From: an uncultured Sulfuricurvum sp.
Lineage (GTDB): Bacteria > Campylobacterota > Campylobacteria > Campylobacterales > Sulfurimonadaceae
Assembly: GCA_903844635.1 (NCBI GenBank)
Contig: CAIMUF010000052.1
Span: 840-64,839 of the forward strand
Length of the DNA: 64,000 bases
Direction of reading: 5' to 3'
Shown here: positions 1 through 64,000 of the stretch, piece after piece
How positions within the stretch are numbered: the stretch's first letter is position 1
Layout of the letters: the number at the start of each line of letters is the position of its first letter
The notes under the pieces: model-generated
The model's database searches: none
Told to the model about the DNA's origin: nothing
The model's input: the letters and a program-made list of their open reading frames with translations, nothing else
Program-made: the position numbers and the translations under genes

Positions 1-34
1 CGAGCATAAACGTAATTACTGATTTGAAGCACAG

Positions 35-424
35 TTATTTTTGCTTATCAGTCACAATATAAAGCTGTTCATGTCCTAAACGCTTGAGTACGTCCATAAC
101 CCCGACGAAATTTTGAAATGCGGCGTCTTTATCACTGTAGAGAACGACCGTCATCTCTTTACCGCCTTTAACAACGTTTTGCTCAAACACTTCTAATGTT
201 ATCGGTGCTTTTTCCTCACCCATTAAAAGTGTTCCGTCTTTTTGAATGGTAAGCTTGAGCTCACTTGGTTTATGCTCTGCCACTGAGCCTTTTGCATTAG
301 GAAGATCAACAGGGATGACTCCGGTTTTGATAAAGGTTGCAGTAGTAAGTACCATCACCAATAACACAAGCATAATATCGATAAAAGGGATAACGTTGAT
401 CGTATCCATACGTTTCATTTTCAT
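35..424 (-). CDS. exbD: Biopolymer transport protein ExbD/TolR
   Basis: N-terminal INVIPFIDIMLVLL motif followed by VDLP; adjacent to exbB. Confidence 0.9.
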   Translation of the reverse strand: MKMKRMDTINVIPFIDIMLVLLVMVLTTATFIKTGVIPVDLPNAKGSVAEHKPSELKLTIQKDGTLLMGEEKAPITLEVFEQNVVKGGKEMTVVLYSDKDAAFQNFVGVMDVLKRLGHEQLYIVTDKQK

Positions 425-427
425 GAT

Positions 428-871
428 TTAACCTTTATTCTTTACATCCCACATCGTGAGGAGTCTCTCCATCTTACGAAGCAAAATATTGTAAAAAACA
501 ATAGCCGGAATTGCTACGACGAGACCCATTGCCGTAGCTTTGAGTGCCAAGGCTAACCCTGTCATGATTTTTTTAGGGTCAACTGCCCCTACATCTCCAA
601 GAGAATAAAACGTAATCATAATCCCTAAAACCGTACCGAGCAATCCGACATACGGAGCATTAGAAGCGATAGTCGCAATCGTAGAAACATTATCTCCCAA
701 ATCAAGCTCAAGCTCTTCTTTAGTTGCATAATCCTCAATACGAACAGAACCATAACTCATCAATCGCTCGATAAATAACGTCAACGATGCGATGCTCATC
801 AACACCAAAATACCAATAATTCCATAATCCACTGCCATGTGCGCAAATTCCAACATGTTGCTATTTTCCAT
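428..871 (-). CDS. exbB: MotA/TolQ/ExbB proton channel protein
   Basis: TIASNAPYVGLLGTVLGIM and ALKATAMGLVVAIPA motifs. Confidence 0.9.
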   Translation of the reverse strand: MENSNMLEFAHMAVDYGIIGILVLMSIASLTLFIERLMSYGSVRIEDYATKEELELDLGDNVSTIATIASNAPYVGLLGTVLGIMITFYSLGDVGAVDPKKIMTGLALALKATAMGLVVAIPAIVFYNILLRKMERLLTMWDVKNKG

Positions 872-1703
872 TTTTACCCCTATTAAATTCTAATGTAATA
901 CACGTTCCCTCACCTAATCGGGACTGAACGCTTAATGCAATACGATATCGATCACAGTATTTTTTAACAAGCCCAAGCCCAATACCGTATCCCGCCATTG
1001 TCTTATCACTTTGATAATATCGATCAAATATACGCATAAGTGTCACCTCATCCATCCCATCACCGGTATCACAAATACGCAACGTATTTTTCGTTAACAT
1101 AATGGTGATCTTTGGAAGTCCGGATGAGTATTTAACCCCATTATCCACAAGATTATCAATGACTTTTGCCAAACCGATTCGATCAAGCTCAACCTCAAGC
1201 GGCTCACATTCACGTTGCCACTGAGCAGAGGGATAAAGCCCGCTTAAAAAAGAGACGCGCTCTTCAATCAATTTACAAAGATCAAAGCACTCGATAACTT
1301 CTTTCTCCATCTGTTTTTTTATCAAATAATCAAGCTCATTATATCGTTCTTTTAACATCTTAGCAGCCAACTCAATCCGCTCAAGCCGTTTTTGACTTTT
1401 TTCATCCTCATGCGTTTTTCGCAACATCGCTACATTGGCAGTGATCGTGTTGATGGGGAGATTAAGTTCATGCAAGGTCTCTTTGGAAAAACGATCGAGA
1501 TGATAAAAATGTTCTTTAAGCGGTTCAATCGCTATTTTAGAGAGAATCTTACCCAAACCGATCGAACCCACTAAACTACCAAAAGCAATCACACCCCATT
1601 GATTGACATGGGCGATTTCATGCAAGGCATAAATAACTGCAACAATAACCGCAACCCCCATCACGAACAGGGATATAAGAGCAATCTCAACGCTACGAAA
1701 CAA
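861..1703 (-). CDS. Two-component sensor histidine kinase
   Basis: H-box HELNLP, N-box NLVDNGVKY, DTGDGM, GYGIGLG. Likely TTG start at 1703 overlapping the response regulator stop (the ORF track starts at 1823). Confidence 0.85.
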   Translation of the reverse strand: MFRSVEIALISLFVMGVAVIVAVIYALHEIAHVNQWGVIAFGSLVGSIGLGKILSKIAIEPLKEHFYHLDRFSKETLHELNLPINTITANVAMLRKTHEDEKSQKRLERIELAAKMLKERYNELDYLIKKQMEKEVIECFDLCKLIEERVSFLSGLYPSAQWQRECEPLEVELDRIGLAKVIDNLVDNGVKYSSGLPKITIMLTKNTLRICDTGDGMDEVTLMRIFDRYYQSDKTMAGYGIGLGLVKKYCDRYRIALSVQSRLGEGTCITLEFNRGKNGK

Positions 1704-2358
1704 GTCGATACCCCATGCCGCGAACATTAAGAATCCGCTCATTACCGATTTCTTGTTTAAGTCGGTTGATGTAGACGCGGATTGCCCCTTCGCTGATCGA
1801 CTCGGAAGCACTCCACAACGCATCCATCATCATTTCTTTGGTCACTACTTCGCCTGCATTTTGAATCAGCAATGCCATCAACAGATATTCTTTAGGAGAA
1901 AAAATTATCTCATTTCCGTCCAAAAGAATCGATTTATGATACGTATCCAAACACAATTCACCCGCACAATAACGATTATTTACCGATCCTCTGCGACGCA
2001 ATAGTGCATGAATACGCAAAAGCAGCTCATCCGTTTCAAACGGTTTTTTCAGATAATCATCCGCTCCGTTCTCATACGCTTCACGTAAAACCGTTGCATC
2101 TTTATGAGACGTTAGATAAATAGCCGGTGTTTCATCCAATGATCCCCGAAGTTCTTTGAGCAATGAAAGACCATCGATTAAAGGGACGTTAATATCGAGA
2201 AGATAAAGGTCATATCGTGATTCGAAGGTTGCATTGAGTGCTTCTTGACCGTTACGGCATAATTGCACGACAAACCCCTCTTCTTCAAGAAAATCCTGGA
2301 TGGATTCACCAAAGAGAAGATCATCTTCAAGAAGGAGAAGTTTAATCGACACGCTCAA
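1693..2358 (-). CDS. OmpR-family response regulator
   Basis: LLLEDD receiver start, DINVP, GADDYLKKPF, C-terminal wHTH VRGMGYRL. Confidence 0.9.
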   Translation of the reverse strand: MSVSIKLLLLEDDLLFGESIQDFLEEEGFVVQLCRNGQEALNATFESRYDLYLLDINVPLIDGLSLLKELRGSLDETPAIYLTSHKDATVLREAYENGADDYLKKPFETDELLLRIHALLRRRGSVNNRYCAGELCLDTYHKSILLDGNEIIFSPKEYLLMALLIQNAGEVVTKEMMMDALWSASESISEGAIRVYINRLKQEIGNERILNVRGMGYRLVS

Positions 2359-3349
2359 TCGACCATGTTAATGTTTCTCCCGCTCTCATAGGGACAACTT
2401 CACCGTACATCTCAGGGACAACAAAATCTCTTTTAGAGAGGACAACTTCTTTGTATTCAGCACAAATCCCATATATTCTTTGCGCGTTATCACTGATAAA
2501 GGCTTGTAAATTATCCAACTTATTGTGTGCATCAAAAATCTCACACAACAGTTGCAATGCAATCGGAGCAGTAAAGACTCCTGCCCCGCATCCGCACGCT
2601 TCTTTTGCATGTTTTGGGTGCGGAGCGGAATCAGAGCCGAACATCACTTTCGGATGGGCTTCAAGCGCTATTTTGAGTAATGCGGCACGATCCTCTGGAC
2701 GCTTGGCAATTGGTTTACAGAATAAATGAGGACGTAACATCCCGCCTGCAACATCATCGAGCGTAATCATCAAGTGATGGACGGTGATCGTCGCATAGAG
2801 ATTTTCATACCGATCCAACATCTCTACTGCCGCGCATGTCGTGATATGTTCCATAATGATTTTGAGTTTCGGAAAATTAAGAGCAAGTTTCTCATACACA
2901 CTCATAAACTCGGCTTCGCGATCCATCACAAAACCTTGTGTCTCTCCATGTACACAAAGGACAATCCCCAAATCGCTCATTGCTTCTAATGTTTCACGCA
3001 TCGGTTCAATGTCAAAACTAACGACTCCGCCCTCAGAATTCGTCGTTGCACCGCTGGGATAGATTTTGATTGCGGTGATGTAATCTTGAACACTTTCCAA
3101 AAACTCACGGTTGTAATTTTGGTAAAATAGAGTCATGTATGGCTCAAAATCATCCGATTCCATCGCTACTTTGATACGATGACGATACGCTTTTACTGCT
3201 TCAAGGGTTGTCACAGGCGGAACGAGATTGGGCATCACTAACGCACCGCTAAACGTGTACGACGTGAGAGGTGCAACGATACTGAGCATATCACCATCCC
3301 GTAGGTGTACGTGCATGTCCAGTGGCATTGTGAGGGTTACAGTTTGCAT
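2342..3349 (-). CDS. pyrC: Dihydroorotase
   Basis: DMHVHLRDG, MPNLVPP, HLFCKP, GSDSAPH motifs. Confidence 0.95.
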   Translation of the reverse strand: MQTVTLTMPLDMHVHLRDGDMLSIVAPLTSYTFSGALVMPNLVPPVTTLEAVKAYRHRIKVAMESDDFEPYMTLFYQNYNREFLESVQDYITAIKIYPSGATTNSEGGVVSFDIEPMRETLEAMSDLGIVLCVHGETQGFVMDREAEFMSVYEKLALNFPKLKIIMEHITTCAAVEMLDRYENLYATITVHHLMITLDDVAGGMLRPHLFCKPIAKRPEDRAALLKIALEAHPKVMFGSDSAPHPKHAKEACGCGAGVFTAPIALQLLCEIFDAHNKLDNLQAFISDNAQRIYGICAEYKEVVLSKRDFVVPEMYGEVVPMRAGETLTWSIERVD

Positions 3350-3351
3350 GA

Positions 3352-4722
3352 CTAGACCTTGAGTTGGGTTTGTGCTTCTTGGATAAGCGCATTGAGTGCA
3401 TTTTCATAGCGTACGGCTTCGGGCTCTTCGGTGGATTCAAAACGCGTTACTAGTACAGGAGTCGTATTGCTAGCGCGTACCAAACCCCATCCTTTATCAA
3501 ATATAACTCGAACACCGTCTACTTCAATAATCTCACGGATAGTTGGAAAATCAGCAGGAGGATTTTTTAAGAGTTCTTTGAGTTTATCGATGAGAGCAAA
3601 TTTTTCGTGCTCTGTCGTTTTGACTTTGATTTCTTCGGTGGAAAACACTTTTGGAAGTTTTGCAATTTCAGCATCAAGATCAATCCCGTCATGAATCAGT
3701 TCAAGCATCCGCAACGTTGCATAAATCGCATCGTCATATCCAAAATAACGATCCGCAAAGAAAACATGCCCGCTTACTTCACATGCCAAATCGGCATGCA
3801 GTTCTTTCATTTTGACTTTGAGATTGGAGTGCCCGGTTTTGTACATCACGGCCGTTGCACCGCGCTCACGTAACGTGTCGTACATCACTTGAGAACATTT
3901 CACTTCACCAATAACGATCGGATTTTTCATCTTCAGCGCAAATAACAGCGCCATCATGTCGCCTTTGATATTATTTTTGTGGGTCAATACCGCGATACGA
4001 TCACTGTCGCCGTCGTACGCAAAAGCAATATCGCCGCGCTCGGCTAACACTTTCTTAATATCATGAAGATTGTGCTCTTCACTAGGATCAGGGTGATGGT
4101 TTGGGAATGTTCCGTCTGGATCGACATAAATACCAAACGTATCCAGTTCAAGCGCACTGAAAATATCCACCAAACCTAGTCCTGCCACACCGTTACCGCA
4201 GTCATAAACAATCTTTTCTTTCATCCCGCGCAAATGTGCAAATTCTTTAATCATATAGGCTTTGTATCGACTCAAAGCATCGATTTCAACAACGTCACGC
4301 GGTGTTTTAAGAGGAAATGGAAGGATGTCAATCGTTCGCCCAAGAGCATAAATGGATTCACCGAAAAAAGGAAGTTTGTTAATGGTAATTTTAAACCCGT
4401 TGTATTCGCTCGGATTGTGAGAGCCGGTAATCATCACCGAAGCGCACGCCGTTTTTCCATCAAACTCTTGATAATTGCAAAAATAATTCACCGGAGTAGG
4501 AACCATCCCCATCCCCAAAACTTTCATACCGCCTGCATTCAGACCTGCTGTGAGATATTCAAACAAAATCGGAGAGTGAGAACGGGCATCATACCCAACT
4601 GCAACGTATTCACCGTACGGACGCATCTCATCAGCAAGAGCATAACCCAAGCGAGTAATCGTCTCTTCGTTAAGCTCTTCTTCAAAAATTCCCCGAATGT
4701 CATATTCACGATAAATACTCAT
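3352..4722 (-). CDS. Phosphomannomutase/phosphoglucomutase
   Basis: YREYDIRG, TGSHNP, DGDSDR, GLVRASNT motifs. Confidence 0.93.
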   Translation of the reverse strand: MSIYREYDIRGIFEEELNEETITRLGYALADEMRPYGEYVAVGYDARSHSPILFEYLTAGLNAGGMKVLGMGMVPTPVNYFCNYQEFDGKTACASVMITGSHNPSEYNGFKITINKLPFFGESIYALGRTIDILPFPLKTPRDVVEIDALSRYKAYMIKEFAHLRGMKEKIVYDCGNGVAGLGLVDIFSALELDTFGIYVDPDGTFPNHHPDPSEEHNLHDIKKVLAERGDIAFAYDGDSDRIAVLTHKNNIKGDMMALLFALKMKNPIVIGEVKCSQVMYDTLRERGATAVMYKTGHSNLKVKMKELHADLACEVSGHVFFADRYFGYDDAIYATLRMLELIHDGIDLDAEIAKLPKVFSTEEIKVKTTEHEKFALIDKLKELLKNPPADFPTIREIIEVDGVRVIFDKGWGLVRASNTTPVLVTRFESTEEPEAVRYENALNALIQEAQTQLKV

Positions 4723-4849
4723 AGCTGCCCTTTTAAATCAATATTAACAAATTATACAACGCGGTGGTTAAAAGAGTCTTTTGTGGAGCAAAAAAGCCCC
4801 ATGGAAGAATAGTAAAGAAGTGTTAAGAAAGTTTAAAAAGCGCGGATTC

Positions 4850-4993
4850 TGCGCGTGGGCTTCCCGCCGAGGGAAACCTAGTGTTAACATGAGAAGCGTA
4901 ATCGAAGTGAGAAACCTCACGTCGATAGGTTCGGAACCAAAGGCGAAGGGCTTGCCCCGCCAAAGGCTAAGTCGGGACGCGTTCCGATGACGT
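4850..4993 (+). repeat. Structured ~140-bp intergenic element, copy 1 (possible ncRNA or non-autonomous mobile element)
   Basis: Homologous to 6289-6424 with compensatory changes in several hairpins; identical cores GTGAGAAACCTCAC and GATAGGTTCGGAACC. Confidence 0.8.
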
Positions 4994-4999
4994 ATAAAA

Positions 5000-6178
5000 T
5001 TAAATTGCGCGTTTAAACTCAGGATAGGCTTCGAGTCCGCATTCGCTGACATCAAGACCCTGCTGCTGTTCCTCATCGGTTGCACGGAATACAAACACTT
5101 TATTGATAAGGTAAATAACAACAAACGAAACAGTGAATACAAACACGGCAATCTCCGCTACCCCTTTAAGCTGATTCAAAAAGGTGATATTTTTCGCCGC
5201 ATCGCTCGCAAAAATTCCCACGGCAAGTGTTCCCCAAATACCGTTGACGAGGTGAACAGAAAGCGCTCCTACAGGATCATCAATACGCACTTTATCAAAC
5301 AACGGAATCGCAACAACAACTAAAATACCGCCGATGAAACCTACGGCTAACGCGTCATAAAGGGTAAATAAATGTGCCCCAGCCGTTACCGCAACCAATC
5401 CGCCCAGTGCACCGTTGAGAATCATCGTGATATCAAAAAGTTTATAGCGGACATAAATTAAAATTCCGGCAGATATTGCTCCGGCAAGACCTGCAATATT
5501 GGTGTTAAAAATCGTCAGTGCGACACTGTCTGCTAACTCTTTGGTCGAAATACCACCCACAGAACCGCCGTTAAATCCAAACCATCCGATCCATAATAAC
5601 ATTGCGCCCAAAACGACGAGAGGAATATTGGATGCAGGAATCACACGCATTTGACCATGAACGTATCGACCCTTCCGTGATCCGATGACTAGAATTGCTG
5701 CGAGCAACGCCCATCCGCCTGTGGAATGGATCACGGTAGAACCCGCCAAATCAACCATATTCAAATCAAAAATTGTCTCTTTAAGCCAATCACTTCCCCA
5801 GCTGATATTAACGGCTGTCGGATAGATAAATGCACCCATAATAATGGTAAACAGCGTTAACGGCAACAATCTTGTCCGTTCACCGACACCACCGCTCATA
5901 ATGTTAATCGCTTTACCGACAAATGCCATCTGAAACATAAAAAATGCCCATTTGCTCATCGTCGCACTTTGCAATTCACCAAAAGCCAATGTGTATCCGA
6001 CCAAAATAAACGCCATAGAAGCCACAGCATAAATCATCACGTTGACAGTCAAGACACTGGAAACGTTTTTTGTCCGAACCAAACCTGCTTCGAGCATCGC
6101 GAATCCGGGAACCATTAAAATAATAAGAGTAATAGAGAAGAGGGTAAAGAGGGTATCGATAACGTACGCAGTATCCAT
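5000..6178 (-). CDS. amt: Ammonium transporter (Amt family, short paralog)
   Basis: DLAGSTVIH, WFGFNGGS, DDPVGALSVH; twin His retained. Confidence 0.93.
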   Translation of the reverse strand: MDTAYVIDTLFTLFSITLIILMVPGFAMLEAGLVRTKNVSSVLTVNVMIYAVASMAFILVGYTLAFGELQSATMSKWAFFMFQMAFVGKAINIMSGGVGERTRLLPLTLFTIIMGAFIYPTAVNISWGSDWLKETIFDLNMVDLAGSTVIHSTGGWALLAAILVIGSRKGRYVHGQMRVIPASNIPLVVLGAMLLWIGWFGFNGGSVGGISTKELADSVALTIFNTNIAGLAGAISAGILIYVRYKLFDITMILNGALGGLVAVTAGAHLFTLYDALAVGFIGGILVVVAIPLFDKVRIDDPVGALSVHLVNGIWGTLAVGIFASDAAKNITFLNQLKGVAEIAVFVFTVSFVVIYLINKVFVFRATDEEQQQGLDVSECGLEAYPEFKRAI

Positions 6179-6210
6179 GCAACACCTTTGATTTTAAACT
6201 AAAGGTGTGC

Positions 6211-6265
6211 ATTATATATCCAATTAAATGGATTTGAGAAGAAGTAGTGATTAAAATTTAATCAC
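6211..6265 (-). promoter_or_regulatory. Putative sigma70 -10 (TATAAT, 6211-6216) and upstream palindromic operator (6247-6265) of amt
   Basis: GTGATTAAAATTTAATCAC near-perfect palindrome 30 nt upstream of the -10; 18/19 identical copy at 8305-8323. Confidence 0.6.
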
Positions 6266-6288
6266 TATAGAAAAAAAGCACATAAATG

Positions 6289-6424
6289 TGCGCGGGCTCA
6301 CTGCCGAAGTGAACCCAGTGTTAGCATGAGAACCGTCATCGGAGTGAGAAACCTCACTCTGATAGGTTCGGAACCGAAAGCGAAGGTTCATCACGCTGAA
6401 GGCAGGGACGAGTTTCGATTGCGT
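6289..6424 (+). repeat. Structured ~140-bp intergenic element, copy 2
   Basis: Homologous to 4850-4993; abuts the PII gene stop codon. Confidence 0.8.
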
Positions 6425-6428
6425 GTTA

Positions 6429-6788
<360 letters not shown>

Positions 6789-6849
6789 TTAGAAAACTCA
6801 AGACTGTGGTCAAAAAATCTGCCTCGTAAAAGGCAAGCTTTAGTGCCAT

Positions 6850-6891
6850 AGCGGCTAGCGTAGCCAAAGGGATGAATTCCTTTGGCGTTCA
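6850..6891. repeat. 42-bp double-hairpin REP-like repeat, copy 1
   Basis: AGCGGCTAGCGTAGCCAAAGGGATGAATTCCTTTGGCGTTCA; 37/42 identical to 62707-62748. Confidence 0.8.
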
Positions 6892-6899
6892 ATTATGGT

Positions 6900-8228
6900 T
6901 TATAAATTAAACCCACGTTCACCGTGAACTGATTCATCAAGACCCATGCTCTCTTCTTCTTCATTCACACGTGATCCACCTGTAATTGCCATAGCGATAT
7001 AATACACTACAACCGTTCCAATCAAGGTAAATGCACCAACAAGTGCTACCGATTCAAGTTGAACCATGATTTGTCCCATACGATCACCTGATGCTTTAAG
7101 AGGACCATCCCAAAGCAATGCTTTATCGTTTACAGCGAAGATACCCGTTGCAATCGCACCCCAAAGACCAGCGATAAAGTGAACACCAAACGCATCCAAA
7201 CTATCATCATAACCCAATTTCTTCTTCATAACCATGACACCGAAGAATGCAACGATTGCACCCGTAACCCCGATAATGAAAGCTCCTGGAACCAAAACAA
7301 ATCCTGCAGCTGGTGTAATCGCAACAAGTCCAGCAATGGCACCTGTAGCCGCACCTAGTAGTGTTGCTTTTTTGAATACCATATATTCCAATAAGATCCA
7401 TGTAATTGTAGCAATAGATGCAGCGATAGTTGTTGTCAAATACGCAACACCAGCGATTGCATTAGCACCAAACGCTGATCCGCCGTTAAAGCCGTACCAA
7501 CCGAACCATAGTAATCCTGCACCAAGAGCTGTCAAAATAACACTCGCAGGCTTCATCGCTGTTTTTGGATAACCGGCACGCTTGCCAACCAAAAGAGCTA
7601 ATACTAATCCAGCTAAACCACCATTCATATGAACAACGGTACCACCAGCGAAGTCAAGAGCACCTTCGTTGAAAAGGTAACCGCCACCCCATACCATGTG
7701 TGCAATAGGAGCATAAACTGCCAAAACCCAAATCGCAACAAACACCATCCATGTAGAGAACTTTATACGCTCAATTACTGAACCTGCTGCAATTGCAACA
7801 GTAATGGCTGCAAACGTCCCTTGGAAAACAACAAACACATATTTAGGGTAAAGCTGACCCAATTGAACACTAGAAAAATCTGTCCAAGCGATACCATTAA
7901 GCATAACATTGCCAAATCCGCCGATCACTTGATTTAACGGTCCTTCCATTGTCCCAAACGCGAGTGAGTATCCTGCGATAATCCAAACGATAAAACCAAC
8001 AGTAAACGCACCAAAAACCATCGCGTAGGTATTAAGCACATTTTTTGCTCTCGTCATACCGCCGTAAAACAGCGCCAATCCAACTGGTGTCATAAGCATT
8101 ACTAATGCTGTTGACATCATCATCCACGCTGTATCACCTGAATTAAGTACAGGTTCGACCACAGCAGCCGCATCTTCTGCCAATGCCAACATAGGCAAAA
8201 ACAATAATGATAGAATGAATTTCTTCAT
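6900..8228 (-). CDS. amtB: Ammonium transporter AmtB
   Basis: Signal-like N-terminus, NSGDTAW, DFAGGTVVH, WYGFNGGS, DDSLDAFGVH. Confidence 0.95.
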   Translation of the reverse strand: MKKFILSLLFLPMLALAEDAAAVVEPVLNSGDTAWMMMSTALVMLMTPVGLALFYGGMTRAKNVLNTYAMVFGAFTVGFIVWIIAGYSLAFGTMEGPLNQVIGGFGNVMLNGIAWTDFSSVQLGQLYPKYVFVVFQGTFAAITVAIAAGSVIERIKFSTWMVFVAIWVLAVYAPIAHMVWGGGYLFNEGALDFAGGTVVHMNGGLAGLVLALLVGKRAGYPKTAMKPASVILTALGAGLLWFGWYGFNGGSAFGANAIAGVAYLTTTIAASIATITWILLEYMVFKKATLLGAATGAIAGLVAITPAAGFVLVPGAFIIGVTGAIVAFFGVMVMKKKLGYDDSLDAFGVHFIAGLWGAIATGIFAVNDKALLWDGPLKASGDRMGQIMVQLESVALVGAFTLIGTVVVYYIAMAITGGSRVNEEEESMGLDESVHGERGFNL

Positions 8229-8267
8229 CTTTACTCCTTTAAATGTGTTATCAAAAACTCAACCACC

Positions 8268-8323
8268 ATTCTACATACAAAACAAAGCAGTTATCTGTGA
8301 ATAAGTGCTTAAAATTTAATCAC
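8268..8323 (-). promoter_or_regulatory. Putative -10 (TAGAAT, 8268-8273) and palindromic operator (8305-8323) of amtB
   Basis: GTGCTTAAAATTTAATCAC lies 31 nt upstream of the -10, mirroring the amt promoter. Confidence 0.55.
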
Positions 8324-8396
8324 CTTCCTCTCTTATGAAGATTAAGTCTCATTTAGCTATAATCGAAAACTTAATCTTCACTTTTTCGGGGACTGC

Positions 8397-10886
8397 ATGA
8401 ACGATTTGCTAGACAACAGCGAAATTCACGATATTAATATAGAAGACACACTCAAGAGTAGTTATCTCGACTATTCGATGAGTGTTATCATCGGGCGGGC
8501 ATTGCCTGACGTACGTGATGGGCTTAAACCGGTTCATAGACGTATTTTGTACGCGATGGACAAACTTAGCCTATCTGCAGGTGCTAAATACAAAAAATCA
8601 GCCCGTATCGTCGGTGACGTAATCGGTCAATACCATCCACATGGTGATACTTCGGTTTATGATGCACTTGTCCGTATGGCACAGCCCTTTGCGATGCGTA
8701 TGCCGCTCGTAGATGGTCAAGGAAACTTTGGTTCCGTCGATGGAGACAATGCAGCAGCCATGCGTTATACCGAAGCACGTATGACCCGCTATGCAGGTGA
8801 ACTTCTCAAAGATCTTGAAAAAGATACCGTCAATATGGTAGAAAACTACGATGGCACAACCGTTGAGCCTGTCGTTCTTCCTGCACGTGTCCCTAATCTT
8901 CTTATTAATGGTTCTAGTGGTATTGCAGTCGGTATGGCTACGAATATCCCTCCTCACAATCCAAAAGAAGTTCTGAGTGCATTGGTCCATCTTATGGACA
9001 ACCCTAATGCTTCTCTCATCGAGATCATGCAGTTTATTAAAGCCCCTGATTTTCCTACCGGTGGAACGATTTACGGTAAAAAAGGGATTTTGGACGCTTA
9101 CGAAACGGGTCGTGGACGTATCCGCGTACGCGCTAAGACTCATATCGAGAAAAAAGCCAATAAAGACGTTATCGTCATCGATGAGCTTCCGTATCAAGTC
9201 AATAAAGCACGTCTTATCGAAACCATCGCTGATTTAGTTAAAGATAAATACATCGAAGGAATCAGCGAAATTCGTGATGAATCGGATCGCGAAGGAATTC
9301 GTGTCGTAATCGAGCTTAAACGTGATGCGATGAGCGAAATCGTTCTCAACAATCTTTACAAATCAACCAATATGGAAACAACATTCGGGATTATTATGCT
9401 TTCGGTTTTCAACCAAGAGCCTCGTATATTCTCACTCCTTGAAATGCTGGGTCATTTTGTCAATCACCGTAAAACTGTCATTATCCGCCGTACGATTTTT
9501 GACCTTGAAAAAGCCAAAGCCCGTGCACACATCTTGGAAGGTTTGAAAAAAGCACTTGATCATATTGAAGCCATCATAAAACTTATTCGTGCAAGCAAAG
9601 ATGGCGAAAACGCTAAAAATGGACTGATTGAAGAGTTTGGTTTCTCTCCTATCCAAGCCCAAGCGATTTTGGATATGCGTCTTCAACGTTTAACAGGATT
9701 AGAGCGTGAAAAAATCGAAAATGAACTCAAAGAAATTTTGGCACACGTTGAATATCTAGAGAGCATACTTAGAAGCGAAGAAGTTCTCAAAGATATTATC
9801 AAAGGTGAATTTGTTGAACTCTTAGAACAGTTTAATATCGATCGCGTCACCGAAATCGAAGACAACTATGACGACATCAACATCGAAGACTTGATCCCAA
9901 ATGAGCCAATGGTTGTTACCATCTCTCACCGTGGTTACATCAAGCGTGTCCCTCTTGTAGCGTACGAAAAACAAAAACGTGGTGGCAAAGGCAAAATCGC
10001 TGCAACCACCTACGATGATGACTTTATCGAAAAATTCTTTACGTGTAATACTCATGATACCTTGATGTTCGTCACCGATCGCGGACAACTCCACTGGCTC
10101 AAAGTGTACAAAATCCCAGAAGGATCACGTACCGCCAAAGGTAAAGCGGTTGTCAATCTTATCAACCTCGAAGCGGATGAGAAAATTCGTTCAATCATCC
10201 CTACAAGCGATTTTGATGAAAACAAATCTCTTGTATTCTTTACTCAAAACGGAGTCGTCAAACGTACAGCTCTGAGTGAGTTTTCAAATGTTCGAAGCAA
10301 TGGAGTGCGTGCGATTGTTCTTGATGATGATGATGCTCTGATTACAGCCTACATCGCAACCGAAGAGACAAAATACCTCTTTATCGTTACGAAATATGCA
10401 CAATGTATCAAATTTGAGATTGAAAAAACCAGAGATCAAGGACGCAGCACTCGCGGTGTTCGTGGTATCAAGTTTAAAATCGAAGGTGACGTAGTAGTAG
10501 ACGCTAACATCATTAAAAATGATGAGCAAGAAATCTTGATGGTGAGTGAAAAAGGGATCGGGAAACGTACAACTGCCGAAGAATACCGTCTCACTAATCG
10601 TGCAGGAACAGGCGTCATCGCAATGAAACTCAATGCTAAAACCGGAACAACGGTTGTAGGATGTCTCATGGTCGATGAAACGATGGATATGATGGCACTG
10701 ACTAAAGCGGGGAAAATGATCCGTGTTGATATGCAAACCATTGCAAAATCCGGACGCAATACCAGCGGTGTTTATATCATCAAAGGTGATGATGTCAAAA
10801 GTATTTCCCGTTGTCCGAAAAAAGAAGATGACGATGAAGATGGAGAAGAAGGTGAAATCGAAGAAGGAACATTAGGTTTGGAATAG
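8397..10886 (+). CDS. gyrA: DNA gyrase subunit A
   Basis: [22 protein letters not shown], GyrA-box QKRGGKG, acidic tail. Confidence 0.98.
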
Positions 10887-10933
10887 TATTTGCTTAAGTC
10901 AGATACTATTTAGCCTATTAAAGGAACCTAACC

Positions 10934-11386
10934 ATGAAATATTCATTAGCTTTGGCATTCATCCTCAGCGCATCCTTCTTGCAAGCAGGACTCCTATCAT
11001 CGAAAGATGATGTAAAAGTTCGCTGTGTTTACAGTGGCACAGATGGTAATTGTGTAGAGCCCTCTCTAACAGCAACGCATGAACTTGTCATTACTGTCTT
11101 TGGACAAGGTGTTGCACCTACCGTAACCGCTTCACCTGCACAAGCATACGCATTAGCTAAACGTGCGGCATTGGCTGATGGATACCGTCAGATTGCTGAG
11201 CGTGTTCAAGGTGTTCATGTTGAAGGTCAAGATTTTGTCAAAAATATGATGCTTCAGCGCTCAACCGTTCGCACTTCAGTTGAAGCTATGGTACGCGGTG
11301 CTAATGTCATGGATACTACTTTTAAAGACGGTTTATGCGAAGTCGAACTCGAAATCGTCCTCTCCTACTCACAGCTTTCCAAATAA
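10934..11386 (+). CDS. LPP20/FlgP-like exported protein
   Basis: Signal peptide, AKRAALADGYRQIAERVQGV; same position as flgP in the Campylobacter gyrA-flgP-flgQ-flgR-asd synteny. Confidence 0.65.
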   Translation: MKYSLALAFILSASFLQAGLLSSKDDVKVRCVYSGTDGNCVEPSLTATHELVITVFGQGVAPTVTASPAQAYALAKRAALADGYRQIAERVQGVHVEGQDFVKNMMLQRSTVRTSVEAMVRGANVMDTTFKDGLCEVELEIVLSYSQLSK

Positions 11387-11739
11387 TTATTACGTGTACA
11401 CTGATAGGAGATGATTTTCTTATCGGTTACCGCGTTACAACGAAAAACTCTGCTGTTCAAACTGAAAAACTCTCTGTATCAAAATCTATGACTCCGTGCA
11501 ATGGAGTAAAAAAAAATACTTTAATCCTTCCTCGCCAATCAAACGATCTTTTAGTAACAACGCTTAAAAATAATGAAGAAGACTTTTTCACATTCGTAAC
11601 ACAGCAAACATTCCATCTGCAAAGCCATCAAGTCATTGAAGAACAATCTCATAACTCCACCGAAACCCTCACTCTTCCAACACACTGTTATGCAGTCGAG
11701 TTTAATGATGACACTGCTACAATAACCTTATTACAATAA
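11335..11739 (+). CDS. Hypothetical protein, positional equivalent of FlgQ
   Basis: Fills the gap between the flgP-like gene and flgR; start uncertain. Confidence 0.45.
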   Translation: MRSRTRNRPLLLTAFQIIITCTLIGDDFLIGYRVTTKNSAVQTEKLSVSKSMTPCNGVKKNTLILPRQSNDLLVTTLKNNEEDFFTFVTQQTFHLQSHQVIEEQSHNSTETLTLPTHCYAVEFNDDTATITLLQ

Positions 11740-11753
11740 GGGATTTATCTACC

Positions 11754-12908
11754 ATGAAAATTGCCATCGTTGAAGACGATATTAATATGCGTAAATCACT
11801 CGAAATTGCGATGGCAGAGTATCCGCATTTCGAGGTACATACTTTTAAAAATCCCAAAGACGCCCTCAAAAAATTGGATGAATCATTTGAACTTATCATC
11901 AGTGACATCAACATGCCGGGAATGGACGGCATTGAGTTTGCTAAAACATTAGCTGGCAAATATGAAATTATCTTTATTACGGGTAATGCAACTCTTTCAA
12001 AAGCCATCGAATCCATTCAACTTGGTGTCAAAGATTTTCTCCTTAAACCTTTCGAAATTGAAACCCTCGTAGCTGCCATCGAACGAAGCGCTACGGTGCA
12101 AAAAAAGGCAAAAAAAGCTGCCCCAAAATGTACACTGAAATCAGGCTCATTTTTAGGAACTTCACCTGCTCTTGAAAAACTTCTCTCCTATATCCACAAA
12201 GCAGCACGAACGGATGCCAGCATACTGTTACTGGGTGAAAGCGGTGTAGGAAAAGAAGTTTTTGCGTGTCACATTCACGAAAAATCATCTCGATTTGACA
12301 AACCATTTATCGCTATAAACATGGCTGCCATTCCTGAAAATTTGATTGAAAGTGAACTCTTCGGATTTGAAAAAGGCTCTTTTACCGATGCCATAGAAAC
12401 CAAAATAGGACAATTCGAGCTTGCCAGCGGAGGGACCCTCTTTTTGGATGAAATAGCAGAAATGCCTTATTCTCTCCAAGCAAAACTGTTACGAGTATTG
12501 CAAGAACGTGAAATCAGACGCCTTGGCTCCTCAAAAAGTATCAAAATTGATGTTCGAATCATTTGCGCCACCAATGCAAACCTGCAACAAAATATTCAAG
12601 ATGGAAAGTTTAGAGAAGATCTTTATTACCGACTCAACACTATCCCTCTGATTATCCCTCCCTTACGTGAACGCCGTGAAGAAATACTTTCGATTGCAAC
12701 TTCTGTATTAGGACAAAACTGTATCCAATATAATTTTTGTTCGAAAAGCTTTAATGATGAAGCGAAAGCTGCCTTACAGCTCTATACCTGGCCCGGAAAT
12801 ATCCGTGAACTTATCTCAGTGGTTGAACGTGCTGCCATACTCAGCGATGGAGATTGCATCGGTGTGAGTGATCTTTTTTTAGAAGCCCGAGGGTTTGGGA
12901 GAATTTAA
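11754..12908 (+). CDS. flgR: Sigma54-dependent response regulator (FlgR-like)
   Basis: Receiver plus AAA+ domain (GESGVGKE, ESELFG, GSFTDA, FLDEI, WPGNIREL); no C-terminal HTH; synteny. Confidence 0.8.
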   Translation: MKIAIVEDDINMRKSLEIAMAEYPHFEVHTFKNPKDALKKLDESFELIISDINMPGMDGIEFAKTLAGKYEIIFITGNATLSKAIESIQLGVKDFLLKPFEIETLVAAIERSATVQKKAKKAAPKCTLKSGSFLGTSPALEKLLSYIHKAARTDASILLLGESGVGKEVFACHIHEKSSRFDKPFIAINMAAIPENLIESELFGFEKGSFTDAIETKIGQFELASGGTLFLDEIAEMPYSLQAKLLRVLQEREIRRLGSSKSIKIDVRIICATNANLQQNIQDGKFREDLYYRLNTIPLIIPPLRERREEILSIATSVLGQNCIQYNFCSKSFNDEAKAALQLYTWPGNIRELISVVERAAILSDGDCIGVSDLFLEARGFGRI

Positions 12909-12911
12909 CCC

Positions 12912-13018
12912 CGTCATTCCCGCGTAAGCGGGAATCCAGCTCTTTTTAAAATTAAACTATTACTCCAAAAATTAATAACAAATACTCTTAGCTGGATTCC
13001 CGCCTACGCGGGAATGAC
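12912..13018. repeat. Inverted pair of GTCATTCCCGCG-type REP palindromes (REPIN-like)
   Basis: CGTCATTCCCGCGTAAGCGGGAATCCAGC at 12912-12940 and an inverted copy at 12991-13018. Confidence 0.9.
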
Positions 13019-13087
13019 AATACAGTTTTTTACAAGCCCCCTTGCGCTATAATCGCAAAATTATTATCCACTTTTAGGAAATTGTCC

Positions 13088-14116
13088 ATGAAACTTTATA
13101 ACGTTGCAATTGTAGGTGCCAGCGGTGCTGTCGGTGAAGAAATCTTACGTGTTTTCGAGGAAATCGACTTTCCTTTCGCAAAAATTGTCCCTCTTGCCAG
13201 CGCACGAAGCGTTGGGAAAACGGTCATGTTTAACGATCAAGAGCTTCCCATTCAAGAACTAACAAAGACTATTTTTGATGAAGAAAACATTGAAATCGCA
13301 CTTTTTAGTGCCGGTGGAAACATTTCAGCAGAGTTTGCACCGTATGCGGCAGCAGCTGGTGCCGTTGTCATTGACAATACCAGTCACTTTCGTATGTTTG
13401 AGGATGTTCCTCTCGTCGTCCCTGAAGTCAATCCTGAAGACATCGCTCAATGGCGTAACCGTGGTATCATCGCTAACCCGAACTGTTCCACTATCCAAAT
13501 GGTTCAAGCACTCAAGCCTCTGGATGATGCCTATGACTTGCAACGTATTGATGTCAGTACCTACCAAGCGACTTCAGGTGCAGGAAAATCTGCAATGGAA
13601 GAACTTGTTGAGCAAATGCAAGCTTTTTTCTCCTTCAAACTCGATGACGTTGAGCCAAAAAAATTCCCTCATCGCATCGCACTCAATGCCATTCCTCAAA
13701 TCGATTCTTTTACCGACACAGGCTATACAAAAGAAGAATTGAAAATGGTGAATGAGACGCAAAAGATCCTGCACAAAGATATCGAAGTTAGCGCAACGTG
13801 TGTACGTATCCCAACATTACGCGGCCATGCAGAAACGCTTACCCTTACCTTTGACGGCGCAGTCAATGCCGACGAAGCACGTGAACTTTTACGTAAAGCG
13901 CCAAACATTATTATTTTAGATACCCCTGAAGAGAGTATTTATCCAATGCCATCTTTGTGCATGGATCAAAATGAAACGTTTGTCGGGCGTATCCGTAATG
14001 ATTTGTATCGTGAAAATGTTCTTCACTTGTGGGTTGTTGCAGATAATCTGCGCGTAGGTGCTGCCACCAATGCCGTAAGAATTGCCCAAAAATGGGTAGA
14101 AATGCAAGGAGAATAA
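13088..14116 (+). CDS. asd: Aspartate-semialdehyde dehydrogenase
   Basis: GASGAVG, ANPNCST, SGAG, DNLRVGAATNA. Confidence 0.96.
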   Translation: MKLYNVAIVGASGAVGEEILRVFEEIDFPFAKIVPLASARSVGKTVMFNDQELPIQELTKTIFDEENIEIALFSAGGNISAEFAPYAAAAGAVVIDNTSHFRMFEDVPLVVPEVNPEDIAQWRNRGIIANPNCSTIQMVQALKPLDDAYDLQRIDVSTYQATSGAGKSAMEELVEQMQAFFSFKLDDVEPKKFPHRIALNAIPQIDSFTDTGYTKEELKMVNETQKILHKDIEVSATCVRIPTLRGHAETLTLTFDGAVNADEARELLRKAPNIIILDTPEESIYPMPSLCMDQNETFVGRIRNDLYRENVLHLWVVADNLRVGAATNAVRIAQKWVEMQGE

Positions 14117-14117
14117 G

Positions 14118-14642
14118 ATGGATTTCATCGAAAAAATATTTGAACATGGACTTTGGAGTTCACGCTTCATTATCATTTTGGCAGTTATTTTTGGTCTCGT
14201 AGGAGCTGTGTTACTTTTTGCAGTTGCAAGTTTTGATATTTACAACACTGCTGCTTACGTCATTAATACCTACGCTACACACGCGCATCCAGAAGGCTTT
14301 CATGAAGTAGTTGTGGGTGGAATCATCGGTGCTGTCGATCTCTATCTTATCGGTGTCATCATGATTATTTTTTCATTTGGTTTATATGAGCTATTTATTT
14401 CCGATATTGATGCAGCAAAAGATGAAAATGGTCACGAAAATCAACTTCTAGCAGTCCACTCTCTCGATCAGCTCAAAGATAAAATTTCCAAAGTTATCGT
14501 TATGGTTTTGGTTGTTGGATTTTTTCAAAAAGTTGGGCATACGGTATTTGTCGGTGCGTTGGATATGCTTTATCTCGCCCTCTCAATCACGGCAGTTGCA
14601 ATTGCTTTGTATTTCTTAAGTAAAGTAGGACATCATGAGTAA
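14118..14642 (+). CDS. YqhA/UPF0114 family membrane protein
   Basis: VDLYLIG...[11 protein letters not shown] and [17 protein letters not shown] pattern. Confidence 0.8.
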
Positions 14643-15675
14643 AATTTTTGTAGATGCATGTTTTGGAAAAGAAACATCCCATACTCCAGTATGGATGATG
14701 CGCCAAGCGGGACGTTATCTCCCTGAATACATGGAAGTGCGCAAACGTGCCGGAAATTTTTTAAATCTTTGCCATGCTCCCGATATGGCTGCTGAAGTTA
14801 GCATTCAGCCACTGGATATCGTAGGCGTAGATGCCGCCATTTTATTCAGCGATATTTTAGTCGTCCCTAATGAAATGGGAATGAAGCTCGATTTTATCAA
14901 TGGCGAAGGACCAGTTTTTGAAAAACCGATCACGTGTGAAGAAGATTTAGATACTCTAATCGGTGGAGATGAAGCCGCTTCAAAACTCACTTATGTATAT
15001 GATACGATCAAACTTTTACGCACACAGCTGGATGCACGTGGTGATGATAAAGCATTAATCGGATTTACAGGTGCACCATGGACTCTTGCCACCTATATGA
15101 TCGAAGGGCATGGGACAAAAACGTACAATATTTGTAAAAAAATGATGTACTCCAACCCAGAACTTCTTCATAAGATACTCAAAAAAGTGACTGAAGTGGT
15201 CAAGCTTTACATGGAAAAGCAAATCCAATCGGGCATCGATGTCGTTCAAATCTTTGACAGTTGGGCTGCTGCGATTGAACCTAGCAAGTATGACGAATTT
15301 TCATGGAGCTATATGGTTGAGATTGCAGAGTATCTTAAAACCAAATATCCGCACATCCCTGTTATCATGTTCCCCAAAGGAGTCCCTGCCTTTTTAGATC
15401 ACGTCTATGGTAATTTCGATGTTTTCGGCGTCGATTGGAGCACCCCTATGGCATTAGCAAAAGAAAAATTGGGTGATCGTTATGTTCTCCAAGGCAACAT
15501 GGAGCCATGCCGTTTGTATTCCAAAGAAGAAACAACCGCATCCGTGGAATCACTCCAAGAAATCATGGGTGGAAAACGCCATATCTTTAACCTAGGTCAT
15601 GGAATCCTTCCTGATGTCCCCGTTGAAAATGCAAAACACTTTGTCCGTGAGTGCCAACGAGTCAGTAAAAAATAA
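14635..15675 (+). CDS. hemE: Uroporphyrinogen decarboxylase
   Basis: [27 protein letters not shown]. Confidence 0.96.
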
Positions 15676-15676
15676 C

Positions 15677-16630
15677 ATGAGTACTATCTTCGGTCCCGTC
15701 CATTCACGTCGCTTTGGCGTGTCGCTTGGGATTGATCTCTCTTCTTCTACTAAGCAATGTAATTTTGATTGTCTTTACTGTGAACTTACCCCTATGCAAG
15801 CTATCAAAGCACAACATACCGTAACCAGTACAGAAACAATCCTACATGATTTAAAAGAAGCACTTCAAAACCACCCCAATATCGATGTCATCACCCTAAC
15901 TGCTAACGGTGAACCGACTATGTATCCATATTTAAATGAACTCATCACCGGCATTGATGCTATCAAGGGAAATATTCAAACCCTCATCCTCTCTAACAGT
16001 GCATCCTTGAGTGATAAAAATATTTTTAATGCCCTATTACGCCTTGATCAAGTTAAATTCTCTCTCGATGCCGCCACCCCAGAAATATTTCGTAAAATCG
16101 ACCGCCCTGCAGAAGGGATCGAGATTACTGATATTATTGAAGCCATCCAACGCTTTTCGCACACTTTTAAAGGTAAGCTTTTTATCGAAATTCTTTTCGT
16201 TCGCGGACTGAACGACACACCAAAAGAAGTTTCAGCGCTCAACACCGCATTGCAAAATGTCCAATGCGAACGTATCGACATCGGCACCATCGACAGACCG
16301 CCAGCCTATCCGGTACAAGGGTTAGAATTTAAAGAACTGTATGAACTATCACACTATTTCGACCCTTCCTTACCTATTCATATCGTTTCACGCACCCATG
16401 CAACCGCGACACCTTCACATTATTCACCAAATGAAATACTAACAACACTCGATAAACGTCCTCTTAGCGACGATGACATCAACGCACTTTTTGACGAAGA
16501 ATCCCAAAAACAGTTCCATATCCTTCTAAATGAAGGAAAAATAACCAAAATTGAACGCTCAAATATCATTTTTTACCTCCCTTTCGAAAATAGTGCAAGA
16601 AAACGACAAAAAATCGCTCAAAAATCTTGA
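15677..16630 (+). CDS. Radical SAM protein
   Basis: IFGPVHSRRFGVSLGIDL, CNFDCLYC, GEPT. Confidence 0.88.
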   Translation: MSTIFGPVHSRRFGVSLGIDLSSSTKQCNFDCLYCELTPMQAIKAQHTVTSTETILHDLKEALQNHPNIDVITLTANGEPTMYPYLNELITGIDAIKGNIQTLILSNSASLSDKNIFNALLRLDQVKFSLDAATPEIFRKIDRPAEGIEITDIIEAIQRFSHTFKGKLFIEILFVRGLNDTPKEVSALNTALQNVQCERIDIGTIDRPPAYPVQGLEFKELYELSHYFDPSLPIHIVSRTHATATPSHYSPNEILTTLDKRPLSDDDINALFDEESQKQFHILLNEGKITKIERSNIIFYLPFENSARKRQKIAQKS

Positions 16631-16655
16631 CAATTAAGACAAAGCTCACTATAAT
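16627..16655 (+). promoter_or_regulatory. Consensus sigma70 promoter of tRNA-Asn
   Basis: TTGACA-17 nt-TATAAT directly upstream of the tRNA. Confidence 0.85.
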
Positions 16656-16672
16656 TACGACCTCTTAAACAT

Positions 16673-16747
16673 TCCGGATTAGCTCAGCGGTAGAGTAGGT
16701 GACTGTTAATCACTTGGTCACTGGTTCGAATCCAGTATCCGGAGCCA
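16673..16747 (+). tRNA. tRNA-Asn (GTT)
   Basis: Acceptor TCCGGAT/ATCCGGA, anticodon loop CTGTTAA, GGTTCGAATCC, encoded CCA; 75 nt. Confidence 0.97.
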
Positions 16748-16939
16748 CACTTTTAAACCAATCACAAAAAACTCCCATAAACCCTTTGTTTCATTGACTA
16801 AAATGCGATATTTTTCATCTTCATAAAAATACTTTTATTAAGCCAATTAATGGGATAATACTTTTCTATTTCATTCTTATTTTATGTGAAATATTGTTTC
16901 AATTTCTAACAAAAATTATTTAAAAATTATGGACATTTA

Positions 16940-17779
16940 ATGAAAAAATCATCCCCTATCTCCGTATGTCTTTTCCCAGCTGCTGGTTATGGAACCCGCT
17001 TTTTACCCGTTACTAAAGCAATGCCTAAAGAGATGCTCCCCGTCTTAACTAAACCTCTCATCCAATACGGTGTCGAAGAGGCTATGGATGCTGGTATGAA
17101 TACTATGGCGATCGTCACTGGTCGTGGAAAACGGGCCATTGAAGATCATTTTGATGTTAGTTATGAACTCGAGCATCAGATCAAGGGAACATCAAAAGAA
17201 AAAATGCTCGCTGACATCCGTCATATCATCGATAAATGTACCTTTTCCTATACTCGTCAAGTACAGATGAAAGGGCTTGGGCATGCTATTCTCACAGGAG
17301 AAACACTGATTGGGGATCAGCCATTTGCCGTTATTTTGGCGGATGACTTATGTGTCAATGACGATGAGGGAGTGCTCACCCAAATGGTTGAACTTTACAA
17401 AAAATATCAATGTTCCATCGTTGCCATAGAAGAGATAGATCCCTCTCAAACCGATAAATACGGGGTAATTGCAGGGGAAGAGATTGAACCCGGAATTTAC
17501 CGTGTCAGCACAATGGTGGAAAAACCTTCTCCCGAAGATGCTCCAACGAACATGGCGATCATAGGACGCTATATCCTAACTCCCGACATATTTAACATTA
17601 TCCGCACTACTAAACCGGGTAAAGGTGGAGAAATTCAAATCACGGATGCCCTCATGGAACAAGCTAAATCTGGAAATGTTATCGCCTATAAATTCCGTGG
17701 TAAACGCTATGACTGCGGAAGCATTGACGGTTACGTCCAAGCCACCATTGAACTCTATGAAAAAGGAAAAAGACAATGA
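16940..17779 (+). CDS. galU: UTP-glucose-1-phosphate uridylyltransferase
   Basis: [31 protein letters not shown]. Confidence 0.95.
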
Positions 17780-18666
17780 AAGGCATTATCCTAGCCGGAG
17801 GAAGCGGCACACGCCTTTACCCTATTACCAAGGGCGTAAGTAAACAACTCGTTCCCATCTACGATAAACCGATGGTCTACTATCCTCTATCCGTATTGAT
17901 GCTTGCAGGGATTACCGAAGTTCTTATCATCTCTACTCCTACTGATTTACCACGTTTTGAAGAACTCCTAGGTGATGGCAGTGACATCGGGATGCGCTTT
18001 GAGTATTGTGTTCAGCCTAGTCCGGATGGCTTGGCTCAAGCATTTATCTTGGGTACAGATTTTATCGGAAATGATGATGTGTGTCTCGTGCTGGGTGACA
18101 ATATCTTCCACGGTCATGGTCTCACCAAATTATTAGCACAATCAGTACGCAATGTCACCGAAGAGAAAAAAGCTACCGTATTTGGCTATTGGGTCAAAGA
18201 TCCTGAGCGATATGGGGTTGCCGAATTTGATAAAGAGGGAAATGTTCTCTCCATCGAAGAAAAACCTGCCAAGCCTAAAAGTTCATACGCCGTTATCGGG
18301 CTTTATTTTTATCCCAACAGTGTTGTCGAGATTGCCAAAAACATCAAACCCTCTGATCGTGGCGAACTTGAAATCACTACGGTCAATCAAGAATATTTGG
18401 CTCAAAACGCTCTCAAAGTAGAGCTAATGGGACGCGGGTTTGCATGGCTTGATACGGGTACGCATGAAAGTTTGCTAGAAGCCAGTATGTTCATCCAAAC
18501 CATCGAAAACCGCCAAGGACTCAAAGTCGCTTGTCTCGAAGAGATCGCTTTTGAAATGGGCTATATTTCCAAAGAAAAACTGTTAGAATTAGCGAAACCT
18601 CTTTCTAAAAACCAATACGGTCAATATCTGATCCGTAGAGCCAATGAAGGGAAAGTAGGAGAATGA
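17776..18666 (+). CDS. rfbA: Glucose-1-phosphate thymidylyltransferase
   Basis: [24 protein letters not shown]. Confidence 0.96.
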
Positions 18667-19253
18667 CTTTTACCCGTACAGCAATACCTGATGTAATACT
18701 CATCGATCCCAAAGTGCATGGCGATGCACGCGGCTACTTTGTCGAGACGTTTCGTGCCGATAAACTTGAAGCTTTTTTAGGTTTTCACATCGCATTTTGC
18801 CAAGATAATGAGTCTAAAAGCTCGTATGGAGTGCTACGCGGATTACACTATCAGCTTCCTCCCCATGCACAAACCAAACTCGTACGTGTAATAGAGGGGG
18901 AAGTGCTCGATGTTGCTGTTGATATACGTGAGGGTTCACCAACCTTTGGTCAACACGTAGCGATTCGTCTTTCAGGTGAAAATAAACGCCAGATGCTTAT
19001 TCCTCGCGGGTTTGCTCATGGATTTGTTGTCCTCTCTGAACACTGTACCTTCGCGTACAAAGTCGATAATTATTACAGTATCGAATGTGATCGCGGTATG
19101 GCCTTTGATGATCCTGCTTTAAATATTGACTGGATAGTTGAAAAAGCTCAACTTCAACTTTCTGCTAAAGATACAGGACAACCAAGCTTTGCCAATGCCG
19201 ATCACTTTGACTTTAGTGAAAACCTATACACCCTAAAGGGTACAGATGTCTAA
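18663..19253 (+). CDS. rfbC: dTDP-4-dehydrorhamnose 3,5-epimerase
   Basis: [21 protein letters not shown]. Confidence 0.96.
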
Positions 19254-20115
19254 AATTCTCGTTATGGGTTCAAATGGACAGCTTGGAAGCGAATTGCAAG
19301 CCATTCACACTCTTTATCCCCAGCACGATTTTACCTTTGCCGATCGTAACACACTGGATTTAGCCAATCTCTGTAAACTGGAAGATTATTTTGAAGATAG
19401 GACATTTGATGCCATCATCAACTGTGCCGCTTACACCGCTGTGGACAAAGCCGAATCCGACGAAGAACTTGCCAACACGATCAATCATCGTGCCGTATCC
19501 TTGCTCGCAAAAATTGCCAAAAAGAAAGATATTGCACTCATTCACGTTTCAACCGACTATGTCTTTGACGGCAAAAATCACCGTCCTTACCTCGAAACCG
19601 ACCACACCGATCCGCAAGGGGTTTACGGACGAACTAAACGTGATGGTGAGAACGCCATTTTAGACGTTGCACCCAAAAACACACTCATCATTCGTACGTC
19701 TTGGGTCTATTCGTCCTTTGGAGCTAACTTTGCAAAAACCATGCTTCGATTAGGTAAAGAACGAGATTCACTTGGGGTAATCTTCGATCAAGTCGGAACT
19801 CCAACCTACGCGCGGGATTTAGCCAAAGCAATTTTAGATATGCTTCCACAAATCAACACTACAACACCTGAGATTTATCACTACAGCAACGAAGGTGCCA
19901 TCAGCTGGTATGATTTTGCTCACGCCATATTCGAACTCTCCGATATCAAATGTCAGGTCAATCCCATCACCATCGATCAATACCCAACACCAGCAACACG
20001 CCCCCATTACAGCCTGCTCAACAAAGCAAAAATAAAAAACGACTTTGAAATCATTATCCCTTATTGGAGAGATGCTCTCAAAGAATGTTTAAAAGAATTA
20101 GGAGAAATAAAATGA
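19246..20115 (+). CDS. rfbD: dTDP-4-dehydrorhamnose reductase
   Basis: GSNGQLG, AAYTAVDKAE, STDYVFDG, YGRTK. Confidence 0.95.
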   Translation: MSKILVMGSNGQLGSELQAIHTLYPQHDFTFADRNTLDLANLCKLEDYFEDRTFDAIINCAAYTAVDKAESDEELANTINHRAVSLLAKIAKKKDIALIHVSTDYVFDGKNHRPYLETDHTDPQGVYGRTKRDGENAILDVAPKNTLIIRTSWVYSSFGANFAKTMLRLGKERDSLGVIFDQVGTPTYARDLAKAILDMLPQINTTTPEIYHYSNEGAISWYDFAHAIFELSDIKCQVNPITIDQYPTPATRPHYSLLNKAKIKNDFEIIIPYWRDALKECLKELGEIK

Positions 20116-21170
20116 ACACTATTTTAGTCACCGGATGCGCCGGATTTATCGGGAGCAACTTCGTCCCTTACTTTTTAGACAAATATCCAGAAGTTCGTCT
20201 CATTAACCTAGACCTTCTCACTTATGCCGGCGATATGGCAAATCTCTCTGATGCACCACAAAGCGATCGTCATATCTTCGTCCAAGGAGACATTTGTGAC
20301 CGTTCTCTTGTCGAGTCACTTTTTACCCAATACGACATTCGTGGCGTGATTCATTTCGCGGCTGAGAGTCACGTCGATAACAGCATCAAAAACCCAGGTG
20401 TCTTTGTCCAAACCAACGTCAATGGAAGTTTTATCCTTATCGATGTTGCCTACAAAGCATGGATGGAAAAACCGTTCACCTACCGTCATTCCGGACTAGA
20501 TCCGGAATCCACTCCCCGTTTCCACCATATCAGCACCGATGAAGTCTACGGAACGCTAGGAGAAACAGGACTCTTTACTGAAGAGACATCTTATGCTCCT
20601 AACAGCCCTTACAGTGCATCCAAAGCAGGAAGCGATATGATCGTCCGCAGTTACCACCATACCTACGGCATGAACACTGTCATCACTAACTGTTCGAACA
20701 ACTATGGTCCAAAACAGCATAACGAAAAACTAATCCCGACCGTTATCCGCAAAGCACTAGCCGGCGAGAATATCCCTGTCTACGGTGACGGTAAAAACAT
20801 CCGTGATTGGCTCTATGTCCTCGACCACTGTAAGGGGATTGATTTGGTTTATCACAACGGAAGATCAGGGGAAGTCTATAATATCGGTGGACGCAATGAG
20901 CGCAACAACAATCAAATCGTTGAACGTATCTGCAGCTTGCTCGATGAGATGCACCCTCGTCATCCTGAACTTGATTCAGGATCTACCCCATCTTATAAAG
21001 ACCTTATCACCTACGTCGAAGACCGAGCAGGACACGACCGTCGTTATGCTATCGATGCTACCAAACTCGAAACAGAACTGGGATGGAAAGCTCAAGAGAC
21101 GTTTGATACGGGGATTTTGAAAACGATCGAGTGGTATCTAAAAAAATACAGTAATAATAACGATGACTAA
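20112..21170 (+). CDS. rfbB: dTDP-glucose 4,6-dehydratase carrying two REP-encoded peptide inserts
   Basis: [44 protein letters not shown]. Confidence 0.95.
   Translation: MNTILVTGCAGFIGSNFVPYFLDKYPEVRLINLDLLTYAGDMANLSDAPQSDRHIFVQGDICDRSLVESLFTQYDIRGVIHFAAESHVDNSIKNPGVFVQTNVNGSFILIDVAYKAWMEKPFTYRHSGLDPESTPRFHHISTDEVYGTLGETGLFTEETSYAPNSPYSASKAGSDMIVRSYHHTYGMNTVITNCSNNYGPKQHNEKLIPTVIRKALAGENIPVYGDGKNIRDWLYVLDHCKGIDLVYHNGRSGEVYNIGGRNERNNNQIVERICSLLDEMHPRHPELDSGSTPSYKDLITYVEDRAGHDRRYAIDATKLETELGWKAQETFDTGILKTIEWYLKKYSNNNDD
20484..20516 (+). repeat. In-frame REP palindrome inside rfbB (RHSGLDPESTP)
   Basis: CGTC-ATTCCGGA-CTAGA-TCCGGAAT-CC, perfect 8-bp stem. Confidence 0.85.
20958..20990 (+). 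repeat. In-frame REP palindrome inside rfbB (RHPELDSGSTP)
   Basis: CGTC-ATCCTGAA-CTTGA-TTCAGGAT-CT, perfect 8-bp stem. Confidence 0.85.
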
Positions 21171-21185
21171 AAATAGAAGTTACTG

Positions 21186-21416
21186 ATGAAAAATATGACT
21201 GTAGCAGATATAATACAAAAGCTAAATCAATTACCGCAGGATGCTTTAGTATTAGTCGATGGATATGAAGGCGGATTAGATGCAGTTATAGATACTAAAG
21301 TAATCCATATTCTTTACGATGAAAAAAAAGAGTGGTACTATGGTCCATATGAAGACTCTGAAAATTCCACTCAAGTAGGTGTTTATCTTTTAAGTACGCG
21401 AGGTAAGAGACATTGA
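21186..21416 (+). CDS. Small hypothetical protein
   Basis: 76-aa ORF coupled to the downstream MNT gene; MTVADIIQKLNQLPQD...VDGYEGG. Confidence 0.65.
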   Translation: MKNMTVADIIQKLNQLPQDALVLVDGYEGGLDAVIDTKVIHILYDEKKEWYYGPYEDSENSTQVGVYLLSTRGKRH

Positions 21417-21741
21417 TTGACATTGAAACACTTAAAGCCGAAATTATAGAACGATTAAAACCACTTAATCCCCAAAAAATCATACTCTTTGGAAGCTATG
21501 CGTATGGAACTCCTACAGAAGATAGCGATATAGATTTATACGTAGTGACTAATGATGAATTTATGCCTCAAAACTGGAAAGAGAAGAGTGAAGTTCATTT
21601 AAAAGTCGCAAAAGCTATAGAAGAAATAATGAAAAAATTTCCCACAGATTTAATAACTCACACTAAAGCTATGCATGAGAAATTTAAAGAAATGGATAGT
21701 ATGTTCAGTAGAAAAATATTAAATGAAGGGATCGTTATACG

Positions 21742-21745
<4 letters not shown>
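21413..21745 (+). CDS. Minimal nucleotidyltransferase (MNT antitoxin-like)
   Basis: LFGSYAYGTPTEDSDIDL (GS-x10-DxD). Confidence 0.88.
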
Positions 21746-22309
<564 letters not shown>

Positions 22310-22441
22310 ATATTTTTTTCATTATGTACGTATCATGTAGCAAGCATTCACAAGTCATTGCTAACCAAAAAAATAACCTTTTAAGCTTTAAAAGTCTATA
22401 ATAATATCTTTAATATAATTTAACATTGCTCAGAGGTTTCT

Positions 22442-23863
22442 ATGACCAATATTATTCTGTGTGGCGGAAGCGGTACACGCCTTTGGCCGATTAGTCGAAC
22501 CCTTATGCCCAAGCAATTTGTAAAACTTTTTGGTGACACCCCAGGGCAGTCTCTCTTGCAACGCAATTCACCTCCCAAATCTCTTTTTCAACTTACCGTA
22601 GAGCGTAATATTCCTCTTTGCAGCGAACAATTCATTGTCTCTAATGCCGAGCAGTATTTTTTAGCTTTGGATCAACTTGGCGAAATGAATGCGCAAAGTA
22701 ATCACTACCTTCTTGAGCCTGTTGGCAGAAATACGGCTCCGGCGATTGCATTGGCTTGTATGGCACTTGATCCCGAAGAGATCGTTCTTGTAACACCCTC
22801 CGATCATCTCATAAAAAATCAACAATCTTATGCCCAAGCAGTTGAACGCGCGAAAGAGCTGGCATCGCAAGATTATCTCGTAACCTTCGGAATCACTCCA
22901 GCATTTGCTGAAACCGGATTTGGCTATATCGAAGCAGACAAAGAGAATGGCGAAGAAGTTGTAAGTTTTAAAGAAAAACCTGATTTTAATACTGCAACCC
23001 AGTACCTCAATGCCGGAAATTATTATTGGAACAGCGGGATGTTTTGCTTTAAAGCCGGAGTATTTTTAGAAGAGTTACGTGAACTTTCACCGCAGGTGTT
23101 CGAAACCTGTGCAGTAGCTTTTAAAAACGCAACGACCAACGGCATGATCCGTATAGCACATGACGATATGCTTTATATTCCCGAAGACAGTATTGACTAT
23201 GCCGTGATGGAAAAAAGCAATCGCGTCAAAGTCGTAGTAGCCAGCGATATAGAGTGGAGCGACGTAGGGAGTTTCGATGCTCTCTATGAAGAGCTGCCAA
23301 AAGATGCCAACGGCAACACAGTATGCGATAAGCACATCAGTATCGATAGTAAAAACAATCTCGTTCTCTGTGAAGGGCGTAAAATTGCAACCATTGACGT
23401 CGAAGATTTGATCATTGTTGATACAGGTGATGCTTTGCTTGTTTCGAAAAAAGGCTCATCTCAAAAAGTTAAAAACGTGGTCGCAGAACTTAAAAATCGT
23501 AATACCGAGCTTCATAACATCCACCTCACCGCTCACCGTCCATGGGGAACGTATACGATTCTAGAAGACACTCCCGGATATAAGATCAAGAGGATCGTTG
23601 TGCAGCCAGGAAAGCGCTTAAGTTTACAAAAACACTTTCACCGCAGCGAGCATTGGATTGTCGTTAGCGGTACAGCGACAGTTACTGTCGGGGATCAAAC
23701 GCAAATCATCCGCCCCAATGAGTCCACCTATATCAAAATGGGTGAGATCCATCGTCTCGCCAATGATGGGAAAATTCCAGTAGTTCTTATCGAAGCACAA
23801 GTCGGAGAATATACAGGCGAAGATGATATCGTTCGAATTAGTGATGAGTACAACCGCGCATGA
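22442..23863 (+). CDS. manC: Mannose-1-phosphate guanylyltransferase/mannose-6-phosphate isomerase
   Basis: GGSGTRLWP, EPVGRNTAPAI, WSDVGS, RPWG and C-terminal cupin. Confidence 0.95.
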   Translation: MTNIILCGGSGTRLWPISRTLMPKQFVKLFGDTPGQSLLQRNSPPKSLFQLTVERNIPLCSEQFIVSNAEQYFLALDQLGEMNAQSNHYLLEPVGRNTAPAIALACMALDPEEIVLVTPSDHLIKNQQSYAQAVERAKELASQDYLVTFGITPAFAETGFGYIEADKENGEEVVSFKEKPDFNTATQYLNAGNYYWNSGMFCFKAGVFLEELRELSPQVFETCAVAFKNATTNGMIRIAHDDMLYIPEDSIDYAVMEKSNRVKVVVASDIEWSDVGSFDALYEELPKDANGNTVCDKHISIDSKNNLVLCEGRKIATIDVEDLIIVDTGDALLVSKKGSSQKVKNVVAELKNRNTELHNIHLTAHRPWGTYTILEDTPGYKIKRIVVQPGKRLSLQKHFHRSEHWIVVSGTATVTVGDQTQIIRPNESTYIKMGEIHRLANDGKIPVVLIEAQVGEYTGEDDIVRISDEYNRA

Positions 23864-24651
23864 ACCAATTAAAAGCTATTTGGGCGTATCGTTATTTTAT
23901 TATCAGCTCTATCAAAACGGAATTTCGAAGTCGTTTTGCACGTAGCAGTTTAGGCGGTGTCTGGATGGTATTACATCCGCTAGCACAAGTGGCTATTTAC
24001 GCCCTCGTACTCTCAGCCGTCCTTGCTGCCAAACTTCCCGGTATTGACAACCAGTATGCCTATGCTATTTATCTGATGGCTGGGACACTTGGTTGGTCAC
24101 TGTTTGCTGAGGTGTTTGGACGAAGCTTGGGAGTATTTGTTGATAATGGCAATTTACTCAAAAAAATGGCATTTCCAAAAATCGCACTCCCTCTCATCGT
24201 CACGGGCAGTGCATTGGTCAACAACCTTCTCCTCTTTGGAGCAGTATTGGTCGTTTTTGGGATTCTTGGGCACATGCCTACTCTTATGCTCTTGTGGCTG
24301 CCTGTTCTAATTGCTGTAACGCTCGCATTGGCACTCGGGCTAGGTTTAGCGTTAGGTATTATCAATGTTTTTGTGCGCGATATCGGTCAGATCGTCCCGA
24401 TCATTTTACAATTTTGGTTTTGGCTCACCCCTGTCGTGTATGTCTCTACGATGATTCCTGCAAAATATCATGCGCTATTGATGCTCAATCCCATGAGCGG
24501 TATCGTCATGGGGTATCAAAACATCCTTGTATACAACAAAGCCCCAGATGTAAGCACGCTTCTTTATCCGGCTACAATCGCCATTGTAGCACTGTCGCTT
24601 GCCCTCTTTATGTATTTTCGTGCGAATGAAGAAATGGCGGATGCGTTATGA
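23860..24651 (+). CDS. wzm: O-antigen ABC transporter permease Wzm
   Basis: FRSRFARSSLGGVW, RDIGQIVP, WLTPVVY, LNPM. Confidence 0.92.
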   Translation: MNQLKAIWAYRYFIISSIKTEFRSRFARSSLGGVWMVLHPLAQVAIYALVLSAVLAAKLPGIDNQYAYAIYLMAGTLGWSLFAEVFGRSLGVFVDNGNLLKKMAFPKIALPLIVTGSALVNNLLLFGAVLVVFGILGHMPTLMLLWLPVLIAVTLALALGLGLALGIINVFVRDIGQIVPIILQFWFWLTPVVYVSTMIPAKYHALLMLNPMSGIVMGYQNILVYNKAPDVSTLLYPATIAIVALSLALFMYFRANEEMADAL

Positions 24652-24652
24652 T

Positions 24653-25153
24653 AATTTTTAATTTTGAATGCTTAATGTTGAATCAAAACGTAAGAATGAG
24701 CAAGTAGCATGAAGCAAGAAAATATTATCTTAGATAAATCATTTGCTTTTGCAGTGAGAGTTGTAAAACTCTATAAATATTTGTGTGATGAAAAACAAGA
24801 GTATGTTTTATCCAAACAGTTGTTGAGAAGCGGCACCTCCATCGGAGCCAATATCAATGAAGCTCAAGCAGCGCAGAGTACGAACGATTTTATCACCAAA
24901 ATGAGTATCGCAAGCAAAGAAGCGAGAGAAAGCAGATACTGGATAGATCTTTTAATTCAGACAGATTTTCTTGATTCCAGTGAACAACACACTCAAACAT
25001 TGCGAGGCGATATTGATGAGCTTATCAAAATGTTAACATCCATCATTAAAACAACGCAAGAAAGAAATAAAAAATGAATTCAAAATTAAAGATTGACCAA
25101 CGGGAATGCCCTGGGGTTCAGAATTCAGAATTAAACATTCAAAATTCAAAATT
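24653..25153. mobile_element. Four-helix-bundle gene cassette bounded by 31-bp heptamer-based inverted repeats
   Basis: Left arm 24653-24683 vs right arm 25123-25153 match 27/31; flanking (T)GAT direct repeat; excision restores ATG ATT TCG CCT (MISPVLE) overlapping the wzm stop. Confidence 0.65.
24709..25077 (+). CDS. Four helix bundle protein (TIGR02436 / 23S IVS-protein / bAvd-like)
   Basis: DKSFAFAVRVVKLY, SKQLLRSGTSIGANINEA, KMSIASKEARESRYW. Confidence 0.9.
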   Translation: MKQENIILDKSFAFAVRVVKLYKYLCDEKQEYVLSKQLLRSGTSIGANINEAQAAQSTNDFITKMSIASKEARESRYWIDLLIQTDFLDSSEQHTQTLRGDIDELIKMLTSIIKTTQERNKK

Positions 25154-26378
25154 GATTTCGCCTGTCCTCGAAATCAGTAACATCGGCAAAGCCTATCGTA
25201 ACTACGGTAGTGAGCTATGGCGTATCCTCTCGTGGTTCGGACTGCGTTTTAAACCCGTTCATGAGACATGGACACTCCAAAATATCAGCTTTAACATCGC
25301 ACCGGGTGAAGCGATCGGTGTTGTTGGGCAAAACGGTGCAGGCAAAAGCACCTTGCTCAAAATCATTACAGGCACTCTCAAGCCAAGTACTGGCAGTGTA
25401 ACGGTGCACGGTAAAATCGCCGCAATCCTAGAGCTGGGGATGGGATTTCACCCCGACCTTACAGGGCGACAAAATGCCTACCATTCTGCAGGACTTATGG
25501 GCTATACAAGCGCACAAATCGATGCAGTAATCGATCAAATTGAAGCATTTGCAGAGGTCGGAGAGTACTTCGATCAGCCGGTACGTACTTATAGTAGTGG
25601 TATGCAGATGCGTGTAGCATTTGCAACCGTGACCGCCTATCGTCCAGAGATTCTAATTGTCGATGAAGCTATGTCTGTCGGGGATGCCTATTTCCAGCAC
25701 AAAAGCTTTGACCGTATCCGACAGTTCCAGAGCGCGGGAACAACTCTCTTGCTTGTATCTCACGATCGCGGTGCTATTCAGGCGATCTGTGATCGTGCTA
25801 TTTTATTAGAGCAAGGGAAAGTGATCCGAGACGGTGAGCCCGAAGAAGTGATGGATTTTTACAATGCTCTCATCGCGGACAAGGAAAACAGCAAAATTGA
25901 GCAAGTAACACTTGACAATGGAAGAGTCCAGACGATCTCCGGAACAGGCGAAGCCAAAGTCGAAGATATTGGACTCTACAATGACAAAGGCGAAAAAGTA
26001 GAGTTTGTCGGTGTTGGTGATCCAGTAGAGTTACGAGTGAAAGTGAAAATATATCAAGATATTCCATTGCTCGTATTAGGATACGGAATTAAAGATCGCC
26101 TTGGTCAGGTGATGTACGGAACGAATACATGGCTGATGAAGCAAGTATTAGAAGATTTGAAAGCAGGTAATTTGTATAACTTTATAATTACATTTCCCAT
26201 CAATATTGGGGTTGGTAATTATTCAATTCAAACTGCTCTGCATAAACACGATACCCATTTATCTGTCAATTATGAATGGAAAGACTTAGCATTAGTTTTC
26301 AATGTTGTTAATATTGACAAGACTGCTTTTGTTGGATCAACATGGCACGAACCAAAAATAGAAGTTAAACTAATATGA
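25074..26378 (+). CDS. wzt: O-antigen ABC transporter ATPase Wzt with C-terminal carbohydrate-binding domain
   Basis: GQNGAGKST, YSSGMQMR, ILIVDE, C-terminal beta-sandwich; first 26-27 aa derive from the repeat arm. Confidence 0.93.
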   Translation: MNSKLKIDQRECPGVQNSELNIQNSKLISPVLEISNIGKAYRNYGSELWRILSWFGLRFKPVHETWTLQNISFNIAPGEAIGVVGQNGAGKSTLLKIITGTLKPSTGSVTVHGKIAAILELGMGFHPDLTGRQNAYHSAGLMGYTSAQIDAVIDQIEAFAEVGEYFDQPVRTYSSGMQMRVAFATVTAYRPEILIVDEAMSVGDAYFQHKSFDRIRQFQSAGTTLLLVSHDRGAIQAICDRAILLEQGKVIRDGEPEEVMDFYNALIADKENSKIEQVTLDNGRVQTISGTGEAKVEDIGLYNDKGEKVEFVGVGDPVELRVKVKIYQDIPLLVLGYGIKDRLGQVMYGTNTWLMKQVLEDLKAGNLYNFIITFPINIGVGNYSIQTALHKHDTHLSVNYEWKDLALVFNVVNIDKTAFVGSTWHEPKIEVKLI

Positions 26379-27682
26379 TACATAACAATTTTTACCGAGC
26401 TTTTGAAGAGAAATATTATGCTCCTCGGACAGTAATTAAAGAACTTCGAAAGCAATATTTATCCTTTGTTGAACAACTCATCCAGCATTATCCATCTGGT
26501 CAAACATATGATTTAGGTTGTGGTCGTGGTGAATGGCTTGAATTAATGCAGGAGCTTCAATTAACCCCCTATGGTGTTGATCTTGATGATGGCATGCTAC
26601 AAGGATGCAGAGACTTAGGATTGCCGGCTGAAAAAGGTGATGCGGTATCGTATCTTAAAACACTTGAATCGGAAAGTCACTTAGTGATTAGTGCATTTCA
26701 TGTTGTCGAACATATTTCATTTAGTGATTTGCAAGAAGTTGTCCAAGAAGCATTACGGGTTTTAAAGCCAGGCGGCTTGCTCATCATGGAAACACCTAAT
26801 CCTGAAAATATCAAGGTAGCCACGGCTAATTTTTATTTAGACCCGACACATGTTCGACCTATTCCGTCCCAATTACTCTCTTTTTTAACAGAACATTACG
26901 GTTTTGAACGGACAAAGATTCTCCGTCTTCAGGAATCACAAGAAGTACATCATACACTATCCATCACTCTTTCGCAGGTCATTAGTGGTGTGAGCCCAGA
27001 CTATGCAGTCATTGCCCAAAAACAAGCTAGTGGTGAGATCATGTCAAGCTTTAATGAGTTGTTTGATAAAGAATATGGTTTATCTTTAGAAATGTTAGCA
27101 GATAAATTTGAAAATCGTTTATTAAAAATCGAAACCCAAACTAATGAAGCAAACTCGAAAGCTGATAAAGCATACGCACAGGCTAGTGAAGCAAGCGTAC
27201 AAGCCAATGAAGCAAATTCTAGGGCAACCAAAGCAGAACAAAGTGCAAATAATGCATGGCAACATTATCACATGATCGCAAATAGTACTTCTTGGAAGAT
27301 GACCAAGTCATTGCGATTGGCAGGTAAATTTACAAGATGGTTAGTCTATGGCTCTTATCATTGGCTCACATTTTCACCGACCAGCAGACCGCGTAGAAGC
27401 ATTAAAAATTTAGTATTAAAAATGAAAAATTATATTAATTCAAACCCAAAATTAAAAATGAAAATTATTAGTATCTTAAATCGTTTTCCAAAACTGAAAG
27501 CTAGGCTTAAAAGAGTTAGTCAAGACAACTATTTTCTATCAGACAATTCAAAATTGACCGCATGGAATGCCCTTGGGTGCAAAAGTCAAAATTTAGAATT
27601 ATCGCACTTGTCTCCAGAAGCCAAAAAAATATACAATGATTTGAAATATGCGATAGAGCAAAAGCAAAAGGCATCAAAATGA
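26375..27682 (+). CDS. SAM-dependent methyltransferase with coiled coil (WbdD-like O-antigen terminator)
   Basis: DLGCGRGEWL, FHVVEH, ETPNPEN, LDPTH; Ala/Gln-rich coiled segment; follows wzt. Confidence 0.8.
   Translation: MIHNNFYRAFEEKYYAPRTVIKELRKQYLSFVEQLIQHYPSGQTYDLGCGRGEWLELMQELQLTPYGVDLDDGMLQGCRDLGLPAEKGDAVSYLKTLESESHLVISAFHVVEHISFSDLQEVVQEALRVLKPGGLLIMETPNPENIKVATANFYLDPTHVRPIPSQLLSFLTEHYGFERTKILRLQESQEVHHTLSITLSQVISGVSPDYAVIAQKQASGEIMSSFNELFDKEYGLSLEMLADKFENRLLKIETQTNEANSKADKAYAQASEASVQANEANSRATKAEQSANNAWQHYHMIANSTSWKMTKSLRLAGKFTRWLVYGSYHWLTFSPTSRPRRSIKNLVLKMKNYINSNPKLKMKIISILNRFPKLKARLKRVSQDNYFLSDNSKLTAWNALGCKSQNLELSHLSPEAKKIYNDLKYAIEQKQKASK
27541..27603 (+). repeat. Solo heptamer-arm element inserted in-frame near the methyltransferase C-terminus
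   Basis: Shares ATTGACC-N4-GGAATGCCCT-N-GGGT and heptads with 25078-25152; TATC direct repeats 63 bp apart. Confidence 0.7.
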
Positions 27683-30600
27683 GAATCGTCATAGACCTTC
27701 AAGGAGCCCAAACTGAAAGTCGCTTTAGAGGAATTGGTAGATATTCACTCTCACTGGCTAAAGCGATAATAAGAAATGCAGGCGATCATGAGATATGGCT
27801 GGTTCTTAATGGTGCATTTCCTGAAAGTGTTTTAGCATTTAGAGAAGAGTTTGAAGGGATGGTGTCTCAAGGGCGAATTAGAGTTTTTCAAGCTCCCCTT
27901 CCCGTAGCTGAACACGATCCTGCAAACTCAAACAGAGCAAGAGTCGCAGAGCTGATACGAGAGTATTTTATGGAGCAGCTCAACCCTGATGTTGTCCTAG
28001 TAATGAGTCTTTTTGAGGGGTATCTCGATGATGCAGTAACATCAGTAAGTCGATTTACATCGAGCTACAAAACAGCGGTAATACTGTATGATCTCATACC
28101 TTATATAGATGAAGAGAGATATTTACCCTCCAGCACGCAAAAAGAGTACTATCATAAAAAAATCAACTCACTCCAAAAAGCAGATATCCTTTTAGCTATC
28201 TCAGAGGCTTCTAAAATAGAGTGTGAGAATGTACTTCACATACCATCCGAAAAAGTTACGAACATTTCTACAGCAGTCGATGAGACCTTTGAGCCAAAAG
28301 AACTCTCAGCAGATGAAAAAAAGACCCTTTTTGCCAAATACGACATCACCAGAAAGATGGTGATGTACGCTCCAGGCGGTTTTGATATTCGTAAAAACTT
28401 TGAAAATCTTATCGTTGCTTATAGCGAACTACCCCAACTTTTACGAGACGATCATCAGCTAGTCATTGTTAGTAAGGTTCAAGAGGGCGATAAACTTCAC
28501 TTAGAAAATATCGCCAAAAATACAAGACTAAAAAAAGACGAACTCATCATCACAGGTTATGTGAGCGATGAAGAACTCATGGCGTTTTACAGCACATGTA
28601 CACTTTTTGTATTTGCTTCGCTTCATGAAGGGTTTGGATTGCCTACACTTGAAGCGATGGCTTGCGGGGCTGCGGTGATAGGCTCAAATACCACAAGCGT
28701 ACCTGAAGTAATAGGATATGAAAAAGCTCTTTTTGATCCGAAATCAGTGCATTCTATTACCGATAAAATTCAAGAAGTGCTCGAAAATAAACAATTTTTG
28801 AAAGAGCTTCAATCACATTCCTTGCAGCAATGTAAAAAGTTCTCATGGGACGAGAGTGCAAAAAGAGCAATAGCTTCAATGGTTAATCTGCAAACATCGG
28901 ACAAAACTACTTATAAAGACTCTACAAAAAGAAAACTTGCGTATTTCTCTCCACTTCCTCCACAACGAAGCGGCATTAGTGACTATAGCAAAGAGTTGTT
29001 ACCATACTTAAATGCTTATTATGACATTACATTGATCGTAAATAGCGATGCATGTGAGAATATTTTTAATGAGATGGAATTTGAGAAAAAAAATGTTGCT
29101 TGGTTTGAAAATAATATAAAGAGTTTTGACAGAATTTTATACCATATAGGGAATAACCCTTTTCATACACACATGCTAGATGTACTGAAGCAACATTCTG
29201 GGGTGGCAATGCTTCATGATTTCTTTTTGAGCAGTTTGTATGCTTACGAAGAGACTGTATTAGGACAGCAGGATTTTTGGAAAAAAGCTATTTTTGAATC
29301 TCACGGTTTTGCTGCTCTTAAAGATAGATGTATTTCATATGGTGAAGAAAATGCAAAGCAAAAATATCCTGCCAATATTGAGGTCATGCAGAATGCCAGA
29401 GGTTTGATTTTTCATTCGAATTATTCAAGACATTTGTTGAATCAATGGTATGGTGAGCACAATCAAGTCCGAATGTTTCAGGTACCTTTCTTGAAATATA
29501 TGCCAAATGGTTATGATAAACAAGAAATACGAAAATTAATGAGATACGATAAAAGTGATTTCATAGTGTGTTCATTCGGTTATTTAGATTCCACTAAACT
29601 AAATCATAAGCTTTTGGAAGCCTGGAGAACGTCGAAGCTTTCATCATTAGGAAACTGCAAACTCATTTTTGTTGGGGAAAATAATGATGGTGATTATGGA
29701 CAACAAATTTTAAAAACCATCCAAAAGAGTAAAAATATTATTATCACGGGATGGACGGACAGTGATACATACGCAAACTATTTAAAAATAGCTGATGCAG
29801 GGGTACAATTGCGTACTATGTCCAGAGGTGAAACATCGGCAGCTGTCCATGATTGTATGGCTTATGCTTTGGCAACCATTGTTAATGCAAATGGCTCTTT
29901 TGCTGACATCCCAAAAGATTCGGTGTATATGATAGAAGATGAATTTGAAATCAAAACTCTGGTTGAAGCCCTTGAAAAACTTTATGATAATGAAAACTTT
30001 CGGAAAGAGTTATCTCAAAAAGCTGCAAAAACTATCAAAGAGCAACATTCTCCAGAAGTCTGTGCAAAAATGTATTTTGAAGCAATAGAAGCTTCTTATC
30101 AAAAACACCCCGTAAATGATTTGATCTCAAGCATAGTTGATCTAAAAGAATTTCGCTCTATTGAAAATGATGAAACTAAGTTGTTACATATTTCTAAAGC
30201 AATATCGCGCACTGTAGAAGTCCCATGTAGACAAAAACAAATACTTGTAGATGTATCGGCTATTTGCAGAAACGATTTGAAAACAGGTATCGAAAGGGTT
30301 GTCAAAGCTCAGCTATTGGAATTAATAAAAAATCAACCTGCAGGATACCGAGTAGAACCAATATATCTGGCATATGAAAATGGACAATGGGTCTATAGGT
30401 ATGCCAGAGATTATGCTTTATCGCTTTTAGAAATACAAAATGTACAGATGCAAAATGAGTTAATAGATATGCACAACGGTGATGTATATTATTGTGCAGA
30501 TTTTTTTAGGGATGGCATTGCCCAAGCTATAAAACAGGGATTGTTTGCTGAGATGAAGATGCAAGGTATTCAGCTGAACTTTGCAGTTTATGACATTTTA

Positions 30601-31395
30601 CCAATCCTGCATCCGGAGTTTTTTCCAATAGGAACAAGTAAGCCTCACCATGTTTGGCTCGAAGCAATAGCATCTGTTTCTGCTAATCTGATATGTATTT
30701 CAAAATCTGTAGCGGATGAAGTAAAAAATATATTGAAAGAGCCTAAGCTCAAAATATCTTATAATCATTTGGGTGCAGATATAGAAAGTTCAATTCCATC
30801 AGCTGGACTACCCGATGATGTACAAACCTCGCTTGTTACGCTTAGATCAAAACCGACTTTTTTGTTGGTAGGGACAATTGAACCGCGAAAAGGACATTTA
30901 CAAGTGTTGGCAGCTTTTGAAAAACTGTGGAGCGAGGGTTGTGATCTAAACCTCGTCATCGTTGGAAATGAGGGTTGGAAACTTTTGCTTGAGAATGAAC
31001 GAAGAACAATTCCTCAAATAGTTTCAAAAATGAATGCTTTAAAAAGCGAGGCTAAATTCTTTTGGCTTGAAGGCATCAGCGATGAGTACTTAGAAAAAGT
31101 GTATGAAGCCTCTACTTGCCTTATCGCCGCCAGCGAAGGGGAAGGGTTTGGATTGCCGCTTATTGAGGCAGCTCAGCATAAATTGCCAATCATTGCAAGG
31201 GATATCCCCGTATTTCGTGAAGTGGCTGGTAAATATGCTTATTATTTTGAAAATAGTAACGATTCCTCTGTTTTAGCAAATGTTGTCATCTCTTGGCTTG
31301 AACTTTATAAAGATGATCGTCATCCAAAATCAGATGCTATGCCGTGGTTGACGTGGGAAGAGAGTGCAAAACAGTTATTGGGTTGTATAAAATGA
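27679..31395 (+). CDS. Multi-domain GT4 glycosyltransferase (WbdA-like polymerase)
   Basis: 1238 aa; three GT-B modules with EGFGLP (twice) and SRGETSAA motifs. Confidence 0.85.
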   Translation: MRIVIDLQGAQTESRFRGIGRYSLSLAKAIIRNAGDHEIWLVLNGAFPESVLAFREEFEGMVSQGRIRVFQAPLPVAEHDPANSNRARVAELIREYFMEQLNPDVVLVMSLFEGYLDDAVTSVSRFTSSYKTAVILYDLIPYIDEERYLPSSTQKEYYHKKINSLQKADILLAISEASKIECENVLHIPSEKVTNISTAVDETFEPKELSADEKKTLFAKYDITRKMVMYAPGGFDIRKNFENLIVAYSELPQLLRDDHQLVIVSKVQEGDKLHLENIAKNTRLKKDELIITGYVSDEELMAFYSTCTLFVFASLHEGFGLPTLEAMACGAAVIGSNTTSVPEVIGYEKALFDPKSVHSITDKIQEVLENKQFLKELQSHSLQQCKKFSWDESAKRAIASMVNLQTSDKTTYKDSTKRKLAYFSPLPPQRSGISDYSKELLPYLNAYYDITLIVNSDACENIFNEMEFEKKNVAWFENNIKSFDRILYHIGNNPFHTHMLDVLKQHSGVAMLHDFFLSSLYAYEETVLGQQDFWKKAIFESHGFAALKDRCISYGEENAKQKYPANIEVMQNARGLIFHSNYSRHLLNQWYGEHNQVRMFQVPFLKYMPNGYDKQEIRKLMRYDKSDFIVCSFGYLDSTKLNHKLLEAWRTSKLSSLGNCKLIFVGENNDGDYGQQILKTIQKSKNIIITGWTDSDTYANYLKIADAGVQLRTMSRGETSAAVHDCMAYALATIVNANGSFADIPKDSVYMIEDEFEIKTLVEALEKLYDNENFRKELSQKAAKTIKEQHSPEVCAKMYFEAIEASYQKHPVNDLISSIVDLKEFRSIENDETKLLHISKAISRTVEVPCRQKQILVDVSAICRNDLKTGIERVVKAQLLELIKNQPAGYRVEPIYLAYENGQWVYRYARDYALSLLEIQNVQMQNELIDMHNGDVYYCADFFRDGIAQAIKQGLFAEMKMQGIQLNFAVYDILPILHPEFFPIGTSKPHHVWLEAIASVSANLICISKSVADEVKNILKEPKLKISYNHLGADIESSIPSAGLPDDVQTSLVTLRSKPTFLLVGTIEPRKGHLQVLAAFEKLWSEGCDLNLVIVGNEGWKLLLENERRTIPQIVSKMNALKSEAKFFWLEGISDEYLEKVYEASTCLIAASEGEGFGLPLIEAAQHKLPIIARDIPVFREVAGKYAYYFENSNDSSVLANVVISWLELYKDDRHPKSDAMPWLTWEESAKQLLGCIK

Positions 31396-33677
31396 ATATG
31401 AAAATGAATATGAAAAAATATATATACAACGCCTTAAGTATTTTGATATTTATTGTCGGAATCTCTTTATTGTATAAAGATTTTTTATTTCATTTAGATC
31501 ATACGCTACTTTTCAACGCGGGTGATCCGACGCTAAATTTATATTTTTTAAAATGGGGTGCTGATTATATTCTGGGCAATGTTTCGGGATTATCAATTTT
31601 TAATTTGCCTTTAGCCTATCCATTTCAAAATTCGTTAGCTTTTTCAGATAATCTATTTGGTAATCAAATCATTTTTTTACCTCTCTATGTTATGACAGGA
31701 GAGCCATTACTATCGTATAATTTATGGATTTTAATTACGTATTTTTTAAACTACATACTAATGTACAGTTATTTAAAAAATTCAAAGTTCATAGGAATAG
31801 AAAGAAATGGGCTAATCGCTATAGTTGGAGCAACTATTTTTACTTTTTCTGTTCCATCGATAGATCTTATGGGTGGTCATCTTCAACTTTTACCTTTATA
31901 TTTTATACCTGTTTCCTTGTATCTCTTAGAAAAACTACTCATTACCCAAAAAGGTAAATATTACATACTTTTTGGTCTTGCTATATCTTTTCAATTTTAT
32001 TTAGGAATACAAACTGGATTTATATTACTTATCCTGCTGATGTTTTTGTTGCCCTTATATTATTTTTATCTTGCTACATATCAAAAAATATCTTTTGTAA
32101 ATATACTATTGTTAGGGATTTCGTTCGCCATTCCAACTCTCACACTTTTACTACCTTATCTTCAAGCAGCTAAGTTAACTGGATTTAGGTCATACGATGA
32201 AGTATTAAATTTTATTCCCTCATTATCCGATTTTTTTCTTGCTGATATTGGAGAAAAAGCAATTTTTATGGGAATACCTATATTTTTATTATTTTTGATA
32301 GCAATACTATTAATAAATAATGTACGTAGCAAAATATTTCTAGGAATTATTATTCTCTCGTATATGTTTTTGCTAAAAGAAACCCATATTTTTCAATTAT
32401 TTCATTCGTTCGTACCAGGATTTGACTCCATCCGAACTCCTGGAAGATTTATATTTGTATCCATTACATTAATAGCCATTTTTATTCCTTTAGTATTTAG
32501 AAGTCAAAAAAATAATTTTGTAAAATATTTATCATTGCTATTTTTGCTCGGTATGTCGTATTCTTTATTGCAGAAACCAATATTGTCACAAGAATATAAC
32601 TATAGTAATCAATCCACAAGCCCGGAACTTCTGAAGTTAATAAATAATGAACCTACCCTAGTGTTGCCATTATATGAGATAAAAATACCTGAATTATTTA
32701 CAGTTATTGATAGAATGAAAAACGTTAATATGCAATATCCAATTTTAGATATATACAGCGGTTTTAATCCAAATTTTGTTGCTGAAATTGAAAAACAATA
32801 TTCTTACAATATAAATACAAAGAATAATGCACAGGAGTTTATTGATAGGATTTTGCGACTTGGATTCAAAAAAATTTATATCGAAAAAAAACAATCTATC
32901 AATGCACTTTTACTTCATGAAATCAACACTTCTAGTAATTTTAAAAATATATATGAAGATGATAAAACGATACTGTATCAATATATGGGTTCTTCGGTAC
33001 CTACTATTTCTTTAAATGCAGCATTAAAAACTATTCCCTGGCAATTTCAGTTAAAAAGCTATAAAGTTGAAAATGACAAAACAGTTTTTCAAGGTCTGCT
33101 AGTTGGCAAATTATCAGGTGTTGTTCAGAAGAAAGAACAAATTTCTACGTCATTAAGCATCAATGGAAAAGACTATCCTTGTCAATTACAGCTAGATAGT
33201 ATTAAAGACTCATTTTCAAGTTTTGAGTGTATTTCTACTAAGAACCTTTCAGAGTTTCCAATTATGGATAAACCTTTGAATGGATCCAATGCTACGATGA
33301 ATATCGTCTCTTTTCCTGAAATAGAATTCGTTAATTCAATGTATGTTGCTACCATAAATATTCAAAATACATCTAATGAAACTTGGGCCTCAGTTGGAAA
33401 ATATCCTATTTCATTAAGCTATAAGTTTTATGATGAAAAAGGTCTAGAACTTCAGCTTTTAGGTATAGGAAGTGATGGTGAATCTATTCGAACTGCTTTG
33501 AGTAAGGGTTATTTATCAAATAACAATACAGATATGCTCAATATGACTTTCAAAACTCCTTATAAAGCAGGTATGTATATTATGGAAATAGACTTAGTAC
33601 AAGATGGAGCTTTTTGGTTCAAGGATAAAGGAAATACAGTGATACATAAATCAATTATAGTTAAGGAAAAATTATGA
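31392..33677 (+). CDS. Polytopic membrane protein, putative GT-C glycosyltransferase with C-terminal soluble domains
   Basis: GDPTLNLYFLKWG, AFSDNLFG, SIRTPGRF, many TM segments; strongly AT-rich; start uncertain (31392 or 31410). Confidence 0.65.
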   Translation: MNMKMNMKKYIYNALSILIFIVGISLLYKDFLFHLDHTLLFNAGDPTLNLYFLKWGADYILGNVSGLSIFNLPLAYPFQNSLAFSDNLFGNQIIFLPLYVMTGEPLLSYNLWILITYFLNYILMYSYLKNSKFIGIERNGLIAIVGATIFTFSVPSIDLMGGHLQLLPLYFIPVSLYLLEKLLITQKGKYYILFGLAISFQFYLGIQTGFILLILLMFLLPLYYFYLATYQKISFVNILLLGISFAIPTLTLLLPYLQAAKLTGFRSYDEVLNFIPSLSDFFLADIGEKAIFMGIPIFLLFLIAILLINNVRSKIFLGIIILSYMFLLKETHIFQLFHSFVPGFDSIRTPGRFIFVSITLIAIFIPLVFRSQKNNFVKYLSLLFLLGMSYSLLQKPILSQEYNYSNQSTSPELLKLINNEPTLVLPLYEIKIPELFTVIDRMKNVNMQYPILDIYSGFNPNFVAEIEKQYSYNINTKNNAQEFIDRILRLGFKKIYIEKKQSINALLLHEINTSSNFKNIYEDDKTILYQYMGSSVPTISLNAALKTIPWQFQLKSYKVENDKTVFQGLLVGKLSGVVQKKEQISTSLSINGKDYPCQLQLDSIKDSFSSFECISTKNLSEFPIMDKPLNGSNATMNIVSFPEIEFVNSMYVATINIQNTSNETWASVGKYPISLSYKFYDEKGLELQLLGIGSDGESIRTALSKGYLSNNNTDMLNMTFKTPYKAGMYIMEIDLVQDGAFWFKDKGNTVIHKSIIVKEKL

Positions 33678-33693
33678 AAAAAAGAGTCCTAAG

Positions 33694-34641
33694 ATGATAA
33701 GATCTGTTTTACAAGAAAACTTAATTGTTGTAATGCCTATTTATGAGGATGTAGAAGCTTCTACTAAACTCTTTCACGAATTGGCGATTACATTCGATAA
33801 AAAAGTCACTATTATTGCTGTGGATGATGGATCGGTCAAGCAACCCGTCGATGTTAGTGCAATACAATCAGCTGGCTTAAGTGGTGTAGTGATAAAGCTC
33901 AAGCGTAATGTTGGACACCAAAAAGCAATATCTATAGGCATAGGCTATGCTGCCGAGTATATGGACCCTGCACAAACAGTGGTAGTGATGGATTCGGATG
34001 GTGAAGATACTCCTATTTCTATCAAAGAGTTAGTTAAGCCTTTGGAGAATGATTCTATAGATGTCGTCGTGGCTCAACGAAAAAGCAGAGTGGAGTCCAT
34101 CAAGTTTAAAGCTTTTTATGTCGTGTATAAGTTTATTTTTCAACTTTTGTCAGGGAAAAAAATCAGCTTTGGTAATTTTATGGGTCTAAAATATGGTGCA
34201 GTAAAACGAATAGCCTCCATGCAAGAGCTGGGGACACACGTTGCAGGTACTGTCCTTTTATCAAAACTCAGGATTGATTTCATCCCTTTGGATCGAGGTG
34301 CGAGATACGCCGGAAAGAGCAAGATGAATTTTGTGGGTCTTGTATTGCACGGATTTAAAGGTTTAATGATTTTCGCAGAAGACGTTTTAGTACGCGTTGG
34401 TATTGCATCTGCCATTGTTGCAGTGTTGGCTTTGATCGCTGGAGCCATGGCGATCATACTCAAGTTTTCAGGTTTTGCTACTCCGGGATGGTTTTCTGTA
34501 GCTTTAGGGATTTTACTTTTAGTATTTTTACAAACAGGGACAATGACACTTATGATGTTAATGCTAACTGGAGTGGTCAAAGGAAGTACGGCAGCGGTTG
34601 TGGATTACAAAATTTTTATCGAAGATATTGCTCATGCGTAA
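33694..34641 (+). CDS. GT2 polyprenol-phosphate glycosyltransferase (GtrB/DPM1-like)
   Basis: VDDGS, NVGHQKAI, MDSDGED, two C-terminal TM helices. Confidence 0.82.
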   Translation: MIRSVLQENLIVVMPIYEDVEASTKLFHELAITFDKKVTIIAVDDGSVKQPVDVSAIQSAGLSGVVIKLKRNVGHQKAISIGIGYAAEYMDPAQTVVVMDSDGEDTPISIKELVKPLENDSIDVVVAQRKSRVESIKFKAFYVVYKFIFQLLSGKKISFGNFMGLKYGAVKRIASMQELGTHVAGTVLLSKLRIDFIPLDRGARYAGKSKMNFVGLVLHGFKGLMIFAEDVLVRVGIASAIVAVLALIAGAMAIILKFSGFATPGWFSVALGILLLVFLQTGTMTLMMLMLTGVVKGSTAAVVDYKIFIEDIAHA

Positions 34642-35008
34642 TGAAGTCGTTCGCTATATTATCAATGGGCTTTTTGCAACATTAATCCATTTTTCCATCC
34701 TGACGTTCAATATTGAAATATTACATATCAGTTCAGCAGGATTTGCAAATTTTATTGCGGCGATTTTTGGAATTACTGTTTCCTTTATGGGAAGTAGATA
34801 TTTTGTATTTCAAAACCACCAAGGGACGATATGGCATCATGCTGTTAAATTTGGAGCGCTTTATGGCGGTATAGCCGTATTGCATGGTTTCATATTGTTT
34901 GTATGGACGGACCACTATCATCTGAGTTATCAGATCGGATTTGTACTTGCAACAGGTATGCAAGTGACATTAAGTTATTTTGGAAATAAAAAGGTGGTAT
35001 TCAAATGA
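34634..35008 (+). CDS. GtrA family flippase
   Basis: RYIINGLFAT, SFMGSRYFVF, SYFGNKKVVF; four TM segments. Confidence 0.85.
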   Translation: MRNEVVRYIINGLFATLIHFSILTFNIEILHISSAGFANFIAAIFGITVSFMGSRYFVFQNHQGTIWHHAVKFGALYGGIAVLHGFILFVWTDHYHLSYQIGFVLATGMQVTLSYFGNKKVVFK

Positions 35009-35613
35009 AAATAAAAAAAGCGATAGTCAGTTCACTCTTATTTGTATTTTTACTTATGGTGTTTTATATAGTGCATCTGAAGTTTTTCAGAGTCGATGTT
35101 GTTTTTTACAGCGCAATCCTTGATGGTGTTTTGGCAGCTCTAGTAACTATTTTAATTGTGGCTATCACACCTTACTTCAAGCTCTATAATTCATTTGAGA
35201 AATTGCAACTTTTTGTTATTTGGATATTAGCAGGATATGCATTTGCTATATCGGTACCTACGGTTATCGATCGTTCCCTTTCTTTTTATATTCTTGAAAA
35301 ACTGCAACAACGCGGTGGTGGTATTTTACAATCAGGATTCGAAGAGGTATTTACGCAGGAGTATGTCAAAGAACATCGACTCGTAGATGTACGATTGACG
35401 GAACAACTCTCATCAGGAACCGTAATCATCGAAAATGGTTGTGTAAAACTGACCCAAAAAGGGGATGATCTCGCAAAATTCAGCCGATTTTTTAGAAAAA
35501 ATCTGCTTCCTAAAGAGCGATTGTTAATGGGACAATATACGGATGATTTGACGGATCCATTTGGCCATGGGGCAGTTGATGCTAACAAAACTTTTGATTA
35601 TATATGCAAATAA
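35005..35613 (+). CDS. Hypothetical membrane protein
   Basis: Three TM segments then a soluble domain (DRSLSFYILEKL...LTQKG); coupled to gtrA. Confidence 0.75.
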   Translation: MKIKKAIVSSLLFVFLLMVFYIVHLKFFRVDVVFYSAILDGVLAALVTILIVAITPYFKLYNSFEKLQLFVIWILAGYAFAISVPTVIDRSLSFYILEKLQQRGGGILQSGFEEVFTQEYVKEHRLVDVRLTEQLSSGTVIIENGCVKLTQKGDDLAKFSRFFRKNLLPKERLLMGQYTDDLTDPFGHGAVDANKTFDYICK

Positions 35614-35622
35614 AGGAATGAG

Positions 35623-36798
35623 ATGAGTTATAAAATAGCAATTGCAGGAACAGGATATGTAGGACTCTCTAATGGAATCTTATTGGCTCAACACAACGAA
35701 GTAGTAGCACTCGATATTATCCCCGAAAAAGTGGAGATGTTGAACCGAAAGGAATCCCCTATCGAGGATATAGAGATTTCAGAGTATCTCAAGCGGGATG
35801 ATTTAAACTTTCGTGCAACTCTTGACAAAAAAGAGGCGTATGAAGGGGCTGATTTCGTCATCATTTCTACACCGACAGATTATGATGAAACAACCAATTA
35901 TTTCAATACTAAATCGATTGAATATGTGATTGCCGATGTTTTAAGCATTAACCAAAATACTACCATGGTAATCAAGTCCACTATTCCAGTAGGATATACT
36001 AACAGCTTAAGAGAAAAATTCAAAACAGATAATATTATTTTTTCTCCAGAATTTTTGCGAGAAGGATTAGCCCTACATGATAATTTACATCCAAGTAGAA
36101 TTATTGTGGGCGAAAAATCAGATCGTGCTATGATATTTGCTGGACTGCTAGAACGTGGTGCCATCAAAAAAGGGATATCAGTTTTATTTACAGACAGTAC
36201 TGAGGCAGAAGCGATAAAACTTTTTTCAAACACCTATCTAGCAATGCGTGTTGCATACTTCAATGAATTGGATTCGTATTGTGAAAAGTATTCTCTGGAT
36301 GCAAAAGATATCATCAATGGTGTAGGCCTAGACCCTAGGATCGGTACTCATTATAACAATCCGAGCTTTGGATATGGTGGCTACTGTTTCCCTAAAGACA
36401 CTAAGCAGCTCAAAGCAAATTTCTCTAATGTACCGAATAATCTCATTGGGGCAATTGTAGAGTCTAATGAAACTCGAAAAGAGTTTATAACCAACCAAAT
36501 ACTTATAAAAGAGCCAAAAGTTGTCGGTATTTATAGATTGATCATGAAAAGCGGAAGTGATAACTTCAGAAGTTCTGCTGTACAAGGGATTATTGAAAAG
36601 CTCACGAATAAAGGTGTAGAGGTAGTGATTTACGAGCCTGTATTAGACGATGATGTATTTGAAAGCTTAAAAGTTATCAAAGACATCCAAGAGTTTAAAA
36701 ACTTGTCTGATGTGATCGTAGCCAATAGAATGGAAGATACTCTCTCTGATGTAAAAGCAAAAGTTTATACCAGAGATATATTCAATAGCGATAAATAA
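35623..36798 (+). CDS. ugd: UDP-glucose 6-dehydrogenase
   Basis: [25 protein letters not shown]. Confidence 0.93.
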
Positions 36799-36809
36799 GG
36801 AAAGATAAA

Positions 36810-37679
36810 ATGAGAAAAAAGATTTTAGTCACTGGTGGAGCCGGATTTGTCGGAAGTCATCTATGTGAAAGACTTTCCAGTAATCCGAACTATGAAGTCT
36901 ATAGCTTAGATAACTACTTTACAGGCAGTAAAAGCAATCATGTACCAAATGTAACTTACATCGAGGGAAATACAGCAGATATAGTAACTCTAATCACTTT
37001 TACGCCTGATATGGTTTATCATTTGGGGGAGTATTCACGAGTTGAACAAAGTTTTGATGATATTGAAAAAGTATGGAAATATAATAAAGACGGGATATTC
37101 GCTGTTTTAGAATTTGTACGTCGTGCCGGTTGTAAAATACTCTATGCTGGAAGCAGTACGAAATTTGGAGACGGAGGGCTAGGGAGAAGTGCCAGCCCGT
37201 ATGCATGGACAAAAGCTACCAATACCGAACTAGTGATGAACTACGGGAACTGGTTCAATGTGCCCTATGCGATCACCTACTTTTATAATGTCTATGGCGC
37301 ACGAGAGATCCAAACCGGAAAATATGCGACACTTATCGCACTTTTTAAAGAAAAGATGAAAAATAATGAACCGATTACTATTGTTTCTCCAGGAATGCAA
37401 AAAAGAAATTTTACCCATATCGATGATATTATAGATGGGCTTGTCCTTGTAGGAGAAAATGGTTACGGGGATGAGTTTGGGATCGGAAGCCCTGAAGCTT
37501 ATACAGTTCTAGAAATTGCTCAGATGTTTGGCGGGGAGATCCAAATGCTCCCCGAACGGGCAGGAAATAGAATGACCGCCGATGTGATAAGTGCTAAAAC
37601 TGAAGCTCTAGGATGGAAGCCAAAGAAAAATATTAAAGATTATATTGCAACAGGGAAAGCATCTGGCTGGAATAGTTAG
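36810..37679 (+). CDS. NAD-dependent epimerase/dehydratase
   Basis: TGGAGFVGSHL, YAWTK, YNVYG. Confidence 0.85.
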   Translation: MRKKILVTGGAGFVGSHLCERLSSNPNYEVYSLDNYFTGSKSNHVPNVTYIEGNTADIVTLITFTPDMVYHLGEYSRVEQSFDDIEKVWKYNKDGIFAVLEFVRRAGCKILYAGSSTKFGDGGLGRSASPYAWTKATNTELVMNYGNWFNVPYAITYFYNVYGAREIQTGKYATLIALFKEKMKNNEPITIVSPGMQKRNFTHIDDIIDGLVLVGENGYGDEFGIGSPEAYTVLEIAQMFGGEIQMLPERAGNRMTADVISAKTEALGWKPKKNIKDYIATGKASGWNS

Positions 37680-37704
37680 TACTTTTTAATCAATTTTACT
37701 TTAA

Positions 37705-39632
<1,928 letters not shown>

Positions 39633-39643
<11 letters not shown>

Positions 39644-40742
39644 GATCATCATTGATTCTCTCTCACTTTTAGGTTCCTTAACGGGAATCGGGAGATATAC
39701 CTATGAAAATGCAAAAGAATTGGAACGATTAAACAACTACCAAATTAATTATTTTTATGGGTATGTTTCGGACAAATTGATGATGCCTGCAAGTTCCAAA
39801 AAGACAAAGTCCCTACGATCGTGGATTATCAAAAATCCTCTCGTAAAATCCATCATTCGGACTATAATGTTTCGTATTTTAGGGATGATAGCGCCTCGTT
39901 ACGATCTCTACTGGCAGCCCAATTTTATCCCTAATCACAGTATCAAAGCCGATAAAATTGTTGCAACGGTACATGATTTTTCGTGGGAGATTTATCCTGA
40001 ATTTCAACCTGTGGAACGGGTTAAATATTTTCAAAAATATTTTTACGTATCTATCTTGCAATGTGATCATATTATCACAGGTTCAGAGTTTACTAAACGA
40101 GAAATTGTTGAGCGTGTAGGAATTGCTCCTGATAAAATTACCGTCATTTATCACGGTGTTGATCATCATCTATTTTATCCTCGGCAATCCACAGTAAAAC
40201 CGCTACAAAAATATATTTTAGCAGTGGGAAGCATCGAACCGCGTAAAAATCTCAAGAACCTTTTGGGTGCTTATACCATGCTGGACAAAGAGTTCAAAAA
40301 TGAGTATCATCTGATTTTGGTAGGTGCTTCAGGTTGGAACAATGACGATATTATCCACGAGATGAAAAGCCTCAGTCAATGGGTAAAATATAGCGGCTAT
40401 GTGAGTGATGACGAGTTGGCACTGCTTTATAGCGATGCAAGTTTATTTATTTACCCTTCTGTATATGAAGGATTTGGTATTCCTCCTCTGGAGGCTATGG
40501 CATGTGCAACAGCCGTGATTGCTTCTAATGCGTCAACATTACCGGAAGTATGTGCAGATGCTGCATATTATGTCGATCCATTGGATACGAAAGCGATCAA
40601 AGAGGGGATAATAAACGTATTAAGAGATGAAAAGTTAAAAAAAGCTCTTATAGCCAAGGGGCTGGTACGAGCCAAAGAATTTAGCTGGGAGAAAAGTGCT
40701 TTGGAACATCAAAAAGTATTTAACAAGGTGTTAGCACAATGA
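39633..40742 (+). CDS. GT4 glycosyltransferase
   Basis: [21 protein letters not shown]. Confidence 0.9.
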
Positions 40743-41836
40743 AAATTGCTATCATTCACGACTGGCTCACCGTCTATGCAGGGGCGGAAAAAACATTAGA
40801 ACCGATGTTAAAGCTTTACCCACAAGCAGATATCTTTACTATCGTTGATTTTTTACCCCAAAAAGATCGGAAATTTTTAACTGGACATAAAATCACGACC
40901 AGTTTTATCCAAAATCTTCCTTTTGCACAATCTAAGTACCGGAATTATTTACCATTAATGCCACTTGCTATTGAACAATTTGATCTTTCTAGTTATAGCT
41001 TAGTGATATCTAGTTCTCACGCCGTAGCAAAAGGAGTTATTACCGGACCTGATCAAAAGCACATTTGTTTATGTTATTCACCCATTCGCTACGCATGGGA
41101 TTTGCAGCACCAATATTTACGAGAAAGTGGTTTAGATAAAGGCTTAAAAGGATGGATGGCTCGTTCCATGTTGCACAAGATACGACTATGGGACTTGCGT
41201 ACTGCCAATGGTGTGGATGATTTCATTGCTATTTCTGACTTTATTGCTCGTCGTATTTGGAAAGTATATCGTCGTGAATCGGTTGTTATTTACCCTCCTG
41301 TCGATGTGGAAGCGTTTAAACTGCATGAAAATAAAGAAGATTTCTACCTTACGGCATCGCGTATGGTTCCCTATAAAAAGATAGATCTGATCGTCGAAGC
41401 ATTTTCAGCAATGCCCGATAAAAAACTTATCGTTATCGGAGACGGACCTGATTTTGAAAAGATCCGCGCATACGCAGGTTCTAATGTGACTTTGATGGGG
41501 TATCAGTCATTTGAAGTTTTGCGTGATCACATGCAGCGAGCTCGTGCCTTTGTCTTTGCTGCGGAGGAAGATTTTGGAATTGCTCCTGTCGAAGCGCAAG
41601 CATGCGGAACGCCTGTAATAGCCTTTGGTAAGGGCGGCGCACTGGAAACAGTAGCTGATGGCGTAAGTGGACTGTTTTTTGATACTCAGAGCGTTGAAAG
41701 TTTATGTGAGGCTTTGGGACGTTTTGAAACGATGAAATTTAACCCTACAGATATTTCCATACATGCTCGTAAATTTTCAGAGGAACGATTTTTAGTTCAA
41801 ATGAAATCATTCCTTCAAGAAAAGCTAGAGAAGTGA
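40739..41836 (+). CDS. GT4 glycosyltransferase (WbaZ-like mannosyltransferase)
   Basis: HDWLTVYAGAE, SSSHAVAKG, EDFGIAPVEAQACG. Confidence 0.88.
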   Translation: MKIAIIHDWLTVYAGAEKTLEPMLKLYPQADIFTIVDFLPQKDRKFLTGHKITTSFIQNLPFAQSKYRNYLPLMPLAIEQFDLSSYSLVISSSHAVAKGVITGPDQKHICLCYSPIRYAWDLQHQYLRESGLDKGLKGWMARSMLHKIRLWDLRTANGVDDFIAISDFIARRIWKVYRRESVVIYPPVDVEAFKLHENKEDFYLTASRMVPYKKIDLIVEAFSAMPDKKLIVIGDGPDFEKIRAYAGSNVTLMGYQSFEVLRDHMQRARAFVFAAEEDFGIAPVEAQACGTPVIAFGKGGALETVADGVSGLFFDTQSVESLCEALGRFETMKFNPTDISIHARKFSEERFLVQMKSFLQEKLEK

Positions 41837-41840
41837 TGAA

Positions 41841-43151
41841 ATGAAAAATTGGATTAATCGTATTACTTTGATTGCATCCGATCTCATAAGTATTTTTATC
41901 GCTATCGTTCTTGCATTTGTTTTACGTCAATGGTGTGATTGCTTTGAGCGCTCTGCGCCTAATGATCTCGACCATTACCTCCATTTTGGACTACTATATG
42001 CAGTTATCATTTCCTTGCTGCTTGTTGAAGGAATTTACTCTAAACGGTATGATTTTTGGCAAGAAATGCAGAGGATAGTCAAGGGGGTGTTTTTAGCTTC
42101 CATTATTTTACTTGCTTTCTTGGCAATGACAAAACAATCCGAAAGTTACTCGCGTTTTATTTTGATCGTTACCTTTGCACTTACAGCTGTTGTTTTACCG
42201 CTGCAAAAATATTATCTCAAACGATTACTTTTTAAGATTGGTACATGGAAGCATGAATCAACCATTATAGGGGGAGATACATTTTTTACCAAACATGTAT
42301 TTAAAAACCCCTATCTTGGATATGTTTTGTCCGATAAATATAAAGCAAAAACACTTTTCATCTCATCCTCGATAGGGATTGAGGCACTTGAAACGTATTT
42401 GCACGAGGCTATTGTCCGTAAGCAAGAAGTCGTTTTTGTCCCGCTCGTTACTAATTTTGATTTTTCAGATGCCCATATCATACATCTATTCAATGCCCGT
42501 AGTAATCTTATCATCGTTGAAAATAATCTTCTCAACAGAACAAACCAATGGATAAAAACGGCTATTGACACCTTGCTTTCCCTTTTAATATTTCCACTGT
42601 TATTAACACTCATTGGCATTATTGCTATACTCATAAAACGTGTAGATGGCGGAACTGTTTTCTTTAAACAAGCTCGTTTGGGTGAAGACGCAAAGAAGTT
42701 TGTTTGCTATAAATTTCGTTCTATGCAGGAAAACAGTGATGAATTATTGCAAGATTATTTACTAGAACATCCTGAAGAAATCAAAAATTATGAGATTTAT
42801 CATAAATATGACAATGACCCAAGAATTACTGCAATCGGGGCTTTTCTACGTAAAACATCATTGGATGAATTGCCTCAAATTTTTAACGTACTCAAAGGGG
42901 AAATGAGTTTAATAGGACCACGCCCTTATATGCCCAATGAACGCACTAAAATGGGTGACAATATCGATATTATTTTGGCTGTAAAGCCTGGAATTACTGG
43001 TCTTTGGCAAGTCAGCGGTCGTAATGATGTTGATTTTGCCAGCCGTGTTGATTTAGATATCTGGTATGTGCGAAATTGGAGCGTCTGGAAAGACTTTGTT
43101 ATTTTAATTAAAACGGTACAAGTAGTGCTGGGAAAAAAAGGGGTGAGTTAA
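41841..43151 (+). CDS. wbaP: Undecaprenyl-phosphate hexose-1-phosphate transferase
   Basis: KFRSM, DPRIT, LRKTSLDELPQ, KPGITGLWQVSGR. Confidence 0.88.
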   Translation: MKNWINRITLIASDLISIFIAIVLAFVLRQWCDCFERSAPNDLDHYLHFGLLYAVIISLLLVEGIYSKRYDFWQEMQRIVKGVFLASIILLAFLAMTKQSESYSRFILIVTFALTAVVLPLQKYYLKRLLFKIGTWKHESTIIGGDTFFTKHVFKNPYLGYVLSDKYKAKTLFISSSIGIEALETYLHEAIVRKQEVVFVPLVTNFDFSDAHIIHLFNARSNLIIVENNLLNRTNQWIKTAIDTLLSLLIFPLLLTLIGIIAILIKRVDGGTVFFKQARLGEDAKKFVCYKFRSMQENSDELLQDYLLEHPEEIKNYEIYHKYDNDPRITAIGAFLRKTSLDELPQIFNVLKGEMSLIGPRPYMPNERTKMGDNIDIILAVKPGITGLWQVSGRNDVDFASRVDLDIWYVRNWSVWKDFVILIKTVQVVLGKKGVS

Positions 43152-43322
43152 TATGATCAAGTTTTTTTCATCCTCTACCTCATTTGCTTCTTAACTCTTA
43201 TTGTCATTTGAATAGATACCGCTCAGTGTTCAGCATGTCCGTAATTTACTGATTGGGTTCAATATGGTAAGATAAATCAAAACAGTTTTTGTTGCGCTAA
43301 AATAGAAGAAGGATTATTAAAT

Positions 43323-44345
43323 ATGTCATTTTTAAAGAATATACAGCGTGTTTTAATTTTACGTTGCGGAGCACTCGGAGATCTTGTCTATGCCACCAGT
43401 GTTATCGATGGATTACGAGCGCAATACGGCGACAATATCATCATCGATTTTATCACGACCCCAGGAACAGCTAAACTCTTTGAATTTGATCCTCGTGTGA
43501 ATCAGACATTTCATCTCAAACACAAGAAGCTCCCTATTTGGCTTAGTCCTCAAAAGCGTGCCATTATCCGTTCATCAAAAGAAAATCCTTATGATCTATT
43601 TATCTCATTGGAATTTGGGAAACAATTTAAAAGTATGATTAAATCAATTCATGCAACCCATAAAACAGGAATGGGTATTTTAGAAACTTCTCATGCTATC
43701 ACAGACATTAATCGAAGTGAAGCTACTAAGCAATATTATCGTGATATTCTCGAAACTGATATTTTATCTAGGGCTAAACCCATTCTCATCGGAATGGAAA
43801 AAGCTCAATGTTGTAAAAAATTTTTACTTCCTGATAATGCCATCGTAATTGCCCCTAGTAACTCTCACAATCAAAAAAAAGGGCTTAACTATAGGGCATG
43901 GCCATTTGAACACTGGCAATCACTTATTGCGACGCTTTCAAAAGACATACCAATTATTATTGTCGGTGCACGTGGAGAAGAGACTTTTTTTGACCATATC
44001 AAACCTTATCCAGAAAATGTAATTGATCTAGTAGGTAAGCTTTCCATTGGTGAGCTCATTACAACACTTCAAAATGCGAAAGGACTCATCTGTACCGATT
44101 CCGCTACCGGACACATTGGCGCTGCTGTTGATACCCCAACTTTTATTCTTATGGGCCCTAATAACCCCATCACTGACAGCCCATACAAAAGTGATACTAA
44201 TGCCGTTTATCCAATCTCATTAAGACTCCCCTGCTCTCCATGCTATAAAACTGAAGTCATGAAGCGGTGTAAAGATAATATTTGTATGAATCAGATTACT
44301 CCAAAAATGGTTTTAGAGTCCGTTCTCTCAGCAAAAATACTATGA
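43323..44345 (+). CDS. GT9 family glycosyltransferase
   Basis: GALGDLV, RAWP, CTDSATGHI, CSPC. Confidence 0.85.
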   Translation: MSFLKNIQRVLILRCGALGDLVYATSVIDGLRAQYGDNIIIDFITTPGTAKLFEFDPRVNQTFHLKHKKLPIWLSPQKRAIIRSSKENPYDLFISLEFGKQFKSMIKSIHATHKTGMGILETSHAITDINRSEATKQYYRDILETDILSRAKPILIGMEKAQCCKKFLLPDNAIVIAPSNSHNQKKGLNYRAWPFEHWQSLIATLSKDIPIIIVGARGEETFFDHIKPYPENVIDLVGKLSIGELITTLQNAKGLICTDSATGHIGAAVDTPTFILMGPNNPITDSPYKSDTNAVYPISLRLPCSPCYKTEVMKRCKDNICMNQITPKMVLESVLSAKIL

Positions 44346-45601
44346 AAAGAGCTTTTCTGACACCTTCATTAAAAGCACAACGCGCGAGTCAGCTATTTCA
44401 ATACACTACTATTGCGCTGGCATTAGCCATTCCTCTCTCTATTGCCGCATATACAGCTTTTTCTGCTTTGTTATTAATCCTATGGATCGTAGAAGGAAAC
44501 TGGAATATTAAATGGGAATTAATTAAAAATCAACCTTTTTTTAAAGCGTTTGGGCTCTTTTATTTTTTTTTAGTTCTTAGCTTAATGTGGAGTGATAATC
44601 TTGCTCTTGGCTTAGAGTATTTACGAAAATACTATTTTGCAGTGCTCCTCCTGCCTATACTCTACACCTCCATTGATCGCCAACGAATACCACAGATTTT
44701 CAGCGCATTTTTATATGCCATGATCTTCAGCGAAATTCTTTCATATTTAATCTTTTTTGAACTCATGCCGTTTAAATACAAAGAGACATGGTCCTCTATC
44801 GATCCTTCCCCATTTATGCACCATACTCCCTACAGTATTTTTTTAATATTTTCTATCTTTTTAATGATCACTCGTTTACTCAATGAGAAAAAAACAAAAA
44901 TTCAATTGTTCATCTACTTATTTTTCATTCTCACAATGACTGCAAATTTATTTCTCAATGTCGGAAGAACGGGGCAATTTGCTTTATTAATAACATTGGC
45001 TGTCTTTATCACAACCTACTGGCGCTTTTCATTGCTTAAAACTTTTTTGTCATCTACACTAATTGCTCTATCGATTTTTTCACTCGCATACTGGTTAAGT
45101 CCCAACTTTCATAACCGTACAAACGAAACCTATCAAACATTTAACTATCTCATAACCCAAGGCAAACCATTAAATGACAGCACAGGGTTTCGATTTATGA
45201 TGTGGCAGACGGCTGGCACTATCATTAAAGAGCATCCTATTGTCGGTGTAGGAATTGGAGATGAAAGAGACGCTTATGCTACTACTCTAACAAACGAACT
45301 TTCTCAATACAAAGATCAGATTATTGGCTTTAGTGATTTTCATAATACTTTTTTACAGATAGCGGTATCGACTGGAATAATTGGATTGGGATTATTATTA
45401 AGAGCATTGTTCATTCTTTACCAAAATTTCTCTCCCAACAGAGAGCTAAAAACTCTCGGAAGTGTTTTGGCAACTCTTTGGATATGCTTTATGCTTATTG
45501 GTCATTTTCCAGCAGCATATTTGACAATATTAATTGTTTTAGTTATTGCTATAACGTTGAAACATCCTCTTTATGATTTTAGGAATTCTATAGTAAAATA
45601 A
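44342..45601 (+). CDS. waaL: O-antigen ligase
   Basis: Polytopic; GRTG, STGFRFMMW, HPIVGVG, FHNTFLQ. Confidence 0.8.
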   Translation: MKRAFLTPSLKAQRASQLFQYTTIALALAIPLSIAAYTAFSALLLILWIVEGNWNIKWELIKNQPFFKAFGLFYFFLVLSLMWSDNLALGLEYLRKYYFAVLLLPILYTSIDRQRIPQIFSAFLYAMIFSEILSYLIFFELMPFKYKETWSSIDPSPFMHHTPYSIFLIFSIFLMITRLLNEKKTKIQLFIYLFFILTMTANLFLNVGRTGQFALLITLAVFITTYWRFSLLKTFLSSTLIALSIFSLAYWLSPNFHNRTNETYQTFNYLITQGKPLNDSTGFRFMMWQTAGTIIKEHPIVGVGIGDERDAYATTLTNELSQYKDQIIGFSDFHNTFLQIAVSTGIIGLGLLLRALFILYQNFSPNRELKTLGSVLATLWICFMLIGHFPAAYLTILIVLVIAITLKHPLYDFRNSIVK

Positions 45602-45626
45602 TAAATTCTTTTCAAATTGGTGCAAT

Positions 45627-46466
45627 ATGAACTTTCCAAAAACAACCATTATTATCTCAGTTTATAAAGACACTGAAGCGCTTGGATTTATCTTGGAGAG
45701 TTTGGAACACCAAACCCTACCCGCTGATGAAATTATCGTTTCTGAAGATGGTGATTCATCTGAGATGCGCGATTATATCGCTACACAAAAATCTCGTTTC
45801 CCAAATCTCGTCCATCTCACCCAAAAAGATGACGGGTGGCGTAAAAATATCGCGATGAATAATGCTATCAAAGCCTCCTCTAATGAATACCTTATTTTTA
45901 TTGACGGTGACTGTGTCCCCTATGGTAACTTTATCCAAGGGCATATAGAAAATGCACAACACGGAATCGTATTGTGCGGTAAGCGGTTCGAGCTCGGACC
46001 AAAATTTACGAATAAAGTAAAAAATCATGTGCTAACAATCTCTAATATTGAAAAAAAGTTCCTATGGTATCTTCCTGCAATGCTTACCGATAATGCTCGC
46101 CATCCAGAAGATGGTTTTAGCTTTAAATCCCATTCCTTAATCAGCCGTCAAATCCATAAACGCTATGTTCGTCATATTATCGGATGTAACTGGTCATGCT
46201 ACAAAGAAGATTTTTTAAAAATCAACGGCTTTGACGAAACATATTGCCTGCCCGCTGAAGGAGAAGATGTCGATCCTAGCTGGCGTTTTAGGGGAATTGG
46301 TATTGAGCTTAAATCGTGCCGAAATAATGCCAACATCATTCATTTGTACCATCCTAAACGTTTTAGTGCAATCGAAGGAGATATAAATAAAGCGATTATG
46401 GAAAAGCATCAAGCAGAAAATGCATTTTTCTGCAAGAATGGGATAAATAAGCAGGAGTCTTTATGA
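45627..46466 (+). CDS. GT2 glycosyltransferase
   Basis: SEDGD, FIDGDC, NGFDE, HLYH. Confidence 0.87.
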   Translation: MNFPKTTIIISVYKDTEALGFILESLEHQTLPADEIIVSEDGDSSEMRDYIATQKSRFPNLVHLTQKDDGWRKNIAMNNAIKASSNEYLIFIDGDCVPYGNFIQGHIENAQHGIVLCGKRFELGPKFTNKVKNHVLTISNIEKKFLWYLPAMLTDNARHPEDGFSFKSHSLISRQIHKRYVRHIIGCNWSCYKEDFLKINGFDETYCLPAEGEDVDPSWRFRGIGIELKSCRNNANIIHLYHPKRFSAIEGDINKAIMEKHQAENAFFCKNGINKQESL

Positions 46467-47236
46467 AAGTTTTATTATTAGCCGGTGGCTACGGAACACG
46501 GTTAAGTGAAGAAACAGATATACGTCCCAAACCGATGGTAGAAATCGGTGGTAAACCGATCCTTTGGCATATTATGAAGACGTACAGTCAATATGGTTTT
46601 AATGAGTTTGTCATTCTTCTCGGCTACAAAGGTTATTTTATAAAAGAGTATTTTGCCAACTATTTTCTCCATCAAAGTGATGTAACTATCGATATGCAAA
46701 ACGGGAAGATGGAAGTCCTAAACAACTCTAGTGAACCTTGGAAAGTAACTCTTCTTGATACTGGATTAAACAGTATGACCGGAGGAAGAATAAAAAGAGC
46801 TCAAGATTTTATCGGTAATGAGCCGTTTATGCTTACTTATGGAGATGGTGTTAGTGACATCAATATAGATGAACTGGTAAAGTTTCACAAATCTCATGGT
46901 AAGGCAATGACCATGACATCCAATCAGCCAGATGGACGGTTTGGAGCATTGAATATCGAAGATAATGATCAAGTGACACACTTTCTGGAAAAACCAAAAG
47001 GTGACGGCGGATGGATCAATGCCGGTTATTTTGTTTGCGAGCCAAAAGTTTTCGATTATATTTGTGATGGTGACACTACTGTATTTGAACAAACACCACT
47101 TAAAAACCTTGCACTTGATAGAGAATTATTTACTTATAAACATGAAGGTTTTTGGTCCCCAATGGATAGCTTAAAAGATAAAAATGATCTCAATAAACTT
47201 TGGGATACCAATAAAGCTCCTTGGAAAGTTTGGTAA
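46463..47236 (+). CDS. rfbF: Glucose-1-phosphate cytidylyltransferase
   Basis: LAGGYGTRLSEET, MTGGRIKR, TYGDG. Confidence 0.95.
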   Translation: MKVLLLAGGYGTRLSEETDIRPKPMVEIGGKPILWHIMKTYSQYGFNEFVILLGYKGYFIKEYFANYFLHQSDVTIDMQNGKMEVLNNSSEPWKVTLLDTGLNSMTGGRIKRAQDFIGNEPFMLTYGDGVSDINIDELVKFHKSHGKAMTMTSNQPDGRFGALNIEDNDQVTHFLEKPKGDGGWINAGYFVCEPKVFDYICDGDTTVFEQTPLKNLALDRELFTYKHEGFWSPMDSLKDKNDLNKLWDTNKAPWKVW

Positions 47237-48330
47237 TGGATAATCTTTTTGGTGGTATCTATAAAGGTAAAATAGTCTTGGTCACTGGACATACAGGATT
47301 TAAAGGTTCATGGCTGGCATATTGGCTCACTCAAATGGGGGCAAATGTTATCGGGTACTCTTTAGAAGCACCAAGCGAGCCAAATCATATTGGACTTTTA
47401 AATCTCGACATTACCTCTATCATCGGAGATATTCGAGATCTGGATAGACTAAATGAAACATTTCAAACGTACCAACCGGATATCGTATTCCACCTAGCCG
47501 CCCAACCACTTGTAAGACTCTCCTATGAAAATCCGATCGAAACGTATGAAACCAATGTCATCGGAACACTCAAAGTATTCGAAGCATGCCGAGCCAACAG
47601 CGTCAAGGCTATCGTCAACATCACAAGTGATAAAGCCTATGAGAACCGAGAATGGGTATGGGGTTACCGTGAAAATGACCCTATGGGAGGATATGATCCC
47701 TACAGCTCATCCAAAGGCTGTGCCGATTTACTTGTCAACTCATACCGAAGCTCTTATTTCAATCCTGCCGAGTATAAAAAATCGCATAATACCCTCTTGG
47801 CATCTTGCCGTGCTGGAAATGTAATAGGTGGAGGCGACTGGGCAAAAGACCGTCTTATGACCGATATTATGCTTTCCGTCTCGCAAGGGAAAAAAGTTAG
47901 TATCCGAAATCCCAATGCTACTCGCCCGTGGCAACATGTCCTCGAACCACTTAGCGGGTATTTACATATTGGTCAAAAACTCCTTGAAGAAAAAGTGGAG
48001 TTCGGTGAAGCATGGAACTTCGGCCCAAGCGATGAGGGGAGTGTTACGGTCGAAACGGTCGTAAATCATGTCAAAACACATTGGGATAAAATCGACTACG
48101 AAATCACCCGTGATCCAAAGCAACTGCATGAAGCCAATTTGTTAAAACTCGATTGTTCAAAAGCCCATATCCGTTTAAAATGGAAAGATGTTTGGGATAG
48201 TGAAACAACTTTTGAAAAAACGGTGATGTGGTATAAAAACTTTTATGAAAATGATAGCGTTGGTACGACTGATGATTTGAATCACTATGTTTTGGATGCA
48301 AAAAAGAAAAATTTGGAGTGGAGTAAATAA
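47236..48330 (+). CDS. rfbG: CDP-glucose 4,6-dehydratase
   Basis: TGHTGFKGSWL, HLAAQPLVR, TSDKAY, RPWQHVLEP. Confidence 0.95.
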   Translation: MDNLFGGIYKGKIVLVTGHTGFKGSWLAYWLTQMGANVIGYSLEAPSEPNHIGLLNLDITSIIGDIRDLDRLNETFQTYQPDIVFHLAAQPLVRLSYENPIETYETNVIGTLKVFEACRANSVKAIVNITSDKAYENREWVWGYRENDPMGGYDPYSSSKGCADLLVNSYRSSYFNPAEYKKSHNTLLASCRAGNVIGGGDWAKDRLMTDIMLSVSQGKKVSIRNPNATRPWQHVLEPLSGYLHIGQKLLEEKVEFGEAWNFGPSDEGSVTVETVVNHVKTHWDKIDYEITRDPKQLHEANLLKLDCSKAHIRLKWKDVWDSETTFEKTVMWYKNFYENDSVGTTDDLNHYVLDAKKKNLEWSK

Positions 48331-49502
48331 TGAAAAGTTTATCTAATATTGCATATGAAATTGATGGTCAGCCAATGTTTAAAATACTTGATTTAGCTCA
48401 AAAACTTGAAAGACAAGGAAAAGAAATTCTTCATTTTGAGTTAGGTGAACCTGATTTCGATACACCTATTAATATAGTAAATGCGGCTTGTGATGCTTTA
48501 AACTCAGGTGACACTCACTATACAAGTTCAATGGGATTATATGATTTTAGAATAGTTGCGCAAAAAGCCACTCTTCAAAGTAGAGGTTTCTTGCCAACTA
48601 TTGATCAAGTGTTAGTTGCTCCTGGAGCGAATTCTATTATATATTTAGCAATTAAATGTTTAGTTAATCCAGGCGAGGAAGTTATTGTTCCAGATCCAGG
48701 GTTTCCTACGTATTACTCAGCTATTAAAGCTTGTGGAGCAAAAGCGGTAACAGTAAAATTAAAAGAAGAAAATCAATTCAGATTAGACCCAAATGATTTA
48801 GAAAATGCGATAACCAATAAAACAAGACTAATTATTTTAAATACTCCTAGTAATCCAACAGGTTCAGTAATGCTTCCTGATGAAATTAAACAAGTTGCAG
48901 AAATTGCAAGAAAACATGATATTTATTTATTAAGTGATGAAATATATGGAAGATTGATTTTTAATAATGAAAAATCATTTTTAAGTCCTTCATATATTGA
49001 TCATTGTAAAGAAAGAACTATTATCTTAAATGGTTTCAGTAAAGCTTTTGCAATGACAGGATGGCGACTTGGAGTAGCAATTGGACCAGAAGAAGTGATT
49101 GAAAAAATGGGTTTATTAGTTTCAACGATAGTCTCATGTGTTCCTCCTTTTATCCAAAGGGCTGGGATCGAAGCTATTACTGGTGATCAAAGTGCATTAG
49201 TAAAAATGAAGAATGAATATGATAGAAGACGAAAAATTTTGGTAGATGGATTAAATTCAATTGACGGTGTTAGCTGTATTGAACCTGATGGTGCTATTTA
49301 TGCATTTCCTAATATTTCTGGAACAGGTATGACTAGTGATGAGTTTGCAAATTTTGTTTTAGAAAAGGCTGGGGTGGCTCTTTTACCTGGTAATAATTTT
49401 GGAGAAGCTGGAGAAGGATTCGTGAGAATTTGTTACGTTAATACTTCTGACAATATAATAAAAGCTATAGAAAATATAAAAAAAGCTCTAAAGGATAGAT
49501 AA
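48330..49502 (+). CDS. Class I/II PLP-dependent aminotransferase
   Basis: GEPDFDTP, NTPSNPTG, SDEIY, GFSKAFAMTGWRLG. Confidence 0.9.
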   Translation: MKSLSNIAYEIDGQPMFKILDLAQKLERQGKEILHFELGEPDFDTPINIVNAACDALNSGDTHYTSSMGLYDFRIVAQKATLQSRGFLPTIDQVLVAPGANSIIYLAIKCLVNPGEEVIVPDPGFPTYYSAIKACGAKAVTVKLKEENQFRLDPNDLENAITNKTRLIILNTPSNPTGSVMLPDEIKQVAEIARKHDIYLLSDEIYGRLIFNNEKSFLSPSYIDHCKERTIILNGFSKAFAMTGWRLGVAIGPEEVIEKMGLLVSTIVSCVPPFIQRAGIEAITGDQSALVKMKNEYDRRRKILVDGLNSIDGVSCIEPDGAIYAFPNISGTGMTSDEFANFVLEKAGVALLPGNNFGEAGEGFVRICYVNTSDNIIKAIENIKKALKDR

Positions 49503-51302
49503 ATGAAAATGAGAGTTGCAGATTATGTTGCTAATTACATATATGATGAGTTAAATGTGCCAGAAGTATTTATGCTAACCGGTGGTGGAGCCATGTTTTT
49601 AAACGATGGAGTTGCAAAACATGATAAGTTAGATGTTATTTGTAATCATCATGAACAAGCTTGTGCAATGGGCGCAGTTGCTTATTCTAAGTATACAAAT
49701 AAAATAGGTGTTGCTTATGTAACTACTGGTTGTGGTGGAACAAATGCTATAACAGGGGTATTAGATGCGTGGCAAGATAGTACACAATGTCTCTTTATCT
49801 CTGGGCAGGTAAAGAAAAAAGAAACTTGTTATAACACTGATTTACCATTAAGACAATTCGGAGTACAAGAAGCAGATATAGTTGCTGTAGTAAAATCAAT
49901 TACAAAATATTCTGTGATGGTTAATGAACCAACTGAAATAGCATATCACTTAGAAAAGGCTGCTTATTTAGCAAAAAGTGGAAGACCTGGTCCAGTTTGG
50001 ATCGATATTCCATTAGATGTTCAGGGAGCTATTATTGATACAAATAATCTTAAACATTTTAGCGTTGAAGAATTAACTAAAGACTACAAAGAAGTTGTAG
50101 ACAGTAATGATATTGATGCAATAATAAAAATTTTAGAAAATGCAAAAAGACCTATGGTGATTGCTGGAAATGGTATTAGATTATCAGATACAGTAGCTGA
50201 ATTTAGTAAATTTATTGATAATACAAATATTCCAGTGACAACATCTTATTTGGCTATTGATTTAATGTCTACTGCTGATGAAAAATTTATAGGAAGATTA
50301 GGAACAAAAGGGGATAGATCTGGAAATTTTGCAATACAAAATGCAGATGTTGTTCTTGTATTAGGATCTAGGCTTAGCGTAGCATTAACAGGATTTGAGT
50401 ATGACTTATTTATGAGAGATGCAAAAGTAATAGTTGTAGATATTGATCAAAAAGAACATCAAAAAAATACGGTCAGAATAGATAAATTTGTGAATGCTCA
50501 TTTAAAAAATTTTTTTGAAAAAATAAATCAGAAGGTAATAAATCTAGATACAAAAGATTGGATTAAAAAATGTAATCATTGGAAAAATAAATGGCCCGTA
50601 GCTTTAGAAAGATATGAAAATGAAGAAAAAATAAATAAATACACATTTATAGATCATTTATGTAAATTCCTGAAAGAAGATACTGCAGTTGTTTCTGATG
50701 CTGGTTCATCTTATTATGTAACTTCTCAAGCATTACAAATTAGAGCAAACCAAAGATATATTACTTCAGGAGCACAAGCAGATATGGGTTTTACCCTTCC
50801 AGCTGCAATTGGAACTTGTTTTGCAAAAAAAGGCGAAGTTGTTGGGATTACTGGTGATGGTTCACTTCAGATGAATATTCAAGAACTACAAACTATGAAG
50901 CACTATAACTTACCTTTAAAACTTTTTGTATGGAACAATAATGGTTATCTTTCAATAAGAGCAACACAAAGAAAATTTTTTGATGGAAGAGCAATTGGAA
51001 CAGATAAAGACTCTGGCATTTCATTTCCAGAAGTTGAAAAAATAGCTTATGCATATGGAATTCAATATTTTATTGCAAAAGAAGTCTCAGAATTAGACAA
51101 TGTGTTGAGGGATGTAATGAATTATAATGGACCGGTCATTTGTGAAATAATTTGTCCTGAAAATCAAGAAATCATACCAACAACAGCTTCGATGAGAAAA
51201 GAAGATGGAACAATGGTGTCAAAACCGCTTGAAGACATGTATCCATTTTTAGACAGAGAAGAGTTCAAGAAAGAAATGATTATTAAGCCGTTGGATGAGT
51301 AA
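49503..51302 (+). CDS. ThDP-dependent acetolactate-synthase-like enzyme (YerE-like)
   Basis: TGGGAMFL, HHEQAC, GRPGPVWIDIP, GDGSLQMN..WNN. Confidence 0.88.
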   Translation: MKMRVADYVANYIYDELNVPEVFMLTGGGAMFLNDGVAKHDKLDVICNHHEQACAMGAVAYSKYTNKIGVAYVTTGCGGTNAITGVLDAWQDSTQCLFISGQVKKKETCYNTDLPLRQFGVQEADIVAVVKSITKYSVMVNEPTEIAYHLEKAAYLAKSGRPGPVWIDIPLDVQGAIIDTNNLKHFSVEELTKDYKEVVDSNDIDAIIKILENAKRPMVIAGNGIRLSDTVAEFSKFIDNTNIPVTTSYLAIDLMSTADEKFIGRLGTKGDRSGNFAIQNADVVLVLGSRLSVALTGFEYDLFMRDAKVIVVDIDQKEHQKNTVRIDKFVNAHLKNFFEKINQKVINLDTKDWIKKCNHWKNKWPVALERYENEEKINKYTFIDHLCKFLKEDTAVVSDAGSSYYVTSQALQIRANQRYITSGAQADMGFTLPAAIGTCFAKKGEVVGITGDGSLQMNIQELQTMKHYNLPLKLFVWNNNGYLSIRATQRKFFDGRAIGTDKDSGISFPEVEKIAYAYGIQYFIAKEVSELDNVLRDVMNYNGPVICEIICPENQEIIPTTASMRKEDGTMVSKPLEDMYPFLDREEFKKEMIIKPLDE

Positions 51303-52233
51303 TATGAAAATTCTGATCATCGGTGCCAACGGGTTTATAGGTAAACATTTACGTGAGCATTTGTCAAAAAACAGTGCCTACACGCTGTTGATGCCGGATA
51401 GTAAAACACTCAATCTTACCGATGAAACCAGTGTTGACACTTACATTCACGCCACGCAACCTGATATTGTCATCAACTGTGCTAATCGCGGAGGTGGTCG
51501 AGACAGTGGCAATGAAAATATTGTTCACGAGAATTTGCGGATGTTTTTTAACATCGTCAAGCACTCGGATAAAGTGTCGAAGATCATTCATTTCGGCAGC
51601 GGTGCAGAATACAGCAAGGATAAGCCGATTGTGAATGTCAAAGAGGAGGATGCAGATATGGCAATGCCTCTGGATGAATACGGGTTTTACAAATCTGTCT
51701 GCTCGAAATTCATCGAAAAAAGTGACAATAATCTCAATTTGAGAATTTTCGGCTGTTACGGTGAATATGAGAACTATGAGTTCAAATTTATCTCAAACGC
51801 CATTGTCAAAAATCTTTTGCATTTGCCCATAACGATCAATAAAAATGTCTTTTTCGATTATATTTATGTGGATGATTTGGTAAAAATTGTCGATCATTTT
51901 TTAGATCATGAGCGTAAACATAACGTTTACAATCTGACAACAGGCAAAAAAATCGATTTGATCACATTGGCAAATCTAGTGAATGAAACCAGCGATTTTA
52001 CTTCTGAAATCAAAGTGATTAATGAAGGGCTCAACAATGAGTACACCTCTGATAATAGTAAATTGATGGATGAGATCAGTAGATTTAAATTTACCGAGCA
52101 TCGCGAAGCCATTATACAAATGCGAAACTATTACAGCTCCATTTTGGATACAATCGATCGTAAAAAAATTGAAGCAGATCCTTATTTGCAACTGTGCACA
52201 TCATTTTGGAACAAACACGAGGAGAAAGAATGA
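51295..52233 (+). CDS. NAD-dependent epimerase/reductase
   Basis: GANGFIG, GSGAEY, YGFYK. Confidence 0.85.
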   Translation: MSNMKILIIGANGFIGKHLREHLSKNSAYTLLMPDSKTLNLTDETSVDTYIHATQPDIVINCANRGGGRDSGNENIVHENLRMFFNIVKHSDKVSKIIHFGSGAEYSKDKPIVNVKEEDADMAMPLDEYGFYKSVCSKFIEKSDNNLNLRIFGCYGEYENYEFKFISNAIVKNLLHLPITINKNVFFDYIYVDDLVKIVDHFLDHERKHNVYNLTTGKKIDLITLANLVNETSDFTSEIKVINEGLNNEYTSDNSKLMDEISRFKFTEHREAIIQMRNYYSSILDTIDRKKIEADPYLQLCTSFWNKHEEKE

Positions 52234-53555
52234 CCCAACAAGAAGCCTTAAAGCAAGAAATTTTAGCCAAGACCAAAGAGTATTATGAATTGGTTCATAA
52301 ACCGATGCAAGATAAAGAGTTTGTAGCCGGTAAAAGCCGCGTCAATTATGCAGGACGTGTATTCGATGAAAAAGAAATGATCAATCTCGTCGACAGTTCA
52401 CTCGATTTTTGGCTTACCTATGGTGATTATTCGAAACAATTTGAGAAAAAATTAGCAGACTATCTCGGAGTACGTTGGACATTTCTCGTCAACAGCGGCA
52501 GTTCGGCAAACCTTCTCGCCTTTTATGCCCTTACATCACCGTTGTTAGGTGATCGTCAGGTTAAACGCGGAGATGAAGTGATCACCGTTGCAGCAGGTTT
52601 TCCAACCACGGTTGCTCCTGTAGTTCAATATGGTGCTGTTCCCGTTTTTGTTGATATGGAATTAACCCATTTCAATATCGATGTAACTCAGTTTGAAGCA
52701 GCGCTAAGCCCAAAAACTAAAGCAATCATGATCGCCCATACCCTCGGTAATCCGTTTAACCTTCGAGCTGTCAAAGAGTTTTGTGATAAACACAACCTTT
52801 GGTTGATCGAGGACAACTGTGACGCACTCGGTTCTACATACGAAGGCAAACCAACAGGGACATGGGGAGACATCGGAACATCAAGCTTTTACCCACCGCA
52901 CCATATGACCATGGGTGAAGGTGGTGCGACATACACCGACAATCCACTCCTTAAAAAAATCATGCTCTCCATGCGTGACTGGGGACGCGACTGCTGGTGT
53001 GAAAGCGGTATTGATAACACCTGCGGATGCCGATTCTATCAAAGTTTTGGAACCTTGCCAAAAGGGTACGATCATAAATACGTGTATAGCCACTTCGGTT
53101 TCAATCTCAAAGTTTCCGATATGCAAGCGGCAATCGGTGTCGCACAACTCGAAAAATTCCCGACATTTGTTGAAAAGCGCAAAGAAAACTTCACAAAACT
53201 CTACAATGGGCTAAAAGGGGTAGATGCTCTAATCCTGAATGCTGCTACACCAAACAGTGATCCAAGCTGGTTTGGCTTTATAATCACCCTAAAAGACGGC
53301 GTACAATTTAGCCGTAATGAACTCGTAGAACATCTCGAAAACGCTAATATTCAGACCCGCAATCTTTTCGCCGGAAATATGCTCCGTCATCCGATGTTTG
53401 ATAGCATGGTACGAGATAGTGACTATAGAGTGGTTGGTGATTTACCGAATACAGACAAAATCATGAATGACAGTTTCTGGATCGGGCTTTATCCGGGGAT
53501 GGGTGATGAAGCAATTAAATATATGACAGAGACTATTAAAGCATATGTCAAATAG
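52230..53555 (+). CDS. rfbH: CDP-4-keto-6-deoxyglucose 3-dehydratase (E1)
   Basis: NSGSSANLLA, EDNCDALG, SFYPPHHMTMGEGG, DCWC...C Fe-S motif. Confidence 0.92.
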   Translation: MTQQEALKQEILAKTKEYYELVHKPMQDKEFVAGKSRVNYAGRVFDEKEMINLVDSSLDFWLTYGDYSKQFEKKLADYLGVRWTFLVNSGSSANLLAFYALTSPLLGDRQVKRGDEVITVAAGFPTTVAPVVQYGAVPVFVDMELTHFNIDVTQFEAALSPKTKAIMIAHTLGNPFNLRAVKEFCDKHNLWLIEDNCDALGSTYEGKPTGTWGDIGTSSFYPPHHMTMGEGGATYTDNPLLKKIMLSMRDWGRDCWCESGIDNTCGCRFYQSFGTLPKGYDHKYVYSHFGFNLKVSDMQAAIGVAQLEKFPTFVEKRKENFTKLYNGLKGVDALILNAATPNSDPSWFGFIITLKDGVQFSRNELVEHLENANIQTRNLFAGNMLRHPMFDSMVRDSDYRVVGDLPNTDKIMNDSFWIGLYPGMGDEAIKYMTETIKAYVK

Positions 53556-53601
53556 GTCTTTATACAAAATGCGTTTTCTGCAAGAATGGGATTGTCAAAC
53601 T

Positions 53602-54498
53602 CTAAAGATCAAAATAGGTTTGACATTTTTCAACAAAGCGTATAACCGACTCATTTGATTCACGCTCTTGTTTCTCCATATACAGCAACAGCAAAGGACG
53701 GGTTTGAACTGCATACTCTACGTCATTAAATCCATACGCGATTCCGTAACGATTCTCTTCATTCGGCTGCCATTGCTCTTTAGTAATACCTTTTTCAGGG
53801 ATAACAATAGGAATGCATCCGCACATGACTGCATAAATGTGATACATAGTATATGTATCATATGATATACAATATTGTACTTGATTAAAAACCTTTGCCG
53901 TATCTTTATGCGATAACTTATCAATTAATATTGAATTAGTTATATTATGTTCAATCTCTCTCTTATATCCTTTTCGAAGCAAGTAACATGTCCCTTCTCG
54001 CGTATCAGGATTTGTTATTTTATACACATCAGATCTTTGCGAAATAATATGTAAATGATTATTAGAATATTTGTTATATCGACTATCATCAAATGCTTTA
54101 TCATAATAAAAAAATAGATCATTTGTTCCAAAATTTATCTTACCGCCATTATTAAATCCCGGTTTATGCAATAACCATCGAACCACATTTTTAGCTCTCA
54201 ATGGATTGCCAACAACTACTTCAGGGTATACAATAACTGCACCTTCTAAATCTGCATAATTTGCAGTTGGTGTATTAAGTCTATAATTTTTTTTAAATCC
54301 GTATTTTATTTGCTTACGAAAATATTTAATAAATAAATAAATTGTTTTAAAGGGATTAGTACAATTTAAAGCAGGCTTAAAAAATGGCCAAAGATATGAT
54401 TCATGGCCGAGGAGATTGAGTCTATCGCACAACTGATGAAGAACAACGATTCCACCTGCATTATCGTCATATCCTGGTGCAATTATAATAAATTTCAT
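53602..54498 (-). CDS. Putative glycosyltransferase-like protein (WavQ-like)
   Basis: GGIVVLHQLCDRL, YPEVVVGNPL, VRWLL, AVMCGCIPIVIP. Confidence 0.6.
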   Translation of the reverse strand: MKFIIIAPGYDDNAGGIVVLHQLCDRLNLLGHESYLWPFFKPALNCTNPFKTIYLFIKYFRKQIKYGFKKNYRLNTPTANYADLEGAVIVYPEVVVGNPLRAKNVVRWLLHKPGFNNGGKINFGTNDLFFYYDKAFDDSRYNKYSNNHLHIISQRSDVYKITNPDTREGTCYLLRKGYKREIEHNITNSILIDKLSHKDTAKVFNQVQYCISYDTYTMYHIYAVMCGCIPIVIPEKGITKEQWQPNEENRYGIAYGFNDVEYAVQTRPLLLLYMEKQERESNESVIRFVEKCQTYFDL

Positions 54499-54521
54499 AA
54501 ATACAGAGCCATATTTCAACT

Positions 54522-55361
54522 TTATTCTAAATTTTCTAAATCAGTTTTATGCGTACTAATTCCATTTTCACATATAAACCGATTTTCTTCTTTATTTTTG
54601 ATCATCTTTTCCCAATAAAATGCACCAATATCTCTCTCATTGTACTTGTGCCATAAATGGAATTGATTCGCTACGTTTTTGCACGATTTGATTTCAAGCC
54701 CATATGCACGAAAACGCCAATCTAAATCCGTATCATCACTGAGTGATGTTTCACAGTATCCCTCATCAAATCCGTTGAGAGTAAGCATATCTTTTCGGAA
54801 ACACGAAAAATTACATCCCAAAATACTCGTGTTACGTTTGCGAAATTTTGACAACAATGAATAAAGCCATCCTGTCGGAGAGAGATAAACACCGTACTCG
54901 TATTTCGAATTTTTCTCAAATGCCAATCCAATATATTTATAAAGCCGTTTTTCGATATCCAGGATATCAAGTATTCCTGATTTTATCTTTTGAGTCAAAA
55001 ATTCTGACAAATTGACACGCCGACCAGAGAGAACCGTCCTGCTTTTAGCCAAAGCAACATGTGCTTCAACAAAAGTCGTATAAGGAACACAATCTCCATC
55101 GATAAAAATCAAATATTCCCCCGAACTGGCAACGATTCCGTTGTTTTGGGAACGGGCTTTTTGTACACCGATATCCTCTTGAGTCGTATGTTTAACATCC
55201 AAATCTTTAATATTCTCAATATACTCTTTCATTTGAGGATTTTCACCATCTTCGGCGATAATTACTTCAAAATTTTTATAGGTTTGACGTTTCAAAGCGG
55301 TAATAATTAATGAAAGCGATTGAATATCTTTATATACGGCAATGATGACACTAACTCTCAT
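54522..55361 (-). CDS. GT2 glycosyltransferase
   Basis: AEDGE, FIDGDC, NGFDE; paralog of 45627-46466. Confidence 0.87.
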   Translation of the reverse strand: MRVSVIIAVYKDIQSLSLIITALKRQTYKNFEVIIAEDGENPQMKEYIENIKDLDVKHTTQEDIGVQKARSQNNGIVASSGEYLIFIDGDCVPYTTFVEAHVALAKSRTVLSGRRVNLSEFLTQKIKSGILDILDIEKRLYKYIGLAFEKNSKYEYGVYLSPTGWLYSLLSKFRKRNTSILGCNFSCFRKDMLTLNGFDEGYCETSLSDDTDLDWRFRAYGLEIKSCKNVANQFHLWHKYNERDIGAFYWEKMIKNKEENRFICENGISTHKTDLENLE

Positions 55362-56440
55362 AGATTCTCCAAAACTTTTTGTAATTCTAAAAACTGCTTT
55401 TGACTTTCGAATTGCTTCAATGCTTTTGTCTTTCCAGCATTGGCAAATTTTTGTCTTGTATCGCTGTTTTGACACAGTAACCTCAATTTTTCTCTTAAAT
55501 CTGCCACATCAAAAGTTTTAAAAAGTAGCCCATTTTCATTATCATCAATGATGTCCAACGGCCCGCCACTGTCACTGGCAACAACACACACACCGCACAT
55601 CATCGCCTCGATCAGCACCAGTCCAAATGTCTCATTTTCAGTTGCCAAAACCATCACGTCACACAGCTGCATCAATGTTTGCACTTCACGGGTAAATCCG
55701 GTGAAAACTGCGATATCGACATAATCGTTTTGGAGCTTTAGAAGATATGCTTCATCCATAGCAGCTCCTATAACTAAAGCTTTTGCATCAATCCCATTAT
55801 TAACTAACTCTTTTACCGCTTGCAGTAGGATATGCTGCCCTTTTGGTTCTTCGATCCGCCCGACGATTCCGACCGTAAACGCCTTTGCGAGTCCCATCTG
55901 TTGACGACGTTCATTTCGCTCATCTGATGAGATTACCGCTGGTTGTTCCGCACCGATGTAGAGCACATCAGTTACTGGACGGATATCGTTAGGAATAAAT
56001 TTCTCAATTTGCAATTTTACCTGATGGGTGACGGCCAAGATCATGTCGAGATTTTTATACAAAAAGCGGTGGTAAAAATCATCTTTGAAACGGGTCATCG
56101 TCATGTGCCGTGATTGTACTACTCGAGGTTTACGTTTAGAAATTAGTTTAGCCATAATAGCCAAGGGAAGATCTTTTGTCCAATGCAGATGAAGGACATC
56201 AATTGCTTCATCATCGATAATTTTCGCAAGGTGGCGGGCACTCAACCATGACAAAAATACACTTCGACGTTTTAGTGTGAAATAAGTATAAGTATTATCT
56301 TCGTAATAACTTTTCAACTTTCCTTTTTCATTAATAACACTAATACACTGCTCACCCAAATAACGCGAAGCGCGCATCATATACAGCTCCAATCCGCCGA
56401 GATCAGGAGAAAGGCACAGTTCACAAATTTTATTTGTCAC
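55358..56440 (-). CDS. GT4 glycosyltransferase
   Basis: VGRIEEPKGQ, ETFGLVLIEAM. Confidence 0.88.
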   Translation of the reverse strand: MTNKICELCLSPDLGGLELYMMRASRYLGEQCISVINEKGKLKSYYEDNTYTYFTLKRRSVFLSWLSARHLAKIIDDEAIDVLHLHWTKDLPLAIMAKLISKRKPRVVQSRHMTMTRFKDDFYHRFLYKNLDMILAVTHQVKLQIEKFIPNDIRPVTDVLYIGAEQPAVISSDERNERRQQMGLAKAFTVGIVGRIEEPKGQHILLQAVKELVNNGIDAKALVIGAAMDEAYLLKLQNDYVDIAVFTGFTREVQTLMQLCDVMVLATENETFGLVLIEAMMCGVCVVASDSGGPLDIIDDNENGLLFKTFDVADLREKLRLLCQNSDTRQKFANAGKTKALKQFESQKQFLELQKVLENL

Positions 56441-57191
56441 GTTTGCTCTTTTGTTCGAGATTCAATTCATACAATTTGATGTATTTGTAAAAATTGGTCG
56501 CCATATGTGAAAAGGCGATAATGAGTCCTGCATACCCATCTAAAAATCCTCTTTTTAACACATAGGTTCGGAAAAACGAATACAAACCATTGAAAAATGC
56601 TTTGGCAGGCGAGGAAGATCTTTTACCGACATTGTCATTTGCAAAAAGAGTCGAGTAACGATCCAGTTTGATGATAAATTCAGAAATACTCGTGTAGCTG
56701 TAATGCTTCATATTTCCCTCTAACAATGCAATTTTCATCCCCTCATCCATAATACGTTCGTGCACATAGTTGTTATTAAAAGAAGTAATTCCTCTATGAT
56801 ACAGTCGACGAATTTTTTGATTATTCCAGCCACTGTGACGGATCGCTATCTCTTTGTAATACGCCAGAGAATTGATCATATAGACAGTATTCGAGTCAAA
56901 TGTATCATTTTTTAATATATTCAACAATCCTATATCAATCTCTTCATCACTGTCAATGCTCAATATCCAATCGTACTTTGCAAAACTTGCCGCACGGTTT
57001 TTAGTCGTGCCAAATCCATCAAAATTTCCTTCGATCAGATGAACATTTGGATATTCACGTGCTATGTCTAACGTTCCGTCGGTTGAACCGTTATCATGCA
57101 CGACCACATCCTCAAACTCTCGCAAACTTTCCAAGGTTATACGGATAGTACGTGCTCCGTTTTTAACAATCATTACAGCCGATACATTCAT
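56430..57191 (-). CDS. GT2 glycosyltransferase (LPS core, KdtX-like)
   Basis: DNGSTDGT, LSIDSDE, VHER, KRGFLDG. Confidence 0.87.
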   Translation of the reverse strand: MNVSAVMIVKNGARTIRITLESLREFEDVVVHDNGSTDGTLDIAREYPNVHLIEGNFDGFGTTKNRAASFAKYDWILSIDSDEEIDIGLLNILKNDTFDSNTVYMINSLAYYKEIAIRHSGWNNQKIRRLYHRGITSFNNNYVHERIMDEGMKIALLEGNMKHYSYTSISEFIIKLDRYSTLFANDNVGKRSSSPAKAFFNGLYSFFRTYVLKRGFLDGYAGLIIAFSHMATNFYKYIKLYELNLEQKSKRDK

Positions 57192-57192
57192 C

Positions 57193-57924
57193 TTAACTCT
57201 TTATCATTTTAAGTACAGTTTTAAACCAAAAACCCAACTGTTTTAGGGGTTTAAACAATTCATCAGGACTTTTAAGCGCATCCCCTTTTATACGATACAC
57301 TAATCCGCCGATTCCTTCCCATGAGGGATTGAGGGCATTACCAATTCGAAAGATATACTCATAATGTTCACGTGCCAGTGTAACAGCTGCATCATTGTAT
57401 TTTCCATAGGGCAATACGAACGATTCGACACGGTAGCCCAGTTTCTCTTCAAGGATAACTTTGGAGCCAAAAATCTCACGTTCCAAATCCACGCCCTCAT
57501 CACTGAGATTGATATGATTCATAGAGTGCGACGCAATAACCACGTGACCGCGTTGAACCATCTCTCGTAGCTCCACATATGTACAAAATGGAGCAAAAGT
57601 TTGATAATTTTCATAAATTTCATGATGCTTTAGTGAAAGACGTTTTTCCGGTGCAATATTGGTATCATCGAGGATATAGGCAGAGGGGACAGCAAGCAAA
57701 GCTTTTAAGTTATATTTCTTTAGCAAAGGAAATACATAGTGATAAAAATCATAATACGCATCATCAAATGTAAGACAAATCGAAGAGCTTTGAAACTCTT
57801 CCCCCGGAAAAACTGTAACATAGCGTTCGCTAATCAGACGTAGATGCGCATCCATCATCGAGTCTGAATTCGAAAGGGGTAAATCATCGCTATTAATATG
57901 GTGATACATTACTACTGGAATCAT
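57193..57924 (-). CDS. Polysaccharide deacetylase family protein
   Basis: MYHH, TFDDAY, SHSMNH, PYG. Confidence 0.85.
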   Translation of the reverse strand: MIPVVMYHHINSDDLPLSNSDSMMDAHLRLISERYVTVFPGEEFQSSSICLTFDDAYYDFYHYVFPLLKKYNLKALLAVPSAYILDDTNIAPEKRLSLKHHEIYENYQTFAPFCTYVELREMVQRGHVVIASHSMNHINLSDEGVDLEREIFGSKVILEEKLGYRVESFVLPYGKYNDAAVTLAREHYEYIFRIGNALNPSWEGIGGLVYRIKGDALKSPDELFKPLKQLGFWFKTVLKMIKS

Positions 57925-58025
57925 AATTCCCTTTCTAAAACCTTTAGTCTCATTATACAAAATTTACACTATTTTTGAAATTACAGCTATAATACATAAT
58001 AATATTTACATACAAAGGAATACAG

Positions 58026-58265
58026 ATGTCAGCTACATTACGTAAAAATTTCGTTTTTGATGCCATAGTTGTCTCTCATTTGGAAGAAATTGCTCGTGTT
58101 GAAGGACTTTCATTGACAAAAGCAATTAATAATATGATTGAGCAACGATACGAAGAGATAGCAAAGCAAAAGAGGCTTGAGGCTGCAATGAGTATCGTAG
58201 GTAGTGCTTCTGGAGTATTTGGGAATCTAACGATTCAAGAAATTAAAGCCCAAATGGATGTTTAA
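58026..58265 (+). CDS. Putative antitoxin (RHH-like)
   Basis: 79 aa, RKNFVFD beta-strand followed by helices; overlaps the PIN gene. Confidence 0.65.
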   Translation: MSATLRKNFVFDAIVVSHLEEIARVEGLSLTKAINNMIEQRYEEIAKQKRLEAAMSIVGSASGVFGNLTIQEIKAQMDV

Positions 58266-58686
58266 GCGACTATTTTTGGATGCCAACATTTTGGTGGACT
58301 TTGTAGACGATATGAGACCATCTCATATTCAGAGCAAAAAAATAATCATTGATGCAATACAGAAAGATGTCCACCTTTTTACTAGCTGTGATATTGTAAC
58401 AACGGTTTATTATCTTAGTGCTAAAATAGACAAAAAGCAGGCACTCAATGAAATTACAAAAATCAACCGTTTTTGTAAAATTATCGACTTTTCAAACACC
58501 GATGTAGAACAAACCTGCGATTTAATGGCTCAAAATAGTGATTTCAAAGATTTAGAAGATACCATCCAATATATCCTCGCTAAAAAAGCTTTATGCGATT
58601 GTATTATCTCCAATGATAAAAACTTTTTGAGTCCTGATATTCTTCTCCTTAACAGTGAACAATTTTGTGAAAGGTTGGGATTATGA
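58258..58686 (+). CDS. PIN domain toxin (VapC-like)
   Basis: FLDANILVD, DLEDTIQY, IISNDKNF. Confidence 0.87.
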   Translation: MFKRLFLDANILVDFVDDMRPSHIQSKKIIIDAIQKDVHLFTSCDIVTTVYYLSAKIDKKQALNEITKINRFCKIIDFSNTDVEQTCDLMAQNSDFKDLEDTIQYILAKKALCDCIISNDKNFLSPDILLLNSEQFCERLGL

Positions 58687-59450
58687 AAATTTCATTGACC
58701 ACTCCACTTCAATATACATATCTCGCCAGCTCCTTTGAATCGATTCAAAAAATCTTTGCCGACGATAATCGCTCTATCCACAAAGCACGCAATGAACTGA
58801 AAATTATTGAGATAGAGGGAATCAAAACGGTCGTCAAATCGTTCAAAGTACCTCATCTGCTTAACCGTATTGTGTATACTTTTTTTCGAAAAAGCAAAGC
58901 GTACAAATCGTACCATAATGCACTTCACTTACGGGAATTAAACATCTCTACCCCCGAACCCATTGCGTTGATCGAATTTTTCGAATCAAATCTTTTAGGG
59001 GAGAGTTATTTTATCTCAGAATTTTTCGACTACGATTTCACCATCCGTACCCCGCTTCTTGAACCCTTGGAAGATAGAGAAGCCATTTTTACCGCCTTCG
59101 CTGCTTATACCTACACCTTGCACCAAAAAGGAATATGGCATCTCGATTATTCGCCCGGTAATATTCTCATTAAACGAACAGAGAGTGGATATCAATTTAG
59201 TATTGTTGACATCAATCGAATGGAGTTTAGAGAAATTGGCCCGCTACAGGGTTGTGAAAACTTTAATAAACTCTGGGCGAGCGATGAAGAACTGGAAATT
59301 ATGGGGCGGGAATATGCAAGGTTGAGCAGTTTTAATGTGGCAGTCACCATCGCCGAAATGAAGCGTCATAATGATGCCAACAAGCGAGTTAAGAATTTCA
59401 AGAAAAAGCTTAAGAAAGTGCTAAAAGGCGATTTTTCAATTCTTTCTTAA
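58683..59450 (+). CDS. Lipopolysaccharide kinase (Kdo/WaaP family)
   Basis: VVKSFK, TPEP, HLDYSPGNIL, VDINRM. Confidence 0.82.
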   Translation: MKISLTTPLQYTYLASSFESIQKIFADDNRSIHKARNELKIIEIEGIKTVVKSFKVPHLLNRIVYTFFRKSKAYKSYHNALHLRELNISTPEPIALIEFFESNLLGESYFISEFFDYDFTIRTPLLEPLEDREAIFTAFAAYTYTLHQKGIWHLDYSPGNILIKRTESGYQFSIVDINRMEFREIGPLQGCENFNKLWASDEELEIMGREYARLSSFNVAVTIAEMKRHNDANKRVKNFKKKLKKVLKGDFSILS

Positions 59451-60381
59451 CGTTCTCAAACATCTCTGCGCGTCCCGCAGGATTTTGAGGAATCATAAAA
59501 TGGTGTTGTCTCTCTTCTTCTCCAATGCTTTTCCATCGTAACGCGGACGCAAACCGTGAATCTCCAAAAAAAGTAAATGTTTCACATCCTGCTGCACTTG
59601 CCAGATGATACGTCCCCGTTGAGGTGCTGACAAACAGTTTAAACCCACTGAGCAACGCTGCGAAATCAACCACACTTCCGCGAGAACGATAGAGGATAAC
59701 CCTGCTCTCACCCAGTAGCTCTTTGGCTTCTTCATAAAGTTTTTCTTCATCAGGACCAAACGTCATCACGACATCAATCTTTTCATCCTCTTGAGCAATC
59801 CATACCAACTCGATGTATTCACGAAGCGTCCAGTTGGCATCCGATGAGCCCCCGAAACCGGGATGGAACGCGATGACGGGTTTAGTAATAGTGTATTCTT
59901 CACAAAATGCATTGAAAATATCCTCGTCAAAATGCAGGAGCGGTTTGGGAAAATCAAGATTTATATCTCTAAAAAGAGCTTTTGTAAGTTCGAGGTTGTA
60001 TTCAAACTCCGCCATTTTTACTTCACTTCGACGTTGCGTGACACGGCGATTGTAAAAAATCTGAGCGATTTTGGTAGCGGGGGCGATTCGGATGGGGATG
60101 CGGGCAATTAATTGTGCCAGTCCCACACGGGTATTGGAAAAAAGGGTGATTGAAGCGTCGATACGGGCTTGTTTGATTTTAAATGCCAACGCTAGAATAT
60201 CCTCACCGCCATCCAGAATCACCTCATCGATAAAATCGCAGGATTCGGCGAGTTTGCGATTGAGCGGTGCGACAAGGACGATGATACGGTTAGAGGTATT
60301 ATGATGTTTGAGGACATACAGTGTTGGCAGTGCCGTGATAAAATCGCCCAGTTTGTCATTACGCACTACCAATATATTCAT
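59410..60381 (-). CDS. GT9 family heptosyltransferase-like protein
   Basis: RNDKLGD, FHPG, STSTGTYHLA. Confidence 0.85.
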   Translation of the reverse strand: MNILVVRNDKLGDFITALPTLYVLKHHNTSNRIIVLVAPLNRKLAESCDFIDEVILDGGEDILALAFKIKQARIDASITLFSNTRVGLAQLIARIPIRIAPATKIAQIFYNRRVTQRRSEVKMAEFEYNLELTKALFRDINLDFPKPLLHFDEDIFNAFCEEYTITKPVIAFHPGFGGSSDANWTLREYIELVWIAQEDEKIDVVMTFGPDEEKLYEEAKELLGESRVILYRSRGSVVDFAALLSGFKLFVSTSTGTYHLASAAGCETFTFFGDSRFASALRWKSIGEEERQHHFMIPQNPAGRAEMFENVKKELKNRLLALS

Positions 60382-60412
60382 TACTTGCCCTAATCATTTA
60401 TTATCGTTGTAT

Positions 60413-60485
60413 CGTCATTCACCCGAGGGCACTTCGCCCGCGAATGCGGGAATCCAGCTAGACTCCCGCATTCGCGGGAGTGACG
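60413..60485. repeat. Inverted REP pair; left REP interrupted by a 17-bp insert
   Basis: GTCATT[CACCCGAGGGCACTTCG]CCCGCGAATGCGGGAATCCAGC followed by inverted GTCACTCCCGCGAATGCGGGAGTC. Confidence 0.85.
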
Positions 60486-60552
60486 AATTTATACATGTCA
60501 AAGATTCGATATTCTACCCGATTAGCGGTAAAGAAAACGCTATAATACACAA

Positions 60553-61725
60553 ATGAAAGAACCGTTCGCGTGGGATTATTATTCCGATCAACCTGCCATC
60601 ATCAAAGATAAAACACTAAAACGTGCTATGCGTCGCAGTGCTCTCCCCTCACTTATCAAAACATTTTGCATTGCATTGCTTACGCTTCCTATCGCCTTAA
60701 TACTTATGCCGTTCATGCCACGACGTGCTATTTCCGGAGAGCATTTTTTCGGTATGGGAGTCAATCTGGATAAAGAGCCCAACACGACCCCCTATCTCAT
60801 CGATGAACTTGGGATTCAAAAACTCCTGATTCGTATTCCGCTGTGGGAGATGGATCGACTGGATGAATATGTTGCTTTTATCAAAACATTCAAAGATAAA
60901 CATATCACTGTCGCTTTATTGCAAGACCGTGAGCACATCATTTCCCCAACTTTGACAAAAGATCATTTCATCCAAATTTTTGAAGCATTCGAAGGCTTTT
61001 GTACCACATACGTCATAGGCTCCACAATCAACCGTGCCAAATGGGGATTTTTTAGTGTCAACGAATACCTGACATTTTATACTATCGCCTATAAACTCAA
61101 AAAAGAGCGATTTCCCCATCTAAAACTCATCGCCTCCAACGTCATCGATTTTGAGCTTCACTTCACTTCCCATACTCTTTTTAATTTTCAACCTGTTCAC
61201 TTCGATGCACTGGGAAGTCTCCTCTATGTTGACAGACGCGGTGCTCCTGAAAACACTCAAATGGGCTTTAATCTCTTAGGTAAAATCAATCTCATCTACT
61301 CTCTGCTGGCACTAAGTCCAAAAGCGCCCAATGAACTTATCATCACTGAGACCAATTGGCCGATCAAAAATACTGCCCCCTATGCACCTACCAGCGAGCA
61401 CGAGTGTATCAGCGAAGAGGATTATGCTGCGTTTATGGTGCGCTATTATCTCGAAGCCTTTGCCTCCCAAAAAGTAAGCTGCATCTATTGGCATCAGCTG
61501 ATCGCTCCCGGATATGGGCTCATCGATAACCGCGAAGGAATCCGTAAACGAAGTGCTTTTGATGCGTATAAAATCATGCTGTCTCACATGAGCGACGCAC
61601 ACTTTTTACAATACCACAAAAAAGCGGATGAGTATCTTCTCGTCTGTTCTACCCCCAGAGGCAATTTACATATTACATGGAATCTCAACTCATTTCCCAT
61701 TTATACCTATAAGGCTGTATCGTGA
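60553..61725 (+). CDS. Putative TIM-barrel glycoside-hydrolase-like protein
   Basis: FGMGVN, RIPLWE, ITETNWP, YWHQL pattern; coupled to waaF. Confidence 0.55.
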   Translation: MKEPFAWDYYSDQPAIIKDKTLKRAMRRSALPSLIKTFCIALLTLPIALILMPFMPRRAISGEHFFGMGVNLDKEPNTTPYLIDELGIQKLLIRIPLWEMDRLDEYVAFIKTFKDKHITVALLQDREHIISPTLTKDHFIQIFEAFEGFCTTYVIGSTINRAKWGFFSVNEYLTFYTIAYKLKKERFPHLKLIASNVIDFELHFTSHTLFNFQPVHFDALGSLLYVDRRGAPENTQMGFNLLGKINLIYSLLALSPKAPNELIITETNWPIKNTAPYAPTSEHECISEEDYAAFMVRYYLEAFASQKVSCIYWHQLIAPGYGLIDNREGIRKRSAFDAYKIMLSHMSDAHFLQYHKKADEYLLVCSTPRGNLHITWNLNSFPIYTYKAVS

Positions 61726-62699
61726 AAATTCTCATCATTCTCCCCAACTGGCTGGGTGATGCCATCATGGCAACCCCTGCTATTGAAGCTCTCTGCGTTA
61801 TATATCCCGATGCACAACTTACCTTGGTAGGCTCGTATGTAAGCATCGAAGCGCTTAAACATCATCCGCAATGTCTCCGTTCTTATGTCGATGAGACGAA
61901 AAAAGAGGGCAATCGCTTTCTCAATACCTACCGCTTTGCAAAAGAGCTTGGGGTTCATGATATGGCGATCACGTTTCGCAATCAGCTCCACTCCTCACTT
62001 TTGCTTTGCTGTAGCGGTACACCCATCACCGCAGGACGAGCAAGTTGGCATTCTCATCTTCTTTTAACGCATGCCATCAAACCTGCACATCCCAGCCATC
62101 TTGTAGAGCAATACCGTGACATTGCCCAAAGTCTAAGTGAAAAACCACTCGAAATCGGACATTTAAAACTTCATATCAAGCCTCACATCTTTGAGCGTCC
62201 AACATTGGGAATTAATCCGGGAGCAACATATGGAAGTGCCAAACGATGGTATCCTGAGAAATTTGCCGAAGTAGCCCGTGCCTTTAGTGATTCCTATGAG
62301 ATTGTTTTATTCGGAGGTCCTAATGAAGTGGAGATGGCAAATGATATTGAAGCACGTTTAGATGGAGTAAATGTTATGAATCTGGCAGGGAAGACATCGG
62401 TTCAAGAACTGTGTGCGAGGATTGGGGGACTTGATCTCTTTGTCACCAACGACAGCGGTCCGATGCACGCAGCGGCGGCTTATCAGGTTCCTACGGTTGC
62501 GATTTTCGGTCCGACGCGTTATTTGGAAACGTCTCAATGGATGAATGAAAAAAATGTGATTGTCCGACATGATATGGAGTGCGCACCGTGCATGAAGCGA
62601 GAATGTCCGCTGGGACATCATGAGTGCATGAAGAGTATCACTGCTCAAGAAGTTATTGAAGCAACTAAAAAAATCTGCCTTGAGCGAGGCAAGCTTTAA
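61722..62699 (+). CDS. waaF: Lipopolysaccharide heptosyltransferase II
   Basis: LPNWLGDAIM, NPGATYGSAKRW, TNDSGPMH. Confidence 0.92.
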   Translation: MKILIILPNWLGDAIMATPAIEALCVIYPDAQLTLVGSYVSIEALKHHPQCLRSYVDETKKEGNRFLNTYRFAKELGVHDMAITFRNQLHSSLLLCCSGTPITAGRASWHSHLLLTHAIKPAHPSHLVEQYRDIAQSLSEKPLEIGHLKLHIKPHIFERPTLGINPGATYGSAKRWYPEKFAEVARAFSDSYEIVLFGGPNEVEMANDIEARLDGVNVMNLAGKTSVQELCARIGGLDLFVTNDSGPMHAAAAYQVPTVAIFGPTRYLETSQWMNEKNVIVRHDMECAPCMKRECPLGHHECMKSITAQEVIEATKKICLERGKL

Positions 62700-62706
62700 T
62701 AGCCTA

Positions 62707-62748
62707 AGCGGCTAGCGTAGCCAAAGGAATATATCCCTTTGGCATTCA
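62707..62748. repeat. 42-bp double-hairpin REP-like repeat, copy 2
   Basis: 37/42 identical to 6850-6891. Confidence 0.8.
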
Positions 62749-62759
62749 CAATAAATAGT

Positions 62760-63344
62760 TTAAAAATCTAATCTAAATCCAAAATACCACGCATCATTAT
62801 ACGTGACATTAGCCGTTTTTAAGTCGGTGTCAATTTTCCGATACCCTACTTCGATTCGTCCATTATCAATAGGTTCTGCATCGACATGAATACGTGTTTC
62901 CGTATAACTGTCACCATCTTTAAACGTCAATGCCGAAGGGGCATAATACAAAGCTCCTCCAACGTAGAATGGAAACGGGGTATTGAGTGGTAGTCTCAAC
63001 TCTGCTTCTACACCCAATGGAATTGCAGCATACGTATTTCCATCTACTTTCGTGTATTCACCCTTAACACCTAGCCCAAATTTTAATCCTTGAGCTCCTC
63101 GAACATCTCTCATTACCATAAATGATACTTCCATAAGCGGATCTGGCTTGCTAATCGTTTGGCTGTTATTATTATCGCCATTCAAAAAACGAGCACCTAA
63201 ATAGGTATTTTCCATACTCCCCATTCGTCCCATATCCAAACGGATTTGTCCTTCTACCTCTTTATCGTTCACATTCACTTCAATTTGATGCGCGGCAAAT
63301 AAACTTGTCCCCATCAAAGTCGTTAAAATAATCTTTTTTAGCAT
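62760..63344 (-). CDS. YfaZ-like outer membrane beta-barrel protein
   Basis: Signal peptide, alternating beta-strands, YYAPSAL, C-terminal YFGFRLDF. Confidence 0.7.
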   Translation of the reverse strand: MLKKIILTTLMGTSLFAAHQIEVNVNDKEVEGQIRLDMGRMGSMENTYLGARFLNGDNNNSQTISKPDPLMEVSFMVMRDVRGAQGLKFGLGVKGEYTKVDGNTYAAIPLGVEAELRLPLNTPFPFYVGGALYYAPSALTFKDGDSYTETRIHVDAEPIDNGRIEVGYRKIDTDLKTANVTYNDAWYFGFRLDF

Positions 63345-64000
63345 GCTGATCCTTCATTTATTCGTGCAATGGTTGCTGTTGTGCTTTTCCCATCAACAAA
63401 CTGCACCAGTCTAAGCTCTCTAGCAAATTCCGCTCCAACCACCGATTTTCCCTCATAATCGCCACCTTTGACGAGAATGTCCGGAGCGATACTTTTAATC
63501 AATTCATACGGTGTATCATCGCTAAAGAGGACAACATAATCGACCGCTTCCAATGCACCCAAAATATACGCACGATCTTCTTCTGTGTTCACGGGACGCG
63601 TTGGTCCTTTTAGCACACGCACCGATGCATCTGTATTGAGTCCAACGATTAACACATCCCCATAACTTTTTGCCTCTTGGAGGTATTTGACATGCCCAAC
63701 GTGAAGAATATCAAAACATCCATTTGTAAAGACTATTCGTTTATTTTTAGCTTTAAGACGCTGCACAATCTCCACAATCTCATTTGCAGATTTCAAATGG
63801 GCACGCGAATCGCTTTGGTGAAGTGTTGCTTCGTATTCTTCGATCTCTTCGAGCGTTACGGTAGCCGAACCAATTTTACCTACGACCACAGCAGCGGCAC
63901 GATTGGAAAACTTCGCTGACTCATCGATACTCATCCCGCAACTCAGAGCAAAAGAAAGTGACGCGATAACCGTATCCCCAGCACCCGTCACATCAAAAAC
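63338..64000 (-). CDS. hldE: Bifunctional heptose-7-phosphate kinase/heptose-1-phosphate adenylyltransferase (partial, C-terminal part)
   Basis: DVTGAGDT, FTNGCFDILHVGH, KGGDY, STT. Confidence 0.93.
   Translation of the reverse strand, partial: VFDVTGAGDTVIASLSFALSCGMSIDESAKFSNRAAAVVVGKIGSATVTLEEIEEYEATLHQSDSRAHLKSANEIVEIVQRLKAKNKRIVFTNGCFDILHVGHVKYLQEAKSYGDVLIVGLNTDASVRVLKGPTRPVNTEEDRAYILGALEAVDYVVLFSDDTPYELIKSIAPDILVKGGDYEGKSVVGAEFARELRLVQFVDGKSTTATIARINEGSAC

Follow-up and report, generated by a model that had tools for sequence, protein, structure and literature searches.

A four-helix-bundle cassette with inverted heptamer arrays lies directly behind the original start codon of wzt in an uncultured Sulfuricurvum and probably supplies the gene with a new start

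We looked into the junction between wzm and wzt in the window, the whole stretch of 64,000 nucleotides from an uncultured Sulfuricurvum sp. that was analyzed here. A single-copy, AT-rich cassette occupies positions 24653 to 25153 (33.5% G+C versus 44 to 45% in the flanks). It consists of a four-helix-bundle gene (PF05635/TIGR02436, the “23S rRNA intervening-sequence protein” family) bracketed by inverted arrays of a 7-base repeat, and its insertion point lies 5 nt past the wzt ATG, within the ancestral wzm/wzt ATGA overlap. The features of the locus are as follows.

23860 to 24651, plus strand: wzm (ABC-2 permease; PF01061, E 4.6e-18), the upstream host gene, whose TGA overlaps ATG 24648
24648 to 24707, plus strand: mini-ORF of 19 codons, MIIFNFECLMLNQNVRMSK, running from the original wzt ATG through the left arm to a TAG at 24705 to 24707 (ORF reading)
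24650 to 24652, no strand: GAT, left copy of a candidate 3-bp target duplication (4 bp, TGAT, with the arm's terminal T; sequence reading)
24653 to 24683, plus strand: 5' arm, the array AATTTTT AATTTTG AATGCTT AATGTTG AAT (repeat and inverted-repeat analysis)
24709 to 25077, plus strand: four-helix-bundle gene, 122 aa, PF05635/TIGR02436 (profile, structure-database, and dN/dS results)
25074 to 25076, plus strand: cassette-supplied ATG overlapping the four-helix TGA at 25075 to 25077 (ATGA), the proposed present Wzt start, conserved in the related loci L033 and L034
25078 to 25094, plus strand: proximal part of the 3' array, ATTCAAA ATTAAAG ATT, the “alternative arm” of the earlier note on this DNA (repeat analysis)
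25095 to 25118, plus strand: nested 24-nt hairpin element, GACCAACGGGAATGCCCTGGGGTT, which splits the 3' array and has a second copy at 27556 to 27579
25119 to 25153, plus strand: distal part of the 3' array, CAGA ATTCAGA ATTAAAC ATTCAAA ATTCAAA ATT, the main partner of the 5' arm (inverted repeat, ensemble fold)
25154 to 25156, no strand: GAT, right copy of the candidate target duplication (sequence reading)
25151 to 25178, plus strand: 10-bp hairpin at the right junction, -9.7 kcal/mol, with an in-frame TTG (25152 to 25154) inside it (hairpin prediction)
25074 to 26378, plus strand: extended wzt ORF, 434 aa, with ABC_tran and Wzt_C domains and a native body from about 25157 (..SPVLEISNIGKAYR; ORF and profile search)

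The product of the four-helix-bundle gene matched Pfam PF05635 over nearly the whole profile (97.2 bits versus a cutoff of 33.8, profile positions 2 to 106 of 106, E 8e-28) and TIGR02436 (110.6 bits versus a cutoff of 24, E 4e-32). Its structure matches were PDB entries 2RLD (E 2.3e-36) and 2GSC (E 3.7e-5), with five chains deposited for each. The gene is under strong purifying selection, as indicated by a dN/dS of 0.08 to 0.10. The cassette contains no transposase ORF, the rest of the genome holds no second PF05635 gene and no further array of the cassette type, and a search of viral contigs for relatives of the protein found none. Rfam models run over the window matched only a tRNA elsewhere and gave no match at the cassette, which sits between wzm and wzt and not in helix 9, 25, or 45 of 23S rRNA, where 23S rRNA intervening sequences (IVSs) are located.

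The elements that the earlier note had read from this DNA (the ATGA overlap, the 19-codon ORF and its TAG, ATG 24709, ATG 25074, and TTG 25152) are all present. The mini-ORF stop is separated from the four-helix ATG at 24709 by a 1-nt gap, and the manC/wzm, wzm/mini-ORF, four-helix/wzt, wzt/methyltransferase, and methyltransferase/glycosyltransferase junctions are all ATGA overlaps, so that every junction of the operon has the overlapping or near stop and start codons expected of coupled genes. The frame opened by ATG 25074 runs free of stops into Wzt with the leader MNSKLKIDQRECPGVQNSELNIQNSK, a peptide of the M..NNSKFKIQNSKL type whose window version begins MNSKLKIDQ..., and gene callers adopt this ATG as the wzt start.

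Sequence comparison with related loci supports the reading, already given in the earlier note, that the cassette was inserted at the wzm/wzt overlap, and the stop/start chain that it leaves resembles the remaining ATGA junctions of the operon. Empty wzm-ATGA-wzt sites are found in L116 (MSLPVLEV...) and in G058, whose Wzm is 76% identical to that of the window, and the wzm/wzt overlap is also present in L004 and L005. The orthologous site is filled in the window, in L115 (a 98.9% identical strain), and in the diverged L034, which makes the cassette a presence/absence polymorphism. The deduced preinsertion wzt (ATGATTTCG.., MISPVLE) is equal in length to the empty L116 version (MSLPVLE), and that of G058 is one codon longer. 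The GAT/GAT (or TGAT) pair flanking the arms fits the empty L116 site, but it comprises only 3 bp and the arm ends are of low complexity; no target duplication was found at the filled site of L034. Vertical descent of the cassette together with its flanks was considered and rejected on the basis of dS between the window and L034 (0.62 for wzm and 1.5 for the four-helix gene) and of mosaic identity; over its final 60 nt the window four-helix gene is equal to that of another cassette, L033. Separately, the window wzm is about 89% identical at the nucleotide level to the wzm of a Sulfuricurvum metagenome-assembled genome.

The filled sites bear on whether the insertion did damage. If it had abolished wzt function or caused polarity in the operon, the intact frame would be a recent accident, and beyond the presence of a single cassette in the genome we found nothing specific in favor of this. 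Against it, wzt is intact, as are the genes downstream of it, and wzt is under purifying selection (dN/dS of about 0.11 versus L116). Moreover, the frames are kept at the filled sites of both L115 and L034: the length differences from L034, including the nested 24-nt insert, total 42 nt, a sum that keeps the frame, and the L034 cassette retains all three junctions despite its differing sequence. We regard an inactivating or polar insertion as scarcely credible.

Next, we considered the arms. The 31-nt arms at 24653 to 24683 and 25123 to 25153 are 87% complementary, and the inverted repeat is beyond chance (its score is 19, and 1000 shuffles of the flanks gave 13 at most). The right array consists of 7.4 units (ATTCAAA ATTAAAG ATTCAGA ATTCAGA ATTAAAC ATTCAAA ATTCAAA ATT) and is interrupted by 25095 to 25118; this nested element is 8 codons long and thus keeps the wzt frame. 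The earlier note had described two alternative right-hand arms, whose mutually exclusive stems with the left arm could tune Wzt translation and hence O-antigen export. Both matches to the left arm are real, that of 25078 to 25094 at 16/17, but from the repeat pattern the proximal and distal parts belong to a single interrupted array and do not form two separate arms. A switch would be consistent with the minimum-energy fold, which pairs the left arm with the proximal part, and the centroid, which pairs it with the distal part. The ensemble model, however, prefers the distal partner (some 17 expected base pairs versus 5 for the proximal one), the closest orthologous cassette, that of L034, shows a single right array, and the element that splits the window array also occurs at 27556 to 27579. 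In addition, any two complementary tandem-repeat arms will be able to align in more than one register. A designed switch is thus not supported, and we consider regulation of this kind highly improbable.

We then examined whether the arrangement recurs. Heptamer-armed four-helix-bundle cassettes were defined by a PF05635 gene, adjacent inverted arrays with a 7-nt period, a length of about 430 to 560 bp, and an orientation co-directional with the operon. The window cassette has these properties, its arms at 24653 to 24683 and 25078 to 25153 being in 7-nt phase, and it is one copy of a class occurring in many bacteria. Inverted heptamer arrays flank relatives in L033 to L112, and arms scoring at least 12 were found in 62 of 93 related loci; the arms are tandem 7-nt arrays, with sequences that vary between cassette subfamilies. 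Stop triplets were more numerous in the 5' arm than in the 3' arm in 50 of the 62 loci and less numerous in 4. The window 5' arm (24653 to 24683) holds four stop triplets, none of them in the mini-ORF frame. Mini-ORFs in the left arm (..NFECLMLN..) are present in related cassettes too, with their ends at +3 or +10 relative to the four-helix start.

Among 89 distinct related cassettes with a co-directional downstream gene, 35 placed the first start of that gene between -13 and +15 nt relative to the four-helix stop, and start-codon donation at this stop was also seen in 21 of the 28 cassettes of a second sample, drawn from the same order; since the compared cassettes are mutually related, these counts do not represent independent events. 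In the 35 cassettes the host frame continues through the 3' array into the native N terminus, and 17 of them offer no alternative ATG, GTG, or TTG in the following 150 nt. The host genes given a start in this way include murI, rfbB, fcl, galU, manC, pdxA, and epimerase genes. At gmd/fcl the insert again lies directly behind the host ATG, which is left on the outer side of the left arm, and the empty sites (MQKDSKIY...) can be set beside a filled site in which ...NSKL is joined to QKHSRVF.... The earlier note had named absence of the relay from homologous cassettes as evidence against it; its 3' half in fact recurs in them, often as the sole start. Judged from the sequences compared, the relay characterizes the cassette family and is not peculiar to the wzm/wzt locus.

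These results suggest how such a cassette could sit inside an operon. The stop-rich 5' array would close any incoming host frame; a start codon overlapping or abutting the four-helix stop would restart translation; and the 3' array, with few or no stops, would encode a hydrophilic repeat (NSKFKIQ...) that is the same in all three frames, since 7 is not divisible by 3. Given these three properties, an insertion of this kind would be nonpolar, and wzt would therefore most likely be made from ATG 25074. In the window, ribosomes would be passed from wzm to the mini-ORF, to the four-helix gene, and on to wzt via 4-nt overlaps or the 1-nt gap, and the Wzt product would carry a 26-residue repeat-encoded leader. 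We infer that ATG 25074 is used as a start and is fed by reinitiation rather than by independent initiation. A nonpolar insertion, with wzt restarted from the cassette ATG behind a repeat-encoded leader, is the best explanation of the locus and, in our assessment, probably the correct one.

The main question for this explanation is where Wzt begins. It could start independently at TTG 25152 or at another internal codon, in which case the 26-codon extension would be a mere open frame and there would be no relay. In favor of this, the TTG at the right junction is in frame, no clear Shine-Dalgarno sequence precedes ATG 25074, and the largely stop-free 3' arrays yield long open frames readily, so that some leaders may be artifacts of ORF calling where another start exists; TTG 25152 is a candidate alternative start of this sort within the window. 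However, the TTG also lacks a Shine-Dalgarno sequence, lies inside the 10-bp hairpin, and is not conserved in L034, whose cassette occupies the same site with no start codon at the junction. Furthermore, the length differences from L034 (the nested 24 nt and others, 42 nt) preserve the frame, and the 17 related cassettes above leave their host gene without an alternative start within 150 nt. An independent start is, on balance, unlikely. A promoter and terminator scan gave no excess over shuffles and no plus-strand match inside the cassette, although such a scan is a weak test for Campylobacterales promoters.

A second question is the fate of the transcript. RNase III cuts the 28-bp stem of the Coxiella IVS in vitro (PMC4990558), and the cassette is built in the same way; its left/distal duplex has a predicted energy of -22.8 kcal/mol. 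Cleavage of the A-U-rich 31-bp stem as in rRNA could remove the cassette RNA and leave separate wzm and wzt mRNAs with coupling broken. It would, however, part ATG 25074 from the wzt body, and in the 17 relatives it would delete the sole start of genes such as murI, so that at least some transcripts must escape cutting. The left arm would also be masked by ribosomes translating the mini-ORF, and the region as a whole folds with ordinary stability (z = -1.3), the arm duplex alone standing out. We hold RNase III excision as the normal outcome to be quite unlikely, and the nonpolar insertion restarted from ATG 25074 remains our preferred reading.

We compared the cassette with known systems. Translational coupling via overlapping stop and start codons (ATGA, TAATG) is familiar from bacterial operons; the difference here is that an inserted element would supply part of the chain and that the restarted host protein would bear a repeat-encoded N-terminal leader. 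Miniature inverted-repeat elements (MITEs), such as the Correia elements of Neisseria, and REP-type palindromes are noncoding and present in many copies. Like MITEs, the cassette has terminal inverted repeats, no transposase, a location inside an operon, a possible short target duplication, and a transcript hairpin that is a possible RNase III site; unlike them, it is single copy in its genome, bears a conserved protein gene, and has arms made of tandem 7-nt arrays.

The closest counterparts are the ORF-bearing 23S rRNA IVSs, including the S23p IVS of Coxiella burnetii and those of Leptospira, Brucella, and Xanthomonas (Warrier et al. 2016, PMC4990558). Shared with these are an S23p/PF05635 gene in the loop of a long terminal-inverted-repeat stem, tandem heptamers beside the ORF start whose number varies between strains, and a length of about 430 to 500 nt without a transposase. 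A selfish or formerly mobile nature has been suggested for IVSs, and the Coxiella IVS is excised by RNase III and carries an ORF that is apparently untranslated and decaying (PMC4990558). In contrast, the window cassette gene is under strong purifying selection, the cassette resides not in a 23S rRNA helix but in an mRNA, where it lies 5 nt into a protein-coding gene, and it would provide its host gene with a start codon and a leader. Avd proteins of diversity-generating retroelements (PMC10053308) share the Pfam family and the four-helix-bundle pentamer fold class, but there is no reverse transcriptase and there are no template or variable repeats near the cassette, whose neighbors are manC, wzm, wzt, a methyltransferase gene, and a glycosyltransferase gene. 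Short 7-nt-periodic arrays, within genes or between them, are also described for cyanobacteria (STRR), for Beggiatoaceae (TAACTGA repeats; PMC4679880), and as heptameric repeats (PMC4692102); in the parts of the latter two papers available to us, neither a four-helix-bundle gene nor start-codon donation is connected with them. Our literature search found no published description of such cassettes outside rRNA.

The cassette is apparently selfish, and its 7-nt period may act as a frame adaptor that lets it settle directly behind the start codons of needed genes. The 5' array would halt any incoming frame, and the 3' array would be open in all frames, with a harmless peptide that is alike in each. 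The gain or loss of one unit would shift the frame by +1, so that a slipped variant could reconnect the cassette start to the host gene whatever the frame of insertion; later slippage would turn the host gene, here one for O-antigen export, off and on. We offer this idea tentatively and think it rather unlikely to hold as a whole; between the window and the 98.9% identical L115 we found no array indels and hence no direct sign of slippage.

To our knowledge, 23S rRNA intervening sequences and their S23p genes have gone without explanation for decades. The window locus and its relatives place an element of the IVS type in protein-coding operons, and the locus provides a clean filled/empty pair for the study of cassette movement. 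The layout, with the upstream frame ended and the downstream frame restarted, would explain harmless residence at the front of needed genes (murI, rfbB, fcl, and wzt). If this is true, many annotated N termini in such genomes would be encoded by the element, PF05635 genes would be translated as parts of host operons, and the 7-nt arrays would have a functional rationale.

We examined the wzm/wzt junction and found the chain of codons described in the earlier note to be present: the wzm stop overlaps a wzt ATG that opens a 19-codon ORF, this mini-ORF stops one base ahead of the four-helix gene, the four-helix stop overlaps a further ATG whose frame is open into native Wzt, and the junction codon TTG lies in that frame.

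Features of the cassette locus (forward strand).
23860-24651: wzm ORF, ABC-2 permease; its TGA overlaps ATG 24648
ATG 24648 to TAG 24705-24707: mini-ORF of 19 codons, MIIFNFECLMLNQNVRMSK; ends 1 base before ATG 24709
From ATG 24709: four-helix ORF, 122 aa; its TGA overlaps ATG 25074
From ATG 25074: extended wzt frame, open for 434 codons; ABC_tran and Wzt_C
25152: TTG in frame with ATG 25074 and Wzt
24653-24683 and 25123-25153: inverted repeat, 31 nt, 87% complementary
Left array, 7-nt period: AATTTTT AATTTTG AATGCTT AATGTTG AAT
Right array, 7-nt period: ATTCAAA ATTAAAG ATTCAGA ATTCAGA ATTAAAC ATTCAAA ATTCAAA ATT

The inverted repeat scored 19, while the maximum among 1000 flank shuffles was 13 and none reached the observed value. 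The G+C content of the cassette is 33.5%, lower than that of wzm, wzt, and manC (44 to 45%). Profile searches place the 122-aa protein in PF05635 (23S rRNA intervening-sequence protein, E value = 8e-28) and in TIGR02436, and it matches PDB entries 2RLD (E value = 2e-36) and 2GSC, both deposited with five chains. A genome-wide search of the 2.67-Mb genome found one PF05635 gene and one array of this type.

Empty sites identify the cassette as an insertion into wzm/wzt. A metagenome contig with an empty site (L116; wzm 86% identical in nucleotides, Wzt 80% in amino acids) reads ...GATGCACTATGAGTTTACCAGTTTTAGAAGTC, that is, wzm-ATGA-wzt with Wzt beginning MSLPVLEV; the related genome G058 (Wzm 76% identical) also has an ATGA junction, with Wzt beginning MIQEPILEV, and wzm and wzt overlap in two more distant relatives as well. 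The window reads ...GCGTTATGAT[AATTTT...AAAATT]GATTTCGCCTGTCCTCGAA, which places the cassette 5 nt behind the wzt ATG. It is flanked on both sides by GAT (or TGAT), and removing one copy gives ATGATTTCG..., or MISPVLE, of the same length as in L116. This could be a 3- to 4-bp target duplication, which is not provable, as G058 is one codon longer and the filled contig L034 (Sulfuricurvum MAG JAUYSQ01) has no duplication. The cassette occupies the same site in L034 and in L115, a strain 98.9% identical to the window with zero indels. Across 23860-25247, L115 and the window differ at 14 positions in wzm (792 nt) and at just one, position 25101 of the nested element, across the cassette and wzt start (roughly 600 nt), suggesting either a cassette younger than its flank or a recombinant flank. 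The last arm bases and the first wzt codons form a 10-bp hairpin (25151-25178, -9.7 kcal/mol) placed exactly on the right cassette junction; before the insertion, judging from the deduced sequence, both the wzm stop and the wzt start would have lain within it.

Next, we asked how the cassette sits within the operon. ATGA overlaps join manC to wzm, wzm to the mini-ORF, the four-helix gene to wzt, wzt to the methyltransferase gene, and the latter to the glycosyltransferase gene; the one exception, where the mini-ORF meets the four-helix gene, is TAG-C-ATG. No clear Shine-Dalgarno sequence was found at any operon junction, and a promoter scan, which has little power for this phylum, gave no more hits than shuffled sequence and none on the plus strand within the cassette. 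ATGA junctions of this kind point to translational coupling as the operon's normal mode, into which the cassette fits. L034 has the same chain in different sequences: the wzm TAA overlaps an ATG (TAATG), the TGA of a 13-codon mini-ORF overlaps the four-helix ATG, and the four-helix stop lies in an ATGA. The L034 leader, MSNSKLNIEHLTLPST/VLEVTNIGKAY (the slash marks the junction with native sequence), is shorter than the window leader by 14 codons (42 nt), so the frame is kept. The right junction of L034 holds no start codon; the TTG at 25152, which sits within the 10-bp hairpin, is therefore not conserved. ATG 25074 was also the start chosen by the source-assembly gene callers. The dN/dS ratios of the four-helix gene (0.08 to 0.10) and of wzt against L116 (0.11) indicate purifying selection, which in the former argues that the gene is translated. 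From these data, ATG 25074 is the probable start of Wzt, which would then carry a leader of 26 residues.

Absence of the relay from homologous cassettes, which the earlier note had named as a refutation, was not what we observed. De-duplication of the loci left 93 distinct cassettes, 89 of them followed by a co-directional ORF of 120 codons or more. We scored a relay where the first start codon lay -13 to +15 nt from the final base of the four-helix stop, with its frame running through the 3' array. Such a relay was present in 35/89 cassettes, a count based on ORF logic that covers at least 12 different host genes in related, not phylogenetically independent, loci; in 17 of the 35, no further ATG, GTG, or TTG occurred over the next 150 nt. 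A second sample from the same order, drawn once the pattern was known and including several duplicates of first-sample loci, had the relay in 21/28 cassettes and in 17 of about 20 new loci. The relay is thus, judging by reading frames, a trait of the cassette family. The leaders of the host genes read M(x)NNSKFKIQNSKL or its equivalent in another heptamer and meet the native N terminus within a few residues.

Leader/native junctions of host proteins.
GalU: ...NSKL/[15 protein letters not shown]
ManC: ...SFK/ITPVILSGGSGTRLWP
RfbB, seven loci: ...LKT/ILVTGGAGFIGSNF
MurI, nine loci with five different heptamers: ...PTK/VGVFDSGAGGLTV
PdxA: ...STL/KKIAISIGD

Eight of the nine MurI loci have [A/G]TGA at the four-helix stop. 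Across 62 loci, stop triplets were more numerous in the 5' arm than in the 3' arm in 50 and fewer in 4 (means, 3.2 versus 1.2), and 28 loci had a 3' arm with no stop in any of the three frames, versus 5 for the 5' arm.

On the 5' side, gmd/fcl offers a second case of insertion right behind a host ATG. Many Campylobacterales have an empty junction, ...TTTGAGTAG-(8-10 nt)-ATG CAA AAA GAT..., giving MQKDSKIYVAGH. The filled junction (L045 = L120/L147) reads gmd-TAG-AGTGGAGATA-ATG-[arm...four-helix gene...arm]-CAAAAACAC, giving ...NSKL/QKHSRVFVAGG; the host ATG remains upstream of the arm, as at wzt, and opens a mini-ORF, MLNFECLMLNWRRCER, that runs through the left arm in the same frame as the window mini-ORF (..FNFECLMLN..) and ends 10 nt into the four-helix gene. 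About 13 of 30 close relatives have mini-ORFs ending at +3 (the TGA of ATGA/GTGA) or +10 relative to the four-helix start. These end positions are partly automatic because the conserved four-helix 5' end holds such stops in its two other frames, and the 5' half of the relay is therefore plausible but weaker than the 3' half. In two genomes (gmd/fcl junctions L156 and L161), an ORF of about 160 residues (MYKDFDNWNN...FLRPVLVYKKFNN...) is fused in frame ahead of Fcl, another kind of insert at the fcl start.

The earlier note had also proposed two mutually exclusive stems that tune Wzt translation. The 16/17 match of the left arm to 25078-25094 was confirmed; we found no evidence for a designed switch. 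Taking out 25095-25118 (24 nt, GACCAACGGGAATGCCCTGGGGTT) restores a perfect 7-nt phase over 25078-25153, and a second copy of this element (GACCGCATGGAATGCCCTTGGGTG, 27556-27579) lies in a solo heptamer array of the methyltransferase gene, both copies being placed base-precisely at the same unit position (ATT^CARA) and in frame in coding sequence. The proximal "arm" is thus the opening 2.4 units of a single long right array that a nested mini-element split. This hairpin element (GACC-N4-GGAATGCCCTKGGG-GTK) has only two convincing copies in the genome. The tandem-repeat arms pair in several registers (inverted-repeat pairs I1 to I7), with distal pairing of the left arm favored in the RNA ensemble (about 17 expected base pairs versus 5 proximal; duplexes, -22.8 versus -15.5 kcal/mol). 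Split or double 3' arrays recur at four other loci (L033, L040, L051, and L125). Separately, ManC of the window has about 13 extra residues (GDTPGQSLLQRNSPPK, 22520-22575) relative to the orthologue in G058 (FDGQSLFQ). Read on the minus strand, this insert contains AGACTGCCCTGGGG, which resembles the core of the 24-nt element, and may be a third, degenerate copy.

Protein relatives with 50 to 80% identity occur in Campylobacterota, Fangia, Francisella, Thiomicrospira, Rheinheimera, Bacteroidota, Ignavibacteria, Clostridia, and others; 66 of the 401 genomes sampled in the same order carry a close relative, and none was found on viral contigs. At most related loci, inverted heptamer arrays directly flank the gene, with a repeat unit that varies by subfamily. 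The closest description in the searchable literature concerns the 23S rRNA intervening sequence of Coxiella burnetii, in which an S23p ORF lies in the loop of a 28-bp stem behind a variable number of tandem heptamers and which is excised by RNase III (PMC4990558); outside rRNA, we found just DGR/Avd and cas-locus mentions of the family. The left arm in Fangia hongkongensis (L040, 2870-2960) is expanded to about 13 perfect ATGAATT units, and arrays can therefore grow by many units. Solo heptamer arrays are also translated in frame inside host proteins, namely, Fcl near codon 50 (L037, L039, L045, L046, and L104; for example, PNNSKFKIKNSTLKTN) and epimerases (L048 and L059). The Fcl array is lacking in Francisella Fcl and in most Campylobacterales Fcl, and at fcl loci the cassette's left arm pairs best with this internal array.

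Between the window and L034, dS is 1.5 for the cassette and 0.62 for wzm, and identity along the four-helix gene runs from 95% to 53% to 89%, the 5' part being closest to L034. The last 60 nt of the window's gene are identical to those of the L033 cassette gene, which itself lies ahead of a different ABC-ATPase gene. This mosaic points to exchange between cassettes by recombination. In L034 (1880-2300), wzt is truncated or fused: only about 14 of its codons (..VLEVTNIGKAY) remain behind the cassette, after which the frame enters an unrelated ORF (FDFIAALKQKIYG...LYFEIGKEIVAQQE...). Elsewhere in the window (21742-22309), a nucleotidyltransferase gene and, directly downstream of it, a HEPN gene (PF05168) precede a 61-aa fragment resembling the 3' end of an rfbB/GDP-mannose-dehydratase-type gene, which suggests a toxin-antitoxin-like module inserted in a sugar-nucleotide gene region.

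Alongside the observed anatomy, empty sites, family-wide restart codon and read-through array, stop asymmetry, and selection on the genes, we propose a mechanism of which we are less sure than of the Wzt start. Ribosomes would terminate and reinitiate from wzm to the mini-ORF to the four-helix gene and so arrive at ATG 25074; those on the mini-ORF would hold the arm stem open. We propose, overall, that the cassette is a selfish insert whose own layout makes it nonpolar.

Follow-up and report, generated by a model that had tools for sequence, protein, structure and literature searches.

The odd segment in the linker of the O-antigen methyltransferase encoded in the window (the whole 64,000-nucleotide stretch of DNA from an uncultured Sulfuricurvum sp. 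analyzed here) is probably a composite of two layers of selfish repeats, translated as a floppy linker within a working enzyme. The first layer would be a five-unit array of AATTCAA-type heptads lodged between the last two helices of the protein, a repeat type known from the arms of the four-helix-bundle cassettes of Campylobacterota. The second would be a 24-nt stem-loop element that entered one of these heptads exactly at T^CA, without duplication. The genes concerned are arranged as follows:

22442-23863: manC (open reading frame and Pfam).
23860-24651: wzm (open reading frame and Pfam).
24709-25077, plus strand: four-helix-bundle gene, PF05635 (23S_rRNA_IVP; Pfam E = 8e-28), lying outside the insert of the methyltransferase site.
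25074-26378: wzt, ATG at 25074 (open reading frame and Pfam).
26375-27682, plus strand: O-antigen chain-terminating SAM methyltransferase with a coiled coil, 435 aa (open reading frame; Pfam Methyltransf_23/11/25 and Alanine_zipper).
27679-31395: large glycosyltransferase, the start of which is overlapped by the methyltransferase stop (open reading frame and Pfam).

The methyltransferase (26375-27682) has a WbdD-like layout and 6665 homologues, several of which are named 'O-antigen chain-terminating methyltransferase' at their source. Across 120 of its relatives, the linker between FPxLKxRLKRxG and LSPxAKxIY is hypervariable in both length and sequence. The AlphaFold model of the protein (21 orthologues) has a pLDDT <50 for residues 382-408, a predicted disordered linker flanked by helices at 372-382 and 414-434, and the odd segment corresponds to residues 390-410. 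At the DNA level, this site can be decomposed into three parts:

27545-27555, plus strand: left part of the heptad array, AATTCAA followed by AATT, the first four bases of heptad 2 (direct reading; the array of L084-L088 is in the same phase).
27556-27579, plus strand: the 24-nt mini-element GACCGCATGGAATGCCCTTGGGTG, inserted at AATT^CAA and coding, with portions of the codons on either side, for TAWNALGC (24-nt gap in five orthologues; insert shared by the metagenome locus L081; fit to the family pattern given below).
27580-27603, plus strand: right part of the array, comprising the last three bases of heptad 2 (CAA) followed by AAGTCAA, AATTTAG and AATTATC (direct reading and orthologue alignment).

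The evidence for two layers comes from the comparison of orthologues. In five orthologous loci, five to six heptads of the AATTCAA type share the phase of the window array, and a clean 24-nt gap faces the core of the window and of L081. When 27556-27579 is removed, the site reads AATTCAA AATTCAA AAGTCAA AATTTAG AATTATC and, as 7 does not divide 24, the restoration of the heptad phase is informative. The insert separates T from CA within one heptad and is not accompanied by a target duplication. At the protein level, P0002, P0005, P0006, P0007, P0009 and P0015 present at the same place the segment NSK[LFY]-KIQNLELSHL or near variants of it, without the core, and P0023 has a weaker and more divergent heptad-coded segment at the same linker site. 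The extra 8 aa TAWNALG[CY] are found, in the protein alignment of close orthologues, in the window protein and P0003 only. Since the segment exists without the core in close orthologues and the extra 8 aa are restricted to these two proteins, the site is best described as an older heptad array with a nested 24-nt insert, and protein and DNA alignments together display three states of the linker: without heptads, with heptads alone, and with both heptads and the 24 nt.

A second copy of the same core lies upstream, in the arm of the four-helix-bundle cassette:

25077-25156, plus strand: right heptad arm of the cassette, made of AATTCAA, AATTCAG, AATTAAA and CATTCAA units and translated in frame with the wzt start codon (ATG at 25074).
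25095-25118, plus strand: second 24-nt copy, GACCAACGGGAATGCCCTGGGGTT, between GATT and CAG, read within the Wzt N-terminus in another frame (24-nt gap in L086).

An earlier note on this DNA, made from its letters alone, had pointed out the resemblance between the two places, and its description holds. The motif ATTGACC-N4-GGAATGCCCT is read directly at 25092-25112 and 27553-27573, that is, two matches in the window vs 0.08 expected, a number reached by none of 100 shuffles. A recount of the identity between 25092-25118 and 27553-27579 again gave 21/27, and heptads stand on both sides of the core at 27553 as they do in the cassette arm (TRF array 25117-25153). The genome of the window (G000; 2.67 Mb, 39.8% GC) contains exactly two copies of the motif, both within AATTCAA-type heptad runs, and no other AATTCAA-type arrays or further copies of the element; a tblastn search of the same genome found one PF05635 gene only. 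The locus L086 has the same wzm-four-helix-bundle-wzt-methyltransferase order, with a cassette ~89% identical to that of the window, and lacks exactly 24 nt at both sites, the methyltransferase linker and the right arm of the cassette. Once the 24-nt insert is discounted, each cassette arm counts eight heptads in the window and in L086. The ends of 25095-25118 were placed by analogy with the exact pairs described below, the neighbouring heptad having diverged in the window vs L086. The peptides produced by the two copies, DQRECPGV in the arm and TAWNALGC in the methyltransferase, come from different frames, so that the conservation is at the nucleotide level. The two copies are independent acquisitions, and 6/27 positions differ between them. 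In many cassettes (L001-L040, and the window at 25074-25156), the right-arm heptads form an in-frame N-terminal extension of the next gene, M-[E/D]-N-N-S-K-L/F-N-I-Q-N-S.., whose new start codon often overlaps or shortly follows the stop of the cassette gene.

These copies are members of a dispersed family of very small inserts which is apparently undescribed so far. Its pattern is 5'-G(A/C)CC, 4-14 variable nt, G(G/A)AAT(G/A)CCCT(T/G)GGG(G)T(G/T/A)-3', and 47 distinct copies of 24-34 nt were collected from Campylobacterales and SUP05-type Gammaproteobacteria. Their lengths are mostly 24 nt (9 copies), 25 (19), 26 (5) or 27 (5), with additional variants of 33-34 nt, and they have no coding capacity. 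The search pattern GRAATRCCCTKGGGK gave ~50 matches in 17/301 Campylobacterales genomes vs 3 for the reversed control, with a maximum of 18 copies in one genome of a Sulfurovum-like genus (L104 = L014, a Lamellibrachia symbiont), and nine real copies were found in 8/122 genomes of the SUP05-type order to which L020 belongs. Among 301 genomes of Cyanobacteriota, the pattern had 31 matches vs 17 for the control, and the family architecture was present in 0/20 of the matches whose context was examined. A phage vector was also considered and rejected, one of the nine matches on viral contigs being a family member. The metagenomes yielded further copies: that of L173 lies in a heptamer hairpin devoid of genes, that of L175 in a further heptad array and that of L177 inside a GTAG-tagged hairpin loop.

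The boundaries of the element are sharply defined. The base preceding it is T in 47/47 copies and the next two bases after it are CA in 30/47. Clean filled/empty pairs amount to three in total. Two of them have near-identical flanks. In L001, the 24 nt are present in a fragment duplicating the 5' part of an ABC ATPase gene and missing from the intact copy of the gene, behind the cassette; in L020 vs L015, 27 nt are present in one and absent from the other between identical flanks of 43 and 60 bases. In these two pairs the ends cannot slide. A G follows the T at the start, a G precedes the CA at the end, and duplication is zero; each filled/empty pair taken alone fits either a gain or a precise loss. 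In the sequences compared, the element is an all-or-none block with fixed ends, a fixed target base and a strong preference for heptads and hairpin loops. Upstream of the cassette of L001, at 600-860 and 1874-2039, partial AATTCAAAATT motifs form a trail, accompanied by a truncated second copy of the start of the ABC ATPase gene; these look like the scars of repeated rearrangement.

The ends of the element are predicted to pair with each other in a closing stem of 3-4 bp, (A/C)CC with GG(T/G). Position 2 of box 1 covaries with the base that follows GGG (A matched by T in 7/7 copies, C by G in 36/40; Fisher 5e-6, 47 copies), this covariation being essentially that of one stem position, which may reflect only a few lineages. 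The variable region comprises either 4-6 nt or 12-13 nt, in the latter case with an inner 2-bp stem covarying as AC/GT, GC/GC and CC/GG. When 4 nt long, it differs between copies, the remainder of the element being conserved across genera. Folded singly, the window copies show no gain in stability over shuffled sequence (z = +0.5 to -0.4). Several functional candidates were set aside: a known RNA family (Rfam E-value scan of 20 loci bearing copies, with no relevant result), a promoter or terminator made by the insert (no such site at either core), and a hammerhead-like reading of the CUGA..GAAA variants (core positions misfit by eye, and no Rfam match).

The sequences hosting the element are diverse, with heptad arrays of at least four unit types as well as REP-like hairpin loops. 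The 27-nt subfamily alone resides in three unrelated heptad types, CCAATCA, ACGAATT and CATTAAG; the 24-nt type is also found in a GTAG-hairpin loop, and the element occupies in addition the loop of a GGTGCGTAAT^CACGCACC hairpin which exists in an empty form too. In Sulfurovum-like genomes (G293, G156; L101, L112, L116, L120, L123, L124, L127, L130), the element constitutes the loop of (GTAG)ATTCCGGA-T[element]CA-(A/G)GTCCGGAAT-GAC, and the stems of these GTAG-tagged hairpins vary in a compensatory manner (CCGGA/TCCGG, CTGAA/TTCAG, CCTGAA/TTCAGG). A second family of host hairpins with compensatory stems is GTG(G/A)GNNT-[element]-AAA-NNCTC(C/A)CACTTCC (L110, L112, L114, L122, L127, L137), the L137 copy being on a viral contig. 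In L173, at 2140-2300, AATTTTG units face CAAAATT units, with no four-helix-bundle gene and with the 24-nt element in the right half; thus, gene-free heptamer hairpins exist.

Inside genes, the element is enriched for lengths divisible by three. Copies located in open reading frames of at least 150 aa have a length multiple of three in 9/12 cases vs 6/34 elsewhere, and the commonest length outside genes is 25. In one of the three frames, the left junction of the A-type insert produces a TGA, and the coding copies seen use the other two. Another Sulfuricurvum MAG (L049, 285-345) presents an RmlB (dTDP-glucose 4,6-dehydratase) with five CAAAATT heptads and the 24-nt element in frame, forming a surface loop, ..YPISQNSKLTEGNALGCKIQNSKLSSYK.. 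(peptide SQNSKLTEGNALGCKIQNSKLS), and further in-frame copies are found in long open reading frames of Sulfurovum-like genomes. Selection would leave in genes only the stop-free inserts of 3n length that fall in disordered protein loops.

As to its mechanism, the movement of the element, present or past, would be a site-specific reaction of cutting and joining on DNA that is single-stranded or folded as a hairpin, catalyzed by an enzyme acting in trans, and heptad arrays would be hot targets because the T^CA site recurs in them. We hold it possible, and only tentatively so, that this 24-27-nt 'nano-element' is truly mobile, entering T^CA of heptad arrays and hairpin loops with base precision and no duplication, and crossing between Campylobacterota and Gammaproteobacteria; it would then be one case of a cross-phylum process that places mini-hairpins in heptamer arrays within genes and in the arms of four-helix-bundle cassettes, with the help of an enzyme not yet recognised. 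Our best guess for the mover, a doubtful one, is an enzyme of the Y1/HUH type, as for IS200/IS605 and REP/RAYT. PF01797 (Y1 transposase) had no match in G000 and occurs in half of all Campylobacterales. With two copies and no Y1 transposase gene in G000, both copies are probably inert relics, presumably devoid of host function. A Y1/RAYT link was examined in G293, where two Y1 genes lie ~3 kb from copies of the element, and rejected, as these genes are bracketed by a different inverted repeat. These Y1-like genes of G293 (256-258 aa; L119 2870-2910 and 3725-3750; L120 6440-6530) are bracketed by inverted TATAGGGGTC(A/G)GGTGA(T/C)AA.. and form a separate REP/RAYT-like pair.

Other explanations were confronted with these data. 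A rather improbable one dispenses with dedicated machinery, the 24-nt block being spread and lost through homologous recombination or gene conversion between heptad arrays. It would account for the fact that the four 24-nt A-type copies residing in AATTCAA arrays share the flanks AATT|..|CAAAA, and the O-antigen locus is visibly recombinogenic. However, the 27-nt subfamily keeps the same internal sequence in the unrelated units CCAATCA, ACGAATT and CATTAAG, which argues against a homology-driven spread between arrays, and other members sit in heptad-free hairpin loops (L102, L103, L177). The constant joining at the same heptad base, and a 4-nt variable region that changes among copies while the rest is conserved, also speak against it.

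We give little probability to the explanation proposed by the earlier note, namely that the 63 bp represent a solo right arm remaining after the excision of a four-helix-bundle cassette, or a non-autonomous derivative of it, with TATC as target duplication. TATC is indeed present at 27537-27540 and 27600-27603, and the removal of 63 bp is frame-neutral, deleting the peptide DNSKLTAWNALGCKSQNLELS, residues 390-410 of the 435-aa reading frame. The heptad type and the heptad-core-heptad layout equal those of the cassette right arm, right arms are open in frame and translated in many loci, and the AATTCAAAATT trail and duplicated gene start beside the cassette of L001 indicate that cassette-linked scars exist. 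On the other hand, the orthologues keep the left TATCA and have no right-hand counterpart, so the TATC pair is not a target duplication. The 63 bp are not a single unit either: the actual insertion has its boundaries elsewhere and the site is made of two nested layers. The note had predicted a 21-aa gap in orthologous methyltransferases, and 108/120 relatives do have an unrelated linker there, but six close orthologues have an alignable heptad-coded segment, in part the outcome that the note had named as refuting, and core-free heptads are common to the orthologues at the cassette-free loci L084, L085, L087 and L088. That a four-helix-bundle gene formerly stood at the site finds no echo in the data, with no left arm, no cassette-interrupted orthologue among 80 cassette loci, and no split, free-standing methyltransferase tail open reading frame in a search of limited sensitivity. 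The core is a separate 24-nt event, and the same element occurs far from cassettes, in REP-like hairpin loops and other heptad types. What stands of the earlier reading is extra DNA of the cassette-arm type, related to a repeat family and tolerated in frame; the cassette excision footprint does not. Finally, it is very improbable that the host keeps the block as a functional module, be it an RNA structure signalling, for instance, processing or translation pausing in O-antigen operons, or a peptide of use to the proteins: conservation outside the variable region is strong across genera, even in two reading frames, and structured variants covary, but the peptides TAWNALGC and DQRECPGV are unrelated, the nearest syntenic locus has the same genes without the block, neither an Rfam family nor a promoter- or terminator-like site was found, and the contexts (open reading frames, intergenic hairpins, either strand relative to genes) have nothing in common.

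The preferred reading, a heptad array with a nested mini-element, has parallels in several known systems. To our knowledge, heptamer arrays combined with very small nested repeats have been described in print for cyanobacteria only and are among the least understood bacterial repeats. The small dispersed repeats SDR1-8, reportedly described by Elhai et al. in 2008, are said to be nested in the tandem heptamer (STRR) arrays of Nostocaceae cyanobacteria; they reportedly measure 21-27 nt, form a small hairpin with compensatory changes, show insertion polymorphism, encode no protein and are limited to a cyanobacterial subgroup. The SDRs are the closest analogue of the window family, which is likewise ~21-27 nt long, noncoding and nested in heptamers or other repeats, with insertion polymorphism, and which may also form a small hairpin with compensatory changes. 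Our family differs by its sequence (it is set apart from SDR1-8 by their description and by the Cyanobacteriota pattern search), by its presence in Campylobacterales and SUP05-type Gammaproteobacteria, by its documented T^CA target without duplication, and by its in-frame residence in genes and cassette arms. Single-strand elements of the IS200/IS605 family and their miniatures generate no target duplication, recognize a short specific adjacent sequence and depend on hairpins; they require two subterminal hairpins, and their length is 100 nt or more. The window family similarly joins exactly at T^..^CA without duplication, but is 24 nt long in the window and has no such enzyme linked to it.

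GTAG-tagged REPs, which have their RAYT (Y1) transposases, are sometimes located inside genes, and some carry alternative loop modules ending in GC (Di Nocera et al. 2013, PMC3733652). They are defined by a stem of 6-13 bp with GTAG at its 5' foot and by a cognate Y1 gene flanked by repeats (PMC3733652). The window element resembles them as a dispersed sequence predicted to form a short stem-loop, sometimes translated in frame and likely acting as single-stranded DNA or RNA, and, when it forms the loop of the Sulfurovum-like GTAG hairpins, it recalls the GTAG-3 and GTAG-14 loop modules (PMC3733652). In contrast to GTAG REPs, the window copies stand alone inside heptads, start with GACC-GCAT.. 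and GACC-AACG.., and have a stem of 3-4 bp, no terminal GTAG and no flanking RAYT; within the element, GTAG appears in the internal variable segment only (8/47 copies). The Rickettsia palindromic elements (RPE) are selfish palindromes residing in frame in functional genes, to which they add surface loops (PMC3733652). They thus share with the window element an in-frame insertion that leaves the gene functional, but are ~100-150 bp long, restricted to Rickettsia and devoid of heptad nesting. The 23S rRNA IVS of Coxiella has an S23p (PF05635) open reading frame and heptamer-containing stems (PMC4990558). The heptads of the methyltransferase site are of the cassette type, in right-arm and stop-free orientation; S23p IVS and cassettes share this heptad type and the second window copy sits in such a cassette arm, whereas the methyltransferase site lacks both a PF05635 gene and an inverted partner arm and shows no sign of RNase III-type excision.

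The family offers exact ends, a target resolved to one base, three filled/empty pairs and genomes with up to 18 copies. If the nano-element is truly mobile, it would rank among the smallest mobile DNAs known, with a defined experimental target. The heptad arms of four-helix-bundle cassettes appear here as landing pads for a second, unrelated parasite, and genes for surface polysaccharides are seen acquiring translated junk loops. For annotation, 21 odd residues of the methyltransferase are to be placed outside the ancestral sequence of the enzyme.

The two copies also seem to differ in the background on which they reached the window:

27434-28270, plus strand: recombination segment carrying the methyltransferase-site insert, 95-100% identical to the metagenome locus L081, including the start of the glycosyltransferase (sliding-window identity).

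By the same sliding-window measure, identity to L086 is at least 93% over the 5' part of the methyltransferase gene, and the O-antigen locus at 26371-28270 is, from these identity profiles, a recombination mosaic. As the segment 27434-28270 matches L081, which bears the insert itself, the methyltransferase copy came with an L081-like allele; the copy in the cassette arm arose or was kept on an L086-like background. Farther upstream in the same gene, a tandem repeat with a period of 21 nt and 3.5 copies (window 27143-27216) codes for the alanine-zipper coiled coil, at which the orthologues vary by 7-aa blocks (alignment columns 260-300), a block variation which we take to fit the variable 'molecular ruler' of the WbdD type.

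Follow-up and report, generated by a model that had tools for sequence, protein, structure and literature searches.

A run of seven translationally coupled genes (45627-53555), located in a 64,000-nucleotide stretch of DNA from a Sulfuricurvum-like bacterium, which was analysed as a whole (the window), is predicted, with a probability of roughly 60%, to direct the synthesis of a CDP-activated 3,6-dideoxy-4-C-branched hexose for LPS, with a class I aminotransferase (AT) supplying the 2-oxo-acid donor. The predicted cassette is most likely a widespread variant of the known yersiniose/erwiniose pathways, in which AT is proposed, by analogy, to take the “donor supplier” role held by aldolases in the erwiniose and caryophyllose clusters. 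Branched deoxysugars shape the antigenic surface of Gram-negative bacteria, and the YerE-like enzymes are wanted as catalysts for chiral tertiary alcohols.

The genes, all on the forward strand, encode in order a GT2 glycosyltransferase, RfbF, RfbG, AT, a ThDP enzyme, an SDR and RfbH (E1), and every junction is an overlap or a 0-nt gap. The GT2 (45627..46466; PF00535, 63.6 bits), a candidate transferase for the branched sugar, shares an ATGA at its stop with the start of rfbF/ddhA (46463..47236), whose product matches the glucose-1-phosphate cytidylyltransferase model TIGR02623 at 411 bits (cut-off 300). The CDP-glucose 4,6-dehydratase gene, rfbG/ddhB, was called at 47221..48330 (TIGR02622, 481 bits, cut-off 278), and its translation likely begins at the ATG at 47236, which overlaps the rfbF stop in a TAATG; a TAATG also joins the rfbG stop to the start of AT (48330..49502), a class Ib (aspartate/aromatic-type) PLP aminotransferase (PF00155, 235 bits). 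The gene for a YerE/JanthE-like ThDP-dependent carboligase (49503..51302), with three TPP domains (PF02776, PF00205 and PF02775), starts 0 nt past the AT stop, and is followed by the SDR gene (51295..52233; Epimerase/RmlD fold, PF01370, 93.9 bits), which is YerF-like by position alone. The last gene, rfbH/ddhC (52194..53555), encodes the CDP-6-deoxy-4-hexulose 3-dehydrase, E1 (NF011936, 726 bits, cut-off 423), and likely starts at the ATG at 52230, which follows a GAGGAG and overlaps the SDR stop in an ATGA. These profile matches confirm the gene content and order given in a preliminary description of this DNA (RfbF/RfbG/RfbH, a class I/II aminotransferase, a ThDP gene and a reductase), including its assignment of AT to class I/II and not to the DegT type, the model for which scores 45 bits.

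In the proposed pathway, RfbF and RfbG, whose family functions are established, would form CDP-4-keto-6-deoxyglucose, from which RfbH, an E1 of the Fe-S/PMP type, would strip the 3-OH. AT would convert an amino acid into a 2-oxo acid; the ThDP enzyme, given its homology to YerE and ErwE, would decarboxylate this acid and add the acyl-anion equivalent to the C-4 ketone; the SDR would reduce the new side-chain ketone, like YerF; and the coupled GT2 would probably transfer the sugar. Much of this scheme is shared with the yersiniose A pathway of Yersinia pseudotuberculosis (DdhA-DdhB-DdhC/E1-DdhD/E3, YerE, YerF), which is likewise encoded in an LPS locus, with genes for CDP-glucose activation, 4,6-dehydration and E1 3-deoxygenation, and a YerE-like ThDP carboligase followed by an SDR. 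The earlier suggestion that these genes encode a yersiniose-type pathway to a CDP-3,6-dideoxy branched sugar is thus supported. The set is, however, incomplete, with DdhD (E3) absent from the assembly; an extra class I AT is coupled to the ThDP gene; and the branching donor, which is pyruvate in Yersinia, is probably not pyruvate here.

A further departure from the Yersinia system concerns the ThDP enzyme, which is nearer JanthE (PDB 8rph, 425 bits) than PpYerE (5ahk, 288 bits). Its matches to acetolactate synthases in the PDB reach at most 224 bits, and the NCBIfam ALS equivalogs are all far under cut-off. On these scores the enzyme is YerE-like, acetolactate synthases being more distant than the YerE-like enzymes already characterised, and rfbF/G/H in the same operon support its proposed role in branching at C-4. 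JanthE, from Janthinobacterium sp. HH01, is the best solved relative, with a full-length alignment that includes the C-terminal extension and that aligns the HHEQA motifs (containing the cofactor-activating Glu) of the two proteins. The GDGS...NN motif at residue 451 has the canonical GDG of ThDP enzymes, whereas JanthE has CDG. The donor range of JanthE is broad, covering C3 to C6 2-oxo acids, pyruvate included (PMC12188165).

The association of AT with the ThDP gene extends well beyond this operon. Among genomes, AT homologues of at least 53% identity always have a ThDP homologue directly downstream, and the two genes are neighbours in Campylobacterales, Opitutia, a Bathymodiolus symbiont, Omnitrophota and Planctomycetia. 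In metagenomes, AT immediately precedes the ThDP gene at 37 of the 61 loci with both flanks readable, although many metagenomic loci are near-duplicates and fewer cases are independent than these figures suggest; 36 of the 37 are AT-type, and one (L058) has AT together with DmpFG. A PanB-like ketopantoate hydroxymethyltransferase stands in the place of AT in 24 of the 61, none of these fully readable loci is devoid of a supplier gene, and none carries both AT and the PanB-like gene. Two extra, partly readable loci (L065 and L081) have DmpF/DmpG and/or HpaI aldolases. The co-existence of AT and DmpFG in L058 is a caveat on exclusivity, explainable by the two ThDP genes of that locus. Judged from gene order, the pairing of AT with the ThDP gene is not chance, and the aminotransferase, which had been called “unexpected”, is a conserved partner, common in metagenomes and found in several phyla. 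Phosphonate, taurine and Ehrlich-type pathways that use an aminotransferase and a decarboxylase were discarded, as the pair was never seen outside nucleotide-sugar clusters and its ThDP member is of the YerE-like kind.

A precedent for such an arrangement is the “unifying scheme” put forward for the erwiniose, caryophyllose and gastriose clusters (ErwI/ErwJ-ErwE-ErwF; MMAR_2331-2332; MygI-MyGE-MygF), in which an adjoining gene makes the 2-oxo-acid donor, the ThDP enzyme joins this donor to CDP-4-keto-3,6-dideoxyglucose, and an SDR reduces the product (Steitz et al. 2022, PMC9306805). The donor for ErwE, a YerE-like enzyme, is provided in this way by the neighbouring genes ErwI/ErwJ, and transamination was used by the same authors as a laboratory route to such 2-oxo acids (PMC9306805). 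The operon described here has the gene architecture of these supplier-ThDP-reductase modules (Steitz et al. 2022), with AT, as putative supplier, adjoining the ThDP gene and then the SDR, and the DmpFG/HpaI aldolases of sister loci L065 and L081 follow the same logic. The difference lies in the proposed supplier, and because this is a PLP aminotransferase instead of an aldolase, the donor would be derived from an amino acid. Since AT, PanB-like and aldolase genes alternate beside the ThDP gene, one of them being present in every fully readable locus, the adjoining position may be regarded as a slot for a supplier of 2-oxo acids, of the kind published for erwiniose, and the mutual exclusivity of the three gene types supports an equivalent role for them.

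The same observations bear on whether the product could be plain yersiniose, with AT acting as an alanine aminotransferase that raises the local concentration of pyruvate for YerE-type acetyl transfer. YerE uses pyruvate, JanthE, the nearest solved relative of the ThDP enzyme, also accepts it (PMC12188165), and alanine as the substrate of AT is compatible with all of the sequences. Pyruvate is, however, a central metabolite, so that a gene devoted to its supply, and conserved so strictly, would seem superfluous; sister loci fill the same slot with makers of non-pyruvate acids; and a supplier occurs in every readable locus of this ThDP subfamily, unlike in the Yersinia cluster (PMC9306805), all of which makes plain yersiniose an improbable product.

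Taken as a family, the loci point to a modular rule, by which the side chain of the sugar would be predicted by the gene adjoining the ThDP enzyme, and to two supplier types, aminotransferase and PanB-like enzyme, that are apparently undescribed beside the known aldolase. Provided that the rule holds, undescribed sugars are made by dozens of environmental lineages. None of the papers searched ties YerE-like enzymes to an aminotransferase supplier; a catalogue of >200 YerE-like clusters has reportedly been assembled (Krug et al. 2024, Angew. Chem. 63, e202403535).

The active site of AT gives some indication of its substrate. None of the NCBIfam equivalogs is matched at cut-off (the best of the aspartate-AT equivalogs scores 340 bits versus 624), and the best PDB match is the aromatic AT of P. 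horikoshii (1DJU, 287 bits). Across 44 cluster-linked homologues, the SK motif that bears the PLP Lys, the NPTG motif, the SDEIY-type motif and Arg366, which binds the alpha-carboxylate, are invariant. Asn101 is also invariant in this clade and is replaced by Lys in 4/4 outgroups; the site is equivalent to Thermus Lys109, which binds the distal carboxylate of Asp/Glu, so that the mark of aspartate aminotransferases proper is absent from AT. With Asn invariably in place of the Lys that would bind an acidic side chain, the active site of the AT clade points to a neutral amino acid as substrate. The P. horikoshii enzyme (1DJU/1GD9) resembles AT in having Asn at this position and Phe instead of Trp in the PxPxF/W motif, and differs from it in that an invariant N-terminal GQPMF motif is peculiar to the cluster-linked clade, and in that AT is fixed beside a putative sugar-branching enzyme. 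Arg277, aligned near the AspAT Arg292* region, was dropped as a specificity residue, being not conserved in the clade.

AT might instead act after branching, aminating the newly added acyl branch at its C-1' ketone to give a 4-C-(1-aminoalkyl) sugar, with the SDR serving, for example, as an epimerase. Later transamination of alpha-hydroxy ketones formed by ThDP enzymes is known from natural products (review, PMC12247030), and the conserved Arg366 could merely bind glutamate as amino donor, its conservation being expected also if AT used glutamate only for the amination of a ketone. AT is, however, mutually exclusive with 2-oxo-acid-forming enzymes, whereas the SDR is not displaced by it: an SDR comes after the ThDP gene in 24 of 29 AT-type and 21 of 22 PanB-type loci, and because the SDR is kept in both types the side-chain ketone would already have its reductase. 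Sugar-ketone aminotransferases are typically of the DegT type, whereas AT is of the AspAT/ArAT type, and it is 46-47% identical to homologues that have no adjoining ThDP gene (three MAG loci, with neighbour genes unannotated). Amination of the branch is accordingly considered quite unlikely. Both this and the supply of a non-pyruvate 2-oxo acid had been offered in the preliminary description: the latter is favoured, AT being swapped for PanB-like or aldolase genes, and the former is the weaker option, as the SDR stays in place.

If AT is indeed a donor supplier, the identity of the donor has to be sought outside the ThDP enzyme. No alignment columns were found that separate AT-type from PanB- or aldolase-type ThDP enzymes, and identity between an aldolase-type and an AT-type enzyme is as high as 83%; with no residues that track the partner, the donor is not readable from the ThDP sequence. 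Such likeness among ThDP enzymes with different partners fits chemically similar donors, e.g. 4-hydroxy-2-oxo acids. The residue patterns of the ThDP enzymes lend no support to co-adaptation of enzyme and supplier. Going by the chemistry of what aldolases and PanB make, and by the acceptance of 4-hydroxy-2-oxobutanoate by ErwE (PMC9306805), the leading guess is that AT forms this acid from L-homoserine, which would yield a 1,3-dihydroxypropyl branch, an assignment that is specific and rather doubtful. Methionine or hydrophobic/aromatic amino acids are alternative sources, and with Met, Leu or Phe the result would be a thioether or hydrophobic branch. Should this hold, AT together with an amino acid would offer an easy means of supplying YerE-like biocatalysts with new donors.

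The absence of an E3 gene (ddhD/rfbI) from the window, noted in the preliminary description, extends to the whole 96.4%-complete assembly, in which no DdhD/AscD of the ferredoxin-NAD(P) reductase type was found, with no match to PF00175 or PF00970 and none to the E3-like ORF of L084. PanB-type loci with the same E1 likewise have no E3, and across the cassette family its absence is the rule, not the exception. In E1 itself, C209-x57-C267-x-C269-x7-C277 fits C-x57-C-x-C-x7-C, the [2Fe-2S] motif of the Yersinia E1, and the cysteines are found in 19/22 orthologues of at least 50% identity. An intact Fe-S E1 with no E3-type reductase raises the question of how the C-3 deoxygenation is powered.

AT might stand in for the missing E3 by regenerating the PMP of E1 or, alternatively, act on the nucleotide-sugar ring (e.g. 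4-keto to 4-amino), in either case with no tie to the ThDP enzyme. In favour of this, the genome is without E3, and ColD-type 3-dehydratases work by transamination chemistry. AT, however, tracks the ThDP gene and not RfbH, AT and the ThDP gene being paired in L013 and L016, where RfbF and RfbH are absent; E3 is missing from the PanB-type loci, which have the same E1, as well; and the Fe-S motif of E1 is intact. Such a role for AT is thus very improbable. Because there is no FNR-type reductase in the genome, E1 may rather draw on a reductant other than the textbook E3, e.g. ferredoxin/flavodoxin, and the proposition that it does so, and that the AT-ThDP-SDR module makes undescribed LPS sugars with an amino-acid-derived C-4 side chain, is held tentatively, at somewhat less than even odds.

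The history of the AT-ThDP pair can be traced in part from its base composition. The pair (48330-51302) had been described as visibly AT-rich relative to rfbG and rfbH, and the GC and codon profiles bear this out: its GC content of 0.318 is equalled or undercut by only ~1% of same-length windows genome-wide, and GC3 is 0.141 in AT and 0.163 in the ThDP gene, versus 0.386 in rfbG, 0.438 in the SDR gene and 0.410 in rfbH. The pair is compositionally foreign. A de novo insertion into a plain yersiniose cluster, as the word “insert” in the preliminary description would imply, was rejected, as all relatives with the same gene order (L009, L035 and L041) carry the pair. With its low GC3, and a DNA identity to low-GC Campylobacterota loci of 88-91% compared with only 67-79% for the flanks, the AT-rich block resembles an allelic replacement, acquired from a low-GC relative inside an existing cassette. 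GC1 and GC2 of the pair are normal.

The putative branched-sugar genes lie on the forward strand at 45627–53555 and encode, in order, GT2, RfbF (TIGR02623, 411 bits), RfbG (TIGR02622, 481 bits; likely true start 47236), a class I/II aminotransferase (AT, 48330–49502; PF00155, 235 bits, with no NCBIfam equivalog above cut-off), a three-domain ThDP enzyme (49503–51302), an SDR (51295–52233) and RfbH/E1 (NF011936, 726 bits; likely true start 52230). As all junctions are ATGA or TAATG overlaps, or 0-nt gaps, the seven genes form a single operon. The surrounding LPS genes encode a WbaP-type initiating transferase, two GT9 heptosyltransferases and a Wzy_C/WaaL-type ligase, with several GT1, GT2 and GT4 genes and a polysaccharide deacetylase as further neighbours. 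The source assembly, assigned to the Campylobacterales, comprises 2.67 Mb in 86 contigs and is 96.4% complete.

The ThDP enzyme contains the canonical GDG...NN motif and matches JanthE (8rph) over its full length, C-terminal extension included, at 425 bits; PpYerE (5ahk) scores 288 bits, and acetolactate synthases, at 224 bits or less, all fall below both. Judged by these scores, its best solved relatives are YerE-like enzymes. Genes adjoining such enzymes have been shown to make a special 2-oxo-acid donor: ErwI/ErwJ produce 4-hydroxy-2-oxopentanoate for ErwE, which rejects pyruvate, 4-hydroxy-2-oxobutanoate is accepted by both ErwE and MyGE, and transamination has been named as a route to such 2-oxo acids (Steitz et al. 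2022, PMC9306805).

Scanning metagenomes with the ThDP enzyme yielded 80 loci; with the genome loci added, 61 were readable on both flanks. AT lies directly upstream of the ThDP gene in 37 of these; 36, the window included, are AT-type, and one (L058) carries DmpF/DmpG as well. In the other 24, the ThDP gene is abutted by a PanB-like ketopantoate hydroxymethyltransferase (PF02548, about 300 bits), so that no readable locus lacks both neighbours, and none has the two together. Two partly readable loci have aldolases in place of AT, with acetaldehyde dehydrogenase and DmpG-type and HpaI-type aldolases in L065, and matches to the latter two types in L081, as in the supplier set published for erwiniose. 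The ThDP gene has an SDR after it in 24/29 AT-type and 21/22 PanB-type loci, with L010 one more by Pfam. That AT, PanB-like and aldolase genes exclude each other in one slot, while the reductase is kept, is the main argument for AT as the predicted donor supplier. The preliminary description had proposed that AT either supplies a non-pyruvate 2-oxo acid or aminates the branch, and this pattern favours supply. The AT clade retains the PLP lysine and the α-carboxylate arginine (Arg366), and the latter would equally be needed just for glutamate binding if AT aminated the branch, a role that slot exclusivity makes improbable.

Across the AT clade, an N-terminal GQPMF motif in the lid region is invariant, as is an Asn at the position where 4/4 outgroups, including the genome's own paralogue (36% identical), carry the lysine for binding acidic side chains. 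The replacement of this lysine by Asn, shared with the Pyrococcus horikoshii aromatic aminotransferase, points to a neutral amino acid as substrate. The ThDP tree shows four or more switches of supplier type across well-supported branches. Because ThDP enzymes with different suppliers can share 83% identity, and no alignment column was found that separates them by supplier type, the donors from the three routes are probably similar in chemistry. Both aldolases and PanB-type enzymes yield 4-hydroxy-2-oxo acids; by analogy, the transaminase counterpart could be conversion of L-homoserine to 4-hydroxy-2-oxobutanoate, a tentative and rather doubtful assignment.

The PanB-like genes (L084:3600-4595, L074:6943-7968, L063:166-1161, L104:9778-10707 and about 20 more in L085–L113) look like a second, apparently undescribed supplier type for branched sugars, the likely product being ketopantoate-like or another 4-hydroxy-2-oxo acid. 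L058:160-8944 holds two complete branching modules, AT-ThDP followed by DmpF-DmpG-SDR-ThDP (38% identity)-SDR, each ThDP gene being adjoined by its own supplier, which points to two distinct branched sugars, or else to two branching steps in sequence.

Used as a query across species-representative genomes, AT found homologues in five lineages (Campylobacterales, Opitutia, a Bathymodiolus endosymbiont, Omnitrophota and Planctomycetia), and every one at ≥53% identity had a ThDP-enzyme homologue directly after it; after the 46–47% homologues of Thorarchaeota and Ignavibacteria none followed directly. In the Omnitrophota and Planctomycetia MAGs (L013:9-14284 and L016:17-11114), the pair belongs to a different nucleotide-sugar cluster, comprising an NDP-hexose 4,6-dehydratase, a B12-binding radical SAM enzyme, a split transketolase, aldo-keto reductases, a GHMP kinase and a 3,5-epimerase fusion, with RfbF and RfbH absent from both loci. 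This points to a different, more elaborate branched-sugar pathway, so that the pair belongs with sugar branching generally, not with RfbH. The aminotransferase had been described as unexpected; it is indeed present, but the pairing is too widespread to be an oddity. The literature search, which did not take in a 2024 catalogue of >200 YerE-like clusters, turned up no aminotransferase or PanB-type enzyme as a supplier for this enzyme group. The AT-ThDP cassette is a real, widespread and biochemically uncharacterised version of a pathway type already known.

The pair had also been called an AT-rich insert. Its AT-richness is borne out: GC is 0.318, equalled or undercut by about 1% of same-length genome windows (genome mean 0.399, SD 0.028), and the shift is concentrated at third codon positions, with GC3 of 0.141 (AT) and 0.163 (ThDP) against 0.386 (rfbG), 0.438 (SDR) and 0.410 (rfbH). 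Its reading as an insert is not supported. Compared gene by gene with two low-GC loci, L012 (Sulfurospirillum UBA6810) and L034, DNA identity is 90–91% for AT and 88–89% for ThDP, 75–79% for rfbF and rfbG, and 67% for the SDR; the nearest relative of the window's SDR and rfbH is L041. The pair does not look like new genes joined to a yersiniose cluster, as L009, L035 and L041, in the order F-G-AT-ThDP-SDR-H, carry it too, there with locally matched composition. Given this and the high identity to low-GC loci, the block is best read as a putative recombinational allele swap of exactly AT and ThDP from a low-GC relative. In L034, a close relative, a 6-kb island (580-6610) lies exactly between rfbG and AT, encoding a cytidine-deaminase-domain protein, two DUF488 proteins, a DuOB protein, a DUF4238 protein and two family-less ORFs, which look like anti-phage defence genes. 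Its position coincides with the window's compositional breakpoint at the rfbG–AT junction, which fits a breakpoint hotspot.

RfbH has cysteines arranged as C209-x57-C267-x-C269-x7-C277, an arrangement that matches the [2Fe-2S] motif of Yersinia E1. The E3 reductase partner, noted earlier as missing from the window, is missing from the whole 96.4%-complete assembly: PF00175, PF00970 and the E3-like ORF of L084 found no match, while control genomes mostly do match the two FNR-type modules. This E1 is therefore an Fe-S enzyme without the textbook reductase, and among the 19 RfbH orthologues that carry the motif in the loci retrieved, 15 likewise have no E3-like gene nearby. As a guess, ferredoxin or flavodoxin might donate the electrons. 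In seven marine AT-type loci (L061, L062, L064, L066, L069, L070 and L076), a DegT-like gene occupies the E1 position just upstream of AT; its product is 31–33% identical to RfbH and lacks the Cys motif, and in these loci the E1 route may not serve to 3-deoxygenate the acceptor sugar.

Directly downstream of the operon and convergent with it, a 305-aa ORF without a Pfam match (53602–54519, reverse strand; GC 0.319, GC3 0.225) adjoins GT2 and GT4 genes, and could encode a glycosyltransferase or polymerase not recognised as such. At 58258–59450 on the forward strand, a 142-aa PIN-domain gene overlaps the ORF that follows it, of 255 aa and without a family match, both sitting within the LPS region between a deacetylase and a GT9 gene.
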